From: Escherichia phage 308Ecol101PP
Sequence record: OR062945.1
Length of the DNA stretch: 64,000 nucleotides
Reading direction: 5' to 3' (one strand)
Both the position numbers and the translations under genes were made by a program. Under the pieces are notes generated by a model that was not told the origin of the DNA, did no database searches, and saw nothing but the letters and a program-made list of their open reading frames with translations. Of the stretch, positions 1 through 64,000 are shown piece by piece. Every line of letters begins with the position of its first letter. Positions within the stretch are counted from its first letter, which is position 1.

Positions 1-1
1 T

Positions 2-82
2 TGTCCGCCTATTGTAAAGGCAGACCCAAAACAACTCGTGTGGGTCGATTCATTTCAAGTTAAGAAATGGTGGAAACGATGA
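2..82 (+). CDS. 3-prime end of an upstream gene (partial)
   Basis: Open frame from window edge to TGA at 80-82 (...VWVDSFQVKKWWKR*); start outside window. Confidence 0.3.
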   Translation, partial: CPPIVKADPKQLVWVDSFQVKKWWKR

Positions 83-121
83 GAGAAATCGATTTAGGTA
101 TTTTCTGAGAGGTGATTATGC

Positions 122-295
122 ATGACGAACGACCTGACCTCTGAAAATTTCGATAAAATCCGTAAAGGCAAAGCAGAAAGAATGAGACGTTTTAAAGAGT
201 CTTATGATAAAGCTAAAGCCGAAGGAACTATTACATACAAGCCCATTCGATTTAAAAGTTCAAATGAGCCTCTGTACGGTGTACTATGTGGATAG
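122..295 (+). CDS. small hypothetical protein (57 aa)
   Basis: ATG at 122 preceded by GAGAGGTGA; ends TAG 293-295; followed by terminator hairpin; below ORF-track size cutoff. Confidence 0.35.
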   Translation: MTNDLTSENFDKIRKGKAERMRRFKESYDKAKAEGTITYKPIRFKSSNEPLYGVLCG

Positions 296-318
296 GAACT
301 CTTCGGAGTTCCTTTTTT
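295..318 (+). terminator. intrinsic terminator, UUCG tetraloop hairpin plus T-run
   Basis: GGAACTC-TTCG-GAGTTCC followed by TTTTTT. Confidence 0.7.
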
Positions 319-364
319 GCTTTATAAACGGATGATAGAATGAATTAACTAATGAGGAAATAAT

Positions 365-1384
365 ATGAAAATTTTGCACTTAGGCGACTTCCATATCGGA
401 GTCAAACAAGATGACCCATGGGTTCAAGATATTCAACGTGATGGTATTCGTCAAGCAATTGAATACTCTAAGAAACACGGGATTAAAACTTGGATTCAGT
501 ACGGTGATTGGTTTGACGTCCGTAAAGCAATAACACATCGTACAATGGAATTCAATCGTGAAATCGTTGATATGATTTCTAAAGCAGGCATTCACGTTCA
601 TGTCACGATAGGAAACCACGACATGGCGTTTAAGAATACAATAACACCTAACACTGTTTCTGAATTGTTAACTCAATTTGAAAACTTTACTATTTATGAG
701 CATCCAACTACTGTAGATTTTGACGGATGTCTGATTGATATCGTTCCATGGATGTGTGAAGAAAATACGGGTGAAATCTTAGAGCACATCAAGACTTCTT
801 CTGCTGCGTATTGTGTTGGGCACTGGGAACTGAATGGCTTTTATTTCTATAAAGGAATGAAGTCTCATGGGCTTGAACCTGATTTCTTAAAGACCTATAA
901 ACAAGTCTGGTCCGGCCACTTCCACACAATCTCTGAAGCTGCTAACGTCAAATATATTGGGACACCATGGACCCTTACTGCAGGTGATGAGAACGACCCG
1001 CGCGGATTCTGGGTATTTGACACTGATGTTGAACGTATGGAATTTATTCCTAATGAAACAACATGGCATCGACGAATCACTTATCCATTTAAAGGCAAAA
1101 TCAATTATTCTGATTATACTAATCTAGCCGTACGTGTTATAGTATCAGAAATTGATTCAGAGTTGACTAAGTTTGAATCTGAACTTGAAAAAGTAGTTCA
1201 CTCTCTTCGTATGGTTTCTAAAGTTGATAACAGTGTTGAATCTGATGACGACCAGGAAATCGAGATTAAATCACTTCAAGATATCATTAAAGAATATATT
1301 GACGCGATTCCAGATATCTCAGACGAAGACAGAGAAGCGCTGGTCAAATATTCCAACGAACTTTATATTGAGGCAACACAATGA
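365..1384 (+). CDS. 47: gp47 recombination endonuclease subunit (Mre11/SbcD-like)
   Basis: 339 aa; N-terminal MKILHLGDFHIG phosphoesterase motif, GNHD motif; SD GAGGAAA upstream; position upstream of 46. Confidence 0.95.
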   Translation: MKILHLGDFHIGVKQDDPWVQDIQRDGIRQAIEYSKKHGIKTWIQYGDWFDVRKAITHRTMEFNREIVDMISKAGIHVHVTIGNHDMAFKNTITPNTVSELLTQFENFTIYEHPTTVDFDGCLIDIVPWMCEENTGEILEHIKTSSAAYCVGHWELNGFYFYKGMKSHGLEPDFLKTYKQVWSGHFHTISEAANVKYIGTPWTLTAGDENDPRGFWVFDTDVERMEFIPNETTWHRRITYPFKGKINYSDYTNLAVRVIVSEIDSELTKFESELEKVVHSLRMVSKVDNSVESDDDQEIEIKSLQDIIKEYIDAIPDISDEDREALVKYSNELYIEATQ

Positions 1385-1638
1385 CTTTAGATGAATTTAA
1401 CAATGCTGGACTCGGGCTTGAAGTTGAAATAGACGTTAAAGATGATGATGGATTCGAGAACACTATCAAGTATTGGATTGAGCCATTACGCGTTGAAGGC
1501 AATGAAGTTAAAGCAGTTCATGTCTGCACAGACTGGGCTATTGAATTTAGCTTTAATATAATGGACAACGATACTCCTGGCTCTATTCTTAAAATGGCTG
1601 AAGCGTGTATTGAGGACGCGTATAATGACGAAGACTGA
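1381..1638 (+). CDS. hypothetical protein (85 aa)
   Basis: ATG overlaps stop of gene 47 (ATGA); acidic small protein. Confidence 0.5.
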   Translation: MTLDEFNNAGLGLEVEIDVKDDDGFENTIKYWIEPLRVEGNEVKAVHVCTDWAIEFSFNIMDNDTPGSILKMAEACIEDAYNDED

Positions 1639-1864
1639 TTATGAAATCCATCGTCATGAATTTAGTATTGGTGACGGTTATATTGGTGTCGTTGAATGGA
1701 CTGAGAATTACGAGGAATCAACTCCTCGTTTCTTTGGAACAATGTATGTTACCTGTGAGTACGCGCCAGGTGTTGTTATTTATGCAGAACTAGATGAATA
1801 TTTTGCTGATAGAGATGACATGTTAAAATATGTAGAGGACTTCATTCGAAGAGAATACATATGA
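1625..1864 (+). CDS. hypothetical protein (79 aa)
   Basis: ORF track starts at TTG 1610; ATG at 1625 with GAGGA upstream is more plausible; stop overlaps gene 46 start. Confidence 0.45.
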   Translation: MTKTDYEIHRHEFSIGDGYIGVVEWTENYEESTPRFFGTMYVTCEYAPGVVIYAELDEYFADRDDMLKYVEDFIRREYI

Positions 1865-3549
1865 AATCATTTAAATTAAATCGTGTTCGTTATCAAAACA
1901 TCATGTCGGTAGGTGGGAATCCTATTGACATCCAATTAGATAAAGTCCAAAAGACATTAATCACTGGTAAAAATGGCGGTGGTAAATCTACGATGTTAGA
2001 AGCCATTACTTTCGGACTTTTCGGTAAACCATTTCGTGATGTTAAGAAAGGGCAAATCATTAATAGCACGAACAAGAAAGAGCTCTTAGTTGAGCTTTGG
2101 ATGGAATTCGATGGTAAAAAATACTTCATTAAACGTGGCCAAAAGCCCAATATTTTCGAAATCTCCGTTGACGGTGTTCGTCTCGATGAATCTGCCAGCA
2201 GTCGTGACTTCCAAGAAGAATTTGAACGTAGCATCGGAATGTCATACGCGTCTTTTAAACAAATCGTTGTGCTTGGGACGGCAGGGTATACCCCTTTCAT
2301 GGCTCTTAGCACCCCTGCTCGTAGAAAACTTGTCGAAGACCTTTTAGAAGTCGGCACACTCGCCGAAATGGATAAAATCAATAAGTCTCAAGTTCGAGAA
2401 CTTAATTCTCAGGGACAAGTTCTTGATGCCAAGAAAGATGGTATTATCCAACAAATTAAGATTTATAATGAGAATATCGAACGTCAAAAGAAATTATCTG
2501 GTGATAATGTAGCGCGTCTACAGAATATGTATGACGACCTAGCCAAAGAAGCTCGTTCATTAAAAGCAGAAATCGAAGAAGCTAATGAGCGACTACTTAA
2601 TATCGTTCTTGATGAAGACCCTACTGAGGCATTCAACAAGATCGGACAAGAAGCATTCTTGATTAAATCTAAAATCGACTCATATAACAAAGTTATTAAG
2701 ATGTATCATGACGGTGGTACATGTCCTACTTGTGCATCGCAGTTGCACCAGGGTGATCCTATTGTCTCTAAGATTACCGATAAGCTTCACGAATGTAATC
2801 ACTCATTCGAGCAACTTACATGTCACAGAGATAATCTGAGTGTCCTAGTGGACGAATATAGAGCTAATGTTAAGACTAAACAGGACCTTGCATCTGATAT
2901 TCGTACCAAGAAACAAGCAATGATTGCCACTATTGATAAAGCTAAGAAAGTTAAAGCTGCAATAGAGCAAGCCTCAGCAGAATTTATCGACCATGCCGAT
3001 GAGATAGCTTTGCTTCAAAAAGAACTTGATAAAATCATTAAAACAAAATCAGATATCGTTCTTGAAAAATACCATCGTGGTATTATCACAGATATGTTAA
3101 AAGATTCTGGTATTAAAGGTGCTATCATTAAAAAATATGTGCCTCTGTTCAACAAGCAGATTAACCATTATCTTAAAATCATGGAAGCTGATTACGTGTT
3201 TTCTATTGATGAAGAATTCAATGAATCTATAAAATCACGTGGCCGTGAAGAGTTCAGTTATGCTTCATTTAGTCAAGGCGAAAAAGCGCGTATCGATATC
3301 GCATTGTTGTTTACATGGCGAGATATTGCTGAAAAGGTCTCTGGTGTTAGAATCAATACATTAATTATGGACGAAGTCATGGATTCCGCGACTGATTCTG
3401 AAGGTATTAAAGCTATTTCAACAATTCTTAACTCTCTAACCGATGCAAACGTGTTTATAATTAGTCACAGAGACCATGACCCACAAGCTTATGGACAACA
3501 TCTTCAAATGAGCAAAGTTGGACGATTTACTGTAATGACTGTTTCATAA
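1861..3549 (+). CDS. 46: gp46 recombination endonuclease subunit (Rad50/SbcC-like ATPase)
   Basis: 562 aa; Walker A GKNGGGKST near N-terminus, central coiled coil with CPTC zinc hook, C-terminal signature/Walker B (LIMDEV). Confidence 0.95.
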   Translation: MKSFKLNRVRYQNIMSVGGNPIDIQLDKVQKTLITGKNGGGKSTMLEAITFGLFGKPFRDVKKGQIINSTNKKELLVELWMEFDGKKYFIKRGQKPNIFEISVDGVRLDESASSRDFQEEFERSIGMSYASFKQIVVLGTAGYTPFMALSTPARRKLVEDLLEVGTLAEMDKINKSQVRELNSQGQVLDAKKDGIIQQIKIYNENIERQKKLSGDNVARLQNMYDDLAKEARSLKAEIEEANERLLNIVLDEDPTEAFNKIGQEAFLIKSKIDSYNKVIKMYHDGGTCPTCASQLHQGDPIVSKITDKLHECNHSFEQLTCHRDNLSVLVDEYRANVKTKQDLASDIRTKKQAMIATIDKAKKVKAAIEQASAEFIDHADEIALLQKELDKIIKTKSDIVLEKYHRGIITDMLKDSGIKGAIIKKYVPLFNKQINHYLKIMEADYVFSIDEEFNESIKSRGREEFSYASFSQGEKARIDIALLFTWRDIAEKVSGVRINTLIMDEVMDSATDSEGIKAISTILNSLTDANVFIISHRDHDPQAYGQHLQMSKVGRFTVMTVS

Positions 3550-3603
3550 ACGCTTTAACACGATGTGGTTATAATGACCACATCAAATTAAATGGAGAAC
3601 AAC

Positions 3604-3792
3604 ATGGAGTATTCAACTGGCCAACATCTTCTCGTTGTCCCTGAAATTAAAAAATATGTTTTGACCAATACGTTTTCAGGTGAAGAACATATTGTTACTG
3701 AACAAATGCTCAAATCTGCTTTTAAAGATGAGTATAATAAAATAATGTCTAATCGCAATTCCGCATGGACAGTTACCGACTTCTACGAATAA
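3604..3792 (+). CDS. hypothetical protein (62 aa)
   Basis: ATG at 3604 with GGAGA upstream; ORF track used earlier ATG 3592. Confidence 0.45.
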   Translation: MEYSTGQHLLVVPEIKKYVLTNTFSGEEHIVTEQMLKSAFKDEYNKIMSNRNSAWTVTDFYE

Positions 3793-3804
3793 GAGAGAAA
3801 TAAT

Positions 3805-4221
3805 ATGTTTACTACTGCTAAAGGTTTCACTGCTGCTGATCTGAAAGTTACTTCTATCCGTACTGACGCTAACCCACATAACCATAATCGTGTTCGTAAA
3901 GCATGGGTCCTGCATTGTGATGACGCAAGTGCTAAAAAACTCCAATCTTTGCCACAAGAAACTCGTTTTATGATTTATGGTTTTATTGATAACGATGTAT
4001 CTGATATGTGGATTCATCTGATGCGTAAGCACTATAAAGATTCTATTGAAGCCGGCGGAAAAATCGTTCTTGATAAAGATGGTTCTGAGCGTCTGGAAGA
4101 TCTCTACTGTGTTGATGCCGACGAACAACTAATTGCAGCTGGTGAAATTGTTGCTTCTAAAATTCCAGAATATATTGAATCACTGCCTGAAGCTATTAAA
4201 AAGCAGATGGTTGCTGCATAA
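3805..4221 (+). CDS. rpbA: RpbA-like RNA polymerase-binding protein (by position between 46 and 45)
   Basis: 138 aa ORF with SD AGAGAGAAA; occupies the rpbA slot of the T4 gene order; sequence identity not verified. Confidence 0.5.
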   Translation: MFTTAKGFTAADLKVTSIRTDANPHNHNRVRKAWVLHCDDASAKKLQSLPQETRFMIYGFIDNDVSDMWIHLMRKHYKDSIEAGGKIVLDKDGSERLEDLYCVDADEQLIAAGEIVASKIPEYIESLPEAIKKQMVAA

Positions 4222-4263
4222 TAAATTTGTTATAAACTTTGAATTGTCTTGAAAGGAAATAAA

Positions 4264-4950
4264 ATGAAACTGTCTAAAGATACTATCGCTATTCTGAAAA
4301 ACTTTGCCTCTATTAACTCCGGCATTCTGCTGAGTCAAGGTAAATTTATTATGACTCGTGCAGTTAATGGCACCACTTATGCGGAAGCAAATATCTCTGA
4401 TGAAATTGATTTTGACGTAGCACTTTATGATTTGAATAGCTTCTTAAGCATTTTGAGTCTAGTGTCTGATGATGCTGAAATTTCGATGCACACCGATGGC
4501 AATATTAAAATTGCAGATACACGTTCCACGGTTTATTGGCCTGCCGCTGACAAGAGCACCATTGTTTTTCCTAATAAGCCAATTCAATTCCCAGTGGCTT
4601 CTGTGATTACTGAAATTAAAGCCGAAGACCTTCAACAATTGCTTCGAGTTTCACGTGGTCTTCAGATTGATACAATTGCTATTACAAATAAAGATGGTAA
4701 AATTGTTATCAACGGCTATAATAAAGTTGAAGATTCTGGACTAACTCGTCCTAAGTATTCTTTGACTCTTACCGATTATGATGGTTCTAACAATTTTAAC
4801 TTCGTAATCAATATGGCTAATATGAAAATCCAGCCAGGTAACTATAAAGTAATGTTGTGGGGAGCTGGTGATAAAGTTGCAGCCAAGTTTGAAAGCTCTC
4901 AAGTAAGTTATGTTATTGCGATGGAAGCCGATTCTACTCACGACTTCTAA
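4264..4950 (+). CDS. 45: gp45 sliding clamp
   Basis: 228 aa from ATG 4264 (ORF track starts at upstream TTG 4249); MKLSKDTIAILKNF... and C-terminal ...EADSTHDF match T4 gp45 as recalled. Confidence 0.95.
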   Translation: MKLSKDTIAILKNFASINSGILLSQGKFIMTRAVNGTTYAEANISDEIDFDVALYDLNSFLSILSLVSDDAEISMHTDGNIKIADTRSTVYWPAADKSTIVFPNKPIQFPVASVITEIKAEDLQQLLRVSRGLQIDTIAITNKDGKIVINGYNKVEDSGLTRPKYSLTLTDYDGSNNFNFVINMANMKIQPGNYKVMLWGAGDKVAAKFESSQVSYVIAMEADSTHDF

Positions 4951-5025
4951 GTCAAAGCTTTACGTTTATTGTGATACGATTATGGAGGAGAAATCCTCCG
5001 GTTTAATGATAATGAGGAAAATTAC

Positions 5026-5988
5026 ATGATTACTATCAATTCCAAAGAACACATTCTAGAACAGAAATATCGTCCTTCTTCCATTGACGAATGTATTCTG
5101 CCTGCGTATGACCATGAAACATTCAAGTCTTTAGTATCTAAAGGAAAACTTCCTCATATTATTTTGCACTCTCCTTCTCCTGGTACAGGTAAAACAACCG
5201 TAGCAAAAGCATTATGTAATGATATCAATGCCGAAATGATGTTCGTCAACGGTTCTGATTGTAAGATTGATTTTGTACGGGGACCGTTAACCGCATTCGC
5301 TCGTTCAGTCTCAATGGAAGGCAAGCCTAAAGTTATTGTTATTGATGAATTTGACCGTAGTGGCCTCGCCGAATCACAACGTCACCTTCGTACGTTTATG
5401 GAAGAATTCTCTAGTAACTGCTCTATTATTATTACTGCTAACAACATCGATGGAATTATTGAACCATTACGTAGTCGTTGTCGAGTTATCGAATTCGGAC
5501 GTCCAACCGAAGAAGATAAAATCTCGATGATGAAGAAAATGATTCATCGTATGGTTGAAATCTGTAAGAACGAAAATATCGAAATCGCTGATATGAAAGT
5601 TGTTGCAGCTCTGGTTAAAAAGAACTTCCCAGACTTTCGTCGAACAATTGGCCAATTAGACCAGTACTCGTCTAAAGGTGTTCTTGATGCGGGTATTTTG
5701 TCTATCGTAACTAATGACCGTGGCACAGTCTCTGATGTTATCGAAGCAATGAAGAACAAAGATATCAAACAGCTTCGTGCATTAGCTCCAAAATATGCCG
5801 CAGATTATTCATGGTTCATCGATAAATTAGTTTCAGAATGTTATGACCAAGTTGCACCTGGTAAAAGTATTATTTCGCTTTATGAAATTGCAGGCGAAAA
5901 CAATAAGTTTCATGGATTAGCAAGTAATATTGAATTACATGTTATGTATATGCTTCTTCAACTGACCTGCGAACTGACTTGGAAATAA
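5026..5988 (+). CDS. 44: gp44 clamp loader large subunit (AAA+)
   Basis: 320 aa; Walker [11 protein letters not shown], Walker [12 protein letters not shown] motif (LRSRCRV). Confidence 0.95.
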
Positions 5989-5989
5989 T

Positions 5990-6553
5990 ATGAACTTATT
6001 CGATGATGACGTCCAGCTTAACGAGCACCAAATTGCATGGAAGTCTAATGACGCTGATGCGATTCAAAAATGTGCTGATATGTTTAAAGAAAAACCTGAG
6101 AATGAATTCTTTAAAATCATTAATGCTATTAATGAAAAGAAATCTATGTCAATTGCTCAGGTCGACTACTCAAAATTTATGGTTGAGAACTCATTATCCC
6201 AGTTCCCAGAATGTATGCCAGCTGTTTACATGATGAACTTAGTCGGTTCTGAATTAAGTGATGAAGCGCACTTCAACTATATGATGGCGGCAATTCCGCG
6301 TGGTCGTCGATTCTCTAAATGGGCTAAACTAGTCGAAGACACTTCAGAGTTACTAGTTATCAAACTGTTGATGAAACATTACACAATCAACATGAATGAT
6401 GCTACTGAGTATAAGCGGCTCCTTGAAAAAAATAACAAGTTGCCAATAGTCCTTAAAGAACTGAAGGCCATGGTCACTGATGAGTTTCTCAAAGAAGTTA
6501 CAAAAAATGTGAAAGAACAAAAACAATTTAAAAAATTAGCATTGGAATGGTAA
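5990..6553 (+). CDS. 62: gp62 clamp loader small subunit
   Basis: 187 aa directly downstream of 44, coupled start; matches T4 gene order and size. Confidence 0.85.
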
Positions 6554-6555
6554 AA

Positions 6556-6924
6556 ATGATTGAAATTAAATTGAAGAACCCTGAAGATTTTCTGAAAGTC
6601 AAAGAGACTTTGACCCGTATGGGCATCGCTAATAACAAGGATAAAGTCCTTTACCAGTCTTGTCATATCCTCCAAAAGCAAGGTAAGTACTATATCGTCC
6701 ACTTTAAAGAAATGCTGCGTATGGACGGACGTCAGGTTGATATTGACGGTGAAGACTATCAGCGACGTGATTCGATTGCTCAGTTGCTTGAAGACTGGGG
6801 ATTGATTGTTATTGAAGACTCTGCTCGTGAAGATCTGTTTGGCCTGACTAATAACTTCCGTGTTATCTCTTTTAAACAGAAAGATGACTGGACTTTGAAA
6901 GCAAAATATACAATTGGTAATTAA
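6556..6924 (+). CDS. regA: RegA translational repressor
   Basis: 122 aa from ATG 6556 (TAAAAATG overlap with gene 62 stop); MIEIKLKNPEDFLKVKETLTRMGIANNKDKVLYQSCHILQK... matches T4 RegA as recalled. Confidence 0.85.
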   Translation: MIEIKLKNPEDFLKVKETLTRMGIANNKDKVLYQSCHILQKQGKYYIVHFKEMLRMDGRQVDIDGEDYQRRDSIAQLLEDWGLIVIEDSAREDLFGLTNNFRVISFKQKDDWTLKAKYTIGN

Positions 6925-6927
6925 AGC

Positions 6928-6947
6928 AATGGGACTTCGGTCCCATT
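6928..6947 (+). other. stable UUCG-tetraloop hairpin without T-run, regA-43 intergenic
   Basis: AATGGGAC-TTCG-GTCCCATT followed by GGAGTATAAT rather than a U-tract. Confidence 0.5.
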
Positions 6948-6977
6948 TGGAGTATAATAAGTTCATCAACAAACAAA

Positions 6978-7005
6978 AGACAATAACTCGTCTAAAGGAA
7001 ATTAA
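6978..7005 (+). promoter_or_regulatory. putative gene 43 translational operator (hairpin plus SD)
   Basis: AGAC-AAUAACUC-GUCU hairpin followed by AAAGGAAA SD just upstream of the gp43 ATG; loop resembles the T4 gene 43 operator loop as recalled. Confidence 0.45.
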
Positions 7006-9717
7006 ATGAAAGAATTTTACTTAACGGTTGAACAGATTGGTGATTCAATTTTTGAACGTTACATCGATTCTAACGGCCGTGAACGTACTCGTGAAGTAGA
7101 ATATAAACCATCACTGTTTGCTCATTGTCCAGAAAGTCAGGCTACGAAATATTTCGATATCTACGGTAAGCCGTGTACTCGTAAGTTGTTCGCCAATATG
7201 CGTGATGCCTCCCAATGGATTAAACGCATGGAAGATATCGGACTTGAAGCACTTGGCATGGATGATTTCAAATTGGCGTATTTGTCTGACACTTATAACT
7301 ATGAAATCAAATACGACCATACAAAAATTCGTGTGGCTAACTTCGACATCGAAGTAACATCTCCGGACGGGTTCCCTGAGCCGTCACAAGCAAAACATCC
7401 GATTGATGCTATCACTCATTATGACTCAATTGATGACAGGTTTTATGTATTTGACCTTTTGAATTCTCCATATGGTAATGTAGAAGAATGGTCTATTGAA
7501 ATCGCTGCTAAGCTTCAAGAACAAGGCGGTGATGAAGTTCCATCTGAAATTATCGATAAAATCATTTATATGCCGTTCGATAACGAAAAAGAATTGTTGA
7601 TGGAATATCTCAACTTCTGGCAACAGAAAACTCCTGTCATTTTGACTGGATGGAACGTTGAGTCATTTGATATTCCATATGTGTATAACCGAATCAAGAA
7701 TATTTTTGGCGAATCTACTGCGAAACGTTTATCACCACATCGTAAAACTCGTGTTAAAGTTATCGAAAACATGTATGGTTCTCGTGAAATCATTACATTG
7801 TTCGGTATCTCTGTTCTTGATTACATTGACCTTTACAAAAAATTCTCTTTTACCAATCAACCATCATATTCTCTGGATTACATTTCAGAATTTGAATTGA
7901 ACGTTGGTAAACTGAAATATGACGGCCCTATTTCTAAGCTTCGTGAAAGCAATCACCAACGATATATTTCTTATAACATTATCGACGTGTATCGTGTATT
8001 GCAAATTGATGCTAAACGTCAGTTCATCAACTTGAGTTTGGACATGGGTTATTATGCTAAGATACAGATTCAATCTGTGTTTAGCCCAATTAAAACATGG
8101 GATGCTATTATTTTTAATAGCCTTAAAGAGCAGAACAAGGTGATTCCACAAGGTCGTTCTCACCCGGTTCAACCTTATCCCGGCGCTTTTGTTAAGGAAC
8201 CTATTCCAAATCGATACAAATATGTAATGAGTTTCGACCTTACATCTCTGTATCCAAGTATTATTCGCCAAGTGAATATTAGCCCAGAAACAATAGCAGG
8301 AACGTTTAAAGTAGCTCCACTACATGATTATATTAACGCAATCGCTGAACGTCCTTCTGATGTGTACAGTTGTTCTCCTAACGGCATGATGTATTATAAA
8401 GACCGTGACGGTGTTGTTCCAACTGAAATCACTAAAGTCTTTAATCAACGTAAAGAACATAAAGGTTACATGCTTGCAGCTCAACGTAATGGCGAAATAA
8501 TTAAAGAGGCATTGCATAATCCTAATCTTTCTGTTGACGAACCATTAGATGTTGATTATCGTTTCGACTTCAGTGATGAGATTAAAGAAAAGATTAAAAA
8601 GTTGTCTGCTAAATCTCTTAATGAAATGTTGTTTAGAGCTCAACGTACTGAAGTTGCAGGTATGACTGCCCAAATTAACCGTAAATTGCTTATCAACTCA
8701 CTTTATGGTGCACTTGGCAACGTTTGGTTCCGTTATTATGATTTGCGTAATGCTACTGCAATCACAACATTCGGGCAAATGGCTTTACAGTGGATTGAAC
8801 GTAAAGTTAATGAATATCTGAATGAAGTTTGTGGCACAGAAGGTGAAGCTTTCGTTCTTTATGGTGATACAGACTCTATTTACGTATCTGCTGATAAAAT
8901 TATCGATAAGGTTGGTGAATCTAAATTCCGTGATACCAACCATTGGGTAGACTTCTTAGATAAGTTTGCACGTGAACGTATGGAACCAGCTATTGATAGA
9001 GGTTTCCGTGAAATGTGTGAATACATGAACAATAAACAACACTTAATGTTCATGGACCGAGAAGCTATCGCTGGGCCTCCACTCGGTTCTAAAGGTATTG
9101 GTGGATTCTGGACTGGTAAGAAACGTTATGCATTAAACGTGTGGGATATGGAAGGAACCAGATACGCTGAGCCTAAACTCAAAATCATGGGTCTAGAGAC
9201 TCAGAAATCTTCGACTCCTAAAGCAGTACAGAAAGCTCTTAAAGAATGTATTCGTCGTATGCTTCAAGAAGGTGAAGAATCATTACAAGAATATTTTAAA
9301 GAGTTTGAAAAAGAATTCCGTCAATTGAATTATATTAGCATCGCGTCGGTATCTTCTGCGAATAACATTGCTAAATATGATGTAGGTGGATTCCCTGGTC
9401 CTAAATGCCCGTTCCATATTCGTGGAATTCTGACGTATAACCGGGCTATCAAAGGTAATATCGATGCACCGCAAGTTGTAGAAGGTGAAAAAGTATATGT
9501 TCTGCCTTTACGTGAAGGAAACCCATTCGGTGATAAATGTATCGCATGGCCTTCTGGTACTGAAATCACAGATTTAATTAAAGACGATGTACTTCATTGG
9601 ATGGACTACACTGTTCTCCTTGAGAAGACATTTATTAAACCACTTGAAGGATTCACATCAGCAGCGAAACTCGATTACGAGAAGAAAGCATCTCTGTTCG
9701 ATATGTTCGATTTTTGA
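7006..9717 (+). CDS. 43: gp43 DNA polymerase (family B) with 3-prime to 5-prime exonuclease
   Basis: 903 aa; exo motifs FDIEV, YNIIDV; pol motifs SLYPSII, YGDTDS, KxxxNSxYG; sequence matches RB69 gp43 as I recall it. Confidence 0.98.
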   Translation: MKEFYLTVEQIGDSIFERYIDSNGRERTREVEYKPSLFAHCPESQATKYFDIYGKPCTRKLFANMRDASQWIKRMEDIGLEALGMDDFKLAYLSDTYNYEIKYDHTKIRVANFDIEVTSPDGFPEPSQAKHPIDAITHYDSIDDRFYVFDLLNSPYGNVEEWSIEIAAKLQEQGGDEVPSEIIDKIIYMPFDNEKELLMEYLNFWQQKTPVILTGWNVESFDIPYVYNRIKNIFGESTAKRLSPHRKTRVKVIENMYGSREIITLFGISVLDYIDLYKKFSFTNQPSYSLDYISEFELNVGKLKYDGPISKLRESNHQRYISYNIIDVYRVLQIDAKRQFINLSLDMGYYAKIQIQSVFSPIKTWDAIIFNSLKEQNKVIPQGRSHPVQPYPGAFVKEPIPNRYKYVMSFDLTSLYPSIIRQVNISPETIAGTFKVAPLHDYINAIAERPSDVYSCSPNGMMYYKDRDGVVPTEITKVFNQRKEHKGYMLAAQRNGEIIKEALHNPNLSVDEPLDVDYRFDFSDEIKEKIKKLSAKSLNEMLFRAQRTEVAGMTAQINRKLLINSLYGALGNVWFRYYDLRNATAITTFGQMALQWIERKVNEYLNEVCGTEGEAFVLYGDTDSIYVSADKIIDKVGESKFRDTNHWVDFLDKFARERMEPAIDRGFREMCEYMNNKQHLMFMDREAIAGPPLGSKGIGGFWTGKKRYALNVWDMEGTRYAEPKLKIMGLETQKSSTPKAVQKALKECIRRMLQEGEESLQEYFKEFEKEFRQLNYISIASVSSANNIAKYDVGGFPGPKCPFHIRGILTYNRAIKGNIDAPQVVEGEKVYVLPLREGNPFGDKCIAWPSGTEITDLIKDDVLHWMDYTVLLEKTFIKPLEGFTSAAKLDYEKKASLFDMFDF

Positions 9718-9757
9718 TATAATGACATGGACGGTAAACTAATTAAATGAGAGAAAT

Positions 9758-10393
9758 ATGAAAACTACTCCTATTACTATCGCTATTGACGCAATCATAA
9801 AACAAGCTTCTTCTTTGGCCGCTATGGCCAAAGTAATTAGTCAAAACCCTGCTCGTTATAATGCTATTCTAGAAACTCTTCGACGCCCAGGACTTAGTAA
9901 TTATGAAAGCCGAGTAATTATTACAGGTGTTGGTAAGAATGCTAATATTGCAACTAAAGCTTCTGAGACATTTGCTTCACTTGGTATCCCGAGTATGTAC
10001 TTGAACACTGGGCATTATTCTCACGGTGATGCAGGATTCATTGCGCCTAATGATGTGTTGATTCATATTAGTCGTTCTGGTAAAACTGAAGAAATGATAG
10101 GCGTGGCTAAGCATCTTAAAATGATTCGTCCGAACGTCAAACAGATTCTGTTGCATTGTAACCCGGACATTCCACAAGAATACGAAGCTCTTTTTGATTA
10201 TACGTTCTGTACAGGCATCGCAGTAGAGGTTGATGAGAATTCTCTGGCTCCGACCATGTCCACTACATTGTTGTTAGCGCTTATCGATACGTTTGCTATC
10301 AACCTTTCGTCTGAACGTGGATTTACCTCTAATGACTTCCTTAAGTTCCACCCTGGTGGTGCACTAGGTGCCATGTTACGAGGCGAACAATGA
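9758..10393 (+). CDS. SIS-domain sugar-phosphate isomerase, KdsD/GutQ-type (arabinose-5-phosphate isomerase-like), no CBS domains
   Basis: 211 aa; motifs TGVGKNANIATKASETFASLG, HGDAG, SRSGKTEE typical of KdsD-type SIS domains; not a T4 gene. Confidence 0.7.
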   Translation: MKTTPITIAIDAIIKQASSLAAMAKVISQNPARYNAILETLRRPGLSNYESRVIITGVGKNANIATKASETFASLGIPSMYLNTGHYSHGDAGFIAPNDVLIHISRSGKTEEMIGVAKHLKMIRPNVKQILLHCNPDIPQEYEALFDYTFCTGIAVEVDENSLAPTMSTTLLLALIDTFAINLSSERGFTSNDFLKFHPGGALGAMLRGEQ

Positions 10394-10533
10394 AAGCAAT
10401 AACAATAGGACTTTTACTATTGATGCTTGTCATGACTATCTACTGGAGCTTAACGGCTCCAGTAATGATTCCGACTCTTATAATCGGATGGATTATGATT
10501 GGACTACAAGCAAAGTATGAATGCTTTAACTAG
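10390..10533 (+). CDS. small hydrophobic membrane peptide (47 aa)
   Basis: ATGA overlap with SIS gene stop; MKAITIGLLLLMLVMTIYWSLTAPVMIPTLIIGWIMIGLQ...; below ORF-track cutoff. Confidence 0.4.
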   Translation: MKAITIGLLLLMLVMTIYWSLTAPVMIPTLIIGWIMIGLQAKYECFN

Positions 10534-10574
10534 AATAGTGTACAATACTCCTACTTACCAATGAGGACCACAAC

Positions 10575-12260
10575 ATGAAAAAAGCTGTTATTCTTGGTGC
10601 TGGACTGGCAACTCGTTTGTATCCAATAACGCATCATATTCCTAAGGTGCTTGTTAACTATAAACAAGACACTATTCTGAGCAATTTGTATACAATTTAT
10701 TCTGACCTTGGCGCAGATGAAATTATTGTAGTAGTTCATTCAAAATTTGCTGAAACTGTTCGAGCTTATTGTGAGCAAGAAGGGTTCAATGTGACTATTC
10801 GTACAGTTGATGAAGCGTATGGTTCTGCTTATGCTCTTGCTAAATTGCACAAAGATTTAGACGGCCATAATGTAATTGTTAACTGGTGTGATATTATTCC
10901 TGATTTTGGTTCGTGGTCTTGGAATGTTAACGCAATCTATGTTAAGGGTGACGAATGTCGATATAATTTCGACGGTGAAAATATCACTAATGTAGGTTCA
11001 ACAGGTGGTAATGTTGTAGGAATTTATCAGTTCAAAGACTGGGAATTCTATATGGGTTCTACTGATGAGGAAATTCATGAATACTGCAAAGGACGTGATT
11101 TCGTAGAATTCCTTTACGGCAGCGCATTCAATAAATCAGAGCTTATGAATCTAATTGATTTAGGTGATATGCCTAAACTTGAAAAAGCTCATGAAGTTCG
11201 TGAACTTAATCGTAGTTTTAATGCAGTTGAAATTGGTGAAGAAACTGTAACTAAATTCGCATTAACCGAACAGGGCCGAGCTCTTCAGAAAGATGAGATT
11301 TCATGGTATCTTAAAGTGAAATCAGATTCAGTTCCTCAGTTAGTTTCTGTTAATGAAAATAACTTTGAAATGGAACGCATTAAAGGTAAGCCGGCATTTG
11401 AATATATTAAATCCAAATCAAGTCTTGCTCGTCCACAAATTGTTGATGCAATTTTAGATGCACTGAAATTCAGCACAGACACTTATTTTGTAAGTCCTGA
11501 AACTGTTCGTCGTGATTTCACTAAAGAATTCTATACTAAAGTTATTGATCGTTGTGAAAGTATTCAACCATTGATTGATTCATTTGGTAAAATCACACAT
11601 GTGAACTACACTAAGATTGGGCGTCTGAAGCCAATGTTGAAACAAGCTTTAGAACACCTTATTCGTTATCATAACCGTTCTCAGGGACAGTACTCTGTTA
11701 TTCATGGTGACCCGAACTTCAGTAATACTATGATTACTGATAATGGTGAAGTCAAGTTTATCGACCCTCGTGGATATTTTGGTGAAACCAAGATTTATGG
11801 GCCAAAATTGTATGATGAAGCTAAAGTGCTTTACGCTGTTTCAGGTTATGATGAATTCAACGCTAATCCGACTTGGGGACAGTTTACTATTGATGAAACA
11901 ACTTGTAATGTGACTATTAACATCAATCCGTTAGTTTACAAATATGGAAAGATGAGTTCGTTTAACGAGTATCATCATTTGGCAGTGGCAATTATCTGGA
12001 TTGCATTAGGTGGTTATTTCAAGAATAATCCACTTAAAGCGGTAGCCGCATATTATAAAGGTATGGAACTTCTGACTAAGCAATTACGTAATATGGGCCG
12101 TGTACTTCAGGACGGCACTATTAGTTATGATGTAGCAGAACCTGTAACGGCTACTCTGATTACAAAAAATCCTGGTAAATGGGTACTAACTGATAAAGAA
12201 ACTGGTGTTTCTTATCGTCCAATCGGTGGCGATATCACTCATCAATGGGAACGAATCTAA
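10575..12260 (+). CDS. bifunctional protein: N-terminal sugar-1-phosphate nucleotidyltransferase (RmlA/GalU-like) fused to C-terminal APH/choline-kinase-like sugar kinase
   Basis: 561 aa; N-terminal GAGLATRLYPIT (RmlA signature G-x-G-T-R-L-x-P-I-T) ; C-terminal HGDPNFSNTMI...IDPRGYFG (Brenner motif plus DxxG of kinase-like phosphotransferases). Confidence 0.7.
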   Translation: MKKAVILGAGLATRLYPITHHIPKVLVNYKQDTILSNLYTIYSDLGADEIIVVVHSKFAETVRAYCEQEGFNVTIRTVDEAYGSAYALAKLHKDLDGHNVIVNWCDIIPDFGSWSWNVNAIYVKGDECRYNFDGENITNVGSTGGNVVGIYQFKDWEFYMGSTDEEIHEYCKGRDFVEFLYGSAFNKSELMNLIDLGDMPKLEKAHEVRELNRSFNAVEIGEETVTKFALTEQGRALQKDEISWYLKVKSDSVPQLVSVNENNFEMERIKGKPAFEYIKSKSSLARPQIVDAILDALKFSTDTYFVSPETVRRDFTKEFYTKVIDRCESIQPLIDSFGKITHVNYTKIGRLKPMLKQALEHLIRYHNRSQGQYSVIHGDPNFSNTMITDNGEVKFIDPRGYFGETKIYGPKLYDEAKVLYAVSGYDEFNANPTWGQFTIDETTCNVTININPLVYKYGKMSSFNEYHHLAVAIIWIALGGYFKNNPLKAVAAYYKGMELLTKQLRNMGRVLQDGTISYDVAEPVTATLITKNPGKWVLTDKETGVSYRPIGGDITHQWERI

Positions 12261-12646
12261 TGCACCGTGTAAAAAACATGCTTAATCTTTGTTTTGATGT
12301 CGATGATTGTATAACAGAGTGGAATAACAATCGTGATTACGTGAACTTCAAACCAGACGTCGAAATGGTGTCTGCCATTAATGCCCTGTATGATGCAGGG
12401 CATACCATAACGCTTTACACTGCTCGCGGTATGAAGTCAGTAGGTCCTGGTCGTATAGCAATTGACATTCTCCCAAGTCTGATTCAGAACTTGGCAAACA
12501 TTGGATTGAAGTACCATAATTTGCTAACACATAAACCAGTATATGATTGGATTATCGACGACAAAGCTATGCGTCCTGACGAATTCAAAGCTCTTATGAA
12601 TAAAGGCGAATTCGAAACATTTAAATCATATAAACCGAATCTATAA
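12260..12646 (+). CDS. small cap-less HAD-superfamily phosphatase-like protein
   Basis: 128 aa from ATG 12260 (TAATG overlap; ORF track starts at 12245); motif I FDVDD, motif II LYTAR, Lys (HKP), motif IV WIIDDK. Confidence 0.55.
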   Translation: MHRVKNMLNLCFDVDDCITEWNNNRDYVNFKPDVEMVSAINALYDAGHTITLYTARGMKSVGPGRIAIDILPSLIQNLANIGLKYHNLLTHKPVYDWIIDDKAMRPDEFKALMNKGEFETFKSYKPNL

Positions 12647-12692
12647 TAATTTAAGTAAGACCTGCAAAAACCATCGCATCAATTAACGTGGG

Positions 12693-13868
12693 ATGCAAAA
12701 AAAAAAAATGAATACTTTTAAAATCGGAACGAATTTTGATTTAGCTCTTCTTGATAAAATCGTAGAGCTCAATAAAACTTATCCTAATAGCTTGATAAAC
12801 GAAGTATACGGCTCTACAAGAGAAATGGCTTTTGTAGCAGCCAGACCTGATTTTAGGCTTCCTGACGTTGACAAAAAGATGTTAGAAGATTACGTTAAAC
12901 GTTGTAACGAATTAGGTATTTGCTTTAACTATACACTCAACACGATAAATCCTGGTTCAAAAAGAGAACTAGTTGAGTGGAAGAAGAAAGCTATTCAGGA
13001 TTATGTTCAGTATCTTTGGTCAATAGGCGTATGGCGTATTACTATCGCTAACCCTGTTGTTATGGAAATTGTTCGTGAAGTCAATAAAGACATTGAGATT
13101 GAAGTTTCAACAATTCTACATGTCGATGCTGTAACTCAAATCAAATACTTGCATGACCAATATAATATCAAAAAGGTCTGCTGTGGAATTCATAAGAACC
13201 GTTCAGTTTCTTTCCTGAAACGTGCAGCAGAGTTTTGTAATAAGAACAATATAATATTTGAAGTTCTTGTAAATGAGTTCTGTTCTAATGCTGGTAAAGG
13301 GTACACAACACATTGTAGCTATCGTGACTCTTGCTATATTTTCCATAGCACCGATGTTACAGTAGATGATGCCAAATCCTTAAATGGATATCCAATGCAA
13401 CACTGTATTAAAGCTCGTGATACAGATCCATTTAACTGGTTGAGAACTCGTTTTGTTCGTCCTCAAGATTTGAAACTTTATAATGATATTGGTATCACTC
13501 AATTTAAAGTTTCAGGACGTACAGGTAGCACCGACTACATTTTAAAAGTTCTTGAAGCTTACGCTTCTGAAAAGTTTGAAGGTAATTTGTTGGAATTGTG
13601 GAAGCCTTTAGAGACCATTTTCACTCTTGAAAATGAGACTGAGTTTTCACATACGGTAAATATTGAAACCTCTTTGTTAGACGGCTTTTTAGAAAAAAGG
13701 TGGTTCAAACATCCAGATTTCGATTGTGCTAATGAAATCTGCGGGACGACGTGTACATATTGTGAAAGATATTATAAACGTCAGTTATCTAAAAATGGGT
13801 TATCAGAAAACTCTATATCTATTATTGATATAACTAACTCTGATGACGCTTTGAGGTACCCAGAATGA
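12693..13868 (+). CDS. U32-family (peptidase U32 / UbiU-UbiV / RlhA-like) putative Fe-S protein
   Basis: 391 aa; U32-like blocks (ICFNYTLNT; EVLVNEFCSNAGKGYTTHCSY; FKVSGRTGS resembling the K-I-E-G-R motif); C-terminal CxxxCxxC (CGTTCTYC); alternative start ATG 12708 after an A12 run. Confidence 0.55.
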   Translation: MQKKKMNTFKIGTNFDLALLDKIVELNKTYPNSLINEVYGSTREMAFVAARPDFRLPDVDKKMLEDYVKRCNELGICFNYTLNTINPGSKRELVEWKKKAIQDYVQYLWSIGVWRITIANPVVMEIVREVNKDIEIEVSTILHVDAVTQIKYLHDQYNIKKVCCGIHKNRSVSFLKRAAEFCNKNNIIFEVLVNEFCSNAGKGYTTHCSYRDSCYIFHSTDVTVDDAKSLNGYPMQHCIKARDTDPFNWLRTRFVRPQDLKLYNDIGITQFKVSGRTGSTDYILKVLEAYASEKFEGNLLELWKPLETIFTLENETEFSHTVNIETSLLDGFLEKRWFKHPDFDCANEICGTTCTYCERYYKRQLSKNGLSENSISIIDITNSDDALRYPE

Positions 13869-14026
13869 TTTCTAGAAAAACTTTTAACCACCAACTTAAC
13901 GAAGAGATTTTGACTATTAAAATTAACAGCAACGAACAAATTCTTAAAAAGGCCCTTATGGGCCTGTTTGAAACTAAAGCGGCTAAAGTGATTAAAGAAA
14001 CCTGTTCAACTAGAATACTACGCTGA
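13865..14026 (+). CDS. small hypothetical protein (53 aa)
   Basis: ATGA overlap with preceding stop; below ORF-track cutoff. Confidence 0.3.
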   Translation: MISRKTFNHQLNEEILTIKINSNEQILKKALMGLFETKAAKVIKETCSTRILR

Positions 14027-14105
14027 TGCATTTCTTCATAGTGTTCTTGGAAATATCGATGCTGAAGCTTTACGTTATATCAACATCGCTAAGAAATTCA
14101 AATAA

Positions 14106-14128
14106 GCTTTATGAATTGAGTATATAAT
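14106..14128 (+). promoter_or_regulatory. putative MotA-dependent middle promoter upstream of gene 42 homologue
   Basis: GCTTTA (MotA-box-like) 11 nt upstream of TATAAT. Confidence 0.35.
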
Positions 14129-14146
14129 AACTGTATTGAGGTAAAC

Positions 14147-14863
14147 ATGGGAAAACATAACACAATGAAATATATTAAAGCCGCAGATTTTCAATCCGCA
14201 TTTAAAGCTGTCAATCGTGAAATTTTAGAAAATCCACAGTTCGTTACTGATTCTCGTATTGGACGTTGTAATGAAATTGGGTCTATGACAGTAGTTGTTG
14301 ATACCCCTTCATCATTCAAAATGACCGACCCACGTATTAATCGCATCTCTTATGAATATGCTGAAGATTTCTGGAAATTTATGATTTCTGGTGGTACTGA
14401 TGCAAAAGAAGCATTTAAGGCATATCCTAACGTTGCTAAATTTATTTCTAAACCTAAATCAGACGCTTTGCCTGCAAACTTCAACACTTTCTATGGTCCA
14501 CGAATTGCGGCCCAGTTACCAGCTCTTCTCAAAGAACTTAAAGAGAAACCTAATTCACGAAGAGTTGTGTTTCAAATTCTTGAAAGTTCAGATCAGGCTT
14601 TGCTTGATTCGGATGAAACGCTTGAATATCCATGTACTGACTCAGTGACTTATTATATTCGTGATGGTAAGCTTTATACCCACTGTCATATGCGTTCTCA
14701 GAACTGTGCTGTTGTTATGCAGTTGGATTTTTATCTCCAAGGAAAATTACTTCATTATATCGCTAACGAATGTGGTGTAGAAGTTGGTGATTATACTCAT
14801 ACCATGGTAAGTGCCCATGTGTTTGAACGTGATTTTGATTATGTTAAAGGATTCCTTGACTAA
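14147..14863 (+). CDS. 42: thymidylate-synthase-fold deoxynucleotide hydroxymethylase, gp42 (dCMP hydroxymethylase) homologue
   Basis: 238 aa; NSRRVVFQ, EYPCTDSVTYYIRDGKLYTHCHMRSQN, VSAHVFERDF align with T4 gp42/TS active-site blocks as recalled; T4 gene order. Confidence 0.7.
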   Translation: MGKHNTMKYIKAADFQSAFKAVNREILENPQFVTDSRIGRCNEIGSMTVVVDTPSSFKMTDPRINRISYEYAEDFWKFMISGGTDAKEAFKAYPNVAKFISKPKSDALPANFNTFYGPRIAAQLPALLKELKEKPNSRRVVFQILESSDQALLDSDETLEYPCTDSVTYYIRDGKLYTHCHMRSQNCAVVMQLDFYLQGKLLHYIANECGVEVGDYTHTMVSAHVFERDFDYVKGFLD

Positions 14864-15762
14864 TGGCTATTTTCCGCGTACCTATCTTGAGTATGCGGTC
14901 TTATGAAACTGGACAGTATGCTATCCTTAAGGATGGCAACTTCCAACTTCATTTGCACCGTGCTAATCCGGGTGATGTGATTACATATCCACGTAATGCA
15001 TCTGATATTAAAGAATGCGAACGTCTTTTTCCAGAATTTAAGTTTGTTCCATTATGGTATAAAGATAACGCGTATAACACTCGTAAATATTTCTGGTCTG
15101 AAAATGAATTTGTGGTTGATTCATTAATTGCTTATTATGATTGTGATTTTCTAATCACAGATATCACTGGATATGACGGCGCTTTTGATGTGGAATTCAA
15201 TTTCAATATCACTGCAGACCCTAATAAACCACGTTTTTATATTGACGAATTCTTAAAAACCGACATGTTGTCGGTTAATCGTTCACTTCAAACTACTGTG
15301 TTGAATGAACGTCAAAAAGAAGTGCTGGTTAACGCAGGTGCAGATGGTAATAAGATTATCGTAACCCAGAAAGTTATACGTCCTTCCATCATGCAGCGTC
15401 TTGTAGGTGATTTGGCTCCTATTCATCTAGATGGTATTTTTCATCCATTTCGAATTAGTGACCCGTGCTATCGTTTTGAACAAGTGGTTGAATGTGCAAT
15501 TCAATTAGGTCAACCGCTTTATATAACTGATCCAAATAATAGTTTCGACAGAAATAAGTATCCTGAAGAAGCGCTGATTCGAATTTTTAATCCAACTAAA
15601 ACTGAGTACTATCAAATTCTTAAAGGACGTCCGAAGATTCAATATTTCGAAAATCCTGAAGAAGTATTCCATCCAGGTCTTGGTGAGTTCATCTACTTTA
15701 ATGCTTTAATTTCTTCGCCGTATAATATACCTAAATACGAAGATGTCGTAATCGAGGAATAA
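14863..15762 (+). CDS. hypothetical protein in the position of T4 beta-glucosyltransferase (299 aa), no recognisable similarity to beta-gt
   Basis: TAATG coupled start after gene 42 homologue; no motif recognised. Confidence 0.5.
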   Translation: MAIFRVPILSMRSYETGQYAILKDGNFQLHLHRANPGDVITYPRNASDIKECERLFPEFKFVPLWYKDNAYNTRKYFWSENEFVVDSLIAYYDCDFLITDITGYDGAFDVEFNFNITADPNKPRFYIDEFLKTDMLSVNRSLQTTVLNERQKEVLVNAGADGNKIIVTQKVIRPSIMQRLVGDLAPIHLDGIFHPFRISDPCYRFEQVVECAIQLGQPLYITDPNNSFDRNKYPEEALIRIFNPTKTEYYQILKGRPKIQYFENPEEVFHPGLGEFIYFNALISSPYNIPKYEDVVIEE

Positions 15763-15763
15763 A

Positions 15764-16312
15764 ATGGTTAAAATTATTTTAGTAGATGGCCCGGATAATG
15801 CCGGTAAAACAACTTTCATTAATGACATAATGGAAATTAGTGAAAGATATGTAAAGATTGATTTCCCTAAACGAACAGTTGATGGACGTTTCGATGTTAA
15901 GTCTCGAAATGAAGTTGGCTGTTTCGAAACGATGTTGAATTATTTAGACCCTACTAAGATTTATCTGTTAGACCGTGGATATATTAGTAACTGGGTTTAT
16001 GGACGTATTCGACAAGATGCGGACTCGGTTCTTGACGTTTATGAACAGGATTATGTTCGTCTTTGCCAAAACCATGATGTGTTCACAATTATTTTAACAC
16101 GTAACGAAATGACTGAAAGTTTTGAAGACGACCTTATTACTTTGTCTTCATTCGGTTTTAATACAGTCATTTCATATTTTGAAGAGTTTGCAATTCATAA
16201 CAAAATCCAAACGTATCAATTACTTAATCATGACGGTGCTAACAAAGTTATAGGATTTAATGCAAGCGAACGTAATTATTTGATTACAGAAATTATCAAA
16301 TGGGCTCGTTAA
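15764..16312 (+). CDS. P-loop NTPase, putative nucleoside/nucleotide kinase-like protein
   Basis: 182 aa; Walker A LVDGPDNAGKTT at N-terminus, size typical of dNMP/dNK kinases. Confidence 0.5.
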   Translation: MVKIILVDGPDNAGKTTFINDIMEISERYVKIDFPKRTVDGRFDVKSRNEVGCFETMLNYLDPTKIYLLDRGYISNWVYGRIRQDADSVLDVYEQDYVRLCQNHDVFTIILTRNEMTESFEDDLITLSSFGFNTVISYFEEFAIHNKIQTYQLLNHDGANKVIGFNASERNYLITEIIKWAR

Positions 16313-16330
16313 GAGCCTGTTTAAAGTTTT

Positions 16331-16358
16331 AAATGCTGTATAACCCTTAGTATATAAT
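16331..16358 (+). promoter_or_regulatory. putative middle promoter upstream of uvsX
   Basis: AAATGCTGTA (MotA-box-like) 12 nt upstream of TATAAT. Confidence 0.35.
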
Positions 16359-16411
16359 CGTCTTATCTTTTAAACATGAGTAAAATATAATGATGCCTAT
16401 GGAAAAATACA

Positions 16412-17584
16412 ATGTCTGATTTAAAATCTCGTCTGATTAAAGCTTCTACTTCTAAAATGACTGCAGACTTGACTAAGTCTAAGCTGTTTAATAATCGTGA
16501 TGAAGTCCCTACTCGTATTCCGATGTTGAATATTGCATTAGGTGGTGCACTGAATGCCGGGTTGCAATCAGGCTTAACTATTTTTGCTGCTCCTTCTAAA
16601 CACTTTAAAACGTTGTTTGGGCTGACCATGGTTGCAGCATATATGAAGAAATATAAAGATGCAATTTGTTTGTTCTATGATTCAGAATTTGGTGCTTCAG
16701 AATCTTATTTTCGTTCAATGGGTGTTGATTTAGACCGTGTAGTTCATACTCCTATTCAATCTGTCGAACAACTTAAAGTTGATATGACTAATCAGCTTGA
16801 CGCGATTGAACGTGGTGATAAAGTTATTATCTTTATCGATTCAATCGGTAATACTGCATCTAAGAAAGAAACCGAAGATGCGTTGAACGAGAAAGTCGTA
16901 GGTGATATGTCTCGTGCTAAGGCACTTAAATCTCTTTTCCGTATTGTGACCCCGTATCTGACTATTAAAGATATTCCGTGTGTTGCAATTAACCATACAG
17001 CAATGGAAATCGGCGGATTGTATCCTAAAGAGATTATGGGCGGTGGTACAGGTATTCTTTATTCTGCCAACACGGTATTTTTTATCTCTAAACGTCAGGT
17101 TAAAGAAGGCACAGAATTGACCGGTTATGACTTCACGTTGAAAGCAGAAAAATCTCGAACCGTTAAAGAAAAATCTACTTTCCCAATCACGGTTAATTTT
17201 GATGGTGGTATCGACCCATTCAGTGGCTTGTTAGAAATGGCAACTGAAATTGGTTTTGTAGTTAAGCCTAAAGCCGGGTGGTATGCTCGAGAATTCCTTG
17301 ACGAAGAAACAGGCGAAATGATTCGTGAAGAAAAATCATGGCGTGCTAAAGCTACTGATTGTGTAGAATTCTGGGGACCGTTGTTTAAACACAAACCTTT
17401 CCGAGACGCAATTGAAACTAAATATAAACTAGGTGCTATCTCTTCTATTAAAGAAGTTGATGACGCTGTTAATGACCTTATTAATTGCAAAGCAACAACT
17501 AAAGTTCCGGTTAAAACTTCTGATGCACCGTCTGCAGCAGATATAGAAAACGACCTTGACGAAATGGAAGATTTCGATGAATAA
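16412..17584 (+). CDS. uvsX: UvsX recombinase (RecA/Rad51 family)
   Basis: 390 aa; Walker A-like FAAPSKHFKT, Walker B-like VIIFIDSIGN, acidic C-terminal tail; T4 gene order. Confidence 0.95.
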   Translation: MSDLKSRLIKASTSKMTADLTKSKLFNNRDEVPTRIPMLNIALGGALNAGLQSGLTIFAAPSKHFKTLFGLTMVAAYMKKYKDAICLFYDSEFGASESYFRSMGVDLDRVVHTPIQSVEQLKVDMTNQLDAIERGDKVIIFIDSIGNTASKKETEDALNEKVVGDMSRAKALKSLFRIVTPYLTIKDIPCVAINHTAMEIGGLYPKEIMGGGTGILYSANTVFFISKRQVKEGTELTGYDFTLKAEKSRTVKEKSTFPITVNFDGGIDPFSGLLEMATEIGFVVKPKAGWYAREFLDEETGEMIREEKSWRAKATDCVEFWGPLFKHKPFRDAIETKYKLGAISSIKEVDDAVNDLINCKATTKVPVKTSDAPSAADIENDLDEMEDFDE

Positions 17585-17918
17585 TCTCGATGATTTAAAT
17601 CTAGAAATCGTTGATGAATCCCCTTCTTCGGAAGGGGAAGACATTCGCAAAGAACGAGTGTTTAATGAATCTCTTAAAATTATCCGTTCAGCAATGGAAA
17701 ATGTCATTCAAGAGATTCTGATTACACTTGAAGACGGTTCTCATCATATAGTCTATATTACAAAACTAGACTGGGTTGATGGTAAAATCGTAATGGACTT
17801 TGCAGTTCTTGACCAGGATAGAAAAGCAGAACTTGCACCACATGTTGAAAAATGTGTTACAATGCAAGTACAACAAGCTTTTAATGAACGGACCAAGAAA
17901 AAATTTAAATTCTTTTAA
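17577..17918 (+). CDS. 40: gp40-like protein (by position between uvsX and 41)
   Basis: 113 aa from ATG 17577 overlapping uvsX stop; ORF track starts at 17556. Confidence 0.55.
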   Translation: MNNLDDLNLEIVDESPSSEGEDIRKERVFNESLKIIRSAMENVIQEILITLEDGSHHIVYITKLDWVDGKIVMDFAVLDQDRKAELAPHVEKCVTMQVQQAFNERTKKKFKFF

Positions 17919-17927
17919 GGAGTTATC

Positions 17928-19370
17928 GTGGTAGAAATTATTTTGTCTCATCTAGTATATGACCAGGCTTATTTTTCTAAGGTCTGGCCTTATATGGATT
18001 CTGAGTATTTTGAGCGTGGACCGGCAAAAAATGTCTTTAAAATTATAAAGAGCCACGTTAACGAATATAATGCAATGCCATCTATCAATGCGTTAAAGGT
18101 GGCTTTAGATAACAGTTCTTTAACTGAAGCCGAATATAAAGGAACTTCAGACCTAATTGAAAAATTGGCTGATACTCCTGAAGACCATGAATGGTTGGTT
18201 AAAGAAACTGAGAAATATGTCCAGCAAAAAGCGATGTATAATGCTACGTCCAAAATCATTGAGATTCAGTCTAATGCTGAATTACCTCCAGAACAACGTA
18301 ACAAGAAAATGCCTGATGTAGGAGCTATTCCTGATATTATGCGTCAAGCACTTTCAATTTCGTTTGATAGTTATGTTGGGCATGACTGGATGGAAGACTA
18401 TGAAGCACGCTGGCTTTCTTATCTAAACAAAGCACGTAAGGTCCCGTTCAAATTAAACATTCTGAATAAAATCACTAAAGGTGGTGCTGAAACCGGTACA
18501 CTGAATGTTTTAATGGCTGGTGTTAACGTTGGTAAATCTTTAGGCCTTTGTTCACTTGCTGCAGATTATCTTCAAACAGGTCATAACGTTCTTTATATTT
18601 CTATGGAAATGGCTGAAGAAGTTTGCGCTAAGCGTATAGATGCAAACATGCTTGACGTATCACTTGATGATATTGATGATGGTAACGTATCTTATGCTGA
18701 ATATAAAGCCAAGATGGAAAAATGGCGTTCAAAATCCACATTAGGACGTTTAGTAGTTAAACAGTATCCTACTGGCGGAGCTAATGCTAATACATTCCGT
18801 GCATTGCTTAATGAATTGAAACTCAAGAAGAACTTTGTGCCATCTGTAATCATGGTTGATTACTTAGGTATTTGTGGGTCTTGTCGTATCAGAGTTTACA
18901 CTGAAAATAGTTACACATTAGTTAAAGCTATCGCAGAAGAACTTCGTGCATTAGCAGTAGAATCTGAAACAGTTCTATGGACTGCAGCTCAAGTAGGACG
19001 TGCAGCATGGGATGCTTCGGATATGAACATGAGCGATATTGCAGAATCAGCAGGTTTACCAGCAACGGCAGATTTCATGTTGGCCGTAATTGAAACCGAA
19101 GAACTTGCACAAGCCGAACAACAACTTATCAAACAAATCAAATCACGATACGGCGATAAGAATAAGTGGAATAAATTCCTGATGGGTGTACGTAAAGGCA
19201 ACCAGAAATGGATTGAGATTGAGCAAGAAGGCATGAACACATCTAACACAGTAAATGAAAACGCAGGTGCTCAGATGCGTCAGGCAGAGGTGAATCGTAC
19301 GGAACGCGTAGGTAAAGCCAAAGCAACACGTGCTGACCTAGATAGCTTAGCCAATGAGTTAAAATTTTAA
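17928..19370 (+). CDS. 41: gp41 replicative DNA helicase (DnaB-like)
   Basis: 480 aa; GTG start 5 nt after AAGGAG; Walker A GVNVGKS; N-terminus MVEIILSHL... matches T4 gp41 as recalled. Confidence 0.95.
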   Translation: MVEIILSHLVYDQAYFSKVWPYMDSEYFERGPAKNVFKIIKSHVNEYNAMPSINALKVALDNSSLTEAEYKGTSDLIEKLADTPEDHEWLVKETEKYVQQKAMYNATSKIIEIQSNAELPPEQRNKKMPDVGAIPDIMRQALSISFDSYVGHDWMEDYEARWLSYLNKARKVPFKLNILNKITKGGAETGTLNVLMAGVNVGKSLGLCSLAADYLQTGHNVLYISMEMAEEVCAKRIDANMLDVSLDDIDDGNVSYAEYKAKMEKWRSKSTLGRLVVKQYPTGGANANTFRALLNELKLKKNFVPSVIMVDYLGICGSCRIRVYTENSYTLVKAIAEELRALAVESETVLWTAAQVGRAAWDASDMNMSDIAESAGLPATADFMLAVIETEELAQAEQQLIKQIKSRYGDKNKWNKFLMGVRKGNQKWIEIEQEGMNTSNTVNENAGAQMRQAEVNRTERVGKAKATRADLDSLANELKF

Positions 19371-19376
19371 TAAAAA

Positions 19377-19397
19377 GGAGACTTCGGTCTCCTTTCG
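19377..19397 (+). terminator. UUCG-tetraloop hairpin terminator after gene 41
   Basis: GGAGAC-TTCG-GTCTCC followed by TTTCGGGGTTT. Confidence 0.55.
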
Positions 19398-19399
19398 GG

Positions 19400-19429
19400 G
19401 TTTACATCTTCCTCTAGGCATGATACGAT
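19400..19429 (+). promoter_or_regulatory. putative early promoter
   Basis: GTTTAC at 19400-19405, weak -10 TACGAT about 18 nt downstream. Confidence 0.35.
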
Positions 19430-19458
19430 GTACTTACACCAACCAAGAGGAAAACATT

Positions 19459-19833
19459 ATGAATATGTCTCAAGCAATTTTTACTGCAATCACCGAAAAC
19501 ACAACTGTTGAAGTAGTTTCTCCACTGGCAACCTACGTTATTCTTGCTCCTAAAACTATTGTATCTCGTATGGAAAACATGGGCAAACGTATCGTACAAA
19601 TTGTTGGAGCCGGAAATCAAAAACTTGATTATCTGCGAACCATCAAAGCTTATGAACATTTCCAACTCGAAAAAGGTTCTCCTATCCAGGTAGAACTCGT
19701 AAATGGTGATATCGTTCGAGCAATGTTCCATCATTTCTATGCATTGAATGACCCATCTAAAGCAGTTCGTTTAATTGCATACGACGCAAACCAAACCGAA
19801 ATCAACGCAGATGTATCTAAATTACGTTTTTAA
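19459..19833 (+). CDS. hypothetical protein (124 aa)
   Basis: ATG 19459 after AGAGGAAAA; ORF track begins at 19420. Confidence 0.5.
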   Translation: MNMSQAIFTAITENTTVEVVSPLATYVILAPKTIVSRMENMGKRIVQIVGAGNQKLDYLRTIKAYEHFQLEKGSPIQVELVNGDIVRAMFHHFYALNDPSKAVRLIAYDANQTEINADVSKLRF

Positions 19834-19843
19834 GTTTACTTCT

Positions 19844-19872
19844 CCAGTAGTTGTGTTATTATAGACCTATCA
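19844..19872 (+). promoter_or_regulatory. early promoter (GTTTAC -35, 17-nt spacer, TATTAT -10, AGACCTATC downstream)
   Basis: Consensus elements present; embedded in a 13-bp inverted repeat. Confidence 0.6.
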
Positions 19873-19888
19873 ACTACTGGAGAACAAA

Positions 19889-20206
19889 ATGAAAACCATC
19901 GATTGTAAAGCAGAATTTAAGATTTTTTATCACGGTTCAAGTAGTTCAGCTAACATCGAAAACATGCTTTGTCCTCCTGAGGAAACAGGAGTTCTGTCTG
20001 AAACCGGACGTAAGAAAAACTTGGATCGTGTATTCTTTACTGAAGATATCGGTTTAGCAAAGATTTATGCAGGACGAGCAGCACGCTCTTATGGAGGTGA
20101 ACCACGTCTCTATCGAGTAATTTCTCCGGTAGACGTAGTTCAAATGAATGATACTAAAGGTGCTACAGTTTATCACGCTGAATGGGCATTTTGTGAGGAA
20201 ATATGA
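19889..20206 (+). CDS. hypothetical protein (105 aa) with H-G-S ... Y ... E residues
   Basis: ORF with SD GGAGAACAAA; FYHGSS, IYAGRA, YHAEW blocks. Confidence 0.5.
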   Translation: MKTIDCKAEFKIFYHGSSSSANIENMLCPPEETGVLSETGRKKNLDRVFFTEDIGLAKIYAGRAARSYGGEPRLYRVISPVDVVQMNDTKGATVYHAEWAFCEEI

Positions 20207-20394
20207 GCAAATTAACTAAAGTTACTTTTATAGGTTGGTTTAAAAGCGGTGAGATGTTCACTAAAGATATCATGTTATCAGGTGATCGCGAAGAAATCGA
20301 GTGGGTTACGGTACAACTTGCTGAAGTGAACAACGCATTAGTTAAAGCATTTGTTAATGACGAGAAAGTTTTTGAAGCTGATTTCAGAGGATAA
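20203..20394 (+). CDS. hypothetical protein (63 aa)
   Basis: ATGA-coupled start. Confidence 0.45.
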   Translation: MSKLTKVTFIGWFKSGEMFTKDIMLSGDREEIEWVTVQLAEVNNALVKAFVNDEKVFEADFRG

Positions 20395-20395
20395 T

Positions 20396-20608
20396 ATGTA
20401 TTCAACTGTGTTTAAACCATCAACATACGAATTTGCATCAACTACACAATGGAAAGCTCTTATTCTGGAAGGATGGGAACTAATGATGGACTGTGAAGCA
20501 TCTGAAAAGTTTCCGCACGGCAAAGTGGACTTCGTTAAATTTGCTGTACGTCCGACTAAACGACAGATTCGTCAAGAAAAACGCAAATTTCGCAAAAGTT
20601 TAAAATAA
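20396..20608 (+). CDS. hypothetical protein (70 aa)
   Basis: ATG 20396 after CAGAGGATAA; ORF track starts at 20351. Confidence 0.45.
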   Translation: MYSTVFKPSTYEFASTTQWKALILEGWELMMDCEASEKFPHGKVDFVKFAVRPTKRQIRQEKRKFRKSLK

Positions 20609-20610
20609 CT

Positions 20611-20640
20611 GTTTACAAGCACCACATACTGTGTTACTAT
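20611..20640 (+). promoter_or_regulatory. early promoter
   Basis: GTTTAC, 18-nt spacer, TACTAT. Confidence 0.5.
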
Positions 20641-20668
20641 CTTTTTATCAACTACAGAGGAAATTAAA

Positions 20669-21037
20669 ATGAAAAAATTAATCGCTTTAGCAATGGTATT
20701 TGGATTAACCGGATGTGGTGCCCATGGCTTTATCCCTAATAACGTTGGCCAATTGATTTACAATCCGAATGTTAAACAATATGAACAACCTAAAGTTGAA
20801 GTGGAAGACCCGGTTACTGTAGGTAATCGAATGATTCAAGCTGATGCCCATGCTCAACGTTATCGTGACTCTGATACTGTAGCTGTGTCAAAGGAACAGC
20901 GCGTTAAAGAACATTGCTTACAGGCTACTGAAATCGCATTCATTCGCTATGTTGAAACAACCGGTAAAGAGCCTACCCAGAAACAAATCGCGAATAACTA
21001 CGTCCAGTGTATTGAACGTTTAAACAAATTTAATTAA
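20669..21037 (+). CDS. putative lipoprotein (122 aa)
   Basis: Signal peptide MKKLIALAMVFGLTGC with lipobox L-T-G-C; SD GAGGAAA. Confidence 0.6.
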   Translation: MKKLIALAMVFGLTGCGAHGFIPNNVGQLIYNPNVKQYEQPKVEVEDPVTVGNRMIQADAHAQRYRDSDTVAVSKEQRVKEHCLQATEIAFIRYVETTGKEPTQKQIANNYVQCIERLNKFN

Positions 21038-21040
21038 TTG

Positions 21041-21073
21041 GTTTACGCCAAAGTTAAAACAAGATGCTATAAA
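21041..21073 (+). promoter_or_regulatory. putative early promoter
   Basis: GTTTAC with TATAAA about 21 nt downstream (spacing atypical). Confidence 0.3.
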
Positions 21074-21098
21074 CATAACAAATCAAGAGGAAATTAAC

Positions 21099-21347
21099 AT
21101 GGAATTATTCGTGGCTAGTTCAGTAGCAGTTTTAATCGCAGGTATTGGTTCAATCATCATTTACATGTTGCCTTGGGTAATCGCACTTATTCGTGGCACA
21201 AAAAGCACAACAGCAATCTTCTTTGTATCTTTACTCTTTAACTGGACGATGATTGGTTGGATTGGAACTTTAATTTGGTCTATTGTTGCCGAAAAGAAAT
21301 CTGCTCAGCAGCCTCAACAAGTAATTATTATTCGCGAAAAAGAATAA
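21099..21347 (+). CDS. small integral membrane protein (82 aa, 2-3 predicted TM helices)
   Basis: Hydrophobic stretches VAVLIAGIGSIIIYMLPWVIALI and FFVSLLFNWTMIGWIGTLIWSIVA; SD AGAGGAAA. Confidence 0.55.
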   Translation: MELFVASSVAVLIAGIGSIIIYMLPWVIALIRGTKSTTAIFFVSLLFNWTMIGWIGTLIWSIVAEKKSAQQPQQVIIIREKE

Positions 21348-21352
21348 ACTTG

Positions 21353-21382
21353 TTTACATTATAGATGGACTATAGTATAGTA
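21353..21382 (+). promoter_or_regulatory. early promoter
   Basis: GTTTAC, 18-nt spacer, TATAGT, AGTCCTATC downstream. Confidence 0.55.
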
Positions 21383-21410
21383 GTCCTATCAAATCAACTA
21401 AGGAGTTAAA

Positions 21411-21704
21411 ATGAAAAAGTTATCATTGGCAGCAATCTTACTCGCAGTATCATGTGCACCAGCTCCAGTTACGGCAGGTTATGATAAAGACCTCTGTGAG
21501 TGGTCAATGACTGCAAATCAAGAAGATGTTGAACAACAAATCTTCTCTGATATCATGAACATCACTAAACGAGACCGTCCTAATATGGTTAATAAAGTTG
21601 TTGAACAACTTAAGTCCGGTGGTATCATGCAGTACAATTATGTTTTGTATTGTGACCCTAATTTCGATAACAAAGATATCGTAACCGAAATCACAGGTGA
21701 ATAA
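21411..21704 (+). CDS. putative lipoprotein (97 aa)
   Basis: Signal peptide MKKLSLAAILLAVSC with lipobox; SD AAGGAG. Confidence 0.6.
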   Translation: MKKLSLAAILLAVSCAPAPVTAGYDKDLCEWSMTANQEDVEQQIFSDIMNITKRDRPNMVNKVVEQLKSGGIMQYNYVLYCDPNFDNKDIVTEITGE

Positions 21705-21705
21705 T

Positions 21706-22356
21706 ATGATTTATTACATGCACAAAAACGCGCCATTTAAATATGGTAAATTTCCTAATGCACAATGTTATAATATAACGCCGAATGAAAATAATAACGG
21801 TTATCATATTGGTGTAATTTTTGTAATTGTTAAAGATAACGAAATCGTTGCCTGGGCTGATTTTAAAGGTACAACGTATGATGTTAATCCGGTGCCTTTC
21901 ACATATTACAATATAATGGATTTGGCATATGATTATAATTGGTTTAATCATGACGCGTTGGCTCATATTGAAGGTGTAGGATTTGACATCTCTTATTCTA
22001 GCTATTCATTATGTCCTATGAGCCGAGCTCACGGTAAAGATGCATCATATCTTTCATTTCGGAAACGTGTAAACTTCAAACGTAGTACAGAGTATGTCGG
22101 TGGACTCTTTGTTAAAGATAATAAAATAACCCGTATTAGTTATCCTTTAAGTGTAGGTCAAAAAGATGTTGATGTTGATTTAGACTTAACTGAAAATAAC
22201 ATTAATCATATTGCTTCTGTATATTTTGATATCGATGAAAAAATTGTAGTGTGTGGATACGAATTACCACCTGAAGAAAAGGCTGAAGCAATTGAAGTCG
22301 AATTAGAAATTTCTGTTGATGACCAAATATTTAATGCATTTATGAATCGAGGTTAA
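21706..22356 (+). CDS. hypothetical protein (216 aa), AT-rich
   Basis: ATG 21706 after CAGGTGA; ORF track begins at GTG 21697. Confidence 0.5.
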   Translation: MIYYMHKNAPFKYGKFPNAQCYNITPNENNNGYHIGVIFVIVKDNEIVAWADFKGTTYDVNPVPFTYYNIMDLAYDYNWFNHDALAHIEGVGFDISYSSYSLCPMSRAHGKDASYLSFRKRVNFKRSTEYVGGLFVKDNKITRISYPLSVGQKDVDVDLDLTENNINHIASVYFDIDEKIVVCGYELPPEEKAEAIEVELEISVDDQIFNAFMNRG

Positions 22357-22357
22357 A

Positions 22358-22555
22358 ATGACTACTGCAATTTGCACTGGTTCTAAAATTAGTGTTTTTA
22401 CAAGTTTTGAAGATTATGAAGTTGTTTCAAAACACCAATACCATATTAGCGTAAAAGCTAATGATGGTGTAATTTGGAATATTCCACAGTATGAAGGCAC
22501 TACATATGAAGTCACAGATATAAATGGTGACAAAGCAATCTTTGTAATTGATTAA
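22358..22555 (+). CDS. hypothetical protein (65 aa)
   Basis: ATG after CGAGGTTAAA. Confidence 0.45.
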   Translation: MTTAICTGSKISVFTSFEDYEVVSKHQYHISVKANDGVIWNIPQYEGTTYEVTDINGDKAIFVID

Positions 22556-22574
22556 ATATACTCAGGAGGTACCT

Positions 22575-23042
22575 ATGGGTATTATTAACACTGCAATAGA
22601 TTCTGTTTACGCATATAAGTTTATTCGACTAATGCAAAAACCTTTTACCGAATGGAAAGCATACGAAGCCAAAATCATCGATGAACGTGGAAGTGTTCTT
22701 AAACGTCCTTCTACTCCCGAAGAGAAAGCGGCGTATACACCTTTTCATGCTTCAGTTCGTTCAATGAAGCGAATGATGAGCACTGTTCCAGGTCTTAATG
22801 GAATGGCCTCAATGATGTCTGCCTGGAGTGCTGTAGCTTCACGCTATAACATTACGGAAGAACAGCAGAAAGAAATATTTAAAGAACTCCCTTTATTTGA
22901 GGATATGGTTGCTGGTGATTCAGGTGGCAGCCCTCAAGCTATTGCATCAGGAACAACTACAGGTGCAGTCGTAAATAAAGGTCCAGAACAAATTCCTTCC
23001 AAGAAAAGAAAGCGAATTAAAGTAAATATTAATAAGTTGTGA
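22575..23042 (+). CDS. hypothetical protein (155 aa) with basic C-terminal tail
   Basis: ATG 22575 after strong SD CAGGAGGT; ORF track begins at 22548. Confidence 0.5.
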   Translation: MGIINTAIDSVYAYKFIRLMQKPFTEWKAYEAKIIDERGSVLKRPSTPEEKAAYTPFHASVRSMKRMMSTVPGLNGMASMMSAWSAVASRYNITEEQQKEIFKELPLFEDMVAGDSGGSPQAIASGTTTGAVVNKGPEQIPSKKRKRIKVNINKL

Positions 23043-23081
23043 TATGATGGCCTTATTAATTTAAGGCCTCTGGAGAATACT

Positions 23082-24104
23082 ATGGCTGAATGGATAGATA
23101 ATGAATTTGCTTATCGTGCGTTTTCTCACCTACCTCGTTTTAGACAAATCAATAATTCAAGCACATTTAAATTAACATTTCGTTGTCCAGTTTGTGGCGA
23201 CTCCCAGACAGATGCAATGAAAGCTCGTGGATGGTATTATGGCGGTACTCCTGGTAATGTACATTGCTATAATTGTCAATACCACAATACAATTTCCGGA
23301 TACTTAAAAGAATATGACGAAGAGCTTTATCGCGAATATCTAATGGAAGTTCGTAAAGAAAAAGCTAGAATGGAACCAAAGATTGAAAAGGTTCCTGAAG
23401 CTAAGCCGGAGCCAGAGAAAAAGACTATAAATTCTTTACCGTCTTGTTCTCGTCTGGACAAGCTGCCTGAAGAGCATCCTATTGTGAAATATGTTAAGTC
23501 TCGATGCATTCCTAAAGAATCATGGAACAGATTATGGTTCACATTAGAATGGCCTAAATTGGTCAACAAGATTCAACCTGGTACGTATAAGAAAGAGATT
23601 CCCGAACCACGTTTAGTGATTCCTATTTTTAATAAAGATGGGAAGGCCGAGTCATTCCAAGGGCGTGCACTTCGTAAAGATGCTCCTCAGAAATATATCA
23701 CTATTAAAGCGTTTGAGTCTGCAACAAAAATTTATGGTGTTGAACGTGTTAAGGAAGGAGACGTCTGGGTAATGGAAGGCCCTATTGATAGTTTATTCAT
23801 ACCCAATGCAATCGCTATTACAGGCGGCTCAATAGATTTAGATGTGGTACCATTTAAAGAACGTCGGGTATGGGTAATGGATAATGAACCTAGGCATCCG
23901 GATACTATAGCTCGCATGAAGCGATTAGTTGATGCAGGCGAACGTGTCATGTTCTGGGACCGAGCTCCATGGAGATCAAAGGATGTGAATGATATGGTAA
24001 TGAAAGAAAATGCAACACCACAAGAAATTTTAGAATATATGAAACAGAATATTTCAAGTGGGTTGCATGCTAAAATGAGATTATCTCGTTATTCGAAGAT
24101 TTAA
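23082..24104 (+). CDS. 61: gp61 DNA primase
   Basis: 340 aa; N-terminal zinc ribbon CPVCGD...CYNC, TOPRIM-type central region; T4 gene order and size. Confidence 0.85.
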   Translation: MAEWIDNEFAYRAFSHLPRFRQINNSSTFKLTFRCPVCGDSQTDAMKARGWYYGGTPGNVHCYNCQYHNTISGYLKEYDEELYREYLMEVRKEKARMEPKIEKVPEAKPEPEKKTINSLPSCSRLDKLPEEHPIVKYVKSRCIPKESWNRLWFTLEWPKLVNKIQPGTYKKEIPEPRLVIPIFNKDGKAESFQGRALRKDAPQKYITIKAFESATKIYGVERVKEGDVWVMEGPIDSLFIPNAIAITGGSIDLDVVPFKERRVWVMDNEPRHPDTIARMKRLVDAGERVMFWDRAPWRSKDVNDMVMKENATPQEILEYMKQNISSGLHAKMRLSRYSKI

Positions 24105-24298
24105 ACAAGCCCTATAATAGCAAAGGCCAAATCAACTACAGTATCCAATGGAACAGAAGGAACTATAATACCATTAGCAACTAACAATGGTGCAATCCCG
24201 AAGTTCCATGAAATAATGCCACCTACAACTATTGCGGCGATAGCAGTTTTCTTTTTATTGCCTTTAATAGCGTTTATTAACGATGGAAGTTTAAACAT
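24101..24298 (-). CDS. small membrane protein (65 aa) encoded antisense to the early gene direction
   Basis: Minus-strand ATG preceded by AAGGAG at 6-nt spacing; highly hydrophobic (AIAAIVVGGIISWNFGIAPLLVANGIIVP). Confidence 0.5.
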   Translation of the reverse strand: MFKLPSLINAIKGNKKKTAIAAIVVGGIISWNFGIAPLLVANGIIVPSVPLDTVVDLAFAIIGLV

Positions 24299-24386
24299 AA
24301 TATCTCCTTAGTTACCTATTATTTATTACGCTTTATAAAATTAATGTTAGAATTAACTCTCTTATACTGAATTGAAAGGAAAAATA

Positions 24387-24908
24387 ATGGCACACTTTAA
24401 CGAATGTTCACAACTTATTTCTGGTGTTGATAAAGCAGAAGAAGCTTATTTTAATGCTCTGATTCACGAAGATAAAGACCCACTTCAGGTAATGCTTGAT
24501 ATGCAGAAATCTTTACAGGTTCGTTTGGCAAATGACAAGCCTGAACATAACAAACATCCTGATGAATTGGCCACTGCAGGCGACGTTGTTGATTGGCTGC
24601 GTAATCAGAAAGATTATATTGATGATGAATTCCGTGAACTGCTGACTTCACTTGGTGGTATGAGCAATGGTGAAAAAGCCGCCAGCAGTGTATGGAAGCC
24701 GTGGAAAGCACAACATGCTGAATATCGTAATCGTCGTATCGATGAACTGTCTCCTGAAGACCAGCTTGAAATTAAATTTGAGATGATTGATATTCTGCAC
24801 TTCGTTCTGAACATGTTCCAAGGTCTGGGTCTTTCTGCTGAAGAAATCTTTAAACTGTATTATCTGAAGAATGCTGAAAACTTTGCTCGTCAAGACCGAG
24901 GTTATTAA
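24387..24908 (+). CDS. 56: gp56 dCTPase/dCTP pyrophosphatase (MazG-like)
   Basis: 173 aa from ATG 24387 (ORF track starts earlier at 24372); MAHFNEC..., DEFRELLTSLG, IDILHFVLNMF, C-terminal KNAENFARQDRGY match T4 gp56 as recalled. Confidence 0.85.
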   Translation: MAHFNECSQLISGVDKAEEAYFNALIHEDKDPLQVMLDMQKSLQVRLANDKPEHNKHPDELATAGDVVDWLRNQKDYIDDEFRELLTSLGGMSNGEKAASSVWKPWKAQHAEYRNRRIDELSPEDQLEIKFEMIDILHFVLNMFQGLGLSAEEIFKLYYLKNAENFARQDRGY

Positions 24909-25081
24909 TGGCTCGTTTAAATAAACGTCAGCTTAAGAAAGCTCATAAGAAACGTATTGACCAACTATTTAAAAATGATAACAGTGAGCTTATTTGTAAG
25001 CTCCTGTCTAATCAGCTTCAGCATGTTAGTCAATTATCAGACCATCTACATATGGTTGATTGGGTTGCAAATGAAACTTGA
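24908..25081 (+). CDS. small hypothetical protein (57 aa)
   Basis: TAATG-coupled to gene 56 stop; below ORF-track cutoff. Confidence 0.3.
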   Translation: MARLNKRQLKKAHKKRIDQLFKNDNSELICKLLSNQLQHVSQLSDHLHMVDWVANET

Positions 25082-25295
25082 TTTTTATGCATGGCAAAAA
25101 GCCGGGAGACCGGCTAATAAAGCATTCGGCTCTGATGGATATAATACTAGACTCCACTGGAAATTTAATACTCCAGATGATTATTCTCCGGTAATAATTA
25201 ACGGTGATGTTGTTATATTAGCTAAATTCGGATATTTTATTGTCCCGAAGAAATTCATTATAAATACACCTGTAATTAAACAACAAAGGAGTTAA
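25071..25295 (+). CDS. small hypothetical protein (74 aa)
   Basis: ATG 25071; ORF track alternative begins at 24957; weak SD. Confidence 0.3.
   Translation: MKLDFYAWQKAGRPANKAFGSDGYNTRLHWKFNTPDDYSPVIINGDVVILAKFGYFIVPKKFIINTPVIKQQRS
25259..25266 (+). promoter_or_regulatory. late promoter TATAAATA upstream of soc
   Basis: Exact TATAAATA 32 nt upstream of the soc ATG. Confidence 0.6.
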
Positions 25296-25297
25296 TT

Positions 25298-25534
25298 ATG
25301 GGTGGTTATGTAAACATCAAAACCTTTACGCATCCTGCTGGTGAAGGTAAAGAAGTTAAAGGTATGGAAGTTTCTGTGCCGTTTGAGATTTATTCAAACG
25401 AACATCGGATTGCAGATTCTCATTACCAAATCTTTCCATCAGAAAAGGCAGCTTATTCTACTGTAGTTTCTGATGCAGCTGACTGGAAAACTAAGAACGC
25501 TGCAATGTTTACCCCTACACCAGTAAGTGGTTAA
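25298..25534 (+). CDS. soc: Soc small outer capsid protein
   Basis: 78 aa; YVNIKTF..., AHYQ/SHYQ, FPSEKAAYSTV match T4 Soc as recalled; late promoter upstream, terminator downstream. Confidence 0.8.
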   Translation: MGGYVNIKTFTHPAGEGKEVKGMEVSVPFEIYSNEHRIADSHYQIFPSEKAAYSTVVSDAADWKTKNAAMFTPTPVSG

Positions 25535-25543
25535 ATAATTTAA

Positions 25544-25570
25544 GGAATCCTTCGGGGTTCCTTTTTTTTT
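25544..25570 (+). terminator. intrinsic terminator, UUCG hairpin plus T9
   Basis: GGAATCC-TTCG-GGGTTCC followed by TTTTTTTTT. Confidence 0.8.
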
Positions 25571-25579
25571 GTTTCTACA

Positions 25580-25609
25580 GTTTACAAACACTAAAAACTG
25601 TGTTAAGAT
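25580..25609 (+). promoter_or_regulatory. putative early promoter
   Basis: GTTTAC with TAAGAT about 18 nt downstream. Confidence 0.4.
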
Positions 25610-25637
25610 ATTCTTACTTACTCAAGAGGAGAATAAT

Positions 25638-25865
25638 ATGTTAAATCGTTGGATTAAACCTAATAACACATTAGGTGCTTTGATTGCTCAAGAAGTTTCG
25701 TTGAAATACGGTCTTGGATATTACGATGATGTAGTCGTACACTCATTCATGATGGATGGTGAAGACGTCAAATTTAATGCCGAAATCCGTTGGGATGATG
25801 GTGGTGTTCGTTTTGTTCGAGGAACAATTAATGCTTACGATACTGAAGAAGTTGTTTGCTGTTAA
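25638..25865 (+). CDS. hypothetical protein (75 aa)
   Basis: ATG 25638 after CAAGAGGAGAA; ORF track begins at 25569. Confidence 0.45.
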   Translation: MLNRWIKPNNTLGALIAQEVSLKYGLGYYDDVVVHSFMMDGEDVKFNAEIRWDDGGVRFVRGTINAYDTEEVVCC

Positions 25866-25879
25866 ACCAGGCGAAGGTA

Positions 25880-26067
25880 TGATGCCTATTCCTGATACAC
25901 ACGAAAAAAGTTGGGAATACATTGGTGACGGCATGATGGAAGAAGTTATTCGTCCTAAGTCTGCTTCAAACTCTTCAAGTTATAATCATTCATACGTATC
26001 GTCTTGGCCCGGTGATTCTGGGTCAAGTTATTCTGATTGTGGTTCAAGCTCAGGGAGCTGCGAATGA
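25880..26067 (+). CDS. hypothetical protein (62 aa), Ser/Gly-rich C-terminus
   Basis: ATG 25880 after GAAGG; ORF track begins at 25756. Confidence 0.3.
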
Positions 26068-26243
26068 ACAAGATAGTTAAATGGTTTAAAAGCTGGGACG
26101 ATGGTGTCGGTCCAGAAGATTGGCTGGATGTTCTTGAAGAGAATATGGCTAAAGAATTCCAGAAACATGAAGAAAAGCTCGTCGAAGATGAAGGCGAACG
26201 TATTGTAAAACTTTATATGGGTGAACCATCGAGGAAATTATAA
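26064..26243 (+). CDS. hypothetical protein (59 aa)
   Basis: ATGA-coupled start; ORF track begins at 26037. Confidence 0.35.
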   Translation: MNKIVKWFKSWDDGVGPEDWLDVLEENMAKEFQKHEEKLVEDEGERIVKLYMGEPSRKL

Positions 26244-26707
26244 TGGATGCTATGCTATTTAAAATGTATTTGCTTGAAGCCAAGTCATTTAAACATATAC
26301 CAGTGGAAGATAAGACTCCACTAGAAATAGCTATTCTAATTAACAAAAGTCTAAATAATCCGCAATATATCGTAGAAGAATTCTGCAAATTGCAGATTCC
26401 TAAAGGTTACAAAATTCGTGTAGAGCGAGTTGGAGCTATTACTCGTTCTAAAAATTCTCCGTTTAGTCTTGAAGAAGGCATAAAGGACTTAGGTTATGAA
26501 TCTACGGAAAATGCCGTTTATGTGAATCCTGAAAAGCGTTTAGACCTGTTTGAAAAGCGAGACCATAAGTATTTTGCCAAAAAATACTTTATTACATCAT
26601 TAGCAGATTTAATCCATTTGCAACGAGCTATTTGGAAATTTTTTAAGACAAAAGGTGTAGCACTAGAAACATTCTCTGAACCGGCTAGTTTTTATCTAGG
26701 TGAATAA
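26243..26707 (+). CDS. hypothetical protein (154 aa)
   Basis: TAATG-coupled start. Confidence 0.5.
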   Translation: MDAMLFKMYLLEAKSFKHIPVEDKTPLEIAILINKSLNNPQYIVEEFCKLQIPKGYKIRVERVGAITRSKNSPFSLEEGIKDLGYESTENAVYVNPEKRLDLFEKRDHKYFAKKYFITSLADLIHLQRAIWKFFKTKGVALETFSEPASFYLGE

Positions 26708-26708
26708 T

Positions 26709-26888
26709 ATGGACCTTATGAGTATGTTTGACGAGCCTGAAGTTGAGGCTCCTAAAGTGCATCGTAGTGAACTTATTGATGAACTAGATAGTATTATACA
26801 ACGACACGGCTTTAGTTTACCTGTTGAAGCCCTGAAAGACCTTGCATCTTATTATGACGACCCTCCACCATGGAGTCCTTGGAAATGA
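26709..26888 (+). CDS. hypothetical protein (59 aa)
   Basis: ATG 26709 after TAGGTGA; ORF track begins at GTG 26700. Confidence 0.4.
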   Translation: MDLMSMFDEPEVEAPKVHRSELIDELDSIIQRHGFSLPVEALKDLASYYDDPPPWSPWK

Positions 26889-27049
26889 AAGAGAAATTGA
26901 AAGAGAAATTCTTACTAGAAATCAAGGAAAAAGACTTTGAGACATGGTATCGAATGGTGAAAGGGCTGACATTGCTTTTTAAAGCATCGTTATTCATGTT
27001 AGAACAACCTGGTCCTGATGGGCCTTTAGTAGGAAAGCTTAAAAAGTAG
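26885..27049 (+). CDS. small hypothetical protein (54 aa)
   Basis: ATGA-coupled; contains direct 12-nt repeat GAAAGAGAAATT x2 at start. Confidence 0.3.
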   Translation: MKEKLKEKFLLEIKEKDFETWYRMVKGLTLLFKASLFMLEQPGPDGPLVGKLKK

Positions 27050-27077
27050 TTTACATTCCCTCCTCTCGTGTTATGAT
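27049..27077 (+). promoter_or_regulatory. early promoter
   Basis: GTTTAC, 17-nt spacer, TATGAT, AGGCTTATC. Confidence 0.5.
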
Positions 27078-27104
27078 AGGCTTATCTTTAAATGGAGGTC
27101 TATC

Positions 27105-27686
27105 ATGACATGTCAATCTGAACTTCAAGAACGTGAATACCTAACAAATCTGATTGATAGCAAATTCACCCGCCAAGAACAAAACATTCTCTGGGCTTGC
27201 ACCGATTCTAAGGAAGACCCAGATTTCCACTATGAATTAGACCATCTTGTTCGTAAGCATATGACTTCTACAGTACCAGTAGAACTCTACCGTGGTGTAA
27301 CTCCAGAAGAAGTAGAACGTCTTTCCCTTCTTTCTGTGGGATGCCATTGGTCTCCTGGACGAGTAACATCGTTCACAACTGATTTCAGTACAGCTCGTCA
27401 ATTCTCCGGGAGATGGGAATATCAGACGTACACTATTCTTAGTCTCAGGAATGCTCCGTTCATTTTTGATTACTACCAAAACATGGTTAACATTGTACTC
27501 GCCGGAAAGAACCCTAAGCATGTTATGGAAGAAACTCGTATCGATGTCCTAGATATGATTGAATCTGAGCAAGAGTACATGGTCTCAGGTATCTCTAGAT
27601 TTGAGATTGTGGAAATTGAAGACTTAGAATATGACCCTTTATCTCGGTTATACAAAATCATTCATTTGAAAATGTTGAATTTTTAG
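27105..27686 (+). CDS. ADP-ribosyltransferase, ModA/ModB-like (R-S-E class), paralogue 1
   Basis: 193 aa; LYRG (Arg), SFT (S-x-S), EYMV (Glu) ; paralogous to next gene; T4 modA/modB position upstream of dda. Confidence 0.6.
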   Translation: MTCQSELQEREYLTNLIDSKFTRQEQNILWACTDSKEDPDFHYELDHLVRKHMTSTVPVELYRGVTPEEVERLSLLSVGCHWSPGRVTSFTTDFSTARQFSGRWEYQTYTILSLRNAPFIFDYYQNMVNIVLAGKNPKHVMEETRIDVLDMIESEQEYMVSGISRFEIVEIEDLEYDPLSRLYKIIHLKMLNF

Positions 27687-27715
27687 TGTACAAACTCTTC
27701 CGATGATGATACTAT
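27686..27715 (+). promoter_or_regulatory. early promoter
   Basis: GTGTAC, 18-nt spacer, TACTAT. Confidence 0.45.
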
Positions 27716-27743
27716 ACCTTTATCAACCATAGGAGAAACCTAA

Positions 27744-28352
27744 ATGTTTATGCCGTATAACGAGTGTGAAATTGAAGAAATGGTTCGTCGTGCTCAAAAC
27801 CCCGAATATCAAGATGTATTGCAGTACGAAATTGATAGTCAATTCAGCGATAATGAACAAAGCGTCCTTTGGCAGTGTATGGAAAACAAGCCAGACTGTA
27901 TTCAACAGGAGTTAAGTTCAATCGTTCGTAGAAATTGGACGTCTTCTGTTCCTGAGACAATGTATCGTGGAATCTCTAAGAAAACTATGGCCACACTCGA
28001 TGATAAAGGCATTGGTAGTATTATTAAATTTGACAGAGTAATGAGCTTCAGCCCAGTGTTCGGTGTAGCGCGTAACTTTGCTTCGTATAATTTTTACGGA
28101 ACATTTAATATGTTCTGCATCAAAGATGCACCATTTGCTTTCAACTTCCGTGAACATATGCTTAATATGATTCTGGCTGCACCATCTTGTGAGTTCAATG
28201 GAGCTTTCCCTGAAGCGACAAGACGGTCTAATGCTAGACTTATATCTGACGAATGTGAATTTATGCTCCCTATAGGGACTACACTGCGTGTAGATTCTAT
28301 TATTCAAGATGGACGTTATACAATCTGGAATCTGTCTATTGTCAGTTACTGA
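27744..28352 (+). CDS. ADP-ribosyltransferase, ModA/ModB-like (R-S-E class), paralogue 2
   Basis: 202 aa; MYRG, SFS, ECEFM motifs; shares N-terminal block (Q..VLW.C...K.D) with paralogue 1. Confidence 0.6.
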   Translation: MFMPYNECEIEEMVRRAQNPEYQDVLQYEIDSQFSDNEQSVLWQCMENKPDCIQQELSSIVRRNWTSSVPETMYRGISKKTMATLDDKGIGSIIKFDRVMSFSPVFGVARNFASYNFYGTFNMFCIKDAPFAFNFREHMLNMILAAPSCEFNGAFPEATRRSNARLISDECEFMLPIGTTLRVDSIIQDGRYTIWNLSIVSY

Positions 28353-28426
28353 CTGAATTGGAATAACCGGATGGAACTCAGAACCATTATAACACATAAA
28401 AAATTAAAGCATTTTATGAAAAAAGA

Positions 28427-28455
28427 GTGTACACTACCTGAGGGCATGATATTAT
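28427..28455 (+). promoter_or_regulatory. early promoter
   Basis: GTGTAC, 17-nt spacer, TATTAT, AAGCTTATC. Confidence 0.5.
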
Positions 28456-28505
28456 AAGCTTATCAGCTAAACGACCTTAACGTCCGTAAGACAGAGGAAA
28501 ATATT

Positions 28506-29252
28506 ATGTTATCAAATAATAAAATTAACAAAATTAATCGTCGTCTTGACCACACCAGAGCTTCTGCGAAGAGACGCTCTAAGGATTTTAACTTAGACTT
28601 TAATTACCTTAAAAACATTCTTGATCAAAAGGTCTGTGCTTACTCAGGTGAATCTTTTAATAACTCTGTTGAAGGTGAGAAATTATCCTTAGAACGTTTT
28701 AATAATGATATAGGCTACATTAAAGGTAATGTTATCCCGGTTAAGAAAAAATATAACACGGCTCGTTCTGATTTAACATTAGAAGAACTTATTGAGAAAC
28801 GCGATGCCATTGCAAGACGTATCGCTAATCCTTCGGCCCGTAAAGTAGAGAAACTTAATCTCGACGAGAAGAAATGGGCCCAAATTAAAAAGGTTTATGG
28901 TACTATTTTAAAAATCCGAGCAAAACGTGAAAATCGTGTTAAGCATATGGCGAACATGATGAAAAATCAACCTTTATCTAACGAATCTAAACTTAGAATT
29001 GTTGCTTTGAAAGCACGCATTAATGGCTCACATCAAGCAGAAGGCCATGAACTTACTAAACTCAACGTTCTTCTTAAAGGCTCTGACTGGAAAACTAAAA
29101 CTAAATTAACTGACGCTGAATCGCTTTTCGATACATATGATAAAGTTATCCAAGGTCTGCAACGTTTTGAAAAGATTGGTTTCATTGGTAAATTAAAATT
29201 GAAACGTGGCTTACCACTTAGCGCATCATTATTCCAACTGATTAAAGGTTAA
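28506..29252 (+). CDS. hypothetical basic protein in the T4 srd position (248 aa)
   Basis: Position between mod genes and dda as for T4 srd; identity not verified. Confidence 0.4.
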   Translation: MLSNNKINKINRRLDHTRASAKRRSKDFNLDFNYLKNILDQKVCAYSGESFNNSVEGEKLSLERFNNDIGYIKGNVIPVKKKYNTARSDLTLEELIEKRDAIARRIANPSARKVEKLNLDEKKWAQIKKVYGTILKIRAKRENRVKHMANMMKNQPLSNESKLRIVALKARINGSHQAEGHELTKLNVLLKGSDWKTKTKLTDAESLFDTYDKVIQGLQRFEKIGFIGKLKLKRGLPLSASLFQLIKG

Positions 29253-29254
29253 TT

Positions 29255-29566
29255 ATGGTTTATGTATATGCAATAGTTTATCGAGATATGGAAGGATTTA
29301 CTGTCCCGGTTCCACTTGATGAGCATCGTCCTGCAGTATTTTTTAGAAAGGATATTGCAGATAAAGTTTTCGATACTTTGAAAACACAGTATAAAACAGA
29401 TTTAAAAATGGGAGTTCTAAGAATGGTTGAAACTCCGCGTAAGTTCTGGTTTAATAAGCTTGAAATGAAACACGTTAAACTAGATGCGGAGACGCAAAGA
29501 TTGTATCAACGAATCCTGGACACAGGCCGTATTGTTAGTATTCCAATTGCAGGGACTTTACGATGA
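29255..29566 (+). CDS. hypothetical protein (103 aa), dda.1 position
   Basis: ORF with SD AAAGG; stop overlaps dda start. Confidence 0.5.
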   Translation: MVYVYAIVYRDMEGFTVPVPLDEHRPAVFFRKDIADKVFDTLKTQYKTDLKMGVLRMVETPRKFWFNKLEMKHVKLDAETQRLYQRILDTGRIVSIPIAGTLR

Positions 29567-30876
29567 CATTTGATGATTTGACTGAAGGCCAGAAAAACGC
29601 CTTCAACGTTGTTATGGAAGCTATTAAAGAAAAGAAACATCATGTAACTATTAATGGACCTGCTGGTACAGGTAAAACAACCCTTACTAGATTCATCGTT
29701 GAAGCCCTTATTTCTTCTGGAGAATCAGGTATTATTTTAGCAGCCCCTACACATGCTGCTAAAAAGGTTCTAAGCAAACTTGCTGGTCAAGAAGCATCGA
29801 CTATTCATAGCATTCTTAAAATCAACCCAACTACATACGAAGAAAACGTATTGTTTGAACAGAAAAAGGTTCCAGACTTAGCCTTGTGTCGTGTACTGTT
29901 ATTTGATGAAGCGTCAATGTGCGACCGTTCTCTGTTTAAAATAATGTTAGCTAGTATCCCTAAATGGTGTACAGTAATTGGAATCGGCGACCGATGCCAG
30001 ATTCGTCCGGTAGACCCAGGCGAATCAACTGCGTATCTAAGTCCTTTCTTCACTCACAAAGACTTCGTGCAATGCAACCTTACAGAAGTTAAACGTAGCA
30101 ATGCACCAATTATTGATGTTGCGACTGATATTCGTAATGGCAAATGGATTTACGATAAAGTAGTTGATGGGCACGGCGTTCATGGATATACAGACCTTAA
30201 ATCGTATATGATGAACTATTTTAACGTCGTTAAAACTCCTGAAGACCTTTTCGAAAATCGAATGATGGCATTCACAAATAAGTCGGTGGACAAGTTAAAT
30301 TCAATTATTCGCCGAAAACTTCTTGAAACAGAAAAACCATTTATTAAAGACGAAGTCATTGTTCTACAAGAGCCATTTACTAAGACATATAAGCTAGACG
30401 GTAAAAATATGACCGAAATGCTTTTCAATAATGGGCAATTCGTTCGTATTCGAGATGCTGTAGAAACGTCTACATTCGTTAAAGCACGTGGTGTTTCAGG
30501 CGAATATATGATACGATACTGGAATCTTACAGTAGAAACATATGGTGATGATGAAGAATACGTCCGAGAGGATATAAAGGTTATTTCTTCTGAAGAAGAG
30601 CTTTATAAATTCAATTTGTTTTTGGCTAAGACCGCAGAAACATACAAATTCTGGAATAAAGGTGGTAAAGCTCCATGGAGCGAATTCTGGGATGCTAAAC
30701 GTATGTTCACTAAGGTGAAGGCACTACCAGTATCAACCTTCCATAAGGCCCAGGGTATGTCTGTTGACACAGCCTTTGTTTATACACCGTGTATCCATTA
30801 TGCCGATTCAGAATTAGCTAAACAGTTATTGTATGTCGGCACAACTCGTGGTCGGTTTGACGTCCATTTTATTTGA
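29563..30876 (+). CDS. dda: Dda DNA helicase (SF1B)
   Basis: 437 aa; Walker A GPAGTGKTT; MTFDDLTEGQKNAFN... and C-terminal YVGTTRGR match T4 Dda as recalled. Confidence 0.9.
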   Translation: MTFDDLTEGQKNAFNVVMEAIKEKKHHVTINGPAGTGKTTLTRFIVEALISSGESGIILAAPTHAAKKVLSKLAGQEASTIHSILKINPTTYEENVLFEQKKVPDLALCRVLLFDEASMCDRSLFKIMLASIPKWCTVIGIGDRCQIRPVDPGESTAYLSPFFTHKDFVQCNLTEVKRSNAPIIDVATDIRNGKWIYDKVVDGHGVHGYTDLKSYMMNYFNVVKTPEDLFENRMMAFTNKSVDKLNSIIRRKLLETEKPFIKDEVIVLQEPFTKTYKLDGKNMTEMLFNNGQFVRIRDAVETSTFVKARGVSGEYMIRYWNLTVETYGDDEEYVREDIKVISSEEELYKFNLFLAKTAETYKFWNKGGKAPWSEFWDAKRMFTKVKALPVSTFHKAQGMSVDTAFVYTPCIHYADSELAKQLLYVGTTRGRFDVHFI

Positions 30877-30885
30877 GAGAAAATT

Positions 30886-31563
30886 ATGAGCACTGACGTT
30901 ATTATAGATTTTGAAACATTCGGCAATACATCAAAAGCGGCTGTTATTGACCTTGCGGTTATTGCATATAATTCCGACCCTGAAGTTGTTGAATCATTTG
31001 AAGAACTTGTTCAACGAGGTAAGCGAATTAAATTTAATTTAGCTTCTCAGAAAGGGAAGCGAGTTTTCGCTAAATCCACTATGAAATGGTGGAAAGAACA
31101 ATCGGCTGAAGCACGTAAAAACTTGGCTCCGTCTGAAGACGATGTCACTACGCTTGAAGGCATCAAAATCTTTTTAGATTATTGCCGAGCTAATAAAGTT
31201 GACCAATGGAAATCACAGATGTGGTGCCGTGGTATGAGCTTTGACTTCCCGATCTTGGTCGATTTGATTCGTGACCTCTATCGTGATGAAGGTGTTCTTG
31301 AACCAGATATTGATACTGATAAATTAGAACCGGTTAAATTCTGGGCTCAACGCGATATTCGTACGGCAATCGAAGCTTACTCGTTGACACGAGGATTAAG
31401 TATGTGTCCATTACCGATGGGTACGCTAAAAGGATTCGTTGCCCATGATAGTGTTCATGATTGTGCTAAAGATATTTTGATGTTAAAATATGCTCAGCGT
31501 TATGCGCTTGGTCTTGAAGATGTCCCTGAGAATCCTGACCCGTTAAGTGTAAAACAGCGATAA
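30886..31563 (+). CDS. dexA: DexA exonuclease A (DEDD family)
   Basis: 225 aa; N-terminal IIDFETFG exo motif, later HDSVHDC; T4 gene order downstream of dda. Confidence 0.8.
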   Translation: MSTDVIIDFETFGNTSKAAVIDLAVIAYNSDPEVVESFEELVQRGKRIKFNLASQKGKRVFAKSTMKWWKEQSAEARKNLAPSEDDVTTLEGIKIFLDYCRANKVDQWKSQMWCRGMSFDFPILVDLIRDLYRDEGVLEPDIDTDKLEPVKFWAQRDIRTAIEAYSLTRGLSMCPLPMGTLKGFVAHDSVHDCAKDILMLKYAQRYALGLEDVPENPDPLSVKQR

Positions 31564-31568
31564 AATCA

Positions 31569-31598
31569 GTTTACAACCAAGGACGGTTGGAGTATAAT
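31569..31598 (+). promoter_or_regulatory. early promoter
   Basis: GTTTAC, 18-nt spacer, TATAAT. Confidence 0.6.
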
Positions 31599-31628
31599 CT
31601 TTCTATCTTAACCAAACGGGAAACAATT

Positions 31629-32123
31629 ATGAATATCAATACTACGTCTACTTACATCCTGAAAGACGAAAAACAAATCAACTGGTACGGTGCTTCAGTG
31701 CGAGCTTATGAAAAGTTTTGTGAAATTTTAGGTGCCACTCAAGGTAATAGTTTCACTATTGTTAACTTCATCAAACAAGTTGAAGGCCCTTGGTTATTCT
31801 TAGAAATTAAAAATTCATACGGTACAATTTCTACTACTGCCCTTCCGAGCACCGACTTTGAACTCTTGATTGAAGAAGCACCTGTTAAAGATGGTCTCCA
31901 CTTTGATATGGATATCGTTTGTATGTACGGTACTCTGATTAAGCCTATTGAGCCTACTGATTTATTGTGTAAATATGTTTCAATTCGACGCCCATTCGAT
32001 GGTCCAGTAAATGGATGGGTAACTGACCAGTGGATTGAAGATGGGGTTGAACTTCTGAACGTTGTTCATGCCGGTGATTTTAGTGTGGTTCCGCGTAGTG
32101 CTGTGGTTAATATCCTTAATTAA
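31629..32123 (+). CDS. hypothetical protein, member A of a tandem paralogue family (conserved C-terminal DQWIEDG module)
   Basis: 164 aa from ATG 31629 (ORF track begins at 31587 inside the promoter); C-terminus GWVTDQWIEDGVELLNVVHAGDFSVV. Confidence 0.5.
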   Translation: MNINTTSTYILKDEKQINWYGASVRAYEKFCEILGATQGNSFTIVNFIKQVEGPWLFLEIKNSYGTISTTALPSTDFELLIEEAPVKDGLHFDMDIVCMYGTLIKPIEPTDLLCKYVSIRRPFDGPVNGWVTDQWIEDGVELLNVVHAGDFSVVPRSAVVNILN

Positions 32124-32125
32124 TG

Positions 32126-32155
32126 TTGTACATCCAAGGATGGATGGAGTATAGT
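32126..32155 (+). promoter_or_regulatory. early promoter
   Basis: TTGTAC, 18-nt spacer, TATAGT; spacer resembles that of the promoter at 31569. Confidence 0.5.
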
Positions 32156-32183
32156 GAATTCAATTTAAACAAAGAGAGAAATT

Positions 32184-32714
32184 ATGATTACTATTGGTGA
32201 AATCCTTCGTGTATCTCCTGCTTCTCGTTCTAAAGCTGCAGGTCGTCTGGTTGAAGTAGCAGGACTTCGTACTAACGGCATGGGACGTGTTAAAGAAGTT
32301 AAAGTTCGAATCATCCCCAGTTTTGGCGGACAAGACGCCCAGTATGCTTACGTAAGTCCTAAATTCCTGGAAAAACATATACGAGTCCAATTTGCTTCAA
32401 GCGAAGAAGTTGCACCTGCACACTTTGCTTCTGTTGAAGAAGTTGAATCACGTGATGGATACGTATGTGAATCCACTGAGCCTAATGTACAGTTCAAATG
32501 GGCCCTTTGCAAAGGCGTTGAATTTATAACCGATAAAGAATTTGATTACATCGACGAATACGGTTATCCAAGCAAAACTGATATTATGTGTGGCTTCATT
32601 AGTGACCAATGGGTTGAAGATGGTGAAAAGTTATACAATATCGTATTCTTAGGTGACTTCCGAGTTGTTAAAGAATCTGAAATCACTCGCTATGTGTCTC
32701 CTCGTAAAGCTTAA
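32184..32714 (+). CDS. hypothetical protein, member B of tandem paralogue family
   Basis: 176 aa; N-terminus SPASRSKAAGRLVEV and C-terminus GFISDQWVEDGEKLYNIVFLGDFRVV shared with member C. Confidence 0.55.
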   Translation: MITIGEILRVSPASRSKAAGRLVEVAGLRTNGMGRVKEVKVRIIPSFGGQDAQYAYVSPKFLEKHIRVQFASSEEVAPAHFASVEEVESRDGYVCESTEPNVQFKWALCKGVEFITDKEFDYIDEYGYPSKTDIMCGFISDQWVEDGEKLYNIVFLGDFRVVKESEITRYVSPRKA

Positions 32715-32723
32715 GGAATTATT

Positions 32724-33143
32724 ATGAATATTGTAAATCTCTCTACAGGTGATTACGTATATGTATCTGTTGCTTCTCGCTCTAAAGTTGCCGGGAAGTT
32801 GGTTGAAGTTCTTTCTGTGAGTGATCCGGTTTTTGGTCGTAACCAAGTTAAAGTTCGTGACGCTGATGGCAACATTGGTTACGTTAAAAGCCAATTCATT
32901 GAACCGGAAGAAAAAGCGTTCAAATGGAAACTGTGCAGGTCTGTTTTAGTTGTAAAAGACCATGAATTTACTATTGCTGCTGCAACTGACGGGTCTCCAT
33001 GGTCAACGAATCAAGTTGCTGGTTTTATTTCGGACCAATGGGTAGAAGATGGTGTTAAGCTTTATAACATCGTTTTCGCTGGACAGTTCATGGTAGTTCC
33101 TGAGTTCCAAATCAAAAAATATTGTCCAGCATCTTTTGCATAA
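32724..33143 (+). CDS. hypothetical protein, member C of tandem paralogue family
   Basis: 139 aa; SVASRSKVAGKLVEV and GFISDQWVEDGVKLYNIVFAGQFMVV. Confidence 0.55.
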   Translation: MNIVNLSTGDYVYVSVASRSKVAGKLVEVLSVSDPVFGRNQVKVRDADGNIGYVKSQFIEPEEKAFKWKLCRSVLVVKDHEFTIAAATDGSPWSTNQVAGFISDQWVEDGVKLYNIVFAGQFMVVPEFQIKKYCPASFA

Positions 33144-33147
33144 AGTT

Positions 33148-33176
33148 GTTTACTTCTCCTCTGGATTTGGTATTAT
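33148..33176 (+). promoter_or_regulatory. early promoter
   Basis: GTTTAC, 17-nt spacer, TATTAT. Confidence 0.55.
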
Positions 33177-33202
33177 ATCCATATCAACCAGAGGAGAATA
33201 AT

Positions 33203-33727
33203 ATGTTAGTTTACCGCGTAGAACGTAGTTTTTGTACTCAACGTGAATCATTACCAGGAATTGCTATCGAAGATGGTAAAGCCGTCAGAATTTGGGAAAC
33301 CTCTTGGAATAAAGAACCTCGCTCGCCATACGGCTGGTCGGGCACCGACAACTCTGAAGAAACATGGGAGTTCCTTGATAAGCATGGAATACTCTCAGGT
33401 AACTTCTACCATCATGGCGACAACTATAATGTCCCTAATCGTCCTACAGTAAATGAAGACAAACTCCTTGAACAAAATATCTTAAGATACTATAGAATTG
33501 ATCACACATTTGAATTGAGTGAAGATTGGGCTCAAGGGTTCTATTTTGGATTTGAAAGTGTTGACGCGGTTTATGCATGGTTTGATGACCAGGTGGATGT
33601 TGAACTCTTGAAAGCTAAAGGATACTACATCGCGGTCTATGAAGCACCTGATTTCATCCTCGGAAGTTGTCAATTAATGTTTAGACGTTCATTGGCAGAA
33701 CAAGTTGATTTTATTTTGCTAAAATGA
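33203..33727 (+). CDS. hypothetical protein (174 aa)
   Basis: ATG 33203 after CAGAGGAGAATAAT; ORF track begins at 33122. Confidence 0.5.
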   Translation: MLVYRVERSFCTQRESLPGIAIEDGKAVRIWETSWNKEPRSPYGWSGTDNSEETWEFLDKHGILSGNFYHHGDNYNVPNRPTVNEDKLLEQNILRYYRIDHTFELSEDWAQGFYFGFESVDAVYAWFDDQVDVELLKAKGYYIAVYEAPDFILGSCQLMFRRSLAEQVDFILLK

Positions 33728-33756
33728 TGTACAACAACTATGGCCTATGATACTAT
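33727..33756 (+). promoter_or_regulatory. early promoter
   Basis: ATGTAC, 18-nt spacer, TACTAT, AGACCTATCAA. Confidence 0.5.
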
Positions 33757-33784
33757 AGACCTATCAAAACAAGAGGAGAATATT

Positions 33785-34012
33785 ATGAAACGTCAAATCA
33801 TTAAAAACGTAACTACTGATTCAAACATCGATGAGTTTGAAGATGTTCTGTTTAATCCTGATTTAGTTGTTGTACAGAAAAACTGGACCGAATTTTTATG
33901 CTACACCGAAGTGGTTTACGTTTACGAAAAACTCGGTGATGAAATGCCTATCTATGGTATCTTCCGTGAAATCACTGAAAACGGTACAACTTATTGGAAG
34001 GAAACTTATTAA
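33785..34012 (+). CDS. hypothetical protein (75 aa)
   Basis: ATG 33785 after CAAGAGGAGAA; ORF track begins at 33740. Confidence 0.45.
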
Positions 34013-34422
34013 TGGCTAATAAATTCCGCGTTAACTCATGGTACCAATTTATAGATAAACGTACCCAAAAAGAGTTTATTAAAAACCACACTGATAATGG
34101 GATTTATGCACGACGTCTTGGCATGGAACCATTTAAAGTATTAGATGTTGACCATCTTGGCCGTCCTACTAAAATTGTGACATCTACTGGCACGGTTGGA
34201 TACGCAACAGGCGGTGATATTCTTGATGAAAACTTTATCTGGCTCTCTACTAGTGAAGCAGAGTTTTTTGATGAAGTGGGAAATCCATATCAAGCGTCCG
34301 AAGAGCAAGATTCTGGTGAACTTGACGAATTGACTGAATTTCCTGTGACGACGATTACTATCGAAAATAACGACCAGGCATGGTCTTTGTATCAAATGTT
34401 GAAAGCACATTTTAAGGAATAA
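34012..34422 (+). CDS. hypothetical protein (136 aa)
   Basis: TAATG-coupled start at 34012; ORF track begins at 33994. Confidence 0.5.
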
Positions 34423-34424
34423 TA

Positions 34425-34604
34425 ATGCCGTTATACGACTATAAATGTCAATCTGAAGATTGTGGCCATGAATATGAAAAAATTAAAAGGATTTCTGAAC
34501 GAGAAAACGATGTTTGTCCTGAATGTCATCGTCTGTCTACTCGTCGGGTTTCTGCTCCTAAACATGTGAACGGTGGTTTTTACGACTTACTTAAGAAGGG
34601 TTAA
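34425..34604 (+). CDS. small zinc-ribbon protein (59 aa), FmdB-like CxxC...CxxC
   Basis: MPLYDYKCQSEDCGHEY...DVCPECHR; SD TAAGGAATAATA; below ORF-track cutoff. Confidence 0.5.
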   Translation: MPLYDYKCQSEDCGHEYEKIKRISERENDVCPECHRLSTRRVSAPKHVNGGFYDLLKKG

Positions 34605-34606
34605 TT

Positions 34607-35029
34607 ATGGCTTTTAAAGGTTTTGAAGTTGGTAAGAAATATCGTATTATCAAAGGACAGGAAGATAATTTCTTGAGAATTCTTAATACGACTGGTAAAC
34701 GTCTTAACACTACTCTGCATACAGTTTTATTATCAAGAGATTTTATCGTAGAAGAGATGATTGGTTACGGTGTTTCAATGATTGCCGCTGAAACCGATGG
34801 ACCTGGACGTACAATCATTAGTATGCAAGGTGATATTCTGATTTATGGTGCAGAATTTAAATTCTTTGAAGAAGTTCCGGAACCAGATACAACTGTCGAT
34901 TTCAAAAAAGGCTCTATAGAATTTGTTGATGGTTCGGTGATCGTATCAGGCGATGTGGTCATTACAGTTAAAAGTGAACAAGGGCGTTTGGCTGCAATTG
35001 ATGCACTTCAGAAAATTAAATTTAAATAA
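34607..35029 (+). CDS. hypothetical protein (140 aa)
   Basis: ATG after AAGGGTTAATT; terminator immediately downstream. Confidence 0.5.
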   Translation: MAFKGFEVGKKYRIIKGQEDNFLRILNTTGKRLNTTLHTVLLSRDFIVEEMIGYGVSMIAAETDGPGRTIISMQGDILIYGAEFKFFEEVPEPDTTVDFKKGSIEFVDGSVIVSGDVVITVKSEQGRLAAIDALQKIKFK

Positions 35030-35047
35030 GGGCTTCGGCCCTTTTTG
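35030..35047 (+). terminator. UUCG hairpin terminator
   Basis: GGGC-TTCG-GCCC followed by TTTTTGCTTT. Confidence 0.6.
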
Positions 35048-35092
35048 CTTTAGATTTCGGATGATAGAATACCTTCATAACGAGGAGACAAC

Positions 35093-36910
35093 ATGATTAA
35101 AAATGAAATTAAGGTATTGTCAGATGTAGAACATATTAAGAAACGTAGTGGCATGTATATTGGTTCTTCGGCCAAAGAAGCCCACGAGCGTTTTTTGTTT
35201 GGTAAATATCAACAAGTTGAATATGTTCCTGGTCTGGTTAAATTAATCGATGAGATTATTGACAACTCGGTTGATGAAGCTATTCGTACATCATTTAAGT
35301 TTGCAAATAAAATCGATGTGCAAATTAAAAATAATCAAGTTTCGGTGGAAGATAACGGACGTGGTATTCCTCAAGGTTTAGTTACCGACCAAACAGGTGA
35401 ACAAATTCCTGGGCCTGTAGCAGCCTGGACTATTCCAAAGGCTGGTGGTAACTTTGGTGATGACTCTGAACGCAAGACTGGCGGTATGAACGGCGTCGGG
35501 AGTAGTTTAACTAATATCTTCTCTACGTTGTTTACAGGCATAACGTCAGATGGCGAAAATGAAATCACTGTTAACTGTTCAAACGGAATGGAAAACAAAT
35601 CGTGGTCTTCTAAGAAATCTAAAGGTAAAGGCACTAAAGTAATCTTCACTCCTGATTTCTCTTCGTTTGAAGAACATAATTTATCTCAAATTTATTTAGA
35701 TATTACTTTAGACCGACTTCAAACATTGGCAGTCGTTTATCCTGATATCAAGTTCACATTTAATGGTAAAAAGGTTGATGGTAATTTTAAACGATTTGCT
35801 AAACAATTTGGCGAAGATAACATCATTCAAGAAAATGATAAAGTCTCTATAGCATTCACAACATCACCAGATGGCTTCCGTCATTTAACTTATGTGAATA
35901 ACATCCATACTAAAAATGGTGGTCATCATGTTGAATGTGTAATGGATGATATCTGCGAACATCTTTTGCCGGGTATTAAAAAGAAATATAAGGGTATTGA
36001 AGTCACTAAAGCTCGTGTTAAAGAATGTCTCACAATGTTGATGTTTATTAGAGACATGAGCAACATGCGTTTTGATTCTCAGACTAAAGAACGTTTAACG
36101 TCAACGTATGGTGATATTCGTAATCATATCCAATTGGATGCTAAGAAAATTGCTCAGGCACTTCTTAAAAACGAAGCCTTGATTATGCCTATTGTTGAAG
36201 CAGCATTAGCTCGTAAATTGGCAGCAGAAAAGGCTGCAGAAACTAAAGCAGCTAAAAAGGCAACTAAAGCTAAGGTTCATAAGCATATTAAAGCTAACCA
36301 ATGTGGTAAAGATGCAGATACGACATTGTTCTTAACAGAAGGTGATTCGGCAATTGGTTATCTCATTGATGTTCGTGACCGTGAACTACACGGCGGATTC
36401 CCATTACGTGGTAAGGTGATGAATAGCTGGGGTATGTCATATGCTGATATGATGAAGAACAAAGAGCTCTTTGATATCTGTGCTATCACAGGTCTTATTC
36501 TTGGTGAAAAGGCAGAGAACACGAACTATCGTAATATTGCAATTATGACCGATGCCGATCATGACGGTCTTGGAAGTATTTATCCGGCTTTGCTTGCTTT
36601 CTTTAGTAATTGGCCTGAATTGTTTGAACAAGGACGTATTCGCTTTGTTAAAACGCCTGTAATTATTGCACAAATTGGCAAAACTCAAAAATGGTTTTAT
36701 ACTGTAGCTGAGTATGAAGAAGCTAAAGATACACTTCCTAAGCATAGTATTCGATACATCAAGGGATTAGGCTCCCTTGAAAAGTCAGAATATCGTGAAA
36801 TGATTCAGAACCCTGTGTACGACGTAGTTAAACTTCCTGAAAATTGGAAAGAACTCTTTGAAATGTTGTTGGGTGATGATTCAGAACTTCGTAAAGAATG
36901 GATGTCCTAA
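35093..36910 (+). CDS. 39: gp39 DNA topoisomerase II large subunit (GyrB-like ATPase plus TOPRIM), unsplit form
   Basis: 605 aa; GHKL ATPase motifs (IDEIIDNSVDEA, EDNGRGIP), TOPRIM (LTEGDSA, DADHDG); one continuous ORF. Confidence 0.9.
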   Translation: MIKNEIKVLSDVEHIKKRSGMYIGSSAKEAHERFLFGKYQQVEYVPGLVKLIDEIIDNSVDEAIRTSFKFANKIDVQIKNNQVSVEDNGRGIPQGLVTDQTGEQIPGPVAAWTIPKAGGNFGDDSERKTGGMNGVGSSLTNIFSTLFTGITSDGENEITVNCSNGMENKSWSSKKSKGKGTKVIFTPDFSSFEEHNLSQIYLDITLDRLQTLAVVYPDIKFTFNGKKVDGNFKRFAKQFGEDNIIQENDKVSIAFTTSPDGFRHLTYVNNIHTKNGGHHVECVMDDICEHLLPGIKKKYKGIEVTKARVKECLTMLMFIRDMSNMRFDSQTKERLTSTYGDIRNHIQLDAKKIAQALLKNEALIMPIVEAALARKLAAEKAAETKAAKKATKAKVHKHIKANQCGKDADTTLFLTEGDSAIGYLIDVRDRELHGGFPLRGKVMNSWGMSYADMMKNKELFDICAITGLILGEKAENTNYRNIAIMTDADHDGLGSIYPALLAFFSNWPELFEQGRIRFVKTPVIIAQIGKTQKWFYTVAEYEEAKDTLPKHSIRYIKGLGSLEKSEYREMIQNPVYDVVKLPENWKELFEMLLGDDSELRKEWMS

Positions 36911-36930
36911 GCTCCTTCTGGAGCTTCATT
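36909..36930 (+). terminator. possible terminator hairpin after gene 39
   Basis: AGCTCC-TTCT-GGAGCT followed by TCATTTTAATTTT. Confidence 0.35.
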
Positions 36931-36952
36931 TTAATTTTAATAAGGCTTAATT

Positions 36953-38053
36953 ATGAAAGTTATGTTTATCCCATCTCGCGCAGTCCCATTTAATCCTGAC
37001 CGTGTACAAGGTGGTCTTGAAGCAGTACATTTAAATGTGTTGAAATATCTTGTGTCCATCGGTGCTGATATTGATTATATCGGCTTTGATAATGACACGT
37101 TTGGTGACTGGAAAGTTACACACCATCCTGTTGGTCATCTGACTAAATTTAGTCTAGGTATGAGTTATACTATGGCTCGTAAGATTGTTGAACTAGCCGG
37201 CATCCATGAATACGATTTTGTTGTTACTATGGAACCGACTAAACTAACCGTTCAGGCAATTAAAGACGCAGGTCTCTCTAAAGTTCATAAGAATTTTATG
37301 GCAACACCATTTGAACCGGTATCTCGTGGCATTGTTCAAATTTGGGACCAGACTATTCAAATTCATAAGAATGGTGGTAAGAGTTATGCTCCTACTAAAG
37401 CCTTCCGTGAATTTGAACGCAAATATTGTTATATGACTTCAGGTCTGACTGACAAAATTGATTATGATTATTGGCGAGCAAATCCGTTGTTTGAAGCCGA
37501 AGATTATCCGGTTATTTGTTTGAATGAGAAACCTGAAGTTCTTCCGGCGACTGATCTGATTATTAGTGCACAACGTTATGACACTAAAATGCGTCGTACT
37601 GATGTTGCTCTTGAAGCGATTAAAGCACTAGGCGAAAATGGTGTAGGATACTGTCCAAGCAAATGGGCACCACCAGCTAAATATCCTGTTATTATTGATG
37701 CTCCACACAGTGAAATCATGGAACGTCTTAAAACAGCTAAAGCGCTTATTAATACGTGTCCTGACACAGGTACGGTAGAGAATAGTTCTATTGAAGCCAT
37801 CTCTAAAGGTGTCCCTGTAATCCAGTTAGTTTTTAAGGATTATCCTCATGCGACATTCGAATACGACCCAGATACTGTGCGTGTAGAAATTGATTCCTCT
37901 ACTCCTAAGAAAGAAGTAGTTGCGCTTTACACAAAAGCTGTATTAGAATTCACTGACACATACGAAGCTCGAGTTAAACGTGCTGAAGCAGTATGGAAGA
38001 AGTATAACCGAGATGCAGTTGTTGCGATGTGGGATAAAATCTTCACAGCGTAA
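36953..38053 (+). CDS. GT-B fold glycosyltransferase (GT4-like), candidate DNA hydroxymethylcytosine glycosyl (pentosyl) transferase
   Basis: 366 aa; C-terminal GT-B donor-binding pattern CPDTGTVENSSIEAISKGVPVI (E-x7-E); located between gene 39 and rIIA. Confidence 0.6.
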   Translation: MKVMFIPSRAVPFNPDRVQGGLEAVHLNVLKYLVSIGADIDYIGFDNDTFGDWKVTHHPVGHLTKFSLGMSYTMARKIVELAGIHEYDFVVTMEPTKLTVQAIKDAGLSKVHKNFMATPFEPVSRGIVQIWDQTIQIHKNGGKSYAPTKAFREFERKYCYMTSGLTDKIDYDYWRANPLFEAEDYPVICLNEKPEVLPATDLIISAQRYDTKMRRTDVALEAIKALGENGVGYCPSKWAPPAKYPVIIDAPHSEIMERLKTAKALINTCPDTGTVENSSIEAISKGVPVIQLVFKDYPHATFEYDPDTVRVEIDSSTPKKEVVALYTKAVLEFTDTYEARVKRAEAVWKKYNRDAVVAMWDKIFTA

Positions 38054-38145
38054 ATCCTGAATCGCCTGAGGCACTATTACACATAAGATGATAAATTATA
38101 TGGTCTTTAGTAATAGTGCCCTAGGAATCTACTGAAGAGAATATT

Positions 38146-38346
38146 ATGAGAACATATAACGTGGACTTGGAACTTTTTGATAAAGCAGTGCTCCGGGAAT
38201 TCCGGCTTATCCAAAGATTTTTTGATATCGAGTCAGCAGAGTCCTTTAAAGAACGCTTTAAAGAAATTCGATATAAAATACAAACCGATACAGCTACTAA
38301 AGAAGAACTTCTTGAAGTAGCAGAAATTTTTAAACGTAACTTGTGA
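38146..38346 (+). CDS. hypothetical protein (66 aa)
   Basis: SD GAAGAGAATATT; helical small protein. Confidence 0.45.
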   Translation: MRTYNVDLELFDKAVLREFRLIQRFFDIESAESFKERFKEIRYKIQTDTATKEELLEVAEIFKRNL

Positions 38347-38358
38347 TGAGAGAAAAAT

Positions 38359-40572
38359 ATGATTATTGAAACGGCTAAAGAAACGATTATTGGTTCAGGC
38401 GGTAAGAGCACAGCATTTACTATTCAAGGCAATAGCAAAGTTTATAAGATTTTGTCTAATGACCTTTATACAAACAAAGAATTGGCTTGTGTACGTGAAT
38501 TAATCACAAACTGTATTGATGGGCAAATTCTTAATGGTTGCACTGATAAGTTTATTGTTCAGGCTCCAGGTCGTTTAGACCCACGTTTTGTAGTTCGTGA
38601 TTTTGGACCTGGTATGAGTGATTTCACTATTCGTGGTAATGACGAAGAGCCAGGAATTTATAACTCATATTTTGCTTCAACTAAAACATCGAGTAACGAT
38701 TTCATTGGTGGATTCGGACTCGGCTCTAAAGCTCCATTAGCATATACTGATACGTTTAACCTTACGTCTTATCATAATGGTGAAGTTCGTGGTTACGTAA
38801 TCTACCAAGATGACACAGGTCCACAGATTAAGCCGACCTTTGTAGATAAGATGGGTCCTGATGACCGTACGGGTGTAGAAGTAGTTGTACCGGTTAACCC
38901 GGAAGATTTTGAAAAGTTTGCATCCGAAATTGCATATGTTATGCGTCCTCTAGGTGATATTGCAGAAGTTCGTGGTGTTAAAGATATTAAATACTTCCCA
39001 GAATTTGATGATGTATATTTGGCCAAGGAAGCTCCATGGGGTGAACGTGGTAATATCATGGCTGTTTATGGCGGTATTGTATATCCAATCGGAAGTGTTA
39101 TTAAAGAACAAACATGGATGATGACACGATGCACTACAGCTTATATTAAATTCCCAATGGGTGAACTAGATGTTGCTCCGTCTCGCGAAGCATTGTCATT
39201 TGATAAACGTACAGTAGCAAATATCCATAAACGCGTTGCAGAAATCGATGCTAAATTGTTCGCTGAAGATTCTAAGAAATGGATTGATTGTAAATACCCA
39301 CGACATGTGTTCCGCGAAATTGATTCTCTTGGCTATACCGCTCGTAAATACATGGAAAAGGCCGGGTCTAATATTGAATCACTGAAATACTCTAAAGAAC
39401 AACTAACTTATTCTGAGTTGTACAAACGTTTTAAAATGGGACCTGAGTGGTGTAATCTTGGTGTCGTATACGATATCGTTGAATCCCCTCGTCTTCGTCG
39501 TATTCGTGAAAGTGGTAGCTCATCATCAACCATTTCAATTAACAGCCTGATTGGCATTAACATTAAAAACGTTGAAATTGTTATTGACGATGTTAAGGGA
39601 CGCGTTCCATTAATGCGAGCTCTTAATTCAATTGAAATGTCTAAAGACGAGGTTAAATTATCCGGTAAAGTTCCACGCGGTTTTGGTAAAAGCGTACTAT
39701 TCGTTGACCCTACAGACGAAGATGCAATGAAACTTCTGGAACGCCTTAAAGTTATCTTTGATGGCGACAACATTAACATGTACAAGACTTCAGAGCTTTT
39801 ACAAATCGTTAAGCCATGGATTGAAGTCAGGAAACGGACTAATGAGCCTCGTCCTAAATCCCCGAGTGCTCATCGATTCTTTAAGAATGAAAACGATGTT
39901 TGGGTATCAGAAGACCTCTTTATTCCGGCAAGTGAAGCAGATGAAATCCAAGGTTATGCTATAGTTCGTAATCGTTCTAATGCTGAATGTCTTGACGCAG
40001 ATAAAGGTTGGTTGAACTATGACTCCAATTTCTTGACCCGTATTGCTGATTTGTCAGGTATTAAAGAGTTCACTGTAGTTCGTCCACAGATTGCTAAGAA
40101 AGTTCGTAAACTTGGTGAAGTAGAATGCTTGTTCGAAAAATCAATTAATGACTATATTACGCTAATTGATAAAGTGGATTATGATGAGTATGTATCACCA
40201 AGTCGTAGAGCACAGCCTTATTTGAATCATATTACTCGTAACGAAGAGCTTAACTTCCTTAGTAAGTATTTTAGCTCTAAGAACAAAGAAATCAGTAAAG
40301 ACTTTGCAAAACTCTCAACAGTAAATAATCGTTGGGGATGGAATCGATTCGCAGGTGCTACTAATACAGACCTGAATAAGAAGTTAGAATTGTGTGCTAA
40401 AATTTTCGATAAGCTTAAAGATAATGCTTACGATAATGATGATAAAATGGTTATTGAATTCGAAACCAATTATCATATTGTGTCAGAATACATGGGACGA
40501 CGTGGTACTCTTTCCAAAGAACAGGTCGCTCAAATCGTTAAATTCATGAAGGCCGTGGAAGCGGCCAAATAA
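38359..40572 (+). CDS. rIIA: rIIA protein
   Basis: 737 aa; N-terminal GHKL-type ATPase-like motif (VRELITNCIDG, DFGPGM); followed by rIIB; T4 gene order. Confidence 0.8.
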   Translation: MIIETAKETIIGSGGKSTAFTIQGNSKVYKILSNDLYTNKELACVRELITNCIDGQILNGCTDKFIVQAPGRLDPRFVVRDFGPGMSDFTIRGNDEEPGIYNSYFASTKTSSNDFIGGFGLGSKAPLAYTDTFNLTSYHNGEVRGYVIYQDDTGPQIKPTFVDKMGPDDRTGVEVVVPVNPEDFEKFASEIAYVMRPLGDIAEVRGVKDIKYFPEFDDVYLAKEAPWGERGNIMAVYGGIVYPIGSVIKEQTWMMTRCTTAYIKFPMGELDVAPSREALSFDKRTVANIHKRVAEIDAKLFAEDSKKWIDCKYPRHVFREIDSLGYTARKYMEKAGSNIESLKYSKEQLTYSELYKRFKMGPEWCNLGVVYDIVESPRLRRIRESGSSSSTISINSLIGINIKNVEIVIDDVKGRVPLMRALNSIEMSKDEVKLSGKVPRGFGKSVLFVDPTDEDAMKLLERLKVIFDGDNINMYKTSELLQIVKPWIEVRKRTNEPRPKSPSAHRFFKNENDVWVSEDLFIPASEADEIQGYAIVRNRSNAECLDADKGWLNYDSNFLTRIADLSGIKEFTVVRPQIAKKVRKLGEVECLFEKSINDYITLIDKVDYDEYVSPSRRAQPYLNHITRNEELNFLSKYFSSKNKEISKDFAKLSTVNNRWGWNRFAGATNTDLNKKLELCAKIFDKLKDNAYDNDDKMVIEFETNYHIVSEYMGRRGTLSKEQVAQIVKFMKAVEAAK

Positions 40573-40581
40573 GGAAACATT

Positions 40582-41529
40582 ATGTACAATATTAAATGCT
40601 TGTCCCAAGAAGAACAGTTAGAAGCTTACGGCCTGGTTGAATCAGGCAAATGGACTCGTAAAGAAATTGCCGATTACTTCGACATTTCAACAGATACTCT
40701 TCGTAAGATTGTTAAGAATTTTAAAGCAGAAGGCGTTGTCCCTGAAGCAAACGATGCCTCTTATGTAATCGAAGAAGTTCCAGAAAATGATGAACCTATT
40801 ATCGGCGGACATCGTCCTGAAATCGTATGGAACGCGTCATCTAAATTTATTTCAATTATTGAAGGACGCGTAGCATACAATGCGACTCCATCAAGTCATG
40901 CAAATTTTGAAGAAATTAAAGCTAATCTGGTCGCAGGAAACCTTAGTAAAGCTGTCGAACTTATTAACATCAAGAAAGCTATTAGTAAGTTTGTTGACGG
41001 TAATGTTGTTATTGAAGGTGGTAGTTTATTTTATCAAGGTATAGAGATTCGTTCTGGCCTGGTTAATCGTATTATTGATTCTATGGAAAAAGGCGAAGAC
41101 TTTAAATTCTATCTACCGTTCCTTGAAAACCTGTTAGAAAACCCAAGCGAAAAAGCTGTACAACGTTTATTCGACTTCTTGGTTGCAAATGATATTGAAA
41201 TCACTGAAGATGGGCATTTCTACGCGTGGAAAGTAGTTCGTAAAGATTATTTAGATTGCTATAGCGGTACATTTGATAACTCACCAGGTAAAGTTGTTTC
41301 AATGCCTCGTACTCGTGTTAACGATGATGATACACAAACCTGCTCCCGTGGTCTACATGTTTGCGCTAAATCGTATATTCGTTACTTTGGTTCTAGCTCA
41401 GATAAAGTTGTTAAGGTTAAAGTTCATCCACGTGATGTTGTGTCCATCCCAGTTGACTATGGCGATGCTAAGATGCGTACTTGTCGTTATGAAGTAATTT
41501 CAGACGTTACTGAATTATTTGCAGAATAA
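40582..41529 (+). CDS. rIIB: rIIB protein
   Basis: 315 aa immediately downstream of rIIA; size and position as in T4. Confidence 0.75.
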   Translation: MYNIKCLSQEEQLEAYGLVESGKWTRKEIADYFDISTDTLRKIVKNFKAEGVVPEANDASYVIEEVPENDEPIIGGHRPEIVWNASSKFISIIEGRVAYNATPSSHANFEEIKANLVAGNLSKAVELINIKKAISKFVDGNVVIEGGSLFYQGIEIRSGLVNRIIDSMEKGEDFKFYLPFLENLLENPSEKAVQRLFDFLVANDIEITEDGHFYAWKVVRKDYLDCYSGTFDNSPGKVVSMPRTRVNDDDTQTCSRGLHVCAKSYIRYFGSSSDKVVKVKVHPRDVVSIPVDYGDAKMRTCRYEVISDVTELFAE

Positions 41530-41534
41530 TAATT

Positions 41535-41557
41535 GGGGACTTCGGTCCCCTTTTTTT
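41535..41557 (+). terminator. intrinsic terminator, UUCG hairpin plus T7
   Basis: GGGGAC-TTCG-GTCCCC followed by TTTTTTT. Confidence 0.8.
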
Positions 41558-41571
41558 CTTTAGGGGTAATT

Positions 41572-41859
41572 ATGATTCATCCATTTGACGTATCAGAATC
41601 CAAAATTGCTAATCTTCGTGGTCATCATAAGTGTAAATCAGTTTATTGTGCTAAATTGGTAAAACATCCTGGCGATGCACACTATGGTTGGTTAGAATGC
41701 GACGAAGTTGTTATTGAAATCCCACCGGTAGATGCAGAATATCTTGAAGAAGGTGACCGCATTTATTTTGGCGAACTACACATCAGAGGTATCTATGGTA
41801 AAGACGAACTTGGGACTGTTGAGACTGAAGAATCTTCCGACATTTATCCTGTCGAATGA
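41572..41859 (+). CDS. hypothetical protein (95 aa) with Cys/His cluster
   Basis: ATG 41572; ORF track begins at 41533 inside the terminator; HHKCKSVYCAKLVKHPGDAH. Confidence 0.4.
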   Translation: MIHPFDVSESKIANLRGHHKCKSVYCAKLVKHPGDAHYGWLECDEVVIEIPPVDAEYLEEGDRIYFGELHIRGIYGKDELGTVETEESSDIYPVE

Positions 41860-41875
41860 GTTTTTGACTAGTGAA

Positions 41876-42352
41876 ATGAAGGTGAAGATTGCTGACACTG
41901 CTCGGTATTCCCTGAGCCAAAATCCTGACCAAAACAAAGAAGATGTAGTTCGACGTTGTAAGGTTGCGGTCTTTGCAGAGTATGTAGTAGCAAATTGGCT
42001 AGACGGATATGTTAATAAAGGTATTGAAGACGTAGAAGACCCGTACACGTATGCATGGGACGTGTTAGCCCATCCCAAGTATTGTGGAATTCGTGTAGAA
42101 GTCAAGACACACCAGATAGATTCTAAATGGATTTCTGTTACCACAGGATACAGTGGTGATTATCCAGGTGGCAACGGAATCAACATAGGGCCCTTCTTGA
42201 ACCATCGAGTCGCAGATTGCATTATTATATTAGATGTCAAAGAAACCTCACCTGACGTCTTCTCTTATTCTATAAAGTTCGTGGGAGACCATGAAGACCT
42301 AAAGAAAATCGTCCGCAAGAGCAACTACAACGGGTGGTATCTTCAACTTTAA
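41876..42352 (+). CDS. hypothetical protein (158 aa) in the T4 denB position
   Basis: ATG 41876 after stop of preceding ORF; ORF track begins at 41732; identity with DenB not verified. Confidence 0.35.
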   Translation: MKVKIADTARYSLSQNPDQNKEDVVRRCKVAVFAEYVVANWLDGYVNKGIEDVEDPYTYAWDVLAHPKYCGIRVEVKTHQIDSKWISVTTGYSGDYPGGNGINIGPFLNHRVADCIIILDVKETSPDVFSYSIKFVGDHEDLKKIVRKSNYNGWYLQL

Positions 42353-42363
42353 TTTCATAAAAG

Positions 42364-42393
42364 TGTTTACAACTAAGTAGGACTATGATATAG
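42364..42393 (+). promoter_or_regulatory. early promoter
   Basis: GTTTAC, 18-nt spacer, TATAGT, AGTCCTATC. Confidence 0.55.
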
Positions 42394-42420
42394 TAGTCCT
42401 ATCTAAAAGAGGATAACATC

Positions 42421-42684
42421 ATGAAATTTAAATTTTTCTACGCAAAACATAAAGTAACAGGCGAATTTGTTTCAATGTACAACACTGCAGATGACGAAGG
42501 GATGATTTATACCCATTTGGGTCTATCTCATTGGGACTCAGACGTGCCTTATATGTCATCTGAAGCCGAAATAACTCGTCTGGTTAATGGACATATGAAC
42601 TACCATTTTAGTGTTATTCTTTCTAAAGACCTTAAAGAGGTTATCAACAAAGGATATATGGAACTCGCGGAAGTTGAGATATGA
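42421..42684 (+). CDS. hypothetical protein (87 aa)
   Basis: SD AAGAGGATAA. Confidence 0.5.
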   Translation: MKFKFFYAKHKVTGEFVSMYNTADDEGMIYTHLGLSHWDSDVPYMSSEAEITRLVNGHMNYHFSVILSKDLKEVINKGYMELAEVEI

Positions 42685-42767
42685 GCTCTAAAATGTGGAT
42701 CGGAATATGGTTGCTTAGTATCCCTATGATTTGTATAGTATTTTCAATTGTATTGAGGTACTTATGA
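42681..42767 (+). CDS. hydrophobic micro-protein (28 aa)
   Basis: ATGA-coupled; MSSKMWIGIWLLSIPMICIVFSIVLRYL. Confidence 0.3.
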   Translation: MSSKMWIGIWLLSIPMICIVFSIVLRYL

Positions 42768-42874
42768 AAAATGCACTTATTATTGTACTAAGAACAATTT
42801 GTGATACGGGTTTTTACATCGCATGTTCGTTCACTGGATCATGGTTGGCTTTAACATATTTTAATGTAATTTAA
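42764..42874 (+). CDS. hydrophobic micro-protein (36 aa)
   Basis: ATGA-coupled, SD GAGGT; MKNALIIVLRTICDTGFYIACSFTGSWLALTYFNVI. Confidence 0.3.
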   Translation: MKNALIIVLRTICDTGFYIACSFTGSWLALTYFNVI

Positions 42875-42876
42875 TT

Positions 42877-42906
42877 GTTTACAACAAGGTAGGATTATGG
42901 TATAGT
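42877..42906 (+). promoter_or_regulatory. early promoter
   Basis: GTTTAC, 18-nt spacer, TATAGT, AGTCCTAC. Confidence 0.55.
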
Positions 42907-42934
42907 AGTCCTACTGAAACATGAGGAACACAAA

Positions 42935-43135
42935 ATGGCTAAGCTTTTTAAAGATGTTGAAATTGGTGAAAAATTTGTTCTGAATAATGGTCAGCAGCTT
43001 ATTCGTGTAGCTTCTATCGCCGGACAAACTCATAACTGTATCGCCACAACGTGTTGGACTCGATTCTTTATTGAAGATGACACTGAATGTTTAACTATTG
43101 AAGAGCTTTTTGAACGTTCTGATATAGCCGAATAA
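42935..43135 (+). CDS. hypothetical protein (66 aa)
   Basis: SD GAGGAACACAAA. Confidence 0.45.
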   Translation: MAKLFKDVEIGEKFVLNNGQQLIRVASIAGQTHNCIATTCWTRFFIEDDTECLTIEELFERSDIAE

Positions 43136-43137
43136 AA

Positions 43138-43167
43138 TTGTACAAACTCTTGAGAGCAGAGTATAAT
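43138..43167 (+). promoter_or_regulatory. early promoter
   Basis: TTGTAC, 18-nt spacer, TATAAT; -10 lies between 8-bp inverted repeat arms. Confidence 0.55.
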
Positions 43168-43211
43168 GCTCTCATGGATTACAAAAACATTAATCAATTG
43201 AGGAAATTAGC

Positions 43212-43658
43212 ATGTCCAAATATTTAACTCGTAAAGACCTTCTGGCAGTTGGCGGTGAAGTTGTTGCAGTAGTTCGTAATGGCGAATACGGTTCTGAAGT
43301 TTCTAAAGAGTTTCGTTCTCGTGAAGGTTTTTACTTCTTTGTTAAAGGTTCATCTGACTGGCGTCAAGTTGCAGCACGATTCTTTGTAGGACGTCAACGT
43401 TCTAAACAAGGGTTGGATGCAATTCTTTCTCACATTCGTCAAGGCCGTTCGCAACTAGCCCGTACTATGGGCACTAACAATATTGAATATGATGTAATCT
43501 TTGTTGCAGCTAAGAACATGAAACCCCTGACTACTGGTTATGGTAAAGGACAATTGGCTCTGGCATTCACTCGCAATCATACATCAGAATATCAAACACT
43601 CACTGAAATGAACCGTCTTCTGGCAGATAATTTCAAATTCGTTCTGCAGAGTTACTAA
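43212..43658 (+). CDS. ndd: Ndd nucleoid disruption protein
   Basis: 148 aa; [29 protein letters not shown]..., [31 protein letters not shown] match T4 Ndd as recalled. Confidence 0.75.
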
Positions 43659-43710
43659 TTTATACGGGCCTATTAAGTTAGGCCTTTAATTTATTTTTGA
43701 GGTAATTAAA

Positions 43711-43860
43711 ATGGTAGCATGGATTATTGCATTGCTGTGTTGGTCGTTTTTATTCGTTAACACTTTAGTTACAGGCGAAACAACAGTATTTCAACAGGCT
43801 GTGTCACAAGGTACCTTAGCGGTCTTAGCTCTTCTTAACGTATTAAAAGGCGAGCAATGA
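43711..43860 (+). CDS. small membrane protein (49 aa)
   Basis: SD GAGGTAATTAAA; MVAWIIALLCWSFLFVNTLV...; position resembles the T4 ac/ndd.x region. Confidence 0.4.
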   Translation: MVAWIIALLCWSFLFVNTLVTGETTVFQQAVSQGTLAVLALLNVLKGEQ

Positions 43861-43997
43861 TTAAGAAAATCTTAGCAGGAGCCTTCGGGCTCTTGTTTTT
43901 GCTTACGGTTCTGTACTACGGTGTGATGTTTGGGCTAATCCAAGTAGTGCTTTTCATTTCAGATGTTATAATGGTTATTCGTTCATTAATATGGTGA
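43857..43997 (+). CDS. small membrane protein (46 aa)
   Basis: ATGA-coupled; MIKKILAGAFGLLFLLTVLYYGVMFGLIQVVLFISDVIMVI. Confidence 0.4.
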   Translation: MIKKILAGAFGLLFLLTVLYYGVMFGLIQVVLFISDVIMVIRSLIW

Positions 43998-44001
43998 AAA
44001 T

Positions 44002-45327
44002 ATGCAATTGAATTCTCGTAATCTAAAAAGTATTATTGATAACGAAGCCTTAGCATATGCGATGTACACCGTTGAAAACCGTGCAATCCCAAACATGATT
44101 GATGGATTTAAGCCGGTTCAACGTTTTGTGGTTCATCGTGCGTTAGATTTGGCTCGTGGTAATAAAGAAAAATTTCATAAACTTGCGTCAATTGCAGGCG
44201 GTGTTGCAGATTTAGGTTATCACCATGGTGAATCTTCTGCACAAGATGCAGGTGCATTGATGGCTAACACATGGAACAACAACTATCCGTTGTTAGATGG
44301 CCAAGGCAACTTTGGTTCTAGAACAGTCCAAAAAGCTGCAGCATCTCGTTATATTTTTGCTCGTGTAAGTAAAAATTTCTATAACGTATATAAAGATACT
44401 GAATATGCTCCAGCTCATGAAGATAAAGAACACATTCCACCAAAATTCTATCTTCCTATTATTCCGACAGTTCTTTTGAATGGTGTCTCTGGTATTGCAA
44501 CCGGTTACGCAACAAATATTCTGCCTCATAGTTTTAAATCAGTCAAAAAGGCTGTATTACAAGCTCTTCAAGGTAAAAATGTCACTAAGCCAAAAGTTGA
44601 ATTCCCGGAATTCCGTGGTGAAGTACATGAAGTTGATGGGCGTTATGAGATTCACGGAACATATAAGTTCACATCTCGCACTCAAATGCAGATAACTGAA
44701 ATCCCGTATAAATTCGACCGTGAAACGTATGTGAGTAAGGTTCTTGACCCGTTGGAAGACAAAGGTCTAATCTCATGGGAAGATGATTGCGGTGAACACG
44801 GCTTTGGATTTAAGGTGAAGTTCCGTAAAGAGTACTCGCTTCCTGATGATGAAGAGCTACGTCATGAAAAAATCATGAAAGATTTTAGTCTCATCGAACG
44901 TCGTTCACAAAACATCACAGTGATTAATGAAAAGGGTAAATTAGCGGTCTATGATAACGTAGTAGACTTAATCAAAGATTTTGTTGAAGTCCGTAAGACT
45001 TACGTTCAGAAACGTATTGACAACAAAATCCTTGAATCTGAAAAAGCATTTAAACTTGCTTTTGCTAAGGCGCACTTCATCAAAAAAGTTATCAACGGTG
45101 AAATTGTGATTCAAGGCAAGACTCGTAAAGCTTTGACTGAAGAGCTAGCACAAATCGAAATGTATAAAGAACATGTCGATAAACTGGTAGGTCTTAACAT
45201 CTTCCATATCACTTCCGATGAAGCACGTAAATTAGCAGAAGAAGCTAAAGCTAAGAAAGAAGAAAATGAGTATTGGAAGTCTACTGATGTTGTGACAGAG
45301 TACACTAAAGACTTGGAGGCACTTTGA
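44002..45327 (+). CDS. 52: gp52 DNA topoisomerase II medium subunit (GyrA-like)
   Basis: 441 aa; GyrA-type N-terminal region (IPNMIDGFKPVQRFVVH), active-site region; T4 gene order. Confidence 0.9.
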   Translation: MQLNSRNLKSIIDNEALAYAMYTVENRAIPNMIDGFKPVQRFVVHRALDLARGNKEKFHKLASIAGGVADLGYHHGESSAQDAGALMANTWNNNYPLLDGQGNFGSRTVQKAAASRYIFARVSKNFYNVYKDTEYAPAHEDKEHIPPKFYLPIIPTVLLNGVSGIATGYATNILPHSFKSVKKAVLQALQGKNVTKPKVEFPEFRGEVHEVDGRYEIHGTYKFTSRTQMQITEIPYKFDRETYVSKVLDPLEDKGLISWEDDCGEHGFGFKVKFRKEYSLPDDEELRHEKIMKDFSLIERRSQNITVINEKGKLAVYDNVVDLIKDFVEVRKTYVQKRIDNKILESEKAFKLAFAKAHFIKKVINGEIVIQGKTRKALTEELAQIEMYKEHVDKLVGLNIFHITSDEARKLAEEAKAKKEENEYWKSTDVVTEYTKDLEAL

Positions 45328-45403
45328 GTGCCCTAGCCTTAGGATTTCTCAGTGCAATAGCTGCACTAGTGATTTGGCTGTATTGGTTGGACAAACATGA
45401 TTA

Positions 45404-45437
45404 GGGAGCTTCGGCTCCCTTTTGTGCATTTTTTTTT
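45404..45437 (+). terminator. intrinsic terminator, UUCG hairpin plus T-rich tract
   Basis: GGGAGC-TTCG-GCTCCC followed by TTTTGTGCATTTTTTTTT. Confidence 0.75.
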
Positions 45438-45446
45438 CACAAAACA

Positions 45447-45475
45447 GTTTACATGTGCTTCAAACATGATATTAT
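45447..45475 (+). promoter_or_regulatory. early promoter
   Basis: GTTTAC, 17-nt spacer, TATTAT, AGACCTATCAA. Confidence 0.6.
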
Positions 45476-45514
45476 AGACCTATCAAATCAAAACAACCAA
45501 ATTGGAGAAATAAA

Positions 45515-46147
45515 ATGTCTAAAGTTACTTACATCATCAAAGCTTCTGAAAACGCTCTGAATGAAAAAACTGCTGCAATAATGGTTTATATCATTAAGAA
45601 CAACTTCACCACTGCTGCCAATGTCCGTGAAGCTCTGGAAGCAGAATACAATGCATCGGTTGTTAACTCTAACATTGGTGTATTGATTAAGAAAGGTTTA
45701 GTCGAAAAATCTGGTGATGGACTTGTAGCAACAGGCGAAGCAATGGATATTATCCAAAAAGCTGCAGACCTCTTTGCCCAAGAAAATGCTCCAGAACTTC
45801 TTCAGAAACGTAACACTAGAAAAGCACGTGGAGTTACTCCTGAAATGCATGAATTAGCAAACTTTGTTTTTGAAAATATTAAAGATAAAGTTGAAGTTAA
45901 AGAAATTGGTGAAAACCGTAGTAACTTGGAAGTTCGATTCGCTAAACGAGTTCTAGGCATTCGCCAAATTGAAATTCGACGAGATGGCGCTCTTAGAATC
46001 TTTGCATACAACATGTCAGAAACTGAATCAAAGCTGTTTACTTCTCTTGAAAATGATGTTAAGATTAAGATCGGTGGTAAATATACTTACATTGACTTCC
46101 CTAATGTGTCCAAAGAAATCATTACCCTTGTAACTAACGTACTGTGA
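45515..46147 (+). CDS. motA: MotA middle-transcription activator
   Basis: 210 aa; MSKVTYIIKAS..., NSNIGVLIKKGLVEKSGDGL, QENAPELL match T4 MotA as recalled. Confidence 0.8.
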   Translation: MSKVTYIIKASENALNEKTAAIMVYIIKNNFTTAANVREALEAEYNASVVNSNIGVLIKKGLVEKSGDGLVATGEAMDIIQKAADLFAQENAPELLQKRNTRKARGVTPEMHELANFVFENIKDKVEVKEIGENRSNLEVRFAKRVLGIRQIEIRRDGALRIFAYNMSETESKLFTSLENDVKIKIGGKYTYIDFPNVSKEIITLVTNVL

Positions 46148-46157
46148 GGAATACATA

Positions 46158-46487
46158 ATGAATAAGCTGAATATTATTAACGAACTTCGTAAATGTGCAG
46201 AACCTACTCAGGAAGGATGGGATATTTGGTACCACGGGGCTTATTTAGGGACAATTGTAAAGATTAAAGCAGGCCAATATACGGTTATTCGTGAAAATAA
46301 TGACGCGCCATTTGGCCTTCGTAAAAACTACATGGCAGCGATCAGTTCATTTGTTGATGCAGCTTACGAAATCTATAAAGAAGATTATAAAGAATATCAA
46401 CAGTCACAACCGGTTATTCGTTCGATTGGTGTAAATAAACAAGCACAAAAATCTATTTGGCAACGTATTAAGGAATGGTTTAAATGA
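46158..46487 (+). CDS. hypothetical protein (109 aa)
   Basis: SD GTGAGGAATACATA. Confidence 0.5.
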
Positions 46488-46945
46488 AAACTTTTAAAGA
46501 ACGTTTAGCTCTGTTAGATAAAGCTTTGTCGCGTGAGACTCCGGAAAGTCTAGCTGCTAAATTAGCTTCTTACGGTGGTGAATATACAGAACAAAATGTT
46601 TTAGATGAAGTTCCTGAAATCTGTTGGCAGACTCTGTATTGGGATGAAAACCAAAAGTATCAACGACGAATTGTCTGCGCAGCCAACCGTTTTAAATTAA
46701 AAGATGGACGAACTCTTATTATTCCAGGTGCTCGTCATTACTCTAAAGATATGGCTGAAGTACTTGATATAGTTGGTCCTCAATTAGTCTCGCAACAAGT
46801 TTGTGGCGACGACCAAGGCTTTATCGACCAATACTCTAATTACTGGACGCGTGAAGAAGCAATGATTATTGCAACGTATGCTGGACAGGTACGTATTGAA
46901 CGTGGCGGAAGTGAGAAAGAACTTTATTCAGAGGACCTTTATTAA
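46484..46945 (+). CDS. hypothetical protein (153 aa)
   Basis: ATGA-coupled start. Confidence 0.5.
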
Positions 46946-47226
46946 TGAATATTAAACAACTCCAGATTGATGCTATTGAAGCCCACATTAATCATATCAA
47001 ACGCCTGAATGCTATGATGGAAGAAAATTATGGTATGTATGCTAATCAGCCTGGTTGGGATGCTTTAGACCATCCTTATTTGGTTAATTTATGTAAAGGT
47101 GACACGTTAGCAATTATTCGTGATGGGTTAAAACCTTTCTTGCGTGACATGTATATTAAAATGAACGAAGAAATTATTAGCTCGTTGCAATATCAATTAA
47201 GGAAATTAGACGATGAGAATAATTGA
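46945..47226 (+). CDS. hypothetical protein (93 aa)
   Basis: TAATG-coupled start. Confidence 0.5.
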   Translation: MNIKQLQIDAIEAHINHIKRLNAMMEENYGMYANQPGWDALDHPYLVNLCKGDTLAIIRDGLKPFLRDMYIKMNEEIISSLQYQLRKLDDENN

Positions 47227-47437
47227 TTCTAAAGTAGATTATTTTAATTCCGTTAATGATAAGAATAAAGCTTTAATTCGCCACTTTATTACTGAGATGG
47301 GTTATACCGACTCTAAAGATTTGAAAGAGCACATTATCGAATGTTCTGTGGCTAAAAAGTTTTCTTTCACAGACAAATGTTTAAACGAGGTTATAAAGCA
47401 TTATGAACAATCTTGTAGCAAAACACGATTTCAATAA
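47213..47437 (+). CDS. hypothetical protein (74 aa)
   Basis: SD AAGGAAA; overlaps preceding stop. Confidence 0.45.
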   Translation: MRIIDSKVDYFNSVNDKNKALIRHFITEMGYTDSKDLKEHIIECSVAKKFSFTDKCLNEVIKHYEQSCSKTRFQ

Positions 47438-47511
47438 GGCTTCCGTCCATAAGGACAAAAAGAAATCAGAACTTCAATCTAAACGTAAACAAAAACATAA
47501 GGGTAAAGACT

Positions 47512-47811
47512 ATGCTTACTAAAATCAAAGAAAATCCTGCCACTGAACTTGTTATTCGATGTGAAGAACTTGCAGAGCTTTATCAGGTTAACCGAGAAGT
47601 GTGTCGTAGTGTTATCGTAGATATGGAAGATGAAGTCTGTTCTCGAATTGAGTTTAGTGTTGATTTCAGTCATTCTAAACCCGGTGAAATCACTATCGTA
47701 TTTGGTTCTGACTACACTGAAGAACAGGCTCTTAATGTCTTAGAATATGAAATGTCATTCTTTGACATACAGGACTACATTGATAGTTATAAGGAACAAT
47801 ATGAGTCATAA
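47512..47811 (+). CDS. hypothetical acidic protein (99 aa), possible Arn-like anti-restriction protein by position
   Basis: SD AAGGGTAAAGACT; net acidic; sits between motA and asiA. Confidence 0.4.
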   Translation: MLTKIKENPATELVIRCEELAELYQVNREVCRSVIVDMEDEVCSRIEFSVDFSHSKPGEITIVFGSDYTEEQALNVLEYEMSFFDIQDYIDSYKEQYES

Positions 47812-47962
47812 TCTTCAGAACGTAGTAGAGGCCGAACGTGAGCGTGAGGCTTTAGTCTATAATGAACTATTAGTTCAGTTCTTGGCCTTACACTCGTACG
47901 AACAGGAAGACTATACCAATTACGTTAAAAGCGTAGAAAAAGCTGTTTACAATCAACACTGA
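47801..47962 (+). CDS. hypothetical protein (53 aa)
   Basis: ATG 47801 overlapping preceding gene; ORF track begins at 47747. Confidence 0.35.
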   Translation: MSHNLQNVVEAEREREALVYNELLVQFLALHSYEQEDYTNYVKSVEKAVYNQH

Positions 47963-47972
47963 TAATGGTACT
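47943..47972 (+). promoter_or_regulatory. early promoter upstream of asiA
   Basis: GTTTAC, 18-nt spacer, TACTAT. Confidence 0.55.
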
Positions 47973-48008
47973 ATATCCATATCAACTAAGTGGAATGAAT
48001 AAAACGTT

Positions 48009-48281
48009 ATGAATAAAGACATTGAAATCGTACGTGAAATTATTACTATTGCTTCTATTTTGATTAAATTCTCTAGGGAAGATATTGTTGAAGACCGAGC
48101 AAGTTTCATCGGATTCTTGAATGAGATTGGAATTAAAAAAGATGGTCGGCAGCTAAATCAGAATTCTTTTAGAAAACTAATTACAAATTTAACTGCCGAA
48201 GAAAAGAAAACACTGATTAGTGAATTCAATGAAGGTTTTGAAAATATTTATCGTCATTTAGCGATGTATTCTAACAACTAA
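48009..48281 (+). CDS. asiA: AsiA anti-sigma-70 factor
   Basis: 90 aa; VREIITIASILIKFSREDIVE..., NQNSFRK, LISEFNEGFE match T4 AsiA as recalled. Confidence 0.85.
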   Translation: MNKDIEIVREIITIASILIKFSREDIVEDRASFIGFLNEIGIKKDGRQLNQNSFRKLITNLTAEEKKTLISEFNEGFENIYRHLAMYSNN

Positions 48282-48941
48282 TTATTTAGCCCTTCCTAGT
48301 ATTCGGATCGCTTGGTTGCATATAGCCGCTAAGCGATCTTCCTCAAGTATATTACTCCCCTTATACCAATACATCGTCACAGTTCCGGCATAGATGTTAT
48401 CCAAATTAAAGTATGGACAACTATACATATAAGAAAGTTCGGCAGTCTTAGATTTTGTAGGCAAAAATGCAAATTCTGATTTAGATGAGAAATGACGGCC
48501 ACTTAAATGAATTATATATTCATTGGCCGTTTTATCCACCGGGAATCCGCCAAGGGACTTTTCAGAAATTGTGCTAGGTAGTTTGCCTTCATAAGCTATA
48601 AGGTCGACAAAATAATTTAAGTTTTTAGGTCTGAAAGAATACACAGCACTAAAATCTGCACCAGATGAGATATGAACTATTTGCAGTTGTTCTAGAGCCG
48701 CAGATTCAAAACGTAAAGCTCGTTCTTTTTGGATTATTTCAGTATAAGTATCATACTTAGCTCTTACATAATAATCCAGCAAAATACTTCCTTTGTACCA
48801 TATTAGTGCCATTAGGAACAAAAGAATAATTACCGCTACTCGGGACATTAAAACCTTTCCGGTAGCGTTATCTTTGAAAATACGATCTAGCAACCCAAAT
48901 AGAATATCACTAAGCGAAAATGATACTTTTGGTGTTGCCAT
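48282..48941 (-). CDS. t: holin T
   Basis: 219 aa; single N-terminal TM helix (VAVIILLFLMALIWY) plus large C-terminal domain; position next to gene 38. Confidence 0.8.
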   Translation of the reverse strand: MATPKVSFSLSDILFGLLDRIFKDNATGKVLMSRVAVIILLFLMALIWYKGSILLDYYVRAKYDTYTEIIQKERALRFESAALEQLQIVHISSGADFSAVYSFRPKNLNYFVDLIAYEGKLPSTISEKSLGGFPVDKTANEYIIHLSGRHFSSKSEFAFLPTKSKTAELSYMYSCPYFNLDNIYAGTVTMYWYKGSNILEEDRLAAICNQAIRILGRAK

Positions 48942-48950
48942 AATACCTCC

Positions 48951-49502
48951 TTACTTAAAGATATTTATAATCGCTTTGATAATAGATTTGTTTTCAAGGT
49001 CAGGGAATTTAGGGAATTCGCCGCCAAGATGTTCATGTTTTTCTAAAAGGGCAAAGAATTTTTTGAGCTCTTTAAATTTTCGTTTTTCTTCTCTATTAGC
49101 AACCTCTGCGTCAATAAGAGAACTTAAAACACTGAATAATTTATAGAGTTCATGAATTTTCTTATCACGTTGAACTACGCGTTTATATGCTTCATCTTCC
49201 TTCCACCCGTCGTCGGTCCAAATGTCAAATTCACCGGGTTCTTCTGTAGTAACATTTTGAAGAGCACCTGGAGTGTCAATAACAATTTTTTGCTTATCAT
49301 AAGTCCATACTGTTTTTCCACGATGGTCTTCAACATATACCCATTCTTGTTCGCGTTCATCAAATACAACAGCATAGCCTTCTTTAGGGTCTAAAGGTTT
49401 TTTTGGTGTCGAATGAGCCGGAAATCCTACGCCTTTTAATGGTTTATAATTTTCTTCTTTGTAAAATTCTTTAGTGTCAAAATAATAGTGATAGAGTTTC
49501 AT
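48951..49502 (-). CDS. 38: gp38 long tail fibre assembly chaperone (T4-type)
   Basis: 183 aa; MKLYHYYFDTKEFYKEENYKP..., FALLEKHEHLGGEFP match T4 gp38 as recalled. Confidence 0.8.
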   Translation of the reverse strand: MKLYHYYFDTKEFYKEENYKPLKGVGFPAHSTPKKPLDPKEGYAVVFDEREQEWVYVEDHRGKTVWTYDKQKIVIDTPGALQNVTTEEPGEFDIWTDDGWKEDEAYKRVVQRDKKIHELYKLFSVLSSLIDAEVANREEKRKFKELKKFFALLEKHEHLGGEFPKFPDLENKSIIKAIINIFK

Positions 49503-49528
49503 ATTATAAAAAAGGGACAGAAGTCCCT
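49503..49528 (-). terminator. minus-strand terminator between genes 37 and 38
   Basis: Minus-strand AGGGAC-UUCU-GUCCCU followed by U-run. Confidence 0.5.
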
Positions 49529-49533
49529 TCTCC

Positions 49534-52500
49534 TTATGCTAAACGAACGATATAGTTAAAAGCAACGTTTTTAACTGTGTTTTCTGTATTTCCTGTGGCA
49601 TTTACAGTTATTGTATGACCATGAGAACCAATCGCTACCGAATGAGAGTGGGCACCAATACCTACAGTATGTGTATGGGCACCAATACCAACGGTGTGGG
49701 CATGGTTACCTGTGGTACTTGTAGTTCCTGACCAACTATGAGTGTGGGCACCATCTGAAGAAGTTTTGGCCATATTCGACGCTGCAGTAGCACCGCTCAC
49801 GGATCCAGTGATTTTAGCGTTGCCGTTTGGTCCCGCACTATTGTATCCATCATAGAATATGCTAGTGGGTACGCCGCCTTGTATCTGAGGGCCTGAACGC
49901 GCGTGTTGGTGCGCACCAGCGGAACCAGTATTACCACTCACTGTATGGTTATGATTACCAGTGGTATTGCTGGTCTTAGTACCATAGTCGAAGCTACTTG
50001 TCGTCTTAGTACCATAATCAAAACTTGACGTGGTCTTAGTACCCAAATCTGTGCTTGATGCACTTGCACTATGGCTATGTGACTTAACACCGTCTGCTTC
50101 TGTACTTAGTACAGCACGCCCGGATGGTTTACCCTTGATAGTTTGACCACGCATATCAGGCAGAGCGCCGGAAGGATACACCGCAGCTAACTTAGGATAC
50201 AAGCCAGCATCAAATGTTTGACCTTCCATTATGGCATAACCTTCAGGAGGTGTATCAGTAGGCCAAGGAATCGGAGCACCAATTGGATAACTTGAGACAA
50301 TATCTGTCTTAAGGTTATTTATTGTGGTATTCAAGTTAGCAAAATTACCAGAACCACCAGTAATATTACCATCAGTACCGAATTGAGCATTACCAACTTT
50401 TAATGGTTTAGTAATATCGACAGAATCAGAGTTTAATGCAATACCATGTGAATATGTGTAGCTGTGCATACGAACGACGTTGCCGCCATCGCCAATACCT
50501 AAATACCATTTCGGAACATCTGCTTTACGTCCTTGAATGAAGTTAGAAGACTCTTGTGTTGGAGCATTTATTCTAATAGCATCTGATGCCATATTTACTG
50601 TTATGCGTTGACCAGCCGTAGTACCAGTTGTATCTACTTTAAATCTACCACCGCCGATATCTACTACATGGTCCATAGAAACTTGGCCATCGCCTAAATT
50701 GATATAAAACGGGCGAAGATTACTTATTCCACCACTTTCACCGGCATCTTTAGGAGTCGGAATAATGTACAGACTTGTTTCTGAACGTCGGAAAATAGCG
50801 CCGTATTCAGCGTTCCAAATTCTTAATGCGTCGGCTGTTCCACCGAATTTAGCTTGGCCGTTTACAGATAATCCATTATTTGCAACTAAACTTGATTCGC
50901 TAACAATAGAACCGGCCGATATAATACCACCACCCACACGTAAAGCGCCGGAAATTCTGAATTGAAGAGCACCGACAGTTTCAGAACCCGTCGGTGCTAA
51001 ACGTTGAGAATAAAAATGATAGCCCTGGCCATCATACAATTCAAATACGGTTTCACGATTACCGGCGGTGGAGTCGAATGCATTACCCCAGGCTTTCATA
51101 GTCAGATAACTTTTATTTTGTCCTGAACGGGTCCCGGCGTTCCACTGGATAGTTCTCGAGCCATCAACTTTGCTAGGGGCGCCAAATTTAAGGCCTTCGG
51201 TATTATTAGAACTATTTAAAAATAATTCGTTGTCTAATTTAACAGGTTGGATAGAAGAAATAGTGCCGTCAGCATAAAACTGTACATTATTAGAGCCAGT
51301 TACCAATTTCAAAATACCCGGATTAACTTCCATGCCTTCTTGAGTATTAATATTAGTTTTGCCTTTACCACGGAAATAGTGGTTCATTTTTCCGCCAGAA
51401 TTATATCCAATATGGGTTTGACCATCTCCAGCAGAGTTTTCATCAGCCTGAGTTTGGACTGATAAAAGAGCGGCGTTGGTTCCAGGCATAATCCATGTGG
51501 TTCCTTGGTCTTCTGAACGTCCAAATAAACCTTTGCGAGTACTACGGAAACTGTCAGGAGTAATAGAAGCAACAGAATTCCCTGAACCAACTAAATCATA
51601 AACACCGGTTTTTTTGTATGATAGCCCCGTCCCGTTATCGCCTAGAGCTAAATAAACACCGAATCCTAAAGCGGCACCATTACCATAGTCGCTTGACGGG
51701 TATCCTGCAGTCACAGTACCGATGGCCAGGCTATTGCGGATAATCATTCTGCCGTCATTACGAATACCATATAATTTAAATGATGGTGTATTACCAGACC
51801 ACCAAGAAACTTCATCAGCCTGGCCTGTTTGTGCAGTAACAATTTCATGATACATTGTACTACCGGATTTAGCTCGCACTTTACGAAGATAGTTTACACC
51901 ATTCGTTTCGCCGGTGCCTGGATATACATAATTAACTAATGAATCTGTATCATATACACCAAAGGCTTTGCCACCGTGGATAACTGTATCAGCTGCAATG
52001 CGTTTAGTTACTAACGAATCTGATGCTAAAATACGGTTGGCTTGAAATTCACCGCCGTTTATAGAACGGAAATAGAATTCGCTATTAACGGTGCTTCCTG
52101 TTCCTTGTCTAACTCTAAGACGTATTTCACCATCAGTTGTAGTTTGAGGACGAGCATATATAACGCCTCGTTCAGTGCCATCAGCATTTTCAAACCATAA
52201 ATGGGCATTTGATGTTTCACCAGGTGAAGCTCTTGTATAAAACGAACCTTGCAATGCTCTAAAAGTTTGAGCTGAAATACTAGTACCAGCGGTAATCTGG
52301 CCACTTGTGGAAAAATTTCCAAAATTGTTTATTGGCCCATTAACACGTAAAGTTCCATTAATAGTAACGTTGCCGTCAACCTGGCCACCTTTAGCAAAGC
52401 CTAGGCTAATAATATTACCGAGGTCATCTTTAGTAAAAAGAGTTCGATCTTTTAAGTTTATCGCTAATTCGCCTTCGGCTAATTGTGCTGCAGTAGGATT

Positions 52501-52551
52501 AACTCCTGCCACTTTGCTTCTTTTAAATTGTATCTGTTTTAATGTAGCCAT
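49534..52551 (-). CDS. 37: gp37 long tail fibre distal subunit (receptor-binding)
   Basis: 1005 aa; C-terminal His-x-His boxes (GNHNHT, GAHQHA, GAHTHS, GNHAHT, GAHTHT, GAHSHS, GSHGHT); order 34-35-36-37-38. Confidence 0.9.
49972..50062 (-). repeat. three tandem ~30-nt repeats inside gene 37 (protein repeat [10 protein letters not shown])
   Basis: GTCTTAGTACCATA...-like unit repeated three times on the + strand; in-frame within gp37. Confidence 0.6.
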
Positions 52552-52559
52552 AAGTCCTC

Positions 52560-53222
52560 TTAATAATAGCCGAAATCTTGAACAGAATCTTTAATTACAA
52601 TCTGGTCGAAACGAGGAACATGATTAGCCTCAGACGCCGGATTCTGTGAGAAAAAGTTTGGTGCTGTTAAAGTACCAATCATGGTATCGCCAGAACGCAA
52701 TACACGGGAATTTGTGTTATCCGTAACAATATTTATTCGTCCATCAACATAATCTTTTCGTGTGAGATCATTTGCTGCAACCGGAGCAGTAGCGTTAGAA
52801 CGGACAGGACCAATTGCATAAAAACCGCCCTTAGTGCTGATATCACCGGTACGAGCGTTAATAACAACAGTTCGGTCTGCTGAACCTTGTGATGACTTAA
52901 AACCAATACCATTCCACGAAACGATGTCAATATTTGCCATATCAAAAGTAGCTGCATCACCGTTACCTGGATAAACACCACACTGTTGACTACTACCTAC
53001 AGTAGGAACATGTACGCCTCCATTAAATCGAACAGTTGCAGCGTAAGTACCACCATTAGCTTTAGAAACGAAATCGTTATCAGCAGCTTGTGGTTTATTA
53101 TATTCTGAATAGAGTTTAAACGTTTTATACAGGACGTCATCACCTGCTGGCATTAAAGGGAAATTACCTTGATGCCATATAACGGCACCGCCAGTTGTAC
53201 TACCAGCTTTTAAATCGGCCAT
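52560..53222 (-). CDS. 36: gp36 long tail fibre hinge connector
   Basis: 220 aa between 35 and 37; T4 gene order and size. Confidence 0.8.
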
Positions 53223-53246
53223 AGTTGTCTCCTTATATGTATACCA

Positions 53247-53254
53247 TATTTATA
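53247..53254 (-). promoter_or_regulatory. late promoter TATAAATA (minus strand) upstream of gene 36
   Basis: + strand TATTTATA = minus-strand TATAAATA about 25 nt upstream of gp36 start. Confidence 0.55.
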
Positions 53255-53279
53255 CAAAAATGGGAGACCGAAGTCTCCC
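53255..53279 (-). terminator. minus-strand UUCG hairpin terminator after gene 35
   Basis: Minus-strand GGGAGAC-UUCG-GUCUCCC followed by CAUUUUUG. Confidence 0.6.
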
Positions 53280-53284
53280 TAAAT

Positions 53285-54412
53285 TTATTCTGATGCTTCT
53301 TTAAATTCTTGTCCAAATACCTTACCAGTATCAGTTGAAGATTGAGTAGGTAATGTCATTATGTCTGGAGCACTTAAAGATTCTGAAACATAATTTACAC
53401 GAATACCATTTACACCAAACTCAGCAGGTTTTGAAACACTTCCATTACATGATACTTCAGTGAATATAACGTTTCTTAATCCACCTTGCCCGACTGGAGC
53501 TGTACGATAACAATAAATCGTGTACCCATCAGCTCCAGCAGGAATTTCTATATAGTCTTCATATATCTTCCATTCACCTGCGCCCCCATCAAAGTTTATA
53601 TCCTTAAATGAAATAGGTGAAGTAGAAGGAGATTTAAAGAACCGAATAGAAAGTCGTGTCGTCCCTTGTGCTAACAAATCAGCATCAGCCATTAGTTGGA
53701 ATTTCATATAAAGGAAATCTCCAGGCTTCAATTTATACCCAGCGAGAGGTGTAATAAGGGACGTTGTAGGCATCCTTTTAATTTCATTATTAGTACCTCC
53801 AACAGCAGATAAAAATGTGTCTGTCGATTCGTACGTACGACTAGGGAAGCCGGTAGCACCAATATCATCGATCGTGTCGTACACAACATCAAGTGGTGTA
53901 CTATAGTCGGTTGAAGTTTTCTTATTACTATACTTAATATGTTCTAGTGCTATAGCATTCTTACCAGAAATATAAAATGCTGAATAAGAAATGTCCACTA
54001 TATTTAAAACTTGTTGAGCTAATGGAATAACAGAACTCCCAGCTTTAGTAAACCATGCGAGAACTTCGGGTGGAAAGTTTGTTTTAGCATTAGTAACAAG
54101 AGCAAATATAAAATTTGAAGCGTATGTGTCCATGTAAGTAACGAATGCGCTTGACGTGGCGTCGTTTTCAGTAGAGAAATTATATGTCTTAGATTCAACT
54201 ACTGCACCTGTTGTAGGATTTATTACACGAACGTTTAATCCAACAGAAAAAACCTGGGACCCAAGTGGATTATCTTGGAACTTAATATAAGCAGGAGATG
54301 TTGATAGCGGGCAAGAGCCCGCTATGCTTAATTTAAATCGTACTGAATTGCTTTCCGATAAAAATGGCGTTTGGACGTATCCTTGTCCAAACTTAGCCAT
54401 AAATTTTTCCAT
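53285..54412 (-). CDS. 35: gp35 long tail fibre proximal connector
   Basis: 375 aa between 34 and 36; T4 gene order and size. Confidence 0.8.
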   Translation of the reverse strand: MEKFMAKFGQGYVQTPFLSESNSVRFKLSIAGSCPLSTSPAYIKFQDNPLGSQVFSVGLNVRVINPTTGAVVESKTYNFSTENDATSSAFVTYMDTYASNFIFALVTNAKTNFPPEVLAWFTKAGSSVIPLAQQVLNIVDISYSAFYISGKNAIALEHIKYSNKKTSTDYSTPLDVVYDTIDDIGATGFPSRTYESTDTFLSAVGGTNNEIKRMPTTSLITPLAGYKLKPGDFLYMKFQLMADADLLAQGTTRLSIRFFKSPSTSPISFKDINFDGGAGEWKIYEDYIEIPAGADGYTIYCYRTAPVGQGGLRNVIFTEVSCNGSVSKPAEFGVNGIRVNYVSESLSAPDIMTLPTQSSTDTGKVFGQEFKEASE

Positions 54413-54420
54413 AATACCTC

Positions 54421-57400
54421 TTATTCAATCCACTCAAATTTAACAGTTTTATTCACAGGGTCTGGAATAATGCGGACATTACCAATCCTTAAGAAATCCC
54501 TTATTGTCAAGTTTCCGATTGTTGCATTATCAGAAGGTAAAGCGCCAATATCAGAAGGTTGAGGAGGGTTACCTCCGTCAAATACCTGAACAAAACTTGA
54601 CCAAGAGTTTTTGGTTTTCTGCCATGTACGTGTCCAACGGGTTGTACGTGCTTCTGTAGTTGTTGGATAAGTAATCCAATCTTGGTAAAGCGAATCAAGT
54701 GTATTACCAAACTGAGTCAGTGTACCAGGAGATTTAACTTCTTCGCCACGTTCTAAGTATGGAAGTCCAGTCACTTCATTAGTTTTTTCAACCATTTTAA
54801 AATAACCCGGGAATTGGTTATAAGTGGCTGAATCGTTAATATCGATTGACCAGAATCCGACTGTATCAGCAGTAGGAGCACGAGTGTATAAATCAGCAGT
54901 TTTAGAACCCTGAGAACGAATTCTCGAGTTAACAGTTAAACCACCTGAATTTATAGTAGCACCTTTGGCAATGATTAAGCCTTCACCAATCGTTACTTGG
55001 CCGGATGCATTATTAATAGCTAAAGGACGTAATCCATTAAATCCGCCAGTCTGATCACCTGATGCAGTAAGCATAAAATAGGTATTAGCAGCATCATTAC
55101 GAATAAAGAATCCGTAATCACCACTAATTGCTCTGAATGCGTTTGCACTATAGGTTATAAATTCACCCTGTGCTGTCACCGAACGTCCAAATGTTGCCGC
55201 ACCATTAGCATTCAATGTTCCGGATGCATTAACATTAATCGGCCGAACTGTACCGTTGATGCTGAAAGTAATATTACCAAGGTTATCCCGTTGTGAATAA
55301 AAGTGGTTAGATGTTTCATCACCAACTTCAAATATCGTAGCACGAGATGTATCAGAACCGCCGGCGAATTGGTTACCCCATACACGGATATTCATCGCCT
55401 GAGCAGGGTTGTTTCCAGTTTGTGGACCTTTTTCAAATATTAAGCGAGTTGAAGCACCTGTATTAGAAATAGTTAATGTACTATTAGCAGATACCGAACC
55501 ACCAAACGTAGCCGTACTAGATGATACAAGAGGGGCACTCAGATTCGTTTGTTGGGTTAAGGTTAGTGAACCATTAACCGTCTGTGTAATGTCCCTACGA
55601 ATGAACTGAGATGAATCTAGGCCATCTAATAAATTTGCGTCAGCAGCTTTTGCTTTTAATGGCAAATAGTTAGCAAGTACACGGTTTAATTCATATGGTG
55701 ATACCGCATAACTATTTTTCTCATATGATTCTAAAGGTTGTGTTGAACCAACTGTATCATTACCAACAAATGTAATAGAACCGGATGAAGTTTTAACGAA
55801 TCCGCGAATTGCTGTAGTAGCAGCCCATGTTGGTTCACTCTGCACAATCCATTTTAAATTCTTAGGAGATACAGCAGTGTTCGCTGACGTTCCAGTCACA
55901 GTTTCAGACTGGGTTGCAACCTTGATTACACCTTCAGACGTTTCAGTGGACTTAGTCCCTAAAAGCTTTTTAGGAGTAATAAGAACATCATCTAAAGTTC
56001 CTGCATTAGATTCTGCCTGGGTCGCTACGCGAAGTGTACCACGTTGTGTTTCATTTGCTTTAGAAATATCAAGAGTATAATGGTTCCACAAGGTTCCTTC
56101 TTCAATAAGTCCGGAATCAGAATTAACACTGGTACGGTCAGAAGAATCAAAATGAGTTTTAATTTTCAGTGGAGTCGAGATACGAGTATCATCAGTTCCA
56201 GTATCAAATTCAACTTGCGTAGCAATTTCGGCTATGCCGGATAATCCTTCCGTCGCTCTCCTATCATTTAACGTCTTAGGCGTTACTGCACGTGTATAAT
56301 CAGTCCCAGCATTAGTTTCTGCTTGCGTAGCAATTTCAATTAAACCAATACGTCCATCAGTAGAAGTTTTCTTATGTAGTGTTTCAGGAGTTACTACAGC
56401 ATGAGAGTATCCAGACTGAGATTGTCCAGCAATTACTTCACTATCAATAGCTAAAATTACTGCACCTTGTTGGGCGTAAGTTGCTTTATATTGGTCAAGG
56501 GCTTTAGGAGAAATAGTTAAATTATTTACGGTTTTATTATAAACATTAGTGCCTGCAGCCCCACGAGTTTCGGCAGGAGTAGCAGAAGTAGTTGATACAT
56601 ATTTAACTATACCCGATAGTGTTTCGGAACCCTGACGTGCCTGTAATTTCTTAGGCGTAATAATCGTTGTGTCATCAAGACCAGCATCGGTTTCAGTCTG
56701 AGTAGCAATTTCAGCAAGACCGCGACGAGTTTCAGTTGCTGTACGCTCATTTAGTTTTTTAGGCGTAACAATAGTATCGTCCACAAATGATGCTGTGGAA
56801 TTCTGGTTAACTTGTGCTGTTGTAGCAATTTTAGCGATACCACGTCGAGCTTCAGTTGCTGTACGATTTGCCAACGTTTCAGGAGTAATAGCAACTTCTT
56901 TAGCCGGAGTATTCTCTAAATCAACATTTGCTTGCGCTTGAGTAGCAAGAGCAATAACACCTAAACGAGCTCGTGTAGCATCAGTTCCAGCATCAACACG
57001 TTCTACCGTAGGGACATTCTGTTGAACAACCCAATAATGAGTGTCAGAATCGGTGTCTTCGATATACGCTAATTCTAATACAGGAACATATGAAGTAGTG
57101 CCATTGAATTCTAGTTCAGTAACAGAGACCCATTGAGCATCAGGTGGATATTCAGAACGTTTAGGGAACTGAAGCAACGCAATAGAAGAAGCAATTGTAT
57201 CACCTTCGGCAGCTTTAATTTTTACTGTTTGGCCTTTACGCATGTAGTTCATTGAAATTTTAACAGTGTCACCACTCAAAATTCCAGTAGGCAGCGTAAG
57301 ATTAATAGTTCCGGCTGTAGCGTTATTTGTGCCAAAAATAAGAACTTCTTCATTTGGACGAATATTTGAATCCGCACGGATAATACGAAGACGCGATTTC

Positions 57401-58296
57401 TGGTCGCCTTCCCATATACGCCATAAACTATTTGCAGCATCAAAAACAAAAAACGCGTCAGAGTCATTTCTGCCTTCGGCAATATGAGTCCCGACTTCAC
57501 CAATAGACGTTGTATCATCAAATGTTTTAACAATTGTATGATACAGTGGGTTTAATCTATCTAAATCGACTAGGCTGATTATATCACCATTGTTAGCATT
57601 ACGTGGAAGTGTAATGTTGATTGGTGCTGCACTAGTAAAACGACGAACGATAAAATCATTTGCTTGTGCTTGGTATGGTGTCGCAGGTGTAACAGTGATT
57701 GATTCTTTACCGTAATCAATGATATACATCTGCCACAAACGATTACTAAACACAAACACTAGTTGTGAACGTGGTCGCGTCATTAAAACTGTACGAACTT
57801 GTTCACCTCTAAAGTTTAAAATACTCTGCACAGACGCGTTAATCTGTACTTTAACTGTCCCGGTTCTTCCACCAATATCAGCCAAAACAACAGTATCACC
57901 ATCAACCGGCGCATTTGGCAATGTGAAAACCATATCATTGCCAGCACCAGTGTTAACCGAAATCGATTCACCTGAAGAAAGTTGATAAGTCCCAGAAGCG
58001 ACAGTTATCCATTGTGCATCGGTACGAACTGCACGCCATTGTAAAAGGTTAAATGCCCCGGAAGGAGACACGATATCATTTATTGCTTGATATAAACGGT
58101 TGTCATAAAGAACAACAAATCCTTTGTTATATCCACGCGTAGAATCATATACTTGAACGGTGTTTTCTTGTACCAGGAAGTCAACGTTTACGCCATCAGT
58201 ACCTACTGTACGGTCGGCTAATGCTACGTTAACAATCTTGTCGCCACCGGCGTCCAGACCGTCTTCGGCTCTGAACTTACGTTTGATGTCGGCCAT
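54421..58296 (-). CDS. 34: gp34 long tail fibre proximal subunit
   Basis: 1291 aa; repetitive beta-rich sequence with recurring TPKKL/ATQAE-like units; late promoter upstream. Confidence 0.9.
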   Translation of the reverse strand: MADIKRKFRAEDGLDAGGDKIVNVALADRTVGTDGVNVDFLVQENTVQVYDSTRGYNKGFVVLYDNRLYQAINDIVSPSGAFNLLQWRAVRTDAQWITVASGTYQLSSGESISVNTGAGNDMVFTLPNAPVDGDTVVLADIGGRTGTVKVQINASVQSILNFRGEQVRTVLMTRPRSQLVFVFSNRLWQMYIIDYGKESITVTPATPYQAQANDFIVRRFTSAAPINITLPRNANNGDIISLVDLDRLNPLYHTIVKTFDDTTSIGEVGTHIAEGRNDSDAFFVFDAANSLWRIWEGDQKSRLRIIRADSNIRPNEEVLIFGTNNATAGTINLTLPTGILSGDTVKISMNYMRKGQTVKIKAAEGDTIASSIALLQFPKRSEYPPDAQWVSVTELEFNGTTSYVPVLELAYIEDTDSDTHYWVVQQNVPTVERVDAGTDATRARLGVIALATQAQANVDLENTPAKEVAITPETLANRTATEARRGIAKIATTAQVNQNSTASFVDDTIVTPKKLNERTATETRRGLAEIATQTETDAGLDDTTIITPKKLQARQGSETLSGIVKYVSTTSATPAETRGAAGTNVYNKTVNNLTISPKALDQYKATYAQQGAVILAIDSEVIAGQSQSGYSHAVVTPETLHKKTSTDGRIGLIEIATQAETNAGTDYTRAVTPKTLNDRRATEGLSGIAEIATQVEFDTGTDDTRISTPLKIKTHFDSSDRTSVNSDSGLIEEGTLWNHYTLDISKANETQRGTLRVATQAESNAGTLDDVLITPKKLLGTKSTETSEGVIKVATQSETVTGTSANTAVSPKNLKWIVQSEPTWAATTAIRGFVKTSSGSITFVGNDTVGSTQPLESYEKNSYAVSPYELNRVLANYLPLKAKAADANLLDGLDSSQFIRRDITQTVNGSLTLTQQTNLSAPLVSSSTATFGGSVSANSTLTISNTGASTRLIFEKGPQTGNNPAQAMNIRVWGNQFAGGSDTSRATIFEVGDETSNHFYSQRDNLGNITFSINGTVRPINVNASGTLNANGAATFGRSVTAQGEFITYSANAFRAISGDYGFFIRNDAANTYFMLTASGDQTGGFNGLRPLAINNASGQVTIGEGLIIAKGATINSGGLTVNSRIRSQGSKTADLYTRAPTADTVGFWSIDINDSATYNQFPGYFKMVEKTNEVTGLPYLERGEEVKSPGTLTQFGNTLDSLYQDWITYPTTTEARTTRWTRTWQKTKNSWSSFVQVFDGGNPPQPSDIGALPSDNATIGNLTIRDFLRIGNVRIIPDPVNKTVKFEWIE

Positions 58297-58326
58297 TCGT
58301 TTTTCCTTTATTGTTTCAATAATACT

Positions 58327-58334
58327 TATTTATA
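58327..58334 (-). promoter_or_regulatory. late promoter TATAAATA (minus strand) upstream of gene 34
   Basis: + strand TATTTATA about 31 nt upstream of gp34 start codon. Confidence 0.6.
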
Positions 58335-58399
58335 CCAGTTTACGCTTTCAAATGAGTATGTTACTATAGTCAAGTTGACTAACTGAACAAGAGGTTCAT

Positions 58400-59317
58400 A
58401 TGGATTTAGAAATGATGTTGGATGAAGATTACAAAGAAGGTATTGCACTTGCCGACTTTAGTAACATTGCATTGGCAGCCGCATTAAACAACTTTGAAGA
58501 TGGCGATAAAATTACTGTTCCGATGGTTCGCCATGTAATCTTGAATTCAATTCGTAAAAACGTAGTGATGTTCCGTAAGCAAGGCTATACAAAATTTGTA
58601 TTGTGTATGGATAATGCTACTTCAGGTTATTGGCGTCGTGACTTTGCTTACTATTACAAGAAAAATCGTAAAACCGATCGTGAAGCTTCAAAGTGGGATT
58701 GGGAAGGATATTTTACTGCACTCCGTCAAGTTGTTGATGAGATTAAGAAATACATGCCGTACGTTGTAATGGATATTGACAAGTATGAAGCAGATGACCA
58801 TATCGGTGTATTAACTAAATATTTGTCATTAGCTGGACATAAGGTATGTATTGTTGCATCAGATGGTGACTTTACACAATTACACAAATATCCTAACGTT
58901 AAACAGTGGTCGCCACCACAGAAAAAATGGGTTAAAATTAAGAACGGTTCTGCTGAAATTGATTGCATGACTAAAATTCTTAAAGGTGACCGTAAAGACG
59001 GCGTTGCATCTGTTCGAGTTCGTGGCGACTTCTGGTTTACCAGAGTTGATGGTGAACGAACTCCGAGCATGAAAACAACGATTATTGAAGCAATTGCCAA
59101 TGACCGTTCTCAAGCTGAAGTATTATTAAGTGCGGAAGAATATAAACGGTATCAAGAAAATTTGGTTCTTATTGATTTTGATTATATCCCTGATAATATT
59201 GCTTCAACCATTATAGAGTATTATAACTCATATAAACCACAACCTAAAGGCAAGATTTATTCATACTTTGTAAAATCTGGTCTTTCTAAATTAACAAGTG
59301 TAATTAATGAATTCTGA
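58400..59317 (+). CDS. rnh: RNase H (5-prime to 3-prime exonuclease / FEN-like)
   Basis: 305 aa; acidic active-site blocks (VLCMDN, KYEADDHIG, VASDGDF); T4 position adjacent to gene 34. Confidence 0.85.
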   Translation: MDLEMMLDEDYKEGIALADFSNIALAAALNNFEDGDKITVPMVRHVILNSIRKNVVMFRKQGYTKFVLCMDNATSGYWRRDFAYYYKKNRKTDREASKWDWEGYFTALRQVVDEIKKYMPYVVMDIDKYEADDHIGVLTKYLSLAGHKVCIVASDGDFTQLHKYPNVKQWSPPQKKWVKIKNGSAEIDCMTKILKGDRKDGVASVRVRGDFWFTRVDGERTPSMKTTIIEAIANDRSQAEVLLSAEEYKRYQENLVLIDFDYIPDNIASTIIEYYNSYKPQPKGKIYSYFVKSGLSKLTSVINEF

Positions 59318-59324
59318 GGTAAAC

Positions 59325-59594
59325 ATGGCTAAGAAAGAAGCAGTTGAATTTAATCAAGATGTGCATGGTGAAGAACTGGCTAAACTAGTCAAGGAAGCTT
59401 CCGATAACAAACTTAAAATTTCTGGTTATAATGAACTGATTAAAGACATTCGTACTCGTGCTAAAGAAGAGCTTGGCGTCGATGGAAAAATGTTTAATCG
59501 TTTGTTAGCTCTTTATCATAAAGACGCACGTGACCAATTTGAAGCTGAAAACGAAGAGGTAGTCGAGCTTTATGACACAGTTTTCACTAAGTGA
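59325..59594 (+). CDS. dsbA: DsbA-like dsDNA-binding protein (by position between rnh and 33)
   Basis: 89 aa from ATG 59325 after CTGAGGTAAAC; ORF track begins at 59307. Confidence 0.55.
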   Translation: MAKKEAVEFNQDVHGEELAKLVKEASDNKLKISGYNELIKDIRTRAKEELGVDGKMFNRLLALYHKDARDQFEAENEEVVELYDTVFTK

Positions 59595-59910
59595 TATTAA
59601 ACCGGTTGATGAGACCGGTTTATCTGAACAAGAATTAGCAGTAAAACACGATAAAGATGATATCGCTAAATTGCTTGACCGACAAGAAAATGGATTCATT
59701 ATCGAATCCATGGTTGAACAATTTGGTATGTCTTATTTAGAAGCAACAACTGCTTTCTTGGAAGAAAATTCTATTCCAGAAACACAATTTGCTAAATTTA
59801 TTCCTACAGGAATTGTTGAAAAAATTACAAGCGAAGCAATTGACGAAAATATGCTTCGCCCATCAGTTGCTCGTGGTGAAAAAACTAATACGTTAGATTT
59901 CTTATTATGA
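59572..59910 (+). CDS. 33: gp33 late transcription co-activator
   Basis: 112 aa; acidic, C-terminal ...TNTLDFLL hydrophobic tail; position upstream of gene 59. Confidence 0.75.
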   Translation: MTQFSLSDIKPVDETGLSEQELAVKHDKDDIAKLLDRQENGFIIESMVEQFGMSYLEATTAFLEENSIPETQFAKFIPTGIVEKITSEAIDENMLRPSVARGEKTNTLDFLL

Positions 59911-60560
59911 TTAAAATACGCATGCCTCCTGATGGAGAACGTTATATTAACGGAAAATCGGTATACAAACTATACTTGATGTGCAAACAACATTTTAATG
60001 GTCGGTATGACGTAATCAAATATAACTGGTGCATGCGTGTTTCGGATAATGCGTATCAAAAACGCCGAGATAAATATTTCTTTGAAAAACTAGCAGAGAA
60101 ATATAAATTGAAGGAACTCACCTTGATATTCATAAGCAACTTAGTTGCTAACCAAGACGCATGGATTGGTGAGATATCAGACGCTGATGCATTAGTTTTC
60201 TATAGGGAATATATTGGACGTCTCAAACAAGCCAAGGAGACGTTTGCTGAAGATGTACGTAACATCTACTATTTCGGTAAGAAAGTTGAAGTTAGCGCGC
60301 TTCAAGAGATATTTGATTATAATAATAAAGTTCAGTCGAGCTACATATTTAAATTGCTACAAAGCAATATAATTTCATTTGAAACCTTCTTGTTGTTAGA
60401 TTCATTTTTGAATATTATAGATAAGCACGACGAACTCACCGATAACTTAGTCTGGCAAAATTATTCTACCAAATTAAAGGCATATCGAAAAATACTTCAA
60501 ATCGATGGAAATGCTGCTAAGAAATTGTTCATAGAAACAATCAAATCATGTAAGTATTAA
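59907..60560 (+). CDS. 59: gp59 helicase loader
   Basis: 217 aa; ATGA-coupled; position immediately upstream of gene 32 as in T4. Confidence 0.8.
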   Translation: MIKIRMPPDGERYINGKSVYKLYLMCKQHFNGRYDVIKYNWCMRVSDNAYQKRRDKYFFEKLAEKYKLKELTLIFISNLVANQDAWIGEISDADALVFYREYIGRLKQAKETFAEDVRNIYYFGKKVEVSALQEIFDYNNKVQSSYIFKLLQSNIISFETFLLLDSFLNIIDKHDELTDNLVWQNYSTKLKAYRKILQIDGNAAKKLFIETIKSCKY

Positions 60561-60599
60561 GCTTTATTTCTTGTGTGTTAAAATTACTTTATAAATAAA

Positions 60600-60682
60600 T
60601 CATACCAGCTACGAGGTATAAGTGTCGTAGCAACCAACTGTAAGTAAATAAATTAAATAATCTAAATAAAAGGTAATAATCC
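60600..60682 (+). promoter_or_regulatory. gene 32 autoregulatory translational operator (hairpin/pseudoknot plus unstructured AU-rich tract)
   Basis: GCUACGA-10 nt loop-UCGUAGC stem at 60608-60631, then AU-rich tract AAGUAAAUAAAUUAAAUAAUCUAAAUAAAAGGUAAUAAUCC up to the gp32 ATG. Confidence 0.6.
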
Positions 60683-61585
60683 ATGTTTAAACGTAAATCT
60701 ACTGCTGACCTCGCTGCTCAAATGGCTAAACTGAATGGTAACAAAGGTTTCTCTTCAGAAGATAAAGGCGAATGGAAGCTGAAGCTAGATGCATCCGGTA
60801 ATGGTCAAGCGGTAATTCGTTTCTTGCCAGCAAAAACTGATGATGCACTACCATTTGCAATTCTTGTTAACCACGGTTTCAAGAAAAATGGTAAATGGTA
60901 TATTGAAAATTGCTCTTCTACACATGGTGATTACGACTCTTGTCCTGTATGTCAGTACATTAGTAAAAATGACCTGTACAATACCAACAAAGCTGAATAT
61001 TCTCAACTGAAACGTAAAACTTCTTATTGGGCTAATATTCTGGTTGTTAAAGACCCTCAAGCTCCAGATAACGAAGGTAAAGTATTTAAATATCGTTTCG
61101 GTAAAAAGATTTGGGACAAAATCAATGCAATGATTGCAGTTGATACCGAAATGGGTGAAACTCCAGTTGATGTTACTTGTCCGTTTGAAGGTGCTAACTT
61201 CGTTCTGAAAGCTAAGCAGGTTTCTGGTTTTAGCAACTATGACGAATCTAAATTCTTGGGTCAATCTGAAATTCCTCGTATTAATGATGAAGCATTCCAG
61301 AAAGAACTATATGACCAGATGGTAGACCTTACCACTTTGACGGCTAAAGACCAGTTCAAATCCTTTGAAAAATTAAATGAATCTTTCGCTAAGGTTCTTG
61401 GTACTGCCGCTCTTGGTGGTGCAGCAGCCGCAGCAGCTTCTGTTGCAGATAAAGTTGCTTCTGACCTTGACGATTTTGATAAAGACATGGAAGCCTTTAG
61501 TTCTGCAAAAACTGAAGATGACTTCATGAGCTCTACCTCATCCTCTGATGATGGTGACCTCGATGACCTGTTAGCCGGTCTATAA
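60683..61585 (+). CDS. 32: gp32 single-stranded DNA-binding protein
   Basis: 300 aa; zinc-binding H...C...C...C, acidic Ser/Asp-rich C-terminus ([18 protein letters not shown]). Confidence 0.95.
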
Positions 61586-61592
61586 TAAATCG

Positions 61593-61613
61593 GGAGACTT
61601 CGGTCTCCCTTTT
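61593..61613 (+). terminator. intrinsic terminator after gene 32
   Basis: GGGAGAC-TTCG-GTCTCCC followed by TTTTGAG. Confidence 0.7.
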
Positions 61614-61640
61614 GAGTATCTGTAAATTGCCGAAAAAGTT

Positions 61641-61669
61641 GTTTACTTCTTCCCTGGATGTGTTAGTAT
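61641..61669 (+). promoter_or_regulatory. early promoter
   Basis: GTTTAC, 17-nt spacer, TAGTAT, AGACCTATCAA. Confidence 0.55.
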
Positions 61670-61698
61670 AGACCTATCAACAACATGAGGAAATCAAA

Positions 61699-62103
61699 AT
61701 GGAAATCGGAAAATCTTATATCATTAACCCTTTATTTAAAGATGACTTTGTTCAAGAAGCACCACACAATAACGCTAAGATGTTAAAATTGATTGAACTC
61801 CACGGGCCTAGTTTTGTTGTAAACGGAATGGAACCTGATTATGATAGCGATACGTCAAACGTAGTAAGTGTAACTATGGAAGATGGTACTGTATGTTCTG
61901 CCGGTGGTGAAATTGAAACTTATTTTGAGATTTATCCTGACGAGTTCAAATACTTTATTGAGTACTTTACTGAGGTAACTTTAGAAAAGCCTCAACCTAC
62001 TAACGAAGGTATAACTTTAGGTGTAACAAAAATCCATTGTATCGTAGATGAAACCAACGTCGACGAAATCATCAAACTTTTGCAAAAAACTTTTAAAAAG
62101 TAG
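61699..62103 (+). CDS. hypothetical protein (134 aa)
   Basis: SD CATGAGGAAATCAAA. Confidence 0.5.
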   Translation: MEIGKSYIINPLFKDDFVQEAPHNNAKMLKLIELHGPSFVVNGMEPDYDSDTSNVVSVTMEDGTVCSAGGEIETYFEIYPDEFKYFIEYFTEVTLEKPQPTNEGITLGVTKIHCIVDETNVDEIIKLLQKTFKK

Positions 62104-62132
62104 TGTACAATCAGATAGGGTTATGTTATAGT
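62103..62132 (+). promoter_or_regulatory. early promoter
   Basis: GTGTAC, 18-nt spacer, TATAGT, AGCCCTATCAA. Confidence 0.5.
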
Positions 62133-62167
62133 AGCCCTATCAAATCAAAAGTGAAGCGGAGAATAAA

Positions 62168-62416
62168 ATGAGATTGCAACGCCAGAGCATCAAAGATTCG
62201 GAAGTTAGAGGTAAATGGTACTTCAACATCGTCGGTAAAGACGCTGAACTCCTTGAACAAGCTGAAGAAGCTTTACGAGAAATGGGTTGGAACGAAGAAT
62301 GTGATGGATGTCCACTCTACGAAGATGGTGAAAGTGCAGGATTCTGGATTTATCATTCTGACGTCGATCAGTTTAAAGCTGATTGGAAAGTTGTTAAGAA
62401 AAATCTGAGGAAATAA
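62168..62416 (+). CDS. hypothetical protein (82 aa)
   Basis: SD GAAGCGGAGAATAAA. Confidence 0.45.
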   Translation: MRLQRQSIKDSEVRGKWYFNIVGKDAELLEQAEEALREMGWNEECDGCPLYEDGESAGFWIYHSDVDQFKADWKVVKKNLRK

Positions 62417-62418
62417 TT

Positions 62419-64000
<1,582 letters not shown>

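Follow-up and report, generated by a model that had tools for sequence, protein, structure and literature searches.

An arabinosyl-5-hydroxycytosine DNA-modification module in Escherichia phage 308Ecol101PP, with a U32 protein that may provide an O2-independent route to the modified base

Genomic setting

What do the five genes that follow the DNA polymerase gene of Escherichia phage 308Ecol101PP do, and do they all serve the same chemistry? The window, as the whole analysed stretch is called here (64,000 nucleotides, sequence record OR062945.1), belongs to an RB69-like phage. Its ORF listing confirms what the initial annotation had described at positions 9758–13868, namely five close-packed ORFs, all on the + strand, with stop/start overlaps between neighbours at 10390–10393, 12245–12260 and 13865–13868. 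DNA polymerase (7006–9717) lies upstream and a thymidylate-synthase homologue downstream, with a sixth small ORF between the latter and the U32 gene. The functional module reaches beyond the cassette, as positions 14147–16312 encode a hydroxylase, a glycosyltransferase and a nucleotide kinase, and further components lie elsewhere in the window:

9758–10393, + strand: D-arabinose-5-phosphate isomerase (211 aa; RB69 gp55 homologue), ribulose-5-P to arabinose-5-P
10390–10533, + strand: hydrophobic peptide with two predicted membrane segments (47 aa; phrog_3610, 4.5e-27)
10575–12260, + strand: bifunctional arabinose-5-P 1-kinase and arabinose-1-P uridylyltransferase (561 aa; homologue of RB69 gp52:53 and HY126 AfhE)
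12245–12646, + strand: small HAD phosphatase removing the 5-phosphate of arabinose-1,5-bisphosphate (133 aa; homologue of RB69 gp51 and HY126 AfhF)
12693–13868, + strand: U32-family Fe-S protein (391 aa; RB69 gp50 homologue)
13865–14026, + strand: small RB69 ORF049-like ORF (phrog_8601), shortened here by a 1-nt insertion
14147–14863, + strand: thymidylate-synthase homologue, O2/flavin-dependent 5-hydroxy-dCMP synthase (PF00303, 2.4e-15)
14863–15762, + strand: first DNA arabinosyltransferase (RB69 gp46:47 homologue; phrog_3891, 1.5e-155; PMC13326640 Table 1)
15764–16312, + strand: thymidylate-kinase-like nucleotide kinase (RB69 gp45 homologue; phrog_761, 4.6e-44; PMC13326640 Table 1)
24372–24908, + strand: gp56-type dCTP pyrophosphatase (collinear with a phage F2 gene annotated as nucleoside triphosphate pyrophosphohydrolase)
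36953–38053, + strand: second, GT-B arabinosyltransferase (RB69 gp3 homologue), flanked by topoisomerase gp39 and rIIA, a position that fits the published description

The cassette is no chance arrangement: Megablast recovers it from 193 phage records, with at least 80% query coverage at 90–99% identity in 152; identity to RB69-like phages is 98–99%. We identify the region as their arabinosyl-5-hydroxycytosine DNA-modification module. Nor is imm absent from the window, an 82-aa imm-like ORF being present at 21099–21347.

Sugar donor and modified base

Profile checks against Pfam, NCBIfam/TIGR and PDB agree with the families first proposed for the SIS, nucleotidyltransferase/kinase, HAD and U32 proteins. 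The isomerase consists of a SIS domain alone, without a CBS pair (Pfam SIS 1.7e-10; TIGR00393 KpsF/GutQ 2.2e-32; KdsD 1.2e-30; PDB 3etn 5.5e-25, also 5uqi and 2xhz), and its role is assigned in PMC13326640. In the 561-aa protein, the N-terminal half is a nucleotidyltransferase (PF00483 sugar-1-P nucleotidyltransferase at residues 3–99, 8.5e-10; NCBIfam sugar-1-P nucleotidylyltransferases; PDB 1jyk) and the C-terminal half is APH/choline-kinase-like, with weak Pfam matches to APH/fructosamine kinase at residues 350–410; GxGxRL and HGDxxxxN motifs are both present in the translation. The HAD phosphatase (motif I, DVDD) matches TIGR01689 at 4.2e-13 and PDB 9iqw and 1xpj at 2.8e-87 and 5.1e-10, respectively. 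The 47-aa peptide is kept 3′ of the SIS gene in KLB31, LC53 and phiR1-RT; in phage VR5 its homologue adjoins imm, apart from the pathway genes, and it is probably outside the sugar chemistry.

That these genes lead from ribulose-5-P to an NDP-pentose donor for DNA glycosylation, as initially read, fits the published pathway. Indeed, the UDP-arabinose donor pathway is not new, although the initial annotation knew of no such assignment: the module was put forward as a UDP-arabinose pathway by Thomas et al. 2018 and, on the account given in PMC13326640, He et al. 2026 and Lee et al. 2026 assigned every one of its steps, biochemical reconstitution dating from 2025–2026. The same account, summarizing He et al. 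2026, gives the two activities of the 561-aa protein and the role of the HAD enzyme, in the order Ara-5-P, Ara-1,5-P2, Ara-1-P, UDP-Araf: the kinase turns Ara-5-P into the bisphosphate, HAD then cuts the 5-phosphate, and free pentose is no intermediate.

The thymidylate-synthase homologue, initially taken for a gp42-type hydroxymethylase, is 100% identical to the HY126 protein, matches PDB 9iqc/9ir2 at 1.7e-163 and carries the RSQN...LD motif; the HY126-type enzyme has 5-hydroxy-dCMP synthase activity, with 18O2 labelling and FMN (PMC13326640). Published NMR/MS and 18O2 labelling identify the modified base as 5-hydroxycytosine with an ether link. The dCTP pyrophosphatase, present together with the GT-B glycosyltransferase as first noted, supplies dCMP and excludes dCTP from DNA. 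A Pfam search with the first arabinosyltransferase returned zero matches.

The initial scheme differed on two points, namely that HAD releases free arabinose before the kinase forms Ara-1-P, and that the NDP-pentose is used on hydroxymethylcytosine made by gp42. Its order of steps persists in the functions listed in Table 1 of PMC13326640, and RB69 DNA was first described as arabinosyl-hmC; however, the text of that paper, in the part that cites the HY126 biochemistry, puts the kinase before the phosphatase. The chemical data on the base, and the identity of the window enzyme to the characterized hydroxylase, likewise contradict the scheme, which is thus very improbable. The order of the ADP-heptose route (isomerase, kinase, phosphatase, nucleotidyltransferase), parallel to the kinase-first order, also counts against it.

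In 308Ecol101PP, the SIS enzyme would accordingly convert ribulose-5-P to D-arabinose-5-P, the C-terminal kinase half of the 561-aa protein would add the 1-phosphate, the HAD enzyme would take off the 5-phosphate, and the N-terminal half would form UDP-D-arabinofuranose. In parallel, the thymidylate-synthase homologue would hydroxylate C5 of dCMP with O2 and flavin; kinases would bring the product to the triphosphate, the polymerase would insert it, and the two glycosyltransferases would arabinosylate the 5-hydroxyl on DNA. Each of these steps is shown elsewhere for near-identical proteins, and we consider the sugar pathway and the identity of the base nearly certain.

The U32 protein

The initial annotation left the U32 protein without a role. 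The pathway literature found likewise gives its gene none, although the proposal made below may already have been taken up, or contradicted, by He et al. 2026 or Mahler et al. 2025. According to the PMC13326640 summary, reconstitution of the HY126 pathway in vitro apparently did not require it.

The product of 12693–13868 is a true U32 protein: PF01136 is matched at 6.6e-11 (42.4 bits versus a cutoff of 22.4), and the AF2 model (pLDDT 92.3) has U32 protein 5d88 as its best PDB fold match. When the family profile was compared by hhalign with the four E. coli U32 proteins, RlhA came out best (79.6% versus 12.7% and 5%). RlhA is an ho5C synthase whose essential residues are E161/C169/C176 (E162/C170/C177 in TrhP); E195/C208/C214 of the phage protein align with those of RlhA and are invariant in 121 family members, as are three further cysteines (C163, C197 and C238) and the C-terminal motif CX4CX3CX2C. 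In other respects, the protein resembles RlhA, TrhP and UbiU weakly: phmmer gave zero matches to them, and NCBIfam yielded UbiU alone, at 5e-4, far under its cutoff. The phage subfamily comprises 466 clusters at 50% identity (E≤1e-30). All characterized U32 hydroxylases require prephenate and none requires O2; direct hydroxylase activity in vitro has been demonstrated for none of the U32 proteins.

In T4-like relatives, a gene for chorismate mutase, whose product is prephenate, lies directly 3′ of the U32 gene (13 of 15 T4-like IMG/VR loci, and 48 GenBank phage records), often with overlapping start and stop codons. The Pfam CM_2 score of this protein exceeds the cutoff, and R11, R28, K39, S84 and Q88, the active-site residues of EcCM, do not vary. 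The two genes stay paired in Shewanella phage Thanatos-2, elsewhere within the module. No chorismate mutase was found in the 308Ecol101PP window; the ORF at 13865–14026 occupies the slot of the relatives' gene but is not one.

Outside T4-like phages, 26 viral loci (19 clusters) carry U32 homologues at 44–55% identity. Zero ThyA-family ORFs occur within approximately 10 kb on each side of these loci, although a ThyA homologue could lie farther off. The first glycosyltransferase has a homologue in 10 of the 19 clusters, SIS and kinase/nucleotidyltransferase proteins occur in seven, and in six the gene next to U32 encodes DAHP synthase, chorismate mutase or a fusion of the two. Among the remaining neighbours, a thymidylate-kinase-like protein is the most frequent, and further U32 homologues adjoin dCMP deaminase, dNK, NT5C or nucleoside deoxyribosyltransferase.

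Phage records with the ThyA-type hydroxylase number 377; Acinetobacter phages account for 57 of them and Rhizobium phages for 22. U32 was found in 221 records, practically all of them for phages of facultative anaerobes (Enterobacterales and Shewanella), a correlation with host aerobiosis that is confounded by phylogeny; it was not found at the one Acinetobacter locus inspected. Approximately 40 E. coli phage records (e.g. VR5) contain the ThyA-type enzyme without U32, which is therefore dispensable, at least aerobically.

We infer that U32 is not a sugar-pathway enzyme. On the model of RlhA, TrhP and UbiU/V, it would open a second route to the 5-hydroxyl as an Fe-S, prephenate-dependent and O2-independent C5 hydroxylase of dCMP or DNA cytosine, the anaerobic partner of the O2-dependent enzyme. 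Prephenate would come from the host in this lineage, related phages having added their own chorismate mutase. From sequence and gene context, a hydroxylase acting on a cytosine nucleotide or DNA appears somewhat the better guess for this protein, and we put the explanation as a whole, a known arabinosyl module with U32 as O2-independent hydroxylase, at a probability of about 0.6. If true, phage DNA could be modified during anaerobic growth of the enteric host, where the O2-dependent enzyme fails.

Lee et al. list RB69 gp50 as 'sugar or heterocycle reductase' (PMC13326640 Table 1), which suggests instead a redox enzyme whose substrate is the sugar or the already hydroxylated base, for example in arabinose tailoring or cofactor recycling. 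The conserved Fe-S-type cysteines, including the second, C-terminal four-Cys motif, would suit electron transfer, and the gene adjoins sugar genes. However, the established route from ribulose-5-P to UDP-Araf, as PMC13326640 summarizes it, requires no reduction, and U32 accompanies dCMP deaminase where sugar genes are not nearby. A redox role, unlikely in our view, also gives no reason why U32 should recurrently accompany chorismate mutase or the DAHP-synthase/chorismate-mutase fusion, often with translational coupling.

That association would make sense if U32 hydroxylated RNA as RlhA and TrhP do, with chorismate mutase feeding prephenate; the product would be ho5C or ho5U in the rRNA or tRNA of the host or of the phage itself. 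Characterized pyrimidine-hydroxylating U32 proteins act on RNA only, RlhA is the best E. coli match to the family profile, and T4-like phages encode tRNAs. Yet the U32 gene lies inside the DNA-modification module in every T4-like genome examined, and its companions in unrelated phages are a DNA glycosyltransferase and the nucleotide enzymes listed above. CmoA/CmoB-type genes are not among its companions, and the long C-terminal regions found in RlhA (653 aa) and TrhP (453 aa) are missing from the phage protein. We consider an RNA substrate quite unlikely. Finally, a collagenase-like peptidase unconnected to DNA modification, as the 'peptidase', 'collagenase' and 'protease' labels of many phage records and the annotation of the top PDB match would have it, is hardly credible, the family label being historical (RlhA, TrhP and UbiU/V act in hydroxylation), the Fe-S-type cysteines invariant and the nucleotide-metabolism context strict.

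Comparison with known systems

The closest systems are the arabinosyl-5-hydroxycytosine pathways of HY126 (Afh proteins), RB69 (gp45–gp55, gp3), DLP3 and Serratia LC53, which share gene set and order. Pathway proteins of HY126 and RB69 are 97–100% identical to those of the window, with no differences in the isomerase, kinase/uridylyltransferase, HAD, ThyA-type synthase, glycosyltransferases or nucleotide kinase. The U32 gene, present in the window, is missing from Acinetobacter phages such as DLP3 and Minot.

T4 hmC glucosylation (gp42, gp56, alpha-gt, beta-gt, host UDP-glucose) occupies the same genomic place, between gene 43 and uvsX, and likewise combines a dCTPase with a thymidylate-synthase-family enzyme acting on C5 of dCMP, incorporation of the modified nucleotide by the polymerase and post-replicative glycosylation. 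However, the window system adds OH via O2 and flavin, T4 CH2OH via methylene-tetrahydrofolate; its sugar is D-arabinofuranose from a phage-made donor rather than host UDP-glucose, and its glycosyltransferases are unrelated to beta-gt.

In the ADP-heptose pathway (GmhA, HldE, GmhB), a SIS isomerase acts first, kinase and nucleotidyltransferase are bifunctional, and a HAD phosphatase takes the distal phosphate off a sugar bisphosphate. On this textbook comparison, the four-step logic and folds are common to the cassette, which differs in its pentose (versus heptose), APH-like (versus ribokinase-like) kinase, UDP (versus ADP) and target, DNA instead of LPS.

With RlhA (ho5C2501, 23S rRNA), TrhP (ho5U34, tRNA) and UbiU/UbiV (anaerobic ubiquinone), the phage U32 protein shares the family's TIM-barrel domain, the Glu and the two Cys that are conserved in the U32 motif, and additional Fe-S-type cysteines. 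The link to prephenate is genetic for the characterized members and genomic, via the adjacent chorismate mutase, for the phage protein. The latter nevertheless forms a distinct subfamily, from which single-sequence searches miss the canonical members; compared with RlhA and TrhP, it has its own C-terminal CX4CX3CX2C module, no RNA-binding extensions and, as proposed, a deoxynucleotide or DNA as substrate.

The proposed pairing resembles TrhO/TrhP, UbiI-H-F/UbiU-V and the T4-like NrdAB/NrdDG (nrdD is carried by RB69-type phages), in which O2-dependent and O2-independent enzymes for one product are co-encoded. In the window, the pairing is drawn from gene content and distribution only, and its aerobic partner would be a thymidylate-synthase-fold flavoenzyme, a new combination.

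The cassette and the known arabinosylation pathway

Five co-oriented ORFs lie between the DNA polymerase gene and a thymidylate-synthase (ThyA) homologue, and a sixth small ORF sits 3' of the last of them. The last three genes listed were placed from the window ORFs and the annotation of the collinear phage F2.

Features of the cassette and its neighbourhood
7006–9717, DNA polymerase gene
9758–10393 (+), SIS isomerase, 211 aa
10390–10533 (+), hydrophobic peptide, 47 aa
10575–12260 (+), nucleotidyltransferase/kinase, 561 aa
12245–12646 (+), HAD phosphatase, 133 aa
12693–13868 (+), U32 protein, 391 aa, homologue of RB69 gp50
13865–14026, small ORF 3' of the U32 gene
14147–14863 (+), ThyA homologue
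14863–15762 (+), first glycosyltransferase, homologue of RB69 gp46:47
15764–16312 (+), nucleotide kinase
21099–21347, imm-like gene
24372–24908, dCTPase
36953–38053, second GT-B glycosyltransferase, between topoisomerase gp39 and rIIA

Stop and start codons overlap at three junctions of this region, across which base composition is uniform. Promoter and terminator matches between 9600 and 16500 were no commoner than in shuffled sequence, and transcription units were judged from the overlapping codons alone. The cassette is 98–99% identical to that of RB69-like coliphages and was retrieved from 193 phage records, 152 of them with at least 80% query coverage. Between about 25000 and 35100 the window is approximately 1.46 kb longer than phage F2, with which it is otherwise collinear: the topoisomerase large-subunit gene starts at 35093 in the window and at locus position 33635 in F2.

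The chemistry of this module is largely published. Thomas et al. 2018 (PMC6024577) detected arabinose in the DNA of RB69, showed ORF053c and ORF052c to be a single 561-residue gene and proposed UDP-arabinose synthesis for the genes between polymerase and uvsX. By MS and NMR, Lee et al. 2026 (PMC13326640) identified the base as mono- or di-arabinosylated 5-hydroxycytosine, joined by an ether link, and RB69 gp48, the ThyA homologue, as a flavin-binding protein that forms 5-hydroxy-dCMP with oxygen from 18O2; virion DNA with arabinosylated 5-hydroxycytosine is reported for RB69, NP and HY126 (PMC13326640 among the sources). A further 2026 paper treats the earlier hydroxymethyl assignment as erroneous. 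As relayed in PMC13326640, the biochemistry of HY126 by He et al. 2026 has the isomerase forming Ara-5-P, the kinase domain Ara-1,5-bisphosphate, the HAD enzyme Ara-1-P and the nucleotidyltransferase domain UDP-Araf.

Database matches (Pfam, TIGRFAM/NCBIfam and PDB) upheld the families that the initial annotation had given to the SIS, nucleotidyltransferase/kinase, HAD and U32 proteins. The isomerase matches Pfam SIS (1.7e-10), the KpsF/GutQ model TIGR00393 (2.2e-32), the KdsD model (1.2e-30) and the arabinose-5-P isomerase structures 3etn, 5uqi and 2xhz. However, it spans only positions 2–153 of 268 in TIGR00393 and 47–202 of 328 in the KdsD model, lacks the tandem CBS pair that follows the SIS domain in KdsD and GutQ, and is of the short single-domain kind represented by 3etn and 5uqi; it is predicted to work like KdsD without being a full-length member of the KdsD/GutQ group. 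The 561-aa protein, as long as the corrected RB69 ORF53_52c, matches phrog_4098 over its full length (4.6e-295), its N-terminal half being a sugar-1-P nucleotidyltransferase (PF00483, 8.5e-10, residues 3–99) and its C-terminal half APH/choline-kinase-like, with weak kinase-family matches at residues 350–410. The HAD phosphatase (TIGR01689, 4.2e-13) is identical or nearly so to the crystallized AfhF-type protein of the HY126 pathway (PDB 9iqw, 2.8e-87 over residues 5–133). The logic of this donor route is that of the ADP-heptose pathway (GmhA/HldE/GmhB).

The ThyA homologue is 100% identical to the HY126 protein, a flavin- and O2-dependent hydroxylase, identity that extends to the RB69 enzyme, and matches PDB 9iqc, 9ir2 and 9iqu at 1.7e-163. 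It keeps the catalytic Cys, has PC and RSQN...LD motifs and carries the hydroxylase-type signature N177D and D169N, the latter provided that the alignment is kept ungapped where MAFFT placed a 2-residue gap. Its resemblance to T4 gp42, which transfers CH2OH to dCMP in a folate-dependent reaction, is confined to the fold and the dCMP-selecting Asp. Several elements of the initial annotation fall: the neighbouring gene is not a gp42-type hydroxymethylase, the published acceptor is 5-hydroxycytosine instead of hydroxymethylcytosine (MS/NMR, PMC13326640), and the HAD step, which had been put before the kinase, follows it in the HY126 route as recounted there. The central idea of an NDP-pentose donor agrees with the published pathway, but not as a novelty, being known from the 2018–2026 papers, beyond which the sugar-donor reading adds nothing. 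Judged from these matches, four of the five cassette genes belong to the known UDP-arabinofuranose pathway, and the module overall is a known system.

Phages PWKp16, Marfa, VR5 and Thanatos-2 keep the kinase/nucleotidyltransferase and the HAD gene. The SIS isomerase was not detectable in the module of these four phages, where host KdsD/GutQ presumably supply Ara-5-P.

The two small ORFs probably have no part in the chemistry. In the window, KLB31, LC53 and phiR1-RT, the 47-aa membrane peptide, with its two helices, shows translational coupling to the isomerase; membership in the pathway was nevertheless judged unlikely, given that its unannotated VR5 homologue (60% identity, L013 5707–5841) directly follows imm, away from the pathway genes. 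It may have a membrane or superinfection function outside the pathway. An IMG/VR phage of 99% identity (L020) has the small ORF 3' of U32 (RB69 ORF049-like, phrog_8601) undamaged, with 79 aa; a 1-nt A insertion near 13998 shortens it to 53 aa in the window, whereas in phage F2 the reading frame is broken by a premature TAA. Two independent disruptions suggest either a decaying, dispensable gene or homopolymer sequencing error. A segB-like homing endonuclease separates the HAD gene from U32 in phages LC53 of Serratia and phiR1-RT of Yersinia (L015 7015–7653, L019 5364–6002), an insertion absent from the window.

A separate subfamily of U32 proteins

The fifth gene encodes a U32 protein (PF01136, 42.4 bits against a gathering cutoff of 22.4), whose AF2 model (pLDDT 92.3) has the U32 protein 5d88 as its top Foldseek PDB match (E 1.1e-7, target TM 0.72). 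All characterized U32 proteins have a role in O2-independent hydroxylation that requires prephenate: RlhA forms 5-hydroxycytidine in 23S rRNA, TrhP forms 5-hydroxyuridine in tRNA, and UbiU/V hydroxylate ubiquinone precursors, prephenate being the oxygen donor.

The phage protein has no close sequence kinship to any of these characterized subfamilies. Indeed, phmmer gave no matches to E. coli RlhA, TrhP, UbiU or UbiV, a PDB sequence search gave none, and the NCBIfam search retrieved UbiU alone (5e-4, 19 bits against a cutoff of 440). Because direct searches were thus empty or sub-threshold, the subfamily assignment draws solely on profile alignment and motifs. Aligned by hhalign with E. coli U32 proteins, of which there are four, the family profile ranks RlhA best (79.6% over 206 columns), ahead of TrhP (12.7%) and UbiU (5%), and pairs RlhA E161/C169/C176 with E195/C208/C214 of the phage protein. 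The former residues are essential in RlhA, as are E162/C170/C177 in TrhP; the latter are invariant in family sets of 121 and 56 members. Further cysteines are invariant as well (C163, C197, C238 and a C-terminal CX4CX3CX2C, C345/C350/C354/C357), and together with C208 and C214 they would suffice, as putative ligands, for one or two [4Fe-4S] clusters. The phage family is a separate subfamily and comprises 466 clusters at 50% identity (E<=1e-30, among 1.84 billion representatives).

The word peptidase in the family name invites a proteolytic role, and a table entry of Lee et al. 2026 (PMC13326640) gives RB69 gp50, without discussion, as a 'sugar or heterocycle reductase'. Literature to which He et al. 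2026 and Mahler et al. 2025 do not belong contained no paper linking phage U32 to RlhA/TrhP, or tying 'peptidase U32' or chorismate mutase to arabinosyl modification.

Linkage to chorismate mutase

In KLB31 and PWKp16, both Klebsiella phages, the place between U32 and the ThyA homologue is taken by an 80-aa gene for a chorismate mutase (Pfam CM_2, approx. 1e-9, above cutoff), the enzyme whose product is prephenate. By tblastn, this gene occurs in 48 phage records, all T4-like, and invariably in that place; Proteus phage phiP4-3 and Shewanella phage Thanatos-2 have more divergent chorismate mutases 3' of U32. In KLB31, PWKp16, LC53 and Thanatos-2 the mutase start codon overlaps the stop codon of U32, and in Thanatos-2 the pair is found together at another site, after the nucleotide kinase; no chorismate mutase without U32 was seen in the gene-order comparison. 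The active-site residues R11, R28, K39, S84 and Q88 of the mutase domain in E. coli PheA are retained by the phage enzymes.

The window lineage and phage Marfa have U32 without chorismate mutase. A profile of four phage mutases, run over six frames of the slot 13865–14147, detected no significant remnant, and the 53-aa ORF there has no Pfam match and belongs to a PHROG different from that of the mutase. E. coli has its own prephenate supply through PheA and TyrA. The missing mutase parallels the missing isomerase of some phages, for which host KdsD/GutQ presumably stand in.

Distribution among hosts

The ThyA-type hydroxylase occurs in 377 phage records, including 57 from Acinetobacter and 22 from Rhizobium phages. 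U32 occurs in 221, with Escherichia, Klebsiella, Shigella, Serratia, Proteus, Yersinia, Enterobacter, Providencia, Edwardsiella, Morganella, Kosakonia and Shewanella as hosts; Acinetobacter is outside the ten most frequent U32 genera, each further genus having at most three records, and U32 is absent from one inspected Acinetobacter phage locus. This pattern, confounded as it is by phylogeny, fits an enzyme useful in facultative anaerobes. A further caution is that U32 is also absent from approximately 40 E. coli phage records, e.g. VR5.

U32 homologues in unrelated phages

A scan of IMG/VR yielded 41 loci, 15 T4-like and 26 non-T4 (19 clusters at 90% identity). The T4-like loci all have the ThyA homologue (15/15), and 13 of them a chorismate mutase after U32. 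The non-T4 homologues are 44–55% identical to the window protein; with the window protein and E. coli ThyA as queries, no ThyA-family ORF was found within 10 kb of U32 in any of the 19 clusters.

Genes near U32 in the 19 non-T4 clusters
First-glycosyltransferase homologue, often immediately upstream: 10/19
SIS and kinase/nucleotidyltransferase homologues: 7/19
Chorismate mutase, DAHP-synthase/chorismate-mutase fusion or DAHP synthase: 6/19

Contigs of 190–294 kb account for several of the six clusters with chorismate mutase or DAHP synthase. Thymidylate kinase is the commonest Pfam family among the 93 remaining neighbours. Further metagenomic homologues of U32 adjoin dCMP deaminase, in three lineages, or dNK, NT5C, nucleoside deoxyribosyltransferase or a TET-associated-type DNA glycosyltransferase with UDP-galactopyranose mutase. 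U32 thus keeps company with enzymes dependent on a hydroxylated pyrimidine nucleotide, also at loci with no ThyA-type hydroxylase in the vicinity.

Individual loci add detail. DAHP synthase, the first step of the shikimate pathway, adjoins U32, alone or with a fused C-terminal chorismate mutase, in five uncultured phages (L044 8411–9433, L046 7302–8357, L055 11085–12203, L034 9384–10130, L006 9145–9891), which carry shikimate-entry and prephenate-forming enzymes. L011 (6495–14179) encodes, in this order, a thymidylate-kinase-like protein, a first-glycosyltransferase homologue, U32, a TET-associated-type glycosyltransferase, dUTPase/DCD, a second TAGT-like protein and UDP-galactopyranose mutase, with no ThyA homologue; the locus resembles another kind of system for glycosylated hydroxypyrimidines, possibly with galactofuranose as the sugar. 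U32 directly abuts dCMP deaminase in L003 (7447–9086), L010 (7504–9083) and L063 (4814–6402), and because of this adjacency in three lineages the substrate of some members could be dUMP in place of dCMP, with 5-hydroxyuracil as the product. In L004 (8001–14360), NT5C, an NMN transporter, dNK, a tRNA-synt_2c protein of the alanyl-tRNA-synthetase class and a radical-SAM/SPASM protein lie between two U32 paralogues that share 22% identity; after the second paralogue comes a nucleoside deoxyribosyltransferase, and a nearby dockerin-containing glycoside hydrolase hints at an anaerobic Firmicute as host.

A proposed role for the U32 protein

Given the chemistry of the family, the conserved essential residues and the repeated gene linkage, we propose that the U32 protein is an O2-independent, prephenate-dependent C5 hydroxylase of dCMP or of DNA cytosine, a reading to which we give a probability slightly above one half (approx. 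0.55). RNA as the substrate would follow the precedent of RlhA and TrhP, but the gene contexts, with their nucleotide enzymes and DNA glycosyltransferases, support it less well than hydroxylation of a DNA precursor. The same contexts, chorismate mutase included, support the sugar or base reductase of the published table less well than a hydroxylase, as they do the peptidase of the family name.

As a hydroxylase, the U32 protein would form in enteric T4-like phages the anaerobic twin of the adjacent O2-dependent ThyA-type 5-hydroxy-dCMP synthase. In many other phages, jumbo phages included, it would be the sole hydroxylase feeding DNA glycosylation; no ThyA homologue lies within 10 kb of U32 there, and some of them would boost prephenate through their own chorismate mutase or DAHP-synthase fusions. 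That the window protein defines a subfamily, carried by phages, of pyrimidine C5 hydroxylases that need prephenate but no O2 and act on deoxynucleotides or DNA seems to us, on sequence and gene order, as likely as not.

The gene matters because the characterized phage cytosine hydroxylase needs O2, whereas the hosts of RB69-type phages live largely without it in the gut. If the proposal is correct, a prephenate-dependent hydroxylase would explain how the phages maintain a protective DNA modification when oxygen is lacking. As a U32 enzyme acting on a small-molecule nucleotide it would be the first of its kind, offering a soluble substrate to a field still without an in vitro assay for any member, and DNA with 5-hydroxycytosine (possibly 5-hydroxyuracil) would have a second origin, independent of the first. 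Hundreds of uncultured phages would be flagged as likely carriers of hydroxylated, glycosylated DNA, which bears on restriction evasion, phage therapy and the sequencing and engineering of such genomes. The proposed pairing of U32 with the ThyA-type enzyme would resemble those of TrhP with TrhO, UbiUV with UbiIHF and, in phages, NrdDG with NrdAB.

Follow-up and report, generated by a model that had tools for sequence, protein, structure and literature searches.

A nucleotidyltransferase–kinase fusion protein in the predicted DNA arabinosylation cluster of Escherichia phage 308Ecol101PP

Phage 308Ecol101PP encodes a single polypeptide in which a sugar-1-phosphate nucleotidyltransferase appears to be joined to a kinase, raising the question of which activated sugar such a protein would make, from which precursor and for which process. 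We addressed this question using the 64,000-nucleotide stretch of record OR062945.1 (the window), combining profile searches, structure prediction, gene neighbourhood and published work on related phages.

Two catalytic domains in one reading frame

The gene (10575..12260, plus strand) is one ATG-start open reading frame of 561 codons for amino acids, preceded by a GAGGA Shine–Dalgarno sequence with 6 nt spacing (12 nt counted from its first base). The coordinates given in the original prediction match the open reading frame list exactly, and the three motifs quoted there are all present: GAGLATRLYPIT at residues 8–19 (nt 10596–10631), HGDPNFSN at residues 377–384 (nt 11703–11726) and DPRGYFG at residues 397–403 (nt 11763–11783).

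The N-terminal domain (residues 1 to about 205; 10575..11189, plus strand) carries the nucleotidyltransferase signature G-x-G-x-[TS]-R-[LM]-x-P-x-[TS]-x(3)-P-K as GAGLATRLYPITHHIPK at residues 8–24. Over residues 3–99 it scores 39.1 bits with Pfam NTP_transferase (PF00483; cut-off 21.2, E 8.5e-10), a match spanning only positions 1–101 of the 245 in the profile. A phmmer search of the PDB returned transferase matches only, and a profile built from 45 family sequences found the heptose-1-phosphate guanylyltransferase HddC as the best PDB match, ahead of LicC (E 9.5e-14 versus 2.3e-11). MurU was among the best structural matches, and the domain as a whole has the fold of the RmlA/MurU/LicC/HddC class, so that the RmlA-like assignment made at the outset is upheld by Pfam and structure comparison alike.

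Several Mosigvirus GenBank records name the product 'bifunctional protein GlmU', and weak NCBIfam GlmU and Arch_glmU matches at residues 3–109 could be read in the same way, as a GlmU-type bifunctional enzyme or a mannose-1-phosphate guanylyltransferase. However, the GlmU-type matches are limited to the first ~109 residues and reach 15–52 bits against cut-offs of 292–718 (for the GlmU models proper, residues 3–106 only, with 15–23 bits against 367–718), and the C-terminal half has a kinase fold, not that of a left-handed beta-helix acetyltransferase. We consider this identity to have almost no probability; the GlmU name arises from annotation transfer through the shared transferase domain. The database labels GlmU, mannose-1-phosphate guanylyltransferase and 'glycosyltransferase' were rejected because only the N-terminal domain is shared.

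Most of the remainder of the protein is a kinase domain of the APH/choline-kinase fold (residues ~206 to ~510; 11190..12104, plus strand). K227, the beta3 lysine, lies in a predicted strand (224–229) and E241, the alphaC glutamate, in a predicted helix (232–247); the Brenner motif H-x-D-x(4)-N is present as H377-G-D379-PNFS-N384, and D397, in the DFG-equivalent D397-P-R-G, is the downstream metal-binding aspartate. Sequence searches did not recover this fold. The 561-residue protein had no Pfam APH (PF01636) match, its kinase half scoring below every Pfam gathering threshold (Fructosamin_kin, 17.1 bits against 22.4; EcKL and RIO1, likewise under cut-off); phmmer against the PDB found no kinase, and the 45-sequence profile found only a marginal RIO2 match (E 0.05). 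A relative at 44% identity does exceed the Pfam APH cut-off (26.6 versus 23.2). Structure prediction was therefore needed, and AlphaFold2 models of high confidence (pLDDT 93.7 and 93.9) resembled APH, choline-kinase and sugar-kinase structures. With the full-length model, the 50 Foldseek matches listed all fell in the N-terminal domain, and a separate model of the C-terminal half was used for the kinase domain, which proved to be bilobal and gave modest TM-scores of 0.42–0.54. LicC and LicA were best or near-best structural matches for the two halves, although identity to them is only 12–20%. The kinase half is thus divergent: it belongs to the APH clan but falls outside the Pfam family as delimited, and the proposed kinship with kinases of the NahK/AmgK/LicA kind holds at the level of fold. 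A C-terminal tail of ~50 residues (12105..12257, plus strand; lower model confidence, pLDDT 79–87) is confined to the T4-like phage clade: distant homologues cover ~87–90% of the query and stop near residue 500, and so lack it.

No substitution occurs in any of the 45 homologues compared, the most distant at 29% identity, at nucleotidyltransferase positions G10, R14, K24, D106, D195, G197 or D198 or at kinase positions K227, E241, D379, N384 or D397. Among 15 multidomain relatives G10, R14, K24, D106, D195, D198, K227, D379, N384 and D397 are likewise invariant, and E241 is conserved in at least 90%. With 373 phage records encoding the protein (in 363, the match extends over 80% or more of its length), the pattern is far beyond chance, and both active sites look intact as judged from their residues. 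The two folds uphold the earlier proposal of a bifunctional protein ending in an NDP-sugar, as a predicted function.

A predicted RB69-type arabinosylation cluster

The identity of the gene is clear from comparison with RB69. The nucleotide sequence is 97.6% identical to RB69 28094–29780, and 558 of the 561 residues are identical to those of ORF53_52c once a known erroneous extra C is removed from the RB69 reference; RB69ORF053c falls in the same 90% cluster, and the protein of Shigella phage phi25-307 is 100% identical. Gene order across the cluster is the same as in RB69 gp45–gp56, and the window belongs to a Mosigvirus, that is, an RB69-like T-even phage. ORF53_52c was proposed to act in UDP-arabinose synthesis in 2018 (Thomas et al. 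2018, PMC6024577), and in 2026 the RB69 protein, as gp52:53, was divided into the same two domains, with 4y7t, 1jyk and 3ham as structural matches (Lee et al. 2026, PMC13326640). The two proteins are essentially the same, having 561 residues, the same neighbours and the same architecture with no material difference. Gene, domains and role are therefore already known and the protein is not new; with the biochemistry of AfhE, discussed below, also published in 2026, our analysis adds no new biology to it. The published RB69 ORF53_52c had gone unrecognized in the original prediction.

Upstream lies the orthologue of RB69 gp55, a SIS-domain D-arabinose-5-phosphate isomerase (9758..10393, plus strand), assigned from a Pfam SIS match (E 1.7e-10), PHROG 5670 and synteny with RB69. 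Its NCBIfam matches to KpsF/GutQ (E 2e-32) and KdsD (E 1e-30) both remain under cut-off because CBS domains are absent. Immediately downstream is a small HAD-type phosphatase with a DVDD motif (12260..12646, plus strand), orthologous to RB69 gp51 and counterpart of AfhF, whose start, placed as annotated in relatives, overlaps the stop codon of the transferase–kinase gene; translation could alternatively begin in frame at 12245. It matches the capsule-biosynthesis phosphatase model TIGR01689 under cut-off (NCBIfam, E 4e-13), and its role is described in section 27 of PMC13326640. A thymidylate-synthase homologue (14147..14863, plus strand; NCBIfam and PHROG thymidylate synthase matches) is the orthologue of RB69 gp48, the 5-hydroxy-dCMP synthase that makes the acceptor base, an activity demonstrated experimentally for gp48 (PMC13326640). 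A ThyA-like 5-hydroxy-dCMP synthase gene adjoins the transferase–kinase gene in four divergent phages.

Two glycosyltransferases complete the set of genes found in the window around this AfhE-type gene. The RB69 gp46:47 orthologue (14863..15762, plus strand), the putative first DNA arabinosyltransferase and consumer of NDP-arabinose, was assigned from PHROG 3891, synteny and Table 1 of PMC13326640, and a second putative DNA arabinosyltransferase, orthologous to RB69 gp3/ORF003c (36953..38053, plus strand), from 99.2% tblastn identity over 366 residues (PMC6024577, PMC13326640). A scan of 9600–16500 for promoters and terminators yielded no excess over chance (28.7 promoter-like sites expected, 21 seen), so we claim no operon boundaries. 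A U32 neighbour (12693..13868) had no PDB relative at the sequence level. RB69 and Mosigvirus NP carry arabinosylated 5-hydroxycytosine in their DNA (PMC13326640, PMC13390438), and the 97–99% identity of the whole cluster to the RB69 type suggests that 308Ecol101PP DNA carries it too.

This context bears on whether the activated compound is a sugar at all. LicC and LicA share the fold pair of our protein, and in Treponema denticola LicCA they are fused in the same order. The protein might conceivably be a LicC–LicA-type choline kinase/phosphocholine cytidylyltransferase fusion, or an enzyme activating some other alcohol that is not a sugar, for instance inositol or a phosphonate. The LicC/LicA substrate is choline, however, and the genomic context there is wholly different: here an arabinose-5-phosphate isomerase, glycosyltransferases and a 5-hydroxy-dCMP synthase are the neighbours, with no choline transporter or LicD among them. 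DNA of the RB69 type contains arabinose, not phosphocholine, and both the low identity to LicC and LicA and the higher ranking of HddC by the family profile further argue against such an enzyme, which we regard as very improbable.

Substrates, order of steps and known counterparts

We consider it highly probable that the 561-residue protein is the Mosigvirus orthologue of RB69 ORF53_52c and the counterpart of AfhE, performing steps 2 and 4 of a route to UDP-D-arabinofuranose. In step 1, the adjacent SIS isomerase would convert host ribulose-5-phosphate to D-arabinose-5-phosphate. The C-terminal APH-fold kinase domain would then transfer phosphate from ATP to the C1 (anomeric) hydroxyl, yielding arabinofuranose-1,5-bisphosphate (step 2), from which the translationally coupled HAD phosphatase directly downstream would take off the 5-phosphate (step 3), leaving the N-terminal domain to form UDP-Araf and pyrophosphate from arabinofuranose-1-phosphate and UTP (step 4). 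With UDP-Araf as donor, the two phage glycosyltransferases would add arabinose to 5-hydroxycytosine in the phage genome and so shield this DNA from host nucleases. By analogy, then, the enzyme would be the supplier of activated sugar for a DNA hypermodification.

The sugar, the nucleotide and the kinase–phosphatase–transferase order in this proposal would be those reported for AfhE and AfhF of phage HY126, extended to the 308Ecol101PP orthologue. AfhE is described as both a kinase acting on D-arabinose-5-phosphate and a pyrophosphorylase for UDP-D-arabinose, and AfhF as a phosphatase that requires Mg (He et al. 2026, Nat Chem Biol, as cited in PMC13326640). That biochemistry belongs to AfhE and AfhF, and it is connected to our protein by the correspondence of AfhE to RB69 gp52:53 stated in PMC13326640, where the proteins are termed 'analogous'. 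HY126 is placed among unclassified Caudoviricetes in the NCBI taxonomy. According to the text of section 27 of PMC13326640, citing He et al. 2026, AfhE turns Araf5P into Araf1,5P and AfhF then dephosphorylates it. Table 1 of the same paper keeps an older order ('Phosphorylates Ara to Araf1p', 'dephosphorylates Araf5p to Ara'), and the substrate order adopted here thus comes from one secondary account whose table gives another. Sugar and nucleotide had been held to be unreadable from the sequence; context and literature together make D-arabinofuranose and UDP inferable.

Under the alternative order, the phosphatase would act first on arabinose-5-phosphate (or arabinose would be imported), the kinase domain would phosphorylate free D-arabinose at C1 and the transferase would then make the NDP-sugar. 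Kinase and transferase would work one directly after the other, as in AmgK/MurU or FKP; fusions of successive steps are the commoner pattern, and the kinases nearest in fold among solved structures use substrates that carry no phosphate (choline, aminoglycosides, glucosamine, maltose and fructosamine). Such an order, given in the table just quoted, is at odds with the section 27 account of AfhE acting on Araf5P before AfhF. Invariant R399 of D397-P-R399-G, together with the invariant basic residues R213, K322, R326, K417 and K488, would also suit an anionic sugar-phosphate substrate. In choline kinases, the position equivalent to R399 holds an acidic residue. We judge initial use of free arabinose unlikely, and since the phage has its own arabinose-5-phosphate isomerase the route would be de novo whichever order applies. 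The one-protein salvage from free sugar envisaged in the original prediction therefore gives way to a different scheme: with a phage isomerase and a phosphatase flanking the gene, the latter acting between the half-reactions, and with AfhE reportedly using arabinose-5-phosphate, the preferred route runs de novo from ribulose-5-phosphate through three proteins and four steps.

The four-step logic proposed here is identical to that of heptose activation. The ADP- and GDP-heptose pathways, as reported by Kneidinger et al. (2002), proceed from GmhA to HldE or HddA, then GmhB, then HldE or HddC. They share with the arabinose route a SIS isomerase, an anomeric kinase giving a bisphosphate, a HAD phosphatase and nucleotidyl transfer, and HldE likewise fuses the kinase and transferase of steps 2 and 4 with the phosphatase separate. 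The folds, however, are unrelated: the HldE kinase is of the PfkB/ribokinase type and the HddA kinase of the GHMP type, whereas the kinase here is APH/protein-kinase-like, and the HldE transferase belongs to the HIGH-motif cytidylyltransferase class rather than the RmlA class. Domain order is also reversed relative to HldE, and the sugar would be a C5 furanose rather than a C7 heptose. No PfkB, GHMP or CTP_transf_like match was found in the 561-residue protein with Pfam at E<=0.01, and its structural neighbours have other folds than the PfkB-type kinase and HIGH-motif transferase of HldE, which bears out the earlier view of analogy without homology to HldE and FKP; the accompanying grouping of HldE as GHMP-based was mistaken.

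AmgK/MurU and NahK have the same fold pair as our protein, an APH-type anomeric sugar kinase and a minimal RmlA-type uridylyltransferase. In Pseudomonas MurNAc recycling, AmgK and MurU are separate proteins that catalyse consecutive steps of salvage from an unphosphorylated sugar; here, in contrast, the domains are fused, the substrate reported for AfhE is a sugar-5-phosphate and a phosphatase step would intervene. FKP (L-fucokinase/GDP-fucose pyrophosphorylase) and AFKP80 (the arabino/fucokinase-pyrophosphorylase of Leishmania, for which D-arabinose is likewise a substrate) resemble it in having kinase and pyrophosphorylase in one chain with the transferase N-terminal. The kinase of FKP is of the GHMP type, for which our protein gave no match, and FKP salvages free sugar in the pyranose form with GDP as the nucleotide.

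Shewanella phage Thanatos encodes a protein, TH1_060, that is 54% identical to ours and essential for the phage. Purified TH1_060 made no NDP-sugar when supplied with xylose-1-phosphate, a negative result that fits a different sugar specificity.

Relatives beyond T4-like phages and annotation

The fusion had been called unusual, but within its family no arrangement is commoner: the same N-terminal domain is present in 84 of the 150 top-ranking representatives of the kinase domain, and 373 phage records encode the protein. In five phage lineages the fusion gene has a phosphatase gene beside it, and the phosphatase type differs. A small HAD phosphatase is found in the window, in Thanatos-1 and in Enterococcus phage 9183, a Hydrolase_3 phosphatase on a 350-kb phage contig and a phosphatase annotated as histidine phosphatase in Tenacibaculum phage PTm5. 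In distant relatives of 912–955 residues, all four activities lie in one HAD–SIS–NTP_transferase–kinase chain, with a further phosphatase type, a HAD_2 domain. Polypeptides of this HAD–SIS–transferase–kinase arrangement (~890–1010 residues) occur on contigs with giant-virus hallmark genes (MutS with HNH, RNA polymerase Rpb2/Rpb10, Peptidase_C48 and asparagine synthase) and in a slime-mould transcriptome; no description of this distribution was found in the accessible part of the literature.

These patterns raise the tentative possibility that a modular NDP-pentofuranose pathway of four steps, with the transferase–kinase pair as its conserved core, extends well beyond T4-like phages, its phosphatase step having been filled independently by at least four phosphatase types. 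In that case, synthesis of UDP-D-arabinofuranose or a close relative would also serve the glycans or DNA of eukaryotic giant viruses. This reading implies nothing new for the protein of the window.

According to the literature cited here, many restriction enzymes are blocked by arabinosylation, and sensitivity to CRISPR systems and to type IV defence changes as well. This makes the pathway relevant to the engineering of phages and their use in therapy, and UDP-D-arabinofuranose is itself an unusual sugar nucleotide. In practice the analysis is of use for annotation: in most of the 373 phage records the protein is named 'hypothetical', 'GlmU' or 'nucleotidyl transferase' and the adjoining phosphatase 'phosphoheptose isomerase', and the names of both need replacing.

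Identity of the transferase-kinase gene

Exactly one ATG-initiated ORF, 10575..12260 (+), fits the coordinates of the finding; it encodes 561 aa, has a GAGGA ribosome-binding site 6 nt 5′ of its ATG and contains all three motifs cited in the original prediction (aa 8-19, 377-384 and 397-403). The window comes from a T4-like Mosigvirus phage. Escherichia phage F2 shares 99.1% identity over positions 9700-13900, a region at least 80% covered in 152 phage records. Gene order follows RB69 from gp56 to gp45: polymerase (family-B DNA polymerase gp43, the ORF upstream of the transferase-kinase gene), SIS isomerase, small ORF, transferase-kinase, HAD, U32, small ORF, ThyA homologue, glycosyltransferase, nucleotide kinase and UvsX. 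An orthologue of the RB69 gp3 glycosyltransferase (36953..38053 (+)) is also within the window. The hydrophobic 47-aa ORF between the isomerase and transferase-kinase genes (10390..10533 (+), MKAITIGLLLLMLVMTIYWSL...; RB69 gp54, 'hypothetical' in relatives) may encode a small membrane protein.

The transferase-kinase finding holds up but is not new. The protein is encoded in 373 phage records and is 100% identical to that of Shigella phage phi25-307. RB69ORF053c, from the same 90%-identity cluster, matches its N-terminal 218 residues at 217 of 218 positions. The ORF is 97.6% identical in nucleotide sequence to RB69 28094-29780, where the RB69 reference carries a single extra C; without that C, RB69 encodes a 561-aa protein differing from ours at three residues. 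Thomas et al. 2018 (PMC6024577) resequenced this region and showed the extra C to be a sequencing error and ORF053c and ORF052c to be one 561-residue protein, 'ORF53_52c', which gave a single band on expression; they suggested that it takes part in UDP-arabinose formation. The gene has been on record since 2018; both the assignment of its two domains and the biochemical characterization of a counterpart date from 2026. In public records, the name 'bifunctional protein GlmU' for this protein is wrong on domain content, the GenBank label reflecting the first ~109 residues only. 'Phosphoheptose isomerase' (PHROG 1238, RefSeq records), a widespread label for the small HAD phosphatase at 12260..12646 and its orthologues, is likewise wrong on domain content.

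Folds, conservation and architecture of the two domains

The fold assignments of the original prediction were correct. The N-terminal domain (aa 1 to ~205) matches Pfam NTP_transferase above threshold (E 8.5e-10), and a profile built from 45 homologues matches HddC, a heptose-1-phosphate guanylyltransferase (E 9.5e-14). For the C-terminal domain (aa ~206 to ~510), Pfam matches are sub-threshold and the family profile retrieves only RIO2 from the PDB (E 0.05); a 44%-identical relative clears the Pfam APH threshold. A model of residues 206-561 on its own (pLDDT 93.9) matches APH(2'')-IIa (3ham, E 8.2e-8), as well as choline and ethanolamine kinases, LicA and macrolide phosphotransferases. The earlier comparison to NahK, AmgK and LicA was likewise correct. 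The same matches (4y7t, 1jyk, 3ham) have been published for RB69 gp52:53 (PMC13326640, Table 1). The gene context speaks against a LicCA-type choline enzyme, as does the family profile, which favours HddC. None of the catalytic residues expected in either half varies among the 45 homologues, the most distant of which are 29% identical, and these residues are also kept in multidomain relatives; the last ~50 residues are confined to the T4-like clade.

The fusion had been supposed to be unusual, but within this kinase clade it is not. With the kinase domain alone as query, 1260 representative clusters were found at E≤1e-3, and among the best 150 of these, 84 had the transferase-kinase architecture, 15 were long fusions and 13 were seemingly stand-alone.

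A probable four-step route

Context and literature point to a four-step route as the most likely role. The upstream SIS protein, a predicted KdsD/GutQ-type arabinose-5-phosphate isomerase without CBS domains, would make the sugar phosphate within the phage route. The kinase domain would act on the sugar 5-phosphate, as reported for the counterpart, and the separate small HAD phosphatase, encoded by the downstream gene that overlaps the transferase-kinase stop codon, would act before the transferase domain. The NDP-sugar would then go to glycosyltransferases arabinosylating 5-hydroxycytosine, a base supplied as 5-hydroxy-dCMP by the ThyA homologue gp48. Our analysis itself shows the folds, the conservation, the orthology and the context; sugar, nucleotide and step order come from a secondary account of the biochemistry of the phage HY126 counterparts AfhE and AfhF. 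In that account, Lee et al. 2026 (PMC13326640), citing He et al., describe AfhF as a Mg-dependent phosphatase with a bisphosphate substrate and equate AfhE/AfhF with RB69 gp52:53 and gp51. Table 1 of PMC13326640 still gives an older order, in which the phosphatase comes first and free arabinose is the kinase substrate; we consider this order quite improbable.

Because the phage makes its own sugar phosphate, the reported kinase substrate is a 5-phosphate and a separate phosphatase intervenes between the two domain reactions, the proposed one-protein salvage from free sugar is unsupported. The analogy to HldE proved closer than originally realized: the GmhA/HldE/GmhB pathway runs in the same order (isomerase, anomeric kinase, distal phosphatase, nucleotidyltransferase), and a single protein likewise carries steps 2 and 4. 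Its folds are different, and the HldE kinase is PfkB-type, not GHMP; a Pfam search of the window protein found neither PfkB nor GHMP matches.

Linkage of this pathway is independently supported by four-activity fusions, flanking phosphatase genes, ThyA adjacency and data on TH1_060. This Shewanella phage Thanatos protein is 54% identical to the window protein, essential for the phage and inactive on xylose-1-phosphate (PMC12838424). A phosphatase gene flanks the transferase-kinase gene in five phage lineages, in four of which a ThyA homologue gene also adjoins it.

Separately, Thanatos TH1_063 (L006, the Thanatos-1 locus, 9961-10863) is a 47%-identical orthologue of 14863..15762, the window's putative first arabinosyltransferase. 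TH1_063 is reported to make UDP-xylose in vitro from xylose-1-phosphate and UTP (PMC12838424), an activity unexpected of a GT-B-like glycosyltransferase and at variance with the role given to RB69 gp46:47.

Apparent phosphatase replacement, four-domain fusions and a U32-family gene

The remaining interest lies in these three features. The flanking phosphatase differs in type among the five lineages: a small HAD phosphatase in the window, Thanatos-1 and Enterococcus phage 9183 (L008 6618-6962, upstream of the transferase-kinase gene), a Hydrolase_3 (Cof-type HAD) protein in a 350-kb phage contig (L002 9557-10111) and an annotated histidine phosphatase in Tenacibaculum phage PTm5 (L007 8571-9275). 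In the four-domain fusions the phosphatase part is a HAD_2 domain. It seems that the step itself has been kept while the phosphatase performing it has recurrently been replaced by other types.

These fusions are distant relatives of 912-955 aa with the architecture HAD-SIS-NTP_transferase-kinase, carrying all four predicted activities in one chain; they are 29-35% identical to the window protein and retain all its catalytic residues. Three are encoded on contigs (P0084, L004 8001-10781; P0109, L012 5545-8283; P0092, L011 14-2854), and P0091 comes from a transcriptome of the slime mould Ceratiomyxa fruticulosa. Giant-virus-type genes occur in two of the three contexts: MutS with HNH, Rpb2 and Rpb10 of RNA polymerase beside P0084, and SNF2, Peptidase_C48 and asparagine synthase beside P0109. 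Together, these neighbours and the slime-mould transcriptome suggest that eukaryotic giant viruses encode the whole pathway as one polypeptide.

Inside the 5-hydroxycytosine/arabinose cluster lies a 391-aa Peptidase_U32-family protein (12693..13868 (+); Pfam E 6.6e-11), the orthologue of RB69 gp50, which PMC13326640 labels just 'sugar or heterocycle reductase' in Table 1 and leaves undiscussed in its text. It matches UbiU weakly (E 5e-4), and a sequence search of the PDB found no relative. Its Thanatos-1 counterpart is 79.5% identical; the gene is absent around the transferase-kinase gene in the 350-kb contig, PTm5 and phage 9183. In the literature searched, no paper connected the U32 family to phage hydroxycytosine. 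Because this family includes the O2-independent hydroxylases RlhA (5-hydroxycytidine in 23S rRNA), TrhP (5-hydroxyuridine in tRNA) and UbiU/UbiV, the U32 protein could, by analogy, give a gut phage an anaerobic way of making 5-hydroxycytosine, complementary to the O2/flavin-dependent ThyA homologue.

Follow-up and report, generated by a model that had tools for sequence, protein, structure and literature searches.

The window analysed in this study, a stretch of DNA of 64,000 nucleotides, belongs by sequence comparison to an RB69-like T4-type coliphage (Mosigvirus). A 4-kb query from the window retrieved 154 phage records at 95-99% identity, all of which were RB69-like T4-type coliphages of the genus Mosigvirus, and the window was 97-98% identical to RB69-like phages over these 4 kb. 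The longest ORF of the locus in a program-made ORF list extends from 12693 to 13868 and encodes 391 amino acids with the N-terminus MQKKKMNTFK. This ORF is the homolog of RB69 ORF050c (gp50), and its residues 99-291 matched the Pfam family PF01136 (Peptidase_U32) with 42.4 bits against a gathering cutoff of 22.4. Searched against PDB chains by sequence, the U32-like protein gave no match.

The U32-like gene sits inside the arabinosyl-5-hydroxycytosine DNA-modification cluster (Table 1). RB69 DNA was reported in 2026 to carry arabinosylated 5-hydroxycytosine, for which the ThyA homolog gp48 makes 5-hydroxy-dCMP and gp51, gp52:53 and gp55 make UDP-arabinose; the U32-like gp50 was listed solely as a putative "sugar or heterocycle reductase" (PMC13326640). 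The gp51 homolog lies upstream, its end being 61 nt before the ATG at 12708.

Several minor differences from the RB69 annotation were observed in this cluster. The ORFs at 10575-12260 (561 aa) and 14863-15762 (299 aa) are single in the window and are split in the RB69 reference into ORF052c/053c and ORF046c/047c. These splits have been ascribed to sequencing errors (PMC13326640), with which the unsplit ORFs of the window agree. The gp51-like gene is annotated among relatives as a CDS of either 402 nt or 387 nt, the alternative starts falling within 12245-12262; the 387-nt version starts at 12260 with a one-base overlap with the stop codon of the upstream gene, and the ATG at 12245 is without a Shine-Dalgarno (SD) sequence at normal spacing. 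In addition, the small ORF after the U32-like gene (13865-14026) has 53 aa and RB69 ORF049c is annotated with 240 nt (79 aa), which may represent a length difference or another start or stop.

Table 1. Features at and around the A tract of the U32-like gene (positions in the window)
Feature	Position	Strand	Basis or remark
SIS-domain arabinose-5-phosphate isomerase homolog	9758-10393		neighbour gene
Bifunctional nucleotidyltransferase/kinase	10575-12260		neighbour gene
RB69 gp51 homolog, HAD-type phosphatase, UDP-arabinose pathway	12245..12646	+	function from PMC13326640
Sigma-70-like promoter match TTTAAA-16-TATAAT	12620..12647	+	10/12 positions; overlaps stop codon of upstream gene
Conserved leader motif CCTGC-N-CATCGCATC	12661..12680	+	unique in window
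Weak SD-like GGGA (GAG in most relatives)	12690..12693	+	anti-SD pairing -4.0 kcal/mol
Upstream ATG, conserved in sequence, not the obligatory start	12693..12695	+	frame in relatives
A12 homopolymer, length-polymorphic 5' leader/spacer	12697..12708	+	direct reading; A4-A14 in relatives
U32-like gene, RB69 gp50 homolog, 386 aa, MNTFKIGTNFD	12708..13868	+	Pfam PF01136; CDS of relatives
Thymidylate-synthase-like enzyme	14147-14863		neighbour gene

Results

Position of the A tract

Direct reading of positions 12693-12710 gave ATG C AAAAAAAAAAAA TG. As the original prediction had claimed, 12 A residues are present and end in an alternative start, since the in-frame ATG at 12708 takes the final A as its own first base. 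The prediction had also placed the run across codons 2-5 of the longest ORF; this was correct for codons 3-5, while codon 2 contributes only its bases 2-3 and the run takes in base 1 of codon 6 as well. The A12 tract is the longest homopolymer of the window, the runners-up being two T9 runs, both of which are intergenic. No other run of at least 9 lies in the coding regions of the window. Dinucleotide-preserving shuffles yielded 0.21 A12 or T12 runs per window, with at least one such run in 16 of 100 shuffles. The length of the tract is therefore unremarkable by composition alone, and the tract stands out instead for its location, immediately against a start codon.

Start codon of the U32-like gene

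The ATG at 12693 is in frame with the U32-like gene in the window for the sole reason that 12 is a multiple of three, and it is out of frame in the relatives bearing A4, A5, A7, A8, A10, A11 or A14. In every out-of-frame relative checked, the 386-aa ORF from the second ATG was intact; for relatives with A7 and A11, residues 1-386 were 99-100% identical. Moreover, a CDS of 1161 nt from the second ATG is annotated in AV117, SF, moskry, vB_EQ1, mar007P3, ChristianSchoenbein, HX01 and Mizar, and the RB69 and JK36 records have the CDS annotated from the upstream ATG. In Mizar, which has an A6 tract with both ATGs in frame, the CDS was annotated from the downstream ATG despite the in-frame upstream one, and a 3-nt ribosome binding site was marked at 361-363 of the locus. 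Its position identifies this site as the GAG, 9 nt ahead of the downstream ATG.

More distant relatives, in which the U32-like protein is 80-88% identical and its gene stands in another upstream context, possess canonical SDs (AAGG, AGGT, AAGGA or AGGTGA) at normal spacing. Their N-termini (MNVFK, MNTFK, MKNTFK or MHKSTFK) align with the ATG at 12708, and some distant relatives carry two to four extra residues ahead of the conserved TFK. In another group of relatives, the leader AAAAGAGATGAAAATG consists of a weak SD-like GAG, six bases that incidentally contain an ATG, and then the start. Furthermore, the second-ATG product MHKSTFKVG of the locus L003 is identical to the product of L009, whose start is unambiguous.

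Because the ORF from the second ATG is intact where the first is out of frame and the relatives with canonical SDs start there, the comparison indicates that the ATG at 12708 is the true start of a 386-aa protein. The ATG at 12693 would then be an incidental triplet of the leader, and the N-terminus MQKKKM would be an artefact of choosing the longest ORF.

Tract length among relatives

A direct reading of the orthologous site in 25 relatives, taken from GenBank, IMG/VR and metagenomes, gave tracts of 4 to 11 or 14 A residues between near-identical flanks (Table 2). Among the window (A12), AV117 (A11) and EP02SG (A14), there were no SNPs in 340 flanking nt. In addition, the tract length in 82 non-redundant GenBank records was inferred from the length over which a 161-nt or 155-nt query aligned. 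Lengths inferred in this way were off by one in two records (OZ035759 is really A11 and phiE142 really A7) because the neighbouring A5 run is A6 there, and a sample of the sequences was checked by direct reading for this reason. Sequencing errors of plus or minus one in the homopolymer could underlie some of the differences among records. The neighbouring run, at 12666-12670 in the leader (CTGCAAAAACC), is itself a second small site of slippage.

Table 2. Length of the A tract in relatives, by direct reading and by aligned span
Tract	Relatives read directly	Records inferred (of 82)
A4	L002	
A5	L150, L151	5
A6	RB69, Mizar, L149, L157	15
A7	phiE142, mar007P3, ChristianSchoenbein	26
A8	vB_EQ1, HX01, L152	20
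A9	JK36	7
A10	moskry	5
A11	AV117, OZ035759, SF, L148	2
A12		1
A14	EP02SG	1

All three length classes modulo 3 were common, and 23 of the 82 lengths (about 28%) were multiples of three. This proportion is close to the one third expected if the tract were free of frame constraint, as it appears to be, and far from the 100% that would be required if the ATG at 12693 were the start. Furthermore, the length co-varied with linked haplotypes: CGAG occurred with A4-A8, TGAG with A7-A11 and TGGG with A11-A14. The length therefore appears to be inherited and to have grown stepwise along a lineage; this linkage speaks against sequencing noise, and equally against a very rapid randomisation of length.

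Runs elsewhere in the window

Downstream of soc, the T9 run at 25562-25570 supplies the U-tail of an intrinsic terminator (GGAATCCTTCGGGGTTCC + T9), with a promoter-like GTTTACA element after it. Its length varies as well, p000y and NHEP29 having T7 and MRostami-2023e having T11. Long non-coding A/T runs of Mosigvirus are thus polymorphic in length generally, with the broadest range found in the U32 leader. The second T9 run (45429-45437, in the region 45405-45437) sits between a terminator-like hairpin (GGGAGCTTCGGCTCCC + TTTT), which it closely follows, and a promoter-like GTTTACA...TATTAT site.

Shine-Dalgarno spacing

For the ATG at 12708, GGGA at 12690-12693 gave the best anti-SD pairing (-4.0 kcal/mol) and is separated from the ATG by 14 nt; the spacing measure of the survey script itself gives 13. 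The 54 other ATG-initiated ORF starts of the window had a median of -5.8 kcal/mol, mostly at a spacing of 3-7 by the same script's measure, and the U32-like gene is an outlier in SD distance among them. At 12693, GGG abuts the codon with zero spacer, and nothing there is usable as an SD. A canonical SD, taken as anti-SD complementarity over 4 nt or more at 5-10 nt ahead of the start codon, was absent for both ATGs, in agreement with the expectation that neither start has a clear one.

Counted from the SD-like triplet, the spacer measures 7 nt in L002 (A4), 9 nt in RB69 (A6), 15 nt in the window (14 nt from GGGA) and 17 nt in EP02SG (A14). Relatives with short tracts (A4-A6) have only GAG, 7-9 nt from the start. 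At 12690-12692, GGG replaces GAG solely in genomes whose tracts are among the longest (A11-A14); the constraint on the element could have relaxed after it had moved beyond reach of the start codon, or the two changes could simply be linked.

Leader RNA

The promoter-like match TTTAAA-16-TATAAT is a possible transcription start for the leader. The count of promoter-like matches in the leader region was not above that in shuffles, and TATAAT (12642-12647) is kept in several relatives. In a partition-function model of the presumed leader, which assumes a transcription start predicted only from this match, the upstream AUG was mostly paired (unpaired probability 0.02-0.20), the downstream AUG was about 0.73 unpaired, and the unpaired fraction of the 25 nt around the start rose from 0.56 at A4 to 0.80 at A14.

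Two elements of the leader are kept where the U32-like protein is only 83-88% identical and the sequence between them is replaced, namely CCTGC...CATCGCATC and GAGATG (GGGATG in the window). GAGATG is conserved across all relatives having this leader type. The CAUC of the leader motif can pair with GAUG at 12692-12695, and the alignment fold gave a 4-bp stem whose pairing was invariant, with no covariation. Single-sequence folds of the leader had z-scores from -1.3 to +1.2, which were not significant against shuffles. A leader hairpin hiding the upstream AUG and the SD-like triplet was not adopted in view of these weak folds and the lack of covariation. A scan of IMG/VR with CCTGC-N(1-10)-CATCGCATC returned more than 100 unrelated chance matches and no usable leaders. 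The GAG and the upstream ATG are kept in distant relatives too, a conservation that would be unnecessary in a mere spacer, and they may have a role in RNA pairing with CAUC or as a protein-binding site. The conserved leader elements could act as a structured RNA, as a binding site for a protein or as an element close to the promoter.

Discussion

The A12 tract is very likely a non-coding, slippage-prone leader that separates a weak SD-like triplet from the genuine start at 12708. The ancestral arrangement would have been an SD-like GAG, a spacer of 6-7 nt with an incidental ATG, and the start ATG, as in GAGATGAAAATG and GAGATGCAAAATG. In the RB69-like lineage, the A run of this spacer would have gained and lost residues step by step through strand slippage in DNA replication, with A4 to A14 as the outcome. 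Runs of at least 9 A or T are known to be slippage-prone for bacterial RNA polymerase and to be avoided in coding regions (PMC1088944); the absence of any other run of this length from the coding regions of the window is consistent with such avoidance. The host RNA polymerase may thus slip on at least 9 A here as well, producing mRNAs of heterogeneous leader length. Since the run ends in the start codon, slippage of neither kind would shift the frame of the U32-like gene, and the length of the leader alone would change.

In the window phage, the SD-like element, at 14 nt, would be too distant to act as a normal SD, so that initiation at 12708 probably proceeds through the open, unstructured A-rich leader, as an SD-poor start with docking of the ribosomal protein S1 type. 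A graded, quantitative effect on expression through leader length or SD spacing is possible and putative. The original prediction that the tract is prone to polymerase slippage was borne out at the evolutionary level by the A4-A14 range among near-identical relatives. Its suggestion of stochastic expression found no support as a frameshift or an on/off state, all A residues but the last being upstream of the probable start, and the tract would provide no stochastic switch for the DNA-modification pathway. The alternative that it had allowed, a poor annotation start, was supported by the upstream ATG being out of frame in about 72% of related genomes and by the canonical-SD relatives starting at 12708. 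The comparative evidence thus points to an ordinary slippage-prone spacer together with an over-long ORF call, rather than an on/off switch. A literature search on the tract, on homopolymers in Mosigvirus and on RB69 promoter maps around ORF050c found nothing specific.

Other explanations of the tract were considered. The variable length might be an adaptive device, in which the tract is a heritable, mutable dial for the dose of the U32-like enzyme, kept variable by selection on the output of DNA hypermodification in different hosts and acting through the distance from SD to AUG and the openness of the leader. The wide range at one site between identical flanks, the inheritance of length along the series CGAG, TGAG and TGGG rather than as noise, the increase of modelled accessibility with tract length, and the position of the gene in the arabinosyl-5hoC cluster, which is relevant to the evasion of host defences, all agree with this idea. 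However, the T run of a non-coding terminator shows the same polymorphism, so that neutral drift by slippage is sufficient and is favoured over a dedicated regulatory device; moreover, the literature search found no paper on the tract, and the function of the U32-like protein is putative. Selection for a dial is accordingly considered unlikely. If it were real, the dial would let RB69-like phages quickly retune DNA hypermodification on new hosts, and the tract would amount to a contingency locus of a translational, spacer-length type in a lytic phage. A coding tract with phase variation, where the ATG at 12693 is the start, the run encodes Lys and slips of one or two bases switch the gene off and on, would fit the window itself, in which both ATGs are in frame and the longest ORF begins at 12693, as well as the annotation of RB69 and JK36 from the upstream ATG. 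In most related genomes, though, that ATG is out of frame, with the gene intact from the second one in all of those checked, the G-rich triplet has no spacer to the ATG at 12693, the homologs with canonical SDs start at the second ATG, and the folding model leaves the upstream AUG largely paired. This interpretation was rejected on the frame statistics (23 of 82 lengths being multiples of three) and, being largely refuted by the comparative data, is given very little credence.

The upstream AUG might instead open a regulatory mini-ORF or serve as a second initiation site that modulates initiation at 12708. Three frame classes follow directly from the sequences: tracts with 6, 9 or 12 A would give an N-terminally extended protein, those with 5, 8, 11 or 14 would stop at a UGA that shares bases with the start codon (AUGA), and those with 7 or 10 would run 13 nt into the gene. 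The conservation of GAGATG in all relatives of this leader type is in keeping with such a role, which nevertheless seems improbable, as the upstream AUG is without usable SD spacing and predicted to be paired, and as all three classes are common in nature, so that no class is required. Finally, the run length of the window, or the whole polymorphism, might result from homopolymer miscalls in sequencing or assembly, considering that homopolymers of at least 10 are error-prone on several platforms, that EP02SG (A14) is an UNVERIFIED record, and that no database record carries exactly A12. Against this, the lengths obtained in many laboratories are graded and segregate together with linked SNP haplotypes, five records of the mar005P1 group share an aligned length of 156 nt (A7), one of them, mar007P3, being read directly as A7, and A11 was obtained from four independent sources. 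An artefact on this scale is extremely improbable, and a possible error of plus or minus one in the window itself would leave the conclusion unchanged.

With the tract taken as a non-coding spacer, the main value of these results is in annotation. The start of the U32-like gene in RB69-like phages should be moved to the second ATG (386 aa, MNTFK...), and the RB69 and JK36 records would carry a spurious MQK(K)n extension. In addition, the hypervariable tract lends itself to the typing of very closely related Mosigvirus isolates, and the natural series A4-A14 with GAG or GGG could be used to study how translation in T4-type infection responds to SD distance and A-rich leaders.

The tract is a further example of a hypervariable homopolymer in a 5' leader, which is a known kind of element. 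Simple-sequence length polymorphism in general is among its closest counterparts. The A runs of T4 that are Streisinger-type frameshift hot spots, in rII and lysozyme, become more variable with increasing length. The present tract resembles them in being an A·T homopolymer of a T4-type genome that changes in single-base steps, but those hot spots lie inside coding sequence and give frameshift mutants, whereas A12 lies in a leader, so that its length changes are frame-neutral and have accumulated as natural polymorphism (A4-A14). Contingency loci are another related system, known from poly-G tracts in receptor-binding genes of Campylobacter phages and from bacterial poly-G, poly-C and poly-A tracts in ORFs or promoter spacers. 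As in those loci, a hypermutable homopolymer, longer than the approximately 7 units at which repeats become slippable, stands near a host-interaction gene and differs in length among otherwise near-identical genomes. Unlike them, A12 is neither in an ORF nor between a -35 and a -10 element, lying downstream of the only promoter-like -10; there is no on/off state, and the control terminator T run behaves like the tract. The S1-dependent initiation regions, which are A/U-rich and SD-poor, share with this leader an unstructured A-rich stretch 5' of the AUG and the absence of an SD at functional distance; they differ in that dependence on S1 and the A run is presumed here and that relatives with short tracts keep a weak GAG at 7-9 nt. 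Programmed transcriptional slippage is known from the A9 of Thermus dnaX, the A9 or T9 of IS elements and Shigella mxiE, with a threshold of at least 9 A or T in the transcribed sense strand (PMC1088944). The A12 tract exceeds this length on the sense strand and, if transcribed by the host RNA polymerase, would be expected to yield mRNAs of heterogeneous length. However, it precedes the start codon, so that there is no alternative-frame product to reach, and it neither lies in coding sequence nor leads to a conserved truncation or alternative-frame product: the other frames from the ATG at 12693 stop after 4-7 codons in relatives.

Follow-up and report, generated by a model that had tools for sequence, protein, structure and literature searches.

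The DNA of phage RB69 and of Acinetobacter phage DLP3 carries arabinose ether-linked to 5-hydroxycytosine (Lee et al., NAR 2026, PMC13326640). In RB69-type phages, the virion base is mono- or di-arabinofuranosyl-5-hydroxycytosine and not arabinosyl-hmC (PMC13326640, PMC13390438), DNA being di-arabinosylated in RB69 and tri-arabinosylated in DLP3 (PMC13326640). RB69 DNA was first reported as arabinosyl-hmC (Thomas et al. 2018, PMC6024577); this earlier assignment was erroneous, and Mosigvirus DNA contains arabinosylated 5-hydroxy-dC formed via a 5-hodCMP synthase (PMC13390438). When E. coli is given the phage dNMP kinase along with either RB69 gp48 or DLP3 gp80, 5hodC enters its DNA; the oxygen of the product originates from O2, as found by 18O2 labelling with RB69 gp48, while T4 gp42 yielded 5hmdC in the same set-up (PMC13326640). 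The purified 5hodCMP synthases are yellow and release FMN, which co-purifies with RB69 gp48, and an Asn at the position of E. coli ThyA D169 (D169N) is diagnostic for these enzymes; nine more D169N homologues also made 5hodC (PMC13326640). A crystal structure of the HY126 enzyme with flavin and an in vitro reconstitution with O2 were described by He et al. [quoted passage not shown]

We analyzed a 64-kb stretch of DNA (64,000 nucleotides, hereafter the window) from Escherichia phage 308Ecol101PP (OR062945.1). The 4 kb surrounding the gene of interest were 98% identical to many E. coli and Shigella Mosigvirus (RB69-like) phages, and 308Ecol101PP is an RB69-like (Mosigvirus) T4-type phage. Its DNA was only ~98% identical to phage HY126 across the window, which therefore represents a sister phage (sister Mosigvirus), with the AfhB protein itself identical between the two. 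Judged from its sequence, the open reading frame at 14147-14863 almost certainly encodes AfhB, the 5hodCMP synthase, a flavin- and O2-dependent dCMP 5-hydroxylase built on a ThyA fold. This function was assigned because identical and 98.7%-identical proteins have been characterized in publications. The gene and its translation signal are as follows.

14139-14142, plus strand: Shine-Dalgarno-like GAGG, 5 nt 5' of the afhB ATG (direct reading of the sequence)
14147-14863, plus strand: afhB, predicted 5hodCMP synthase of 238 aa (ORF call; ATG start, TAA stop at 14861-14863)

A phmmer search against PDB sequences returned 238/238 identity to 9IQC and 9IR2 (E 1.7e-163 for 9IQC) and 234/234 identity to 9IQU. 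Entry 9IQC is entitled "Monooxygenase dependent on riboflavin with dCMP and FAD" and 9IQU "phage HY126 dCMP hydroxylase-AfhB with substrate dCMP"; the AfhB entries were released on 2025-07-16, with 'Thymidylate synthase' as the molecule name. The enzyme is hence already known, with crystal structures of the same sequence published in 2025-2026. The flavin species differs by source, being FAD or 'riboflavin' in the PDB titles versus FMN in PMC13326640. Using tblastn, AfhB was found to be 100% identical to its counterpart in HY126, 98.7% identical to RB69ORF048c (RB69 gp48), and ~69% identical to that of DLP3. The sole Pfam match was thymidylate synthase PF00303 (56.9 bits, cut-off 24.3), restricted to aa 122-235. 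An AlphaFold model computed from a 47-sequence alignment (pLDDT 88.1, against 40.7 for a single-sequence run) predicted a single continuous ThyA domain, which superposed on 9iqc with a TM of 0.94 at 100% identity, on the CMP 5-hydroxymethylase MilA with a TM of 0.83, and on ThyA structures with a TM of ~0.7. The thymidylate-synthase fold that an earlier note on this DNA had proposed from catalytic blocks is thus borne out by the Pfam score, the identity to 9IQC, and the model.

The genes of the region are arranged as in the T4 replication region, with the exonuclease gene, 45, 44, 62, regA, 43, a sugar cluster, afhB, two more genes, uvsX, 40, and 41. In T4, imm, gene 42, and beta-gt occupy the interval from gene 43 to uvsX. 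Lying between 43 and uvsX, afhB thus takes the map position of T4 gene 42, and the gp42-like label of the earlier note holds for genome position, between the DNA polymerase gene 43 and uvsX. The afhB gene also lies within a cluster that serves to make UDP-arabinose and to transfer arabinose to DNA; this cluster spans 9758-16312, with an additional gene at 36953-38053. Its components and the accompanying nucleotide enzymes are listed below with their RB69 homologues and the evidence for each.

9758-10393, plus strand: arabinose-5-phosphate isomerase, RB69 gp55 homologue (Pfam SIS; annotated relatives)
10575-12260, plus strand: AfhE, bifunctional arabinose-5-phosphate kinase / UDP-arabinose pyrophosphorylase, RB69 gp52:53 (Pfam NTP_transferase, weak kinase-family matches; PMC13326640)
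12245-12646, plus strand: AfhF, HAD-type sugar phosphatase, RB69 gp51 (ORF and synteny; PMC13326640; annotated homologues start at 12260)
14863-15762, plus strand: first DNA arabinosyltransferase, RB69 gp46:47 (synteny with RB69, HY126, and 348Ecol098PP; PHROG 3891; PMC13326640 Table 1)
15764-16312, plus strand: thymidylate-kinase-like nucleotide kinase, RB69 gp45 (PHROG 761 'thymidylate kinase'; PMC13326640 Table 1)
24372-24908, plus strand: dCTP pyrophosphatase, gp56-like (weak Pfam dUTPase_2; syntenic annotation in 348Ecol098PP; start codon uncertain)
36953-38053, plus strand: second DNA arabinosyltransferase, RB69 gp3 (99.2% identical to RB69ORF003c; PMC13326640 Table 1)

The second arabinosyltransferase gene sits between topoisomerase gene 39 (Pfam) and the long ORF at 38359-40572 (rIIA position). 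The stop codon of afhB shares bases with the ATG of the following ORF (TAATG at 14861-14865), and afhB and the ORF at 14863-15762 therefore look translationally coupled. A scan of 13800-16450 for sigma-70 promoters and terminators revealed no excess over shuffled sequence. The presence of the arabinosylation cluster around the gene agrees with the earlier proposal that its product makes a modified pyrimidine nucleotide for the neighbouring sugar enzymes.

To read the active site of AfhB, its residues were mapped onto E. coli ThyA and T4 gp42 by BLASTP and profile alignments, and conservation was evaluated in a family alignment of 121 sequences, consisting of the window protein and 120 database homologues that are each at least 54% identical. 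The ThyA nucleophile C146 corresponds to C163 of AfhB. Five further ThyA positions carry a different residue, namely, L143 (E160), H147 (T164), D169 (N186, the hydroxylase signature), N177 (D194, the cytosine-specifying position), and Y209 (F226). The same residue was found at R166 (R183), R126/R127 (R138/R139), R21 (R37), E58 (E73), W61 (W76), Y94 (Y116), and H207 (H224). The nucleotide-binding and nucleophile residues are thus all kept (C163, R37, R138/R139, R183, Y116, and H224), and C163, E160, N186, D194, R37, R138, R139, R183, Y116, and H224 were invariant in 121/121 family sequences.

An ordinary thymidylate synthase converting dUMP to dTMP would be consistent with the PF00303 match, with PHROG 160 ('thymidylate synthase'), and with the name found in many GenBank annotations and in the PDB molecule field. 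However, all NCBIfam equivalog models scored far under their cut-off (e.g., 69.6 versus 174.6, and 50 versus 108), N177 is replaced by Asp and D169 by Asn, the folate-stacking W80/W83 positions are occupied by F99/K102, and AfhB ends ~45 residues short of the ThyA C-terminus, such that the ThyA tail is lost. Moreover, a separate canonical td gene stands beside frd in the same window.

62576-63247: frd (Pfam DHFR)
63244 to the end of the window, which the gene runs off: td, canonical (48.6% identical to E. coli ThyA; all canonical motifs, including THIY)

We consequently assign next to no probability to this activity for AfhB. The earlier note had named thymidylate synthase specificity residues as the observation that would overturn its own reading; those found in AfhB, D194 and N186, are not ThyA-like. 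It had also considered that the choice between dCMP and dUMP could not be read from the motifs, a view that does not hold, because the Asp at the ThyA N177 position (D194) is invariant in the 121 members. The alignment against gp42 that it had suggested, focused on base-discriminating residues, was performed and pairs D194 with gp42 D179 and C163 with gp42 C148. The question of the substrate is answered by D194 and the dCMP-bound crystal structures, which indicate dCMP.

A dCMP substrate would also suit a T4 gp42-type dCMP hydroxymethylase, an enzyme that uses 5,10-methylene-THF to form 5-hydroxymethyl-dCMP, which is then glycosylated. This was the activity put forward in the earlier note, and it is in line with the T4 gene 42 synteny between gene 43 and uvsX, with 25% identity to gp42 that includes a Cys, an Asp, and an acidic residue at gp42 C148, D179, and D145, with several GenBank records in which close homologues are named dCMP hydroxymethylase, and with the arabinosyl-hmC originally given for RB69 DNA (PMC6024577). 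That base assignment has since been called erroneous (PMC13390438), and RB69 gp48 produced 5hodC containing oxygen from 18O2 where T4 gp42 produced 5hmdC in the same assay (PMC13326640). The identical protein was moreover crystallized as a flavin monooxygenase / dCMP hydroxylase. At the sequence level, the folate-binding Asp (T4 D171, E. coli D169) is an Asn in 121/121 family members, the motif at this position reading RSQN in the AfhB family versus RSND in T4 gp42 and RAND in MilA; the Asp is found in T4 gp42, MilA, E. coli ThyA, and the phage's own td. Furthermore, HMMER aligned gp42 over the C-terminal half only, and tblastn matches to Tequatrovirus gene 42 reached only E 1e-3 to 1e-6. We regard a hydroxymethylase as very improbable, and published work on identical or near-identical proteins has already refuted this reading. 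The chemistry proposed in the earlier note accordingly has to be abandoned: the identical and 98.7%-identical proteins are dCMP 5-hydroxylases that use O2 and flavin instead of methylene-tetrahydrofolate, and N186 is the signature of such enzymes.

The same note had described a conserved C-terminal half and an N-terminal half with no recognizable T4-like character. The family profile was aligned by HMMER to T4 gp42 (PDB 1B49) only over aa ~115-229, and a forced global profile alignment gave 21.6% identity for aa 1-110 versus 28.9% for aa 111-238, in agreement with the first part of this description. The second part went too far, as the N-terminal half is homologous and retains R37, E73, W76, and Y116; the BLASTP alignment of AfhB with gp42 (25% identity) reaches back to residue 27, and MilA aligned by HMMER with the full length of AfhB (aa 5-230, E 7e-17). 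An N-terminal half constituting an unrelated fused domain was also considered and rejected, given the full-length MilA and profile alignments and the one continuous ThyA domain of the predicted structure. Within the AfhB family, the most conserved stretch was aa 64-120 (…INRISYEYAEDFWKFMISGGTDA…LPANFNTFYGPRI). The corresponding region of ThyA forms much of the folate site, and we therefore infer that aa 64-120 would carry the change of cofactor from folate to flavin.

In this member of the ThyA superfamily, O2 and a loosely bound flavin almost certainly take the place of 5,10-methylene-tetrahydrofolate, and dCMP is hydroxylated directly at C5, the chemistry published for identical or near-identical proteins. 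In the mechanism that we propose, Cys163 would first attack C6 of dCMP, a step shared with ThyA and gp42. The resulting C5 enamine could then attack a flavin C4a-hydroperoxide sitting in the former folate pocket, a pocket that would be largely built from the family-specific N-terminal segment 64-120, and deprotonation at C5 with elimination of Cys163 would finally free 5hodCMP. This covalent scheme is suggested because the ThyA catalytic residues are retained in AfhB. The reduced flavin might be supplied by a host flavin reductase, which is a guess. In the downstream steps, part of which are described in the literature, the phage dNMP kinase and host kinases would generate 5hodCTP, and gp43 polymerase would then incorporate it, while the dCTPase would remove dCTP; the gp56-like dCTP pyrophosphatase at 24372-24908 would in this way keep unmodified dCTP out of phage DNA. 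The 5-hydroxyl group would be decorated in DNA by the two arabinosyltransferases (14863-15762 and 36953-38053), with UDP-arabinofuranose as the donor, which the products of the 9758-12646 genes (isomerase, AfhE, and AfhF) would supply.

AfhB is notable for a thymidylate-synthase fold in which folate is swapped for flavin and which catalyses an oxygenation. A whole class of 5-O-glycosylated cytosines, which blunt restriction and CRISPR defences, originates in phage DNA with this enzyme. The Asn at the ThyA D169 position provides a simple mark for recognizing such hydroxylases, and database entries in which afhB is named 'thymidylate synthase' or 'dCMP hydroxymethylase' need to be corrected, as both names are wrong.

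Upstream of afhB, the cluster includes a gene for which the published label in RB69 is only 'sugar or heterocycle reductase' (gp50, PMC13326640).

12693-13868, plus strand: U32-family protein, RB69 gp50 homologue (Pfam Peptidase_U32 42.4 bits; annotated homologues start at 12708)

Using tblastn, 221 phage records were found to contain a homologue of this protein, with identities of 80% or more throughout. The hosts among the matches listed were Enterobacterales and Shewanella; no Acinetobacter homologue appeared among these matches, and the gene is also absent from the phage DLP3 cluster. AfhB homologues, by the same method, are present in many Acinetobacter phages. The correlation of the U32 gene with host is confounded by phylogeny. 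Searching the U32 protein against solved structures gave no match, and NCBIfam returned only a sub-threshold UbiU match. A profile of the U32 clade was compared with the four E. coli U32 paralogues and matched RlhA best (probability 88%, E 3e-6), TrhP, UbiU, and UbiV being much weaker. RlhA is the 23S rRNA 5-hydroxycytidine synthase. The clade also displayed invariant cysteines at C163, C197, C208, C214, C238, and C345-x4-C350-x3-C354-x2-C357.

The characterized U32 proteins RlhA, TrhP, and UbiU/UbiV are prephenate-dependent, oxygen-independent hydroxylases, and prephenate is the product of chorismate mutase. Between its U32 gene and afhB, Klebsiella phage KLB31 encodes a chorismate mutase of 79 aa (Pfam CM_2 38.5 bits, cut-off 27). 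A chorismate mutase gene was found at the U32-afhB interval in 48 phage records, which include Klebsiella, Yersinia, Serratia, Enterobacter, Edwardsiella, Erwinia, Pectobacterium, Providencia, and other phages. Mosigviruses lack this gene. In the window, neither the 53-aa ORF between U32 and afhB nor its conceptual frameshift-repaired 80-aa product had any Pfam match, and tblastn of the Klebsiella and Yersinia phage chorismate mutases against the window gave no match; the U32-afhB stretch is instead a frameshifted relative or remnant of another small Yersinia-phage ORF.

Metagenomic homologues of the U32 protein, with 50-58% identity, were found among nucleotide-metabolism genes in unrelated phage contigs that were seen in part. 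Their contexts were as follows.

L006 and L009: dCMP deaminase, thymidylate-kinase-like, UDG-like, and Pol III alpha genes
L007: NT5C, dNK, and nucleoside deoxyribosyltransferase genes
L011: genes homologous to those of the first arabinosyltransferase, the isomerase, and AfhE, with the U32 gene immediately behind them
L012: U32 gene that overlaps a first-arabinosyltransferase homologue; next come genes for a TAGT-like glycosyltransferase, a dUTPase/DCD, and a UDP-galactopyranose mutase

No ThyA-like gene was found within 8 kb on each side of these five U32 loci (L006, L007, L009, L011, and L012).

Oxygen-independent and oxygen-dependent hydroxylases occur as paired analogues elsewhere, UbiU/UbiV with the flavin monooxygenases UbiI/H/F and TrhP with TrhO. 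On comparative-genomic grounds, we tentatively suggest, as a possibility that falls somewhat short of an even balance, that AfhB may be the oxygen-dependent half of a dual system, in which the U32 protein would act as a prephenate-dependent, O2-independent pyrimidine 5-hydroxylase, working alongside AfhB in enterobacterial phages and replacing it in some uncultured phages. An O2-independent hydroxylase is proposed because RlhA, TrhP, and UbiU/UbiV are such enzymes, and the pairing is backed by the chorismate mutase in 48 genomes, the Enterobacterales and Shewanella hosts, the metagenomic contexts, the RlhA match, and the invariant cysteines. We propose that the substrate of the U32 protein could be a pyrimidine nucleotide or cytosine in DNA. 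If true, enterobacterial phages would make 5-hydroxycytosine DNA in anaerobically growing hosts, which would account for the persistence of DNA modification in gut phages when O2 is absent and would add DNA precursors to RNA and quinones as targets of prephenate-dependent U32 hydroxylases.

Compared with known systems, AfhB resembles the flavin-dependent thymidylate synthase ThyX by analogy only. ThyX also uses a flavin for C5 modification of a pyrimidine nucleotide, but its fold is unrelated to that of ThyA, methylene-THF is its carbon donor, and dTMP is its product. The closest solved relative outside the AfhB family is MilA, the CMP 5-hydroxymethylase of mildiomycin biosynthesis (PDB 5JNH and 5B6D), which shares a full-length alignment, a TM of 0.83, and cytosine specificity with AfhB. 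Unlike AfhB, MilA is folate-dependent, prefers a ribonucleotide, keeps the Asp at the D169 position (MRAND), and is ~100 residues longer, with 22% identity between the two proteins. T4 gp42 (PDB 1B5E and 1B49) has in common with AfhB the ThyA fold, the dCMP substrate, the Cys nucleophile, the map position, the Asp at N177, the acidic residue at L143, and the absence of the ThyA C-terminal tail. It differs by an identity of ~25%, by the retained folate-binding Asp (RSND versus RSQN), and by its chemistry, as gp42 transfers a methylene from folate and adds water, whereas AfhB instead inserts an oxygen from O2 via flavin. RB69 gp48 and DLP3 gp80 share with AfhB both the C146, N177D, L143E, and D169N signature and the arabinosylation cluster, although DLP3 lacks the U32 gene that in the window separates the HAD phosphatase gene from the 5hodCMP synthase gene, and the latter two are direct neighbours there in that order. 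Finally, AfhB of HY126 is the same in all 238 residues and in its gene neighbourhood, such that the two AfhB proteins do not differ and only the surrounding DNA, at ~98% identity, sets the phages apart.

Downstream of the AfhE-like gene and upstream of afhB lies a gene of the Pfam Peptidase_U32 family, homologous to RB69 gp50, with relatives at several database loci:

12693-13868, plus strand: U32 'peptidase' gene; related loci L004, L005, L006-L012 and L016

This gene looks like a candidate nucleotide or DNA pyrimidine hydroxylase. RlhA, the ho5C synthase, is the best match to the family among the four E. coli U32 paralogues, and the cysteines of the family are invariant. Metagenomic U32 homologues (50-58% identity) were located in clusters for deoxynucleotide metabolism and DNA glycosylation, and no ThyA-like gene was found within 8 kb on each side of them. 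In one uncultured phage contig (L011, 9145-9891), downstream of the U32 homologue come a gene of the DAHP_synth_1 family, whose product would be a DAHP synthase or a KDO8P synthase, and one for an epimerase; in another (L012, 13073-14179), it is clustered with genes for UDP-galactopyranose mutase and a TAGT-like glycosyltransferase. These neighbours hint at other sugar decorations on a hydroxyl group made by the U32 protein. The arabinosylation cluster of Acinetobacter phage DLP3 carries no U32 gene.

A chorismate mutase gene adjoins the U32 gene in 48 phage genomes, and other genera carry it in the interval between U32 and afhB; the same interval in the window lacks it and contains a short frame:

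13865-14026, plus strand: 53-aa ORF, within the U32-afhB interval 13865-14105

A second frame stops at about 14105, and the two are jointly similar to a 65-aa protein of Yersinia phage fHe-Yen9-01, gp51, with which the second shares 50% identity over 34 aa. The reading frame is disrupted in both the window and the related phage 348Ecol098PP, and phage HY126 has an additional T at a different spot in the interval. The 13865-14105 stretch looks like a small gene in decay.

Just before afhB, the plus strand reads TATAAT (14123-14128) and, 11 nt further upstream, AGCTTTA (14105-14111), which fits the T4 MotA box core with one mismatch. The afhB gene may therefore have a T4-type middle promoter, a candidate site (14105-14128) that the sigma-70 scan did not report because a -35 element is absent.

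Close afhB homologues are labelled 'hypothetical protein', 'thymidylate synthase', 'thyA', 'dCMP hydroxymethylase' or 'deoxycytidylate 5-hydroxymethyltransferase', and the PDB molecule name for AfhB is likewise 'Thymidylate synthase'. None of the annotations among the database matches listed for these homologues reflects the published hydroxylase activity. Canonical genes are also present:

62576-63247, plus strand: frd, dihydrofolate reductase
63244-64000, plus strand: td, canonical thymidylate synthase, directly after frd and truncated by the window end

Since td has 48.6% identity to E. coli ThyA with every canonical motif and stands beside frd, folate-dependent dTMP synthesis is retained by the phage alongside the flavin-dependent paralogue.

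Two further genes were each found as one intact ORF:

10575-12260, plus strand: AfhE-like gene, 561 aa
14863-15762, plus strand: first arabinosyltransferase gene, 299 aa

Each appears as two ORFs in the RB69 reference (52/53 and 46/47, respectively), and their intactness here is consistent with the attribution of both RB69 splits to sequencing errors (PMC13326640).
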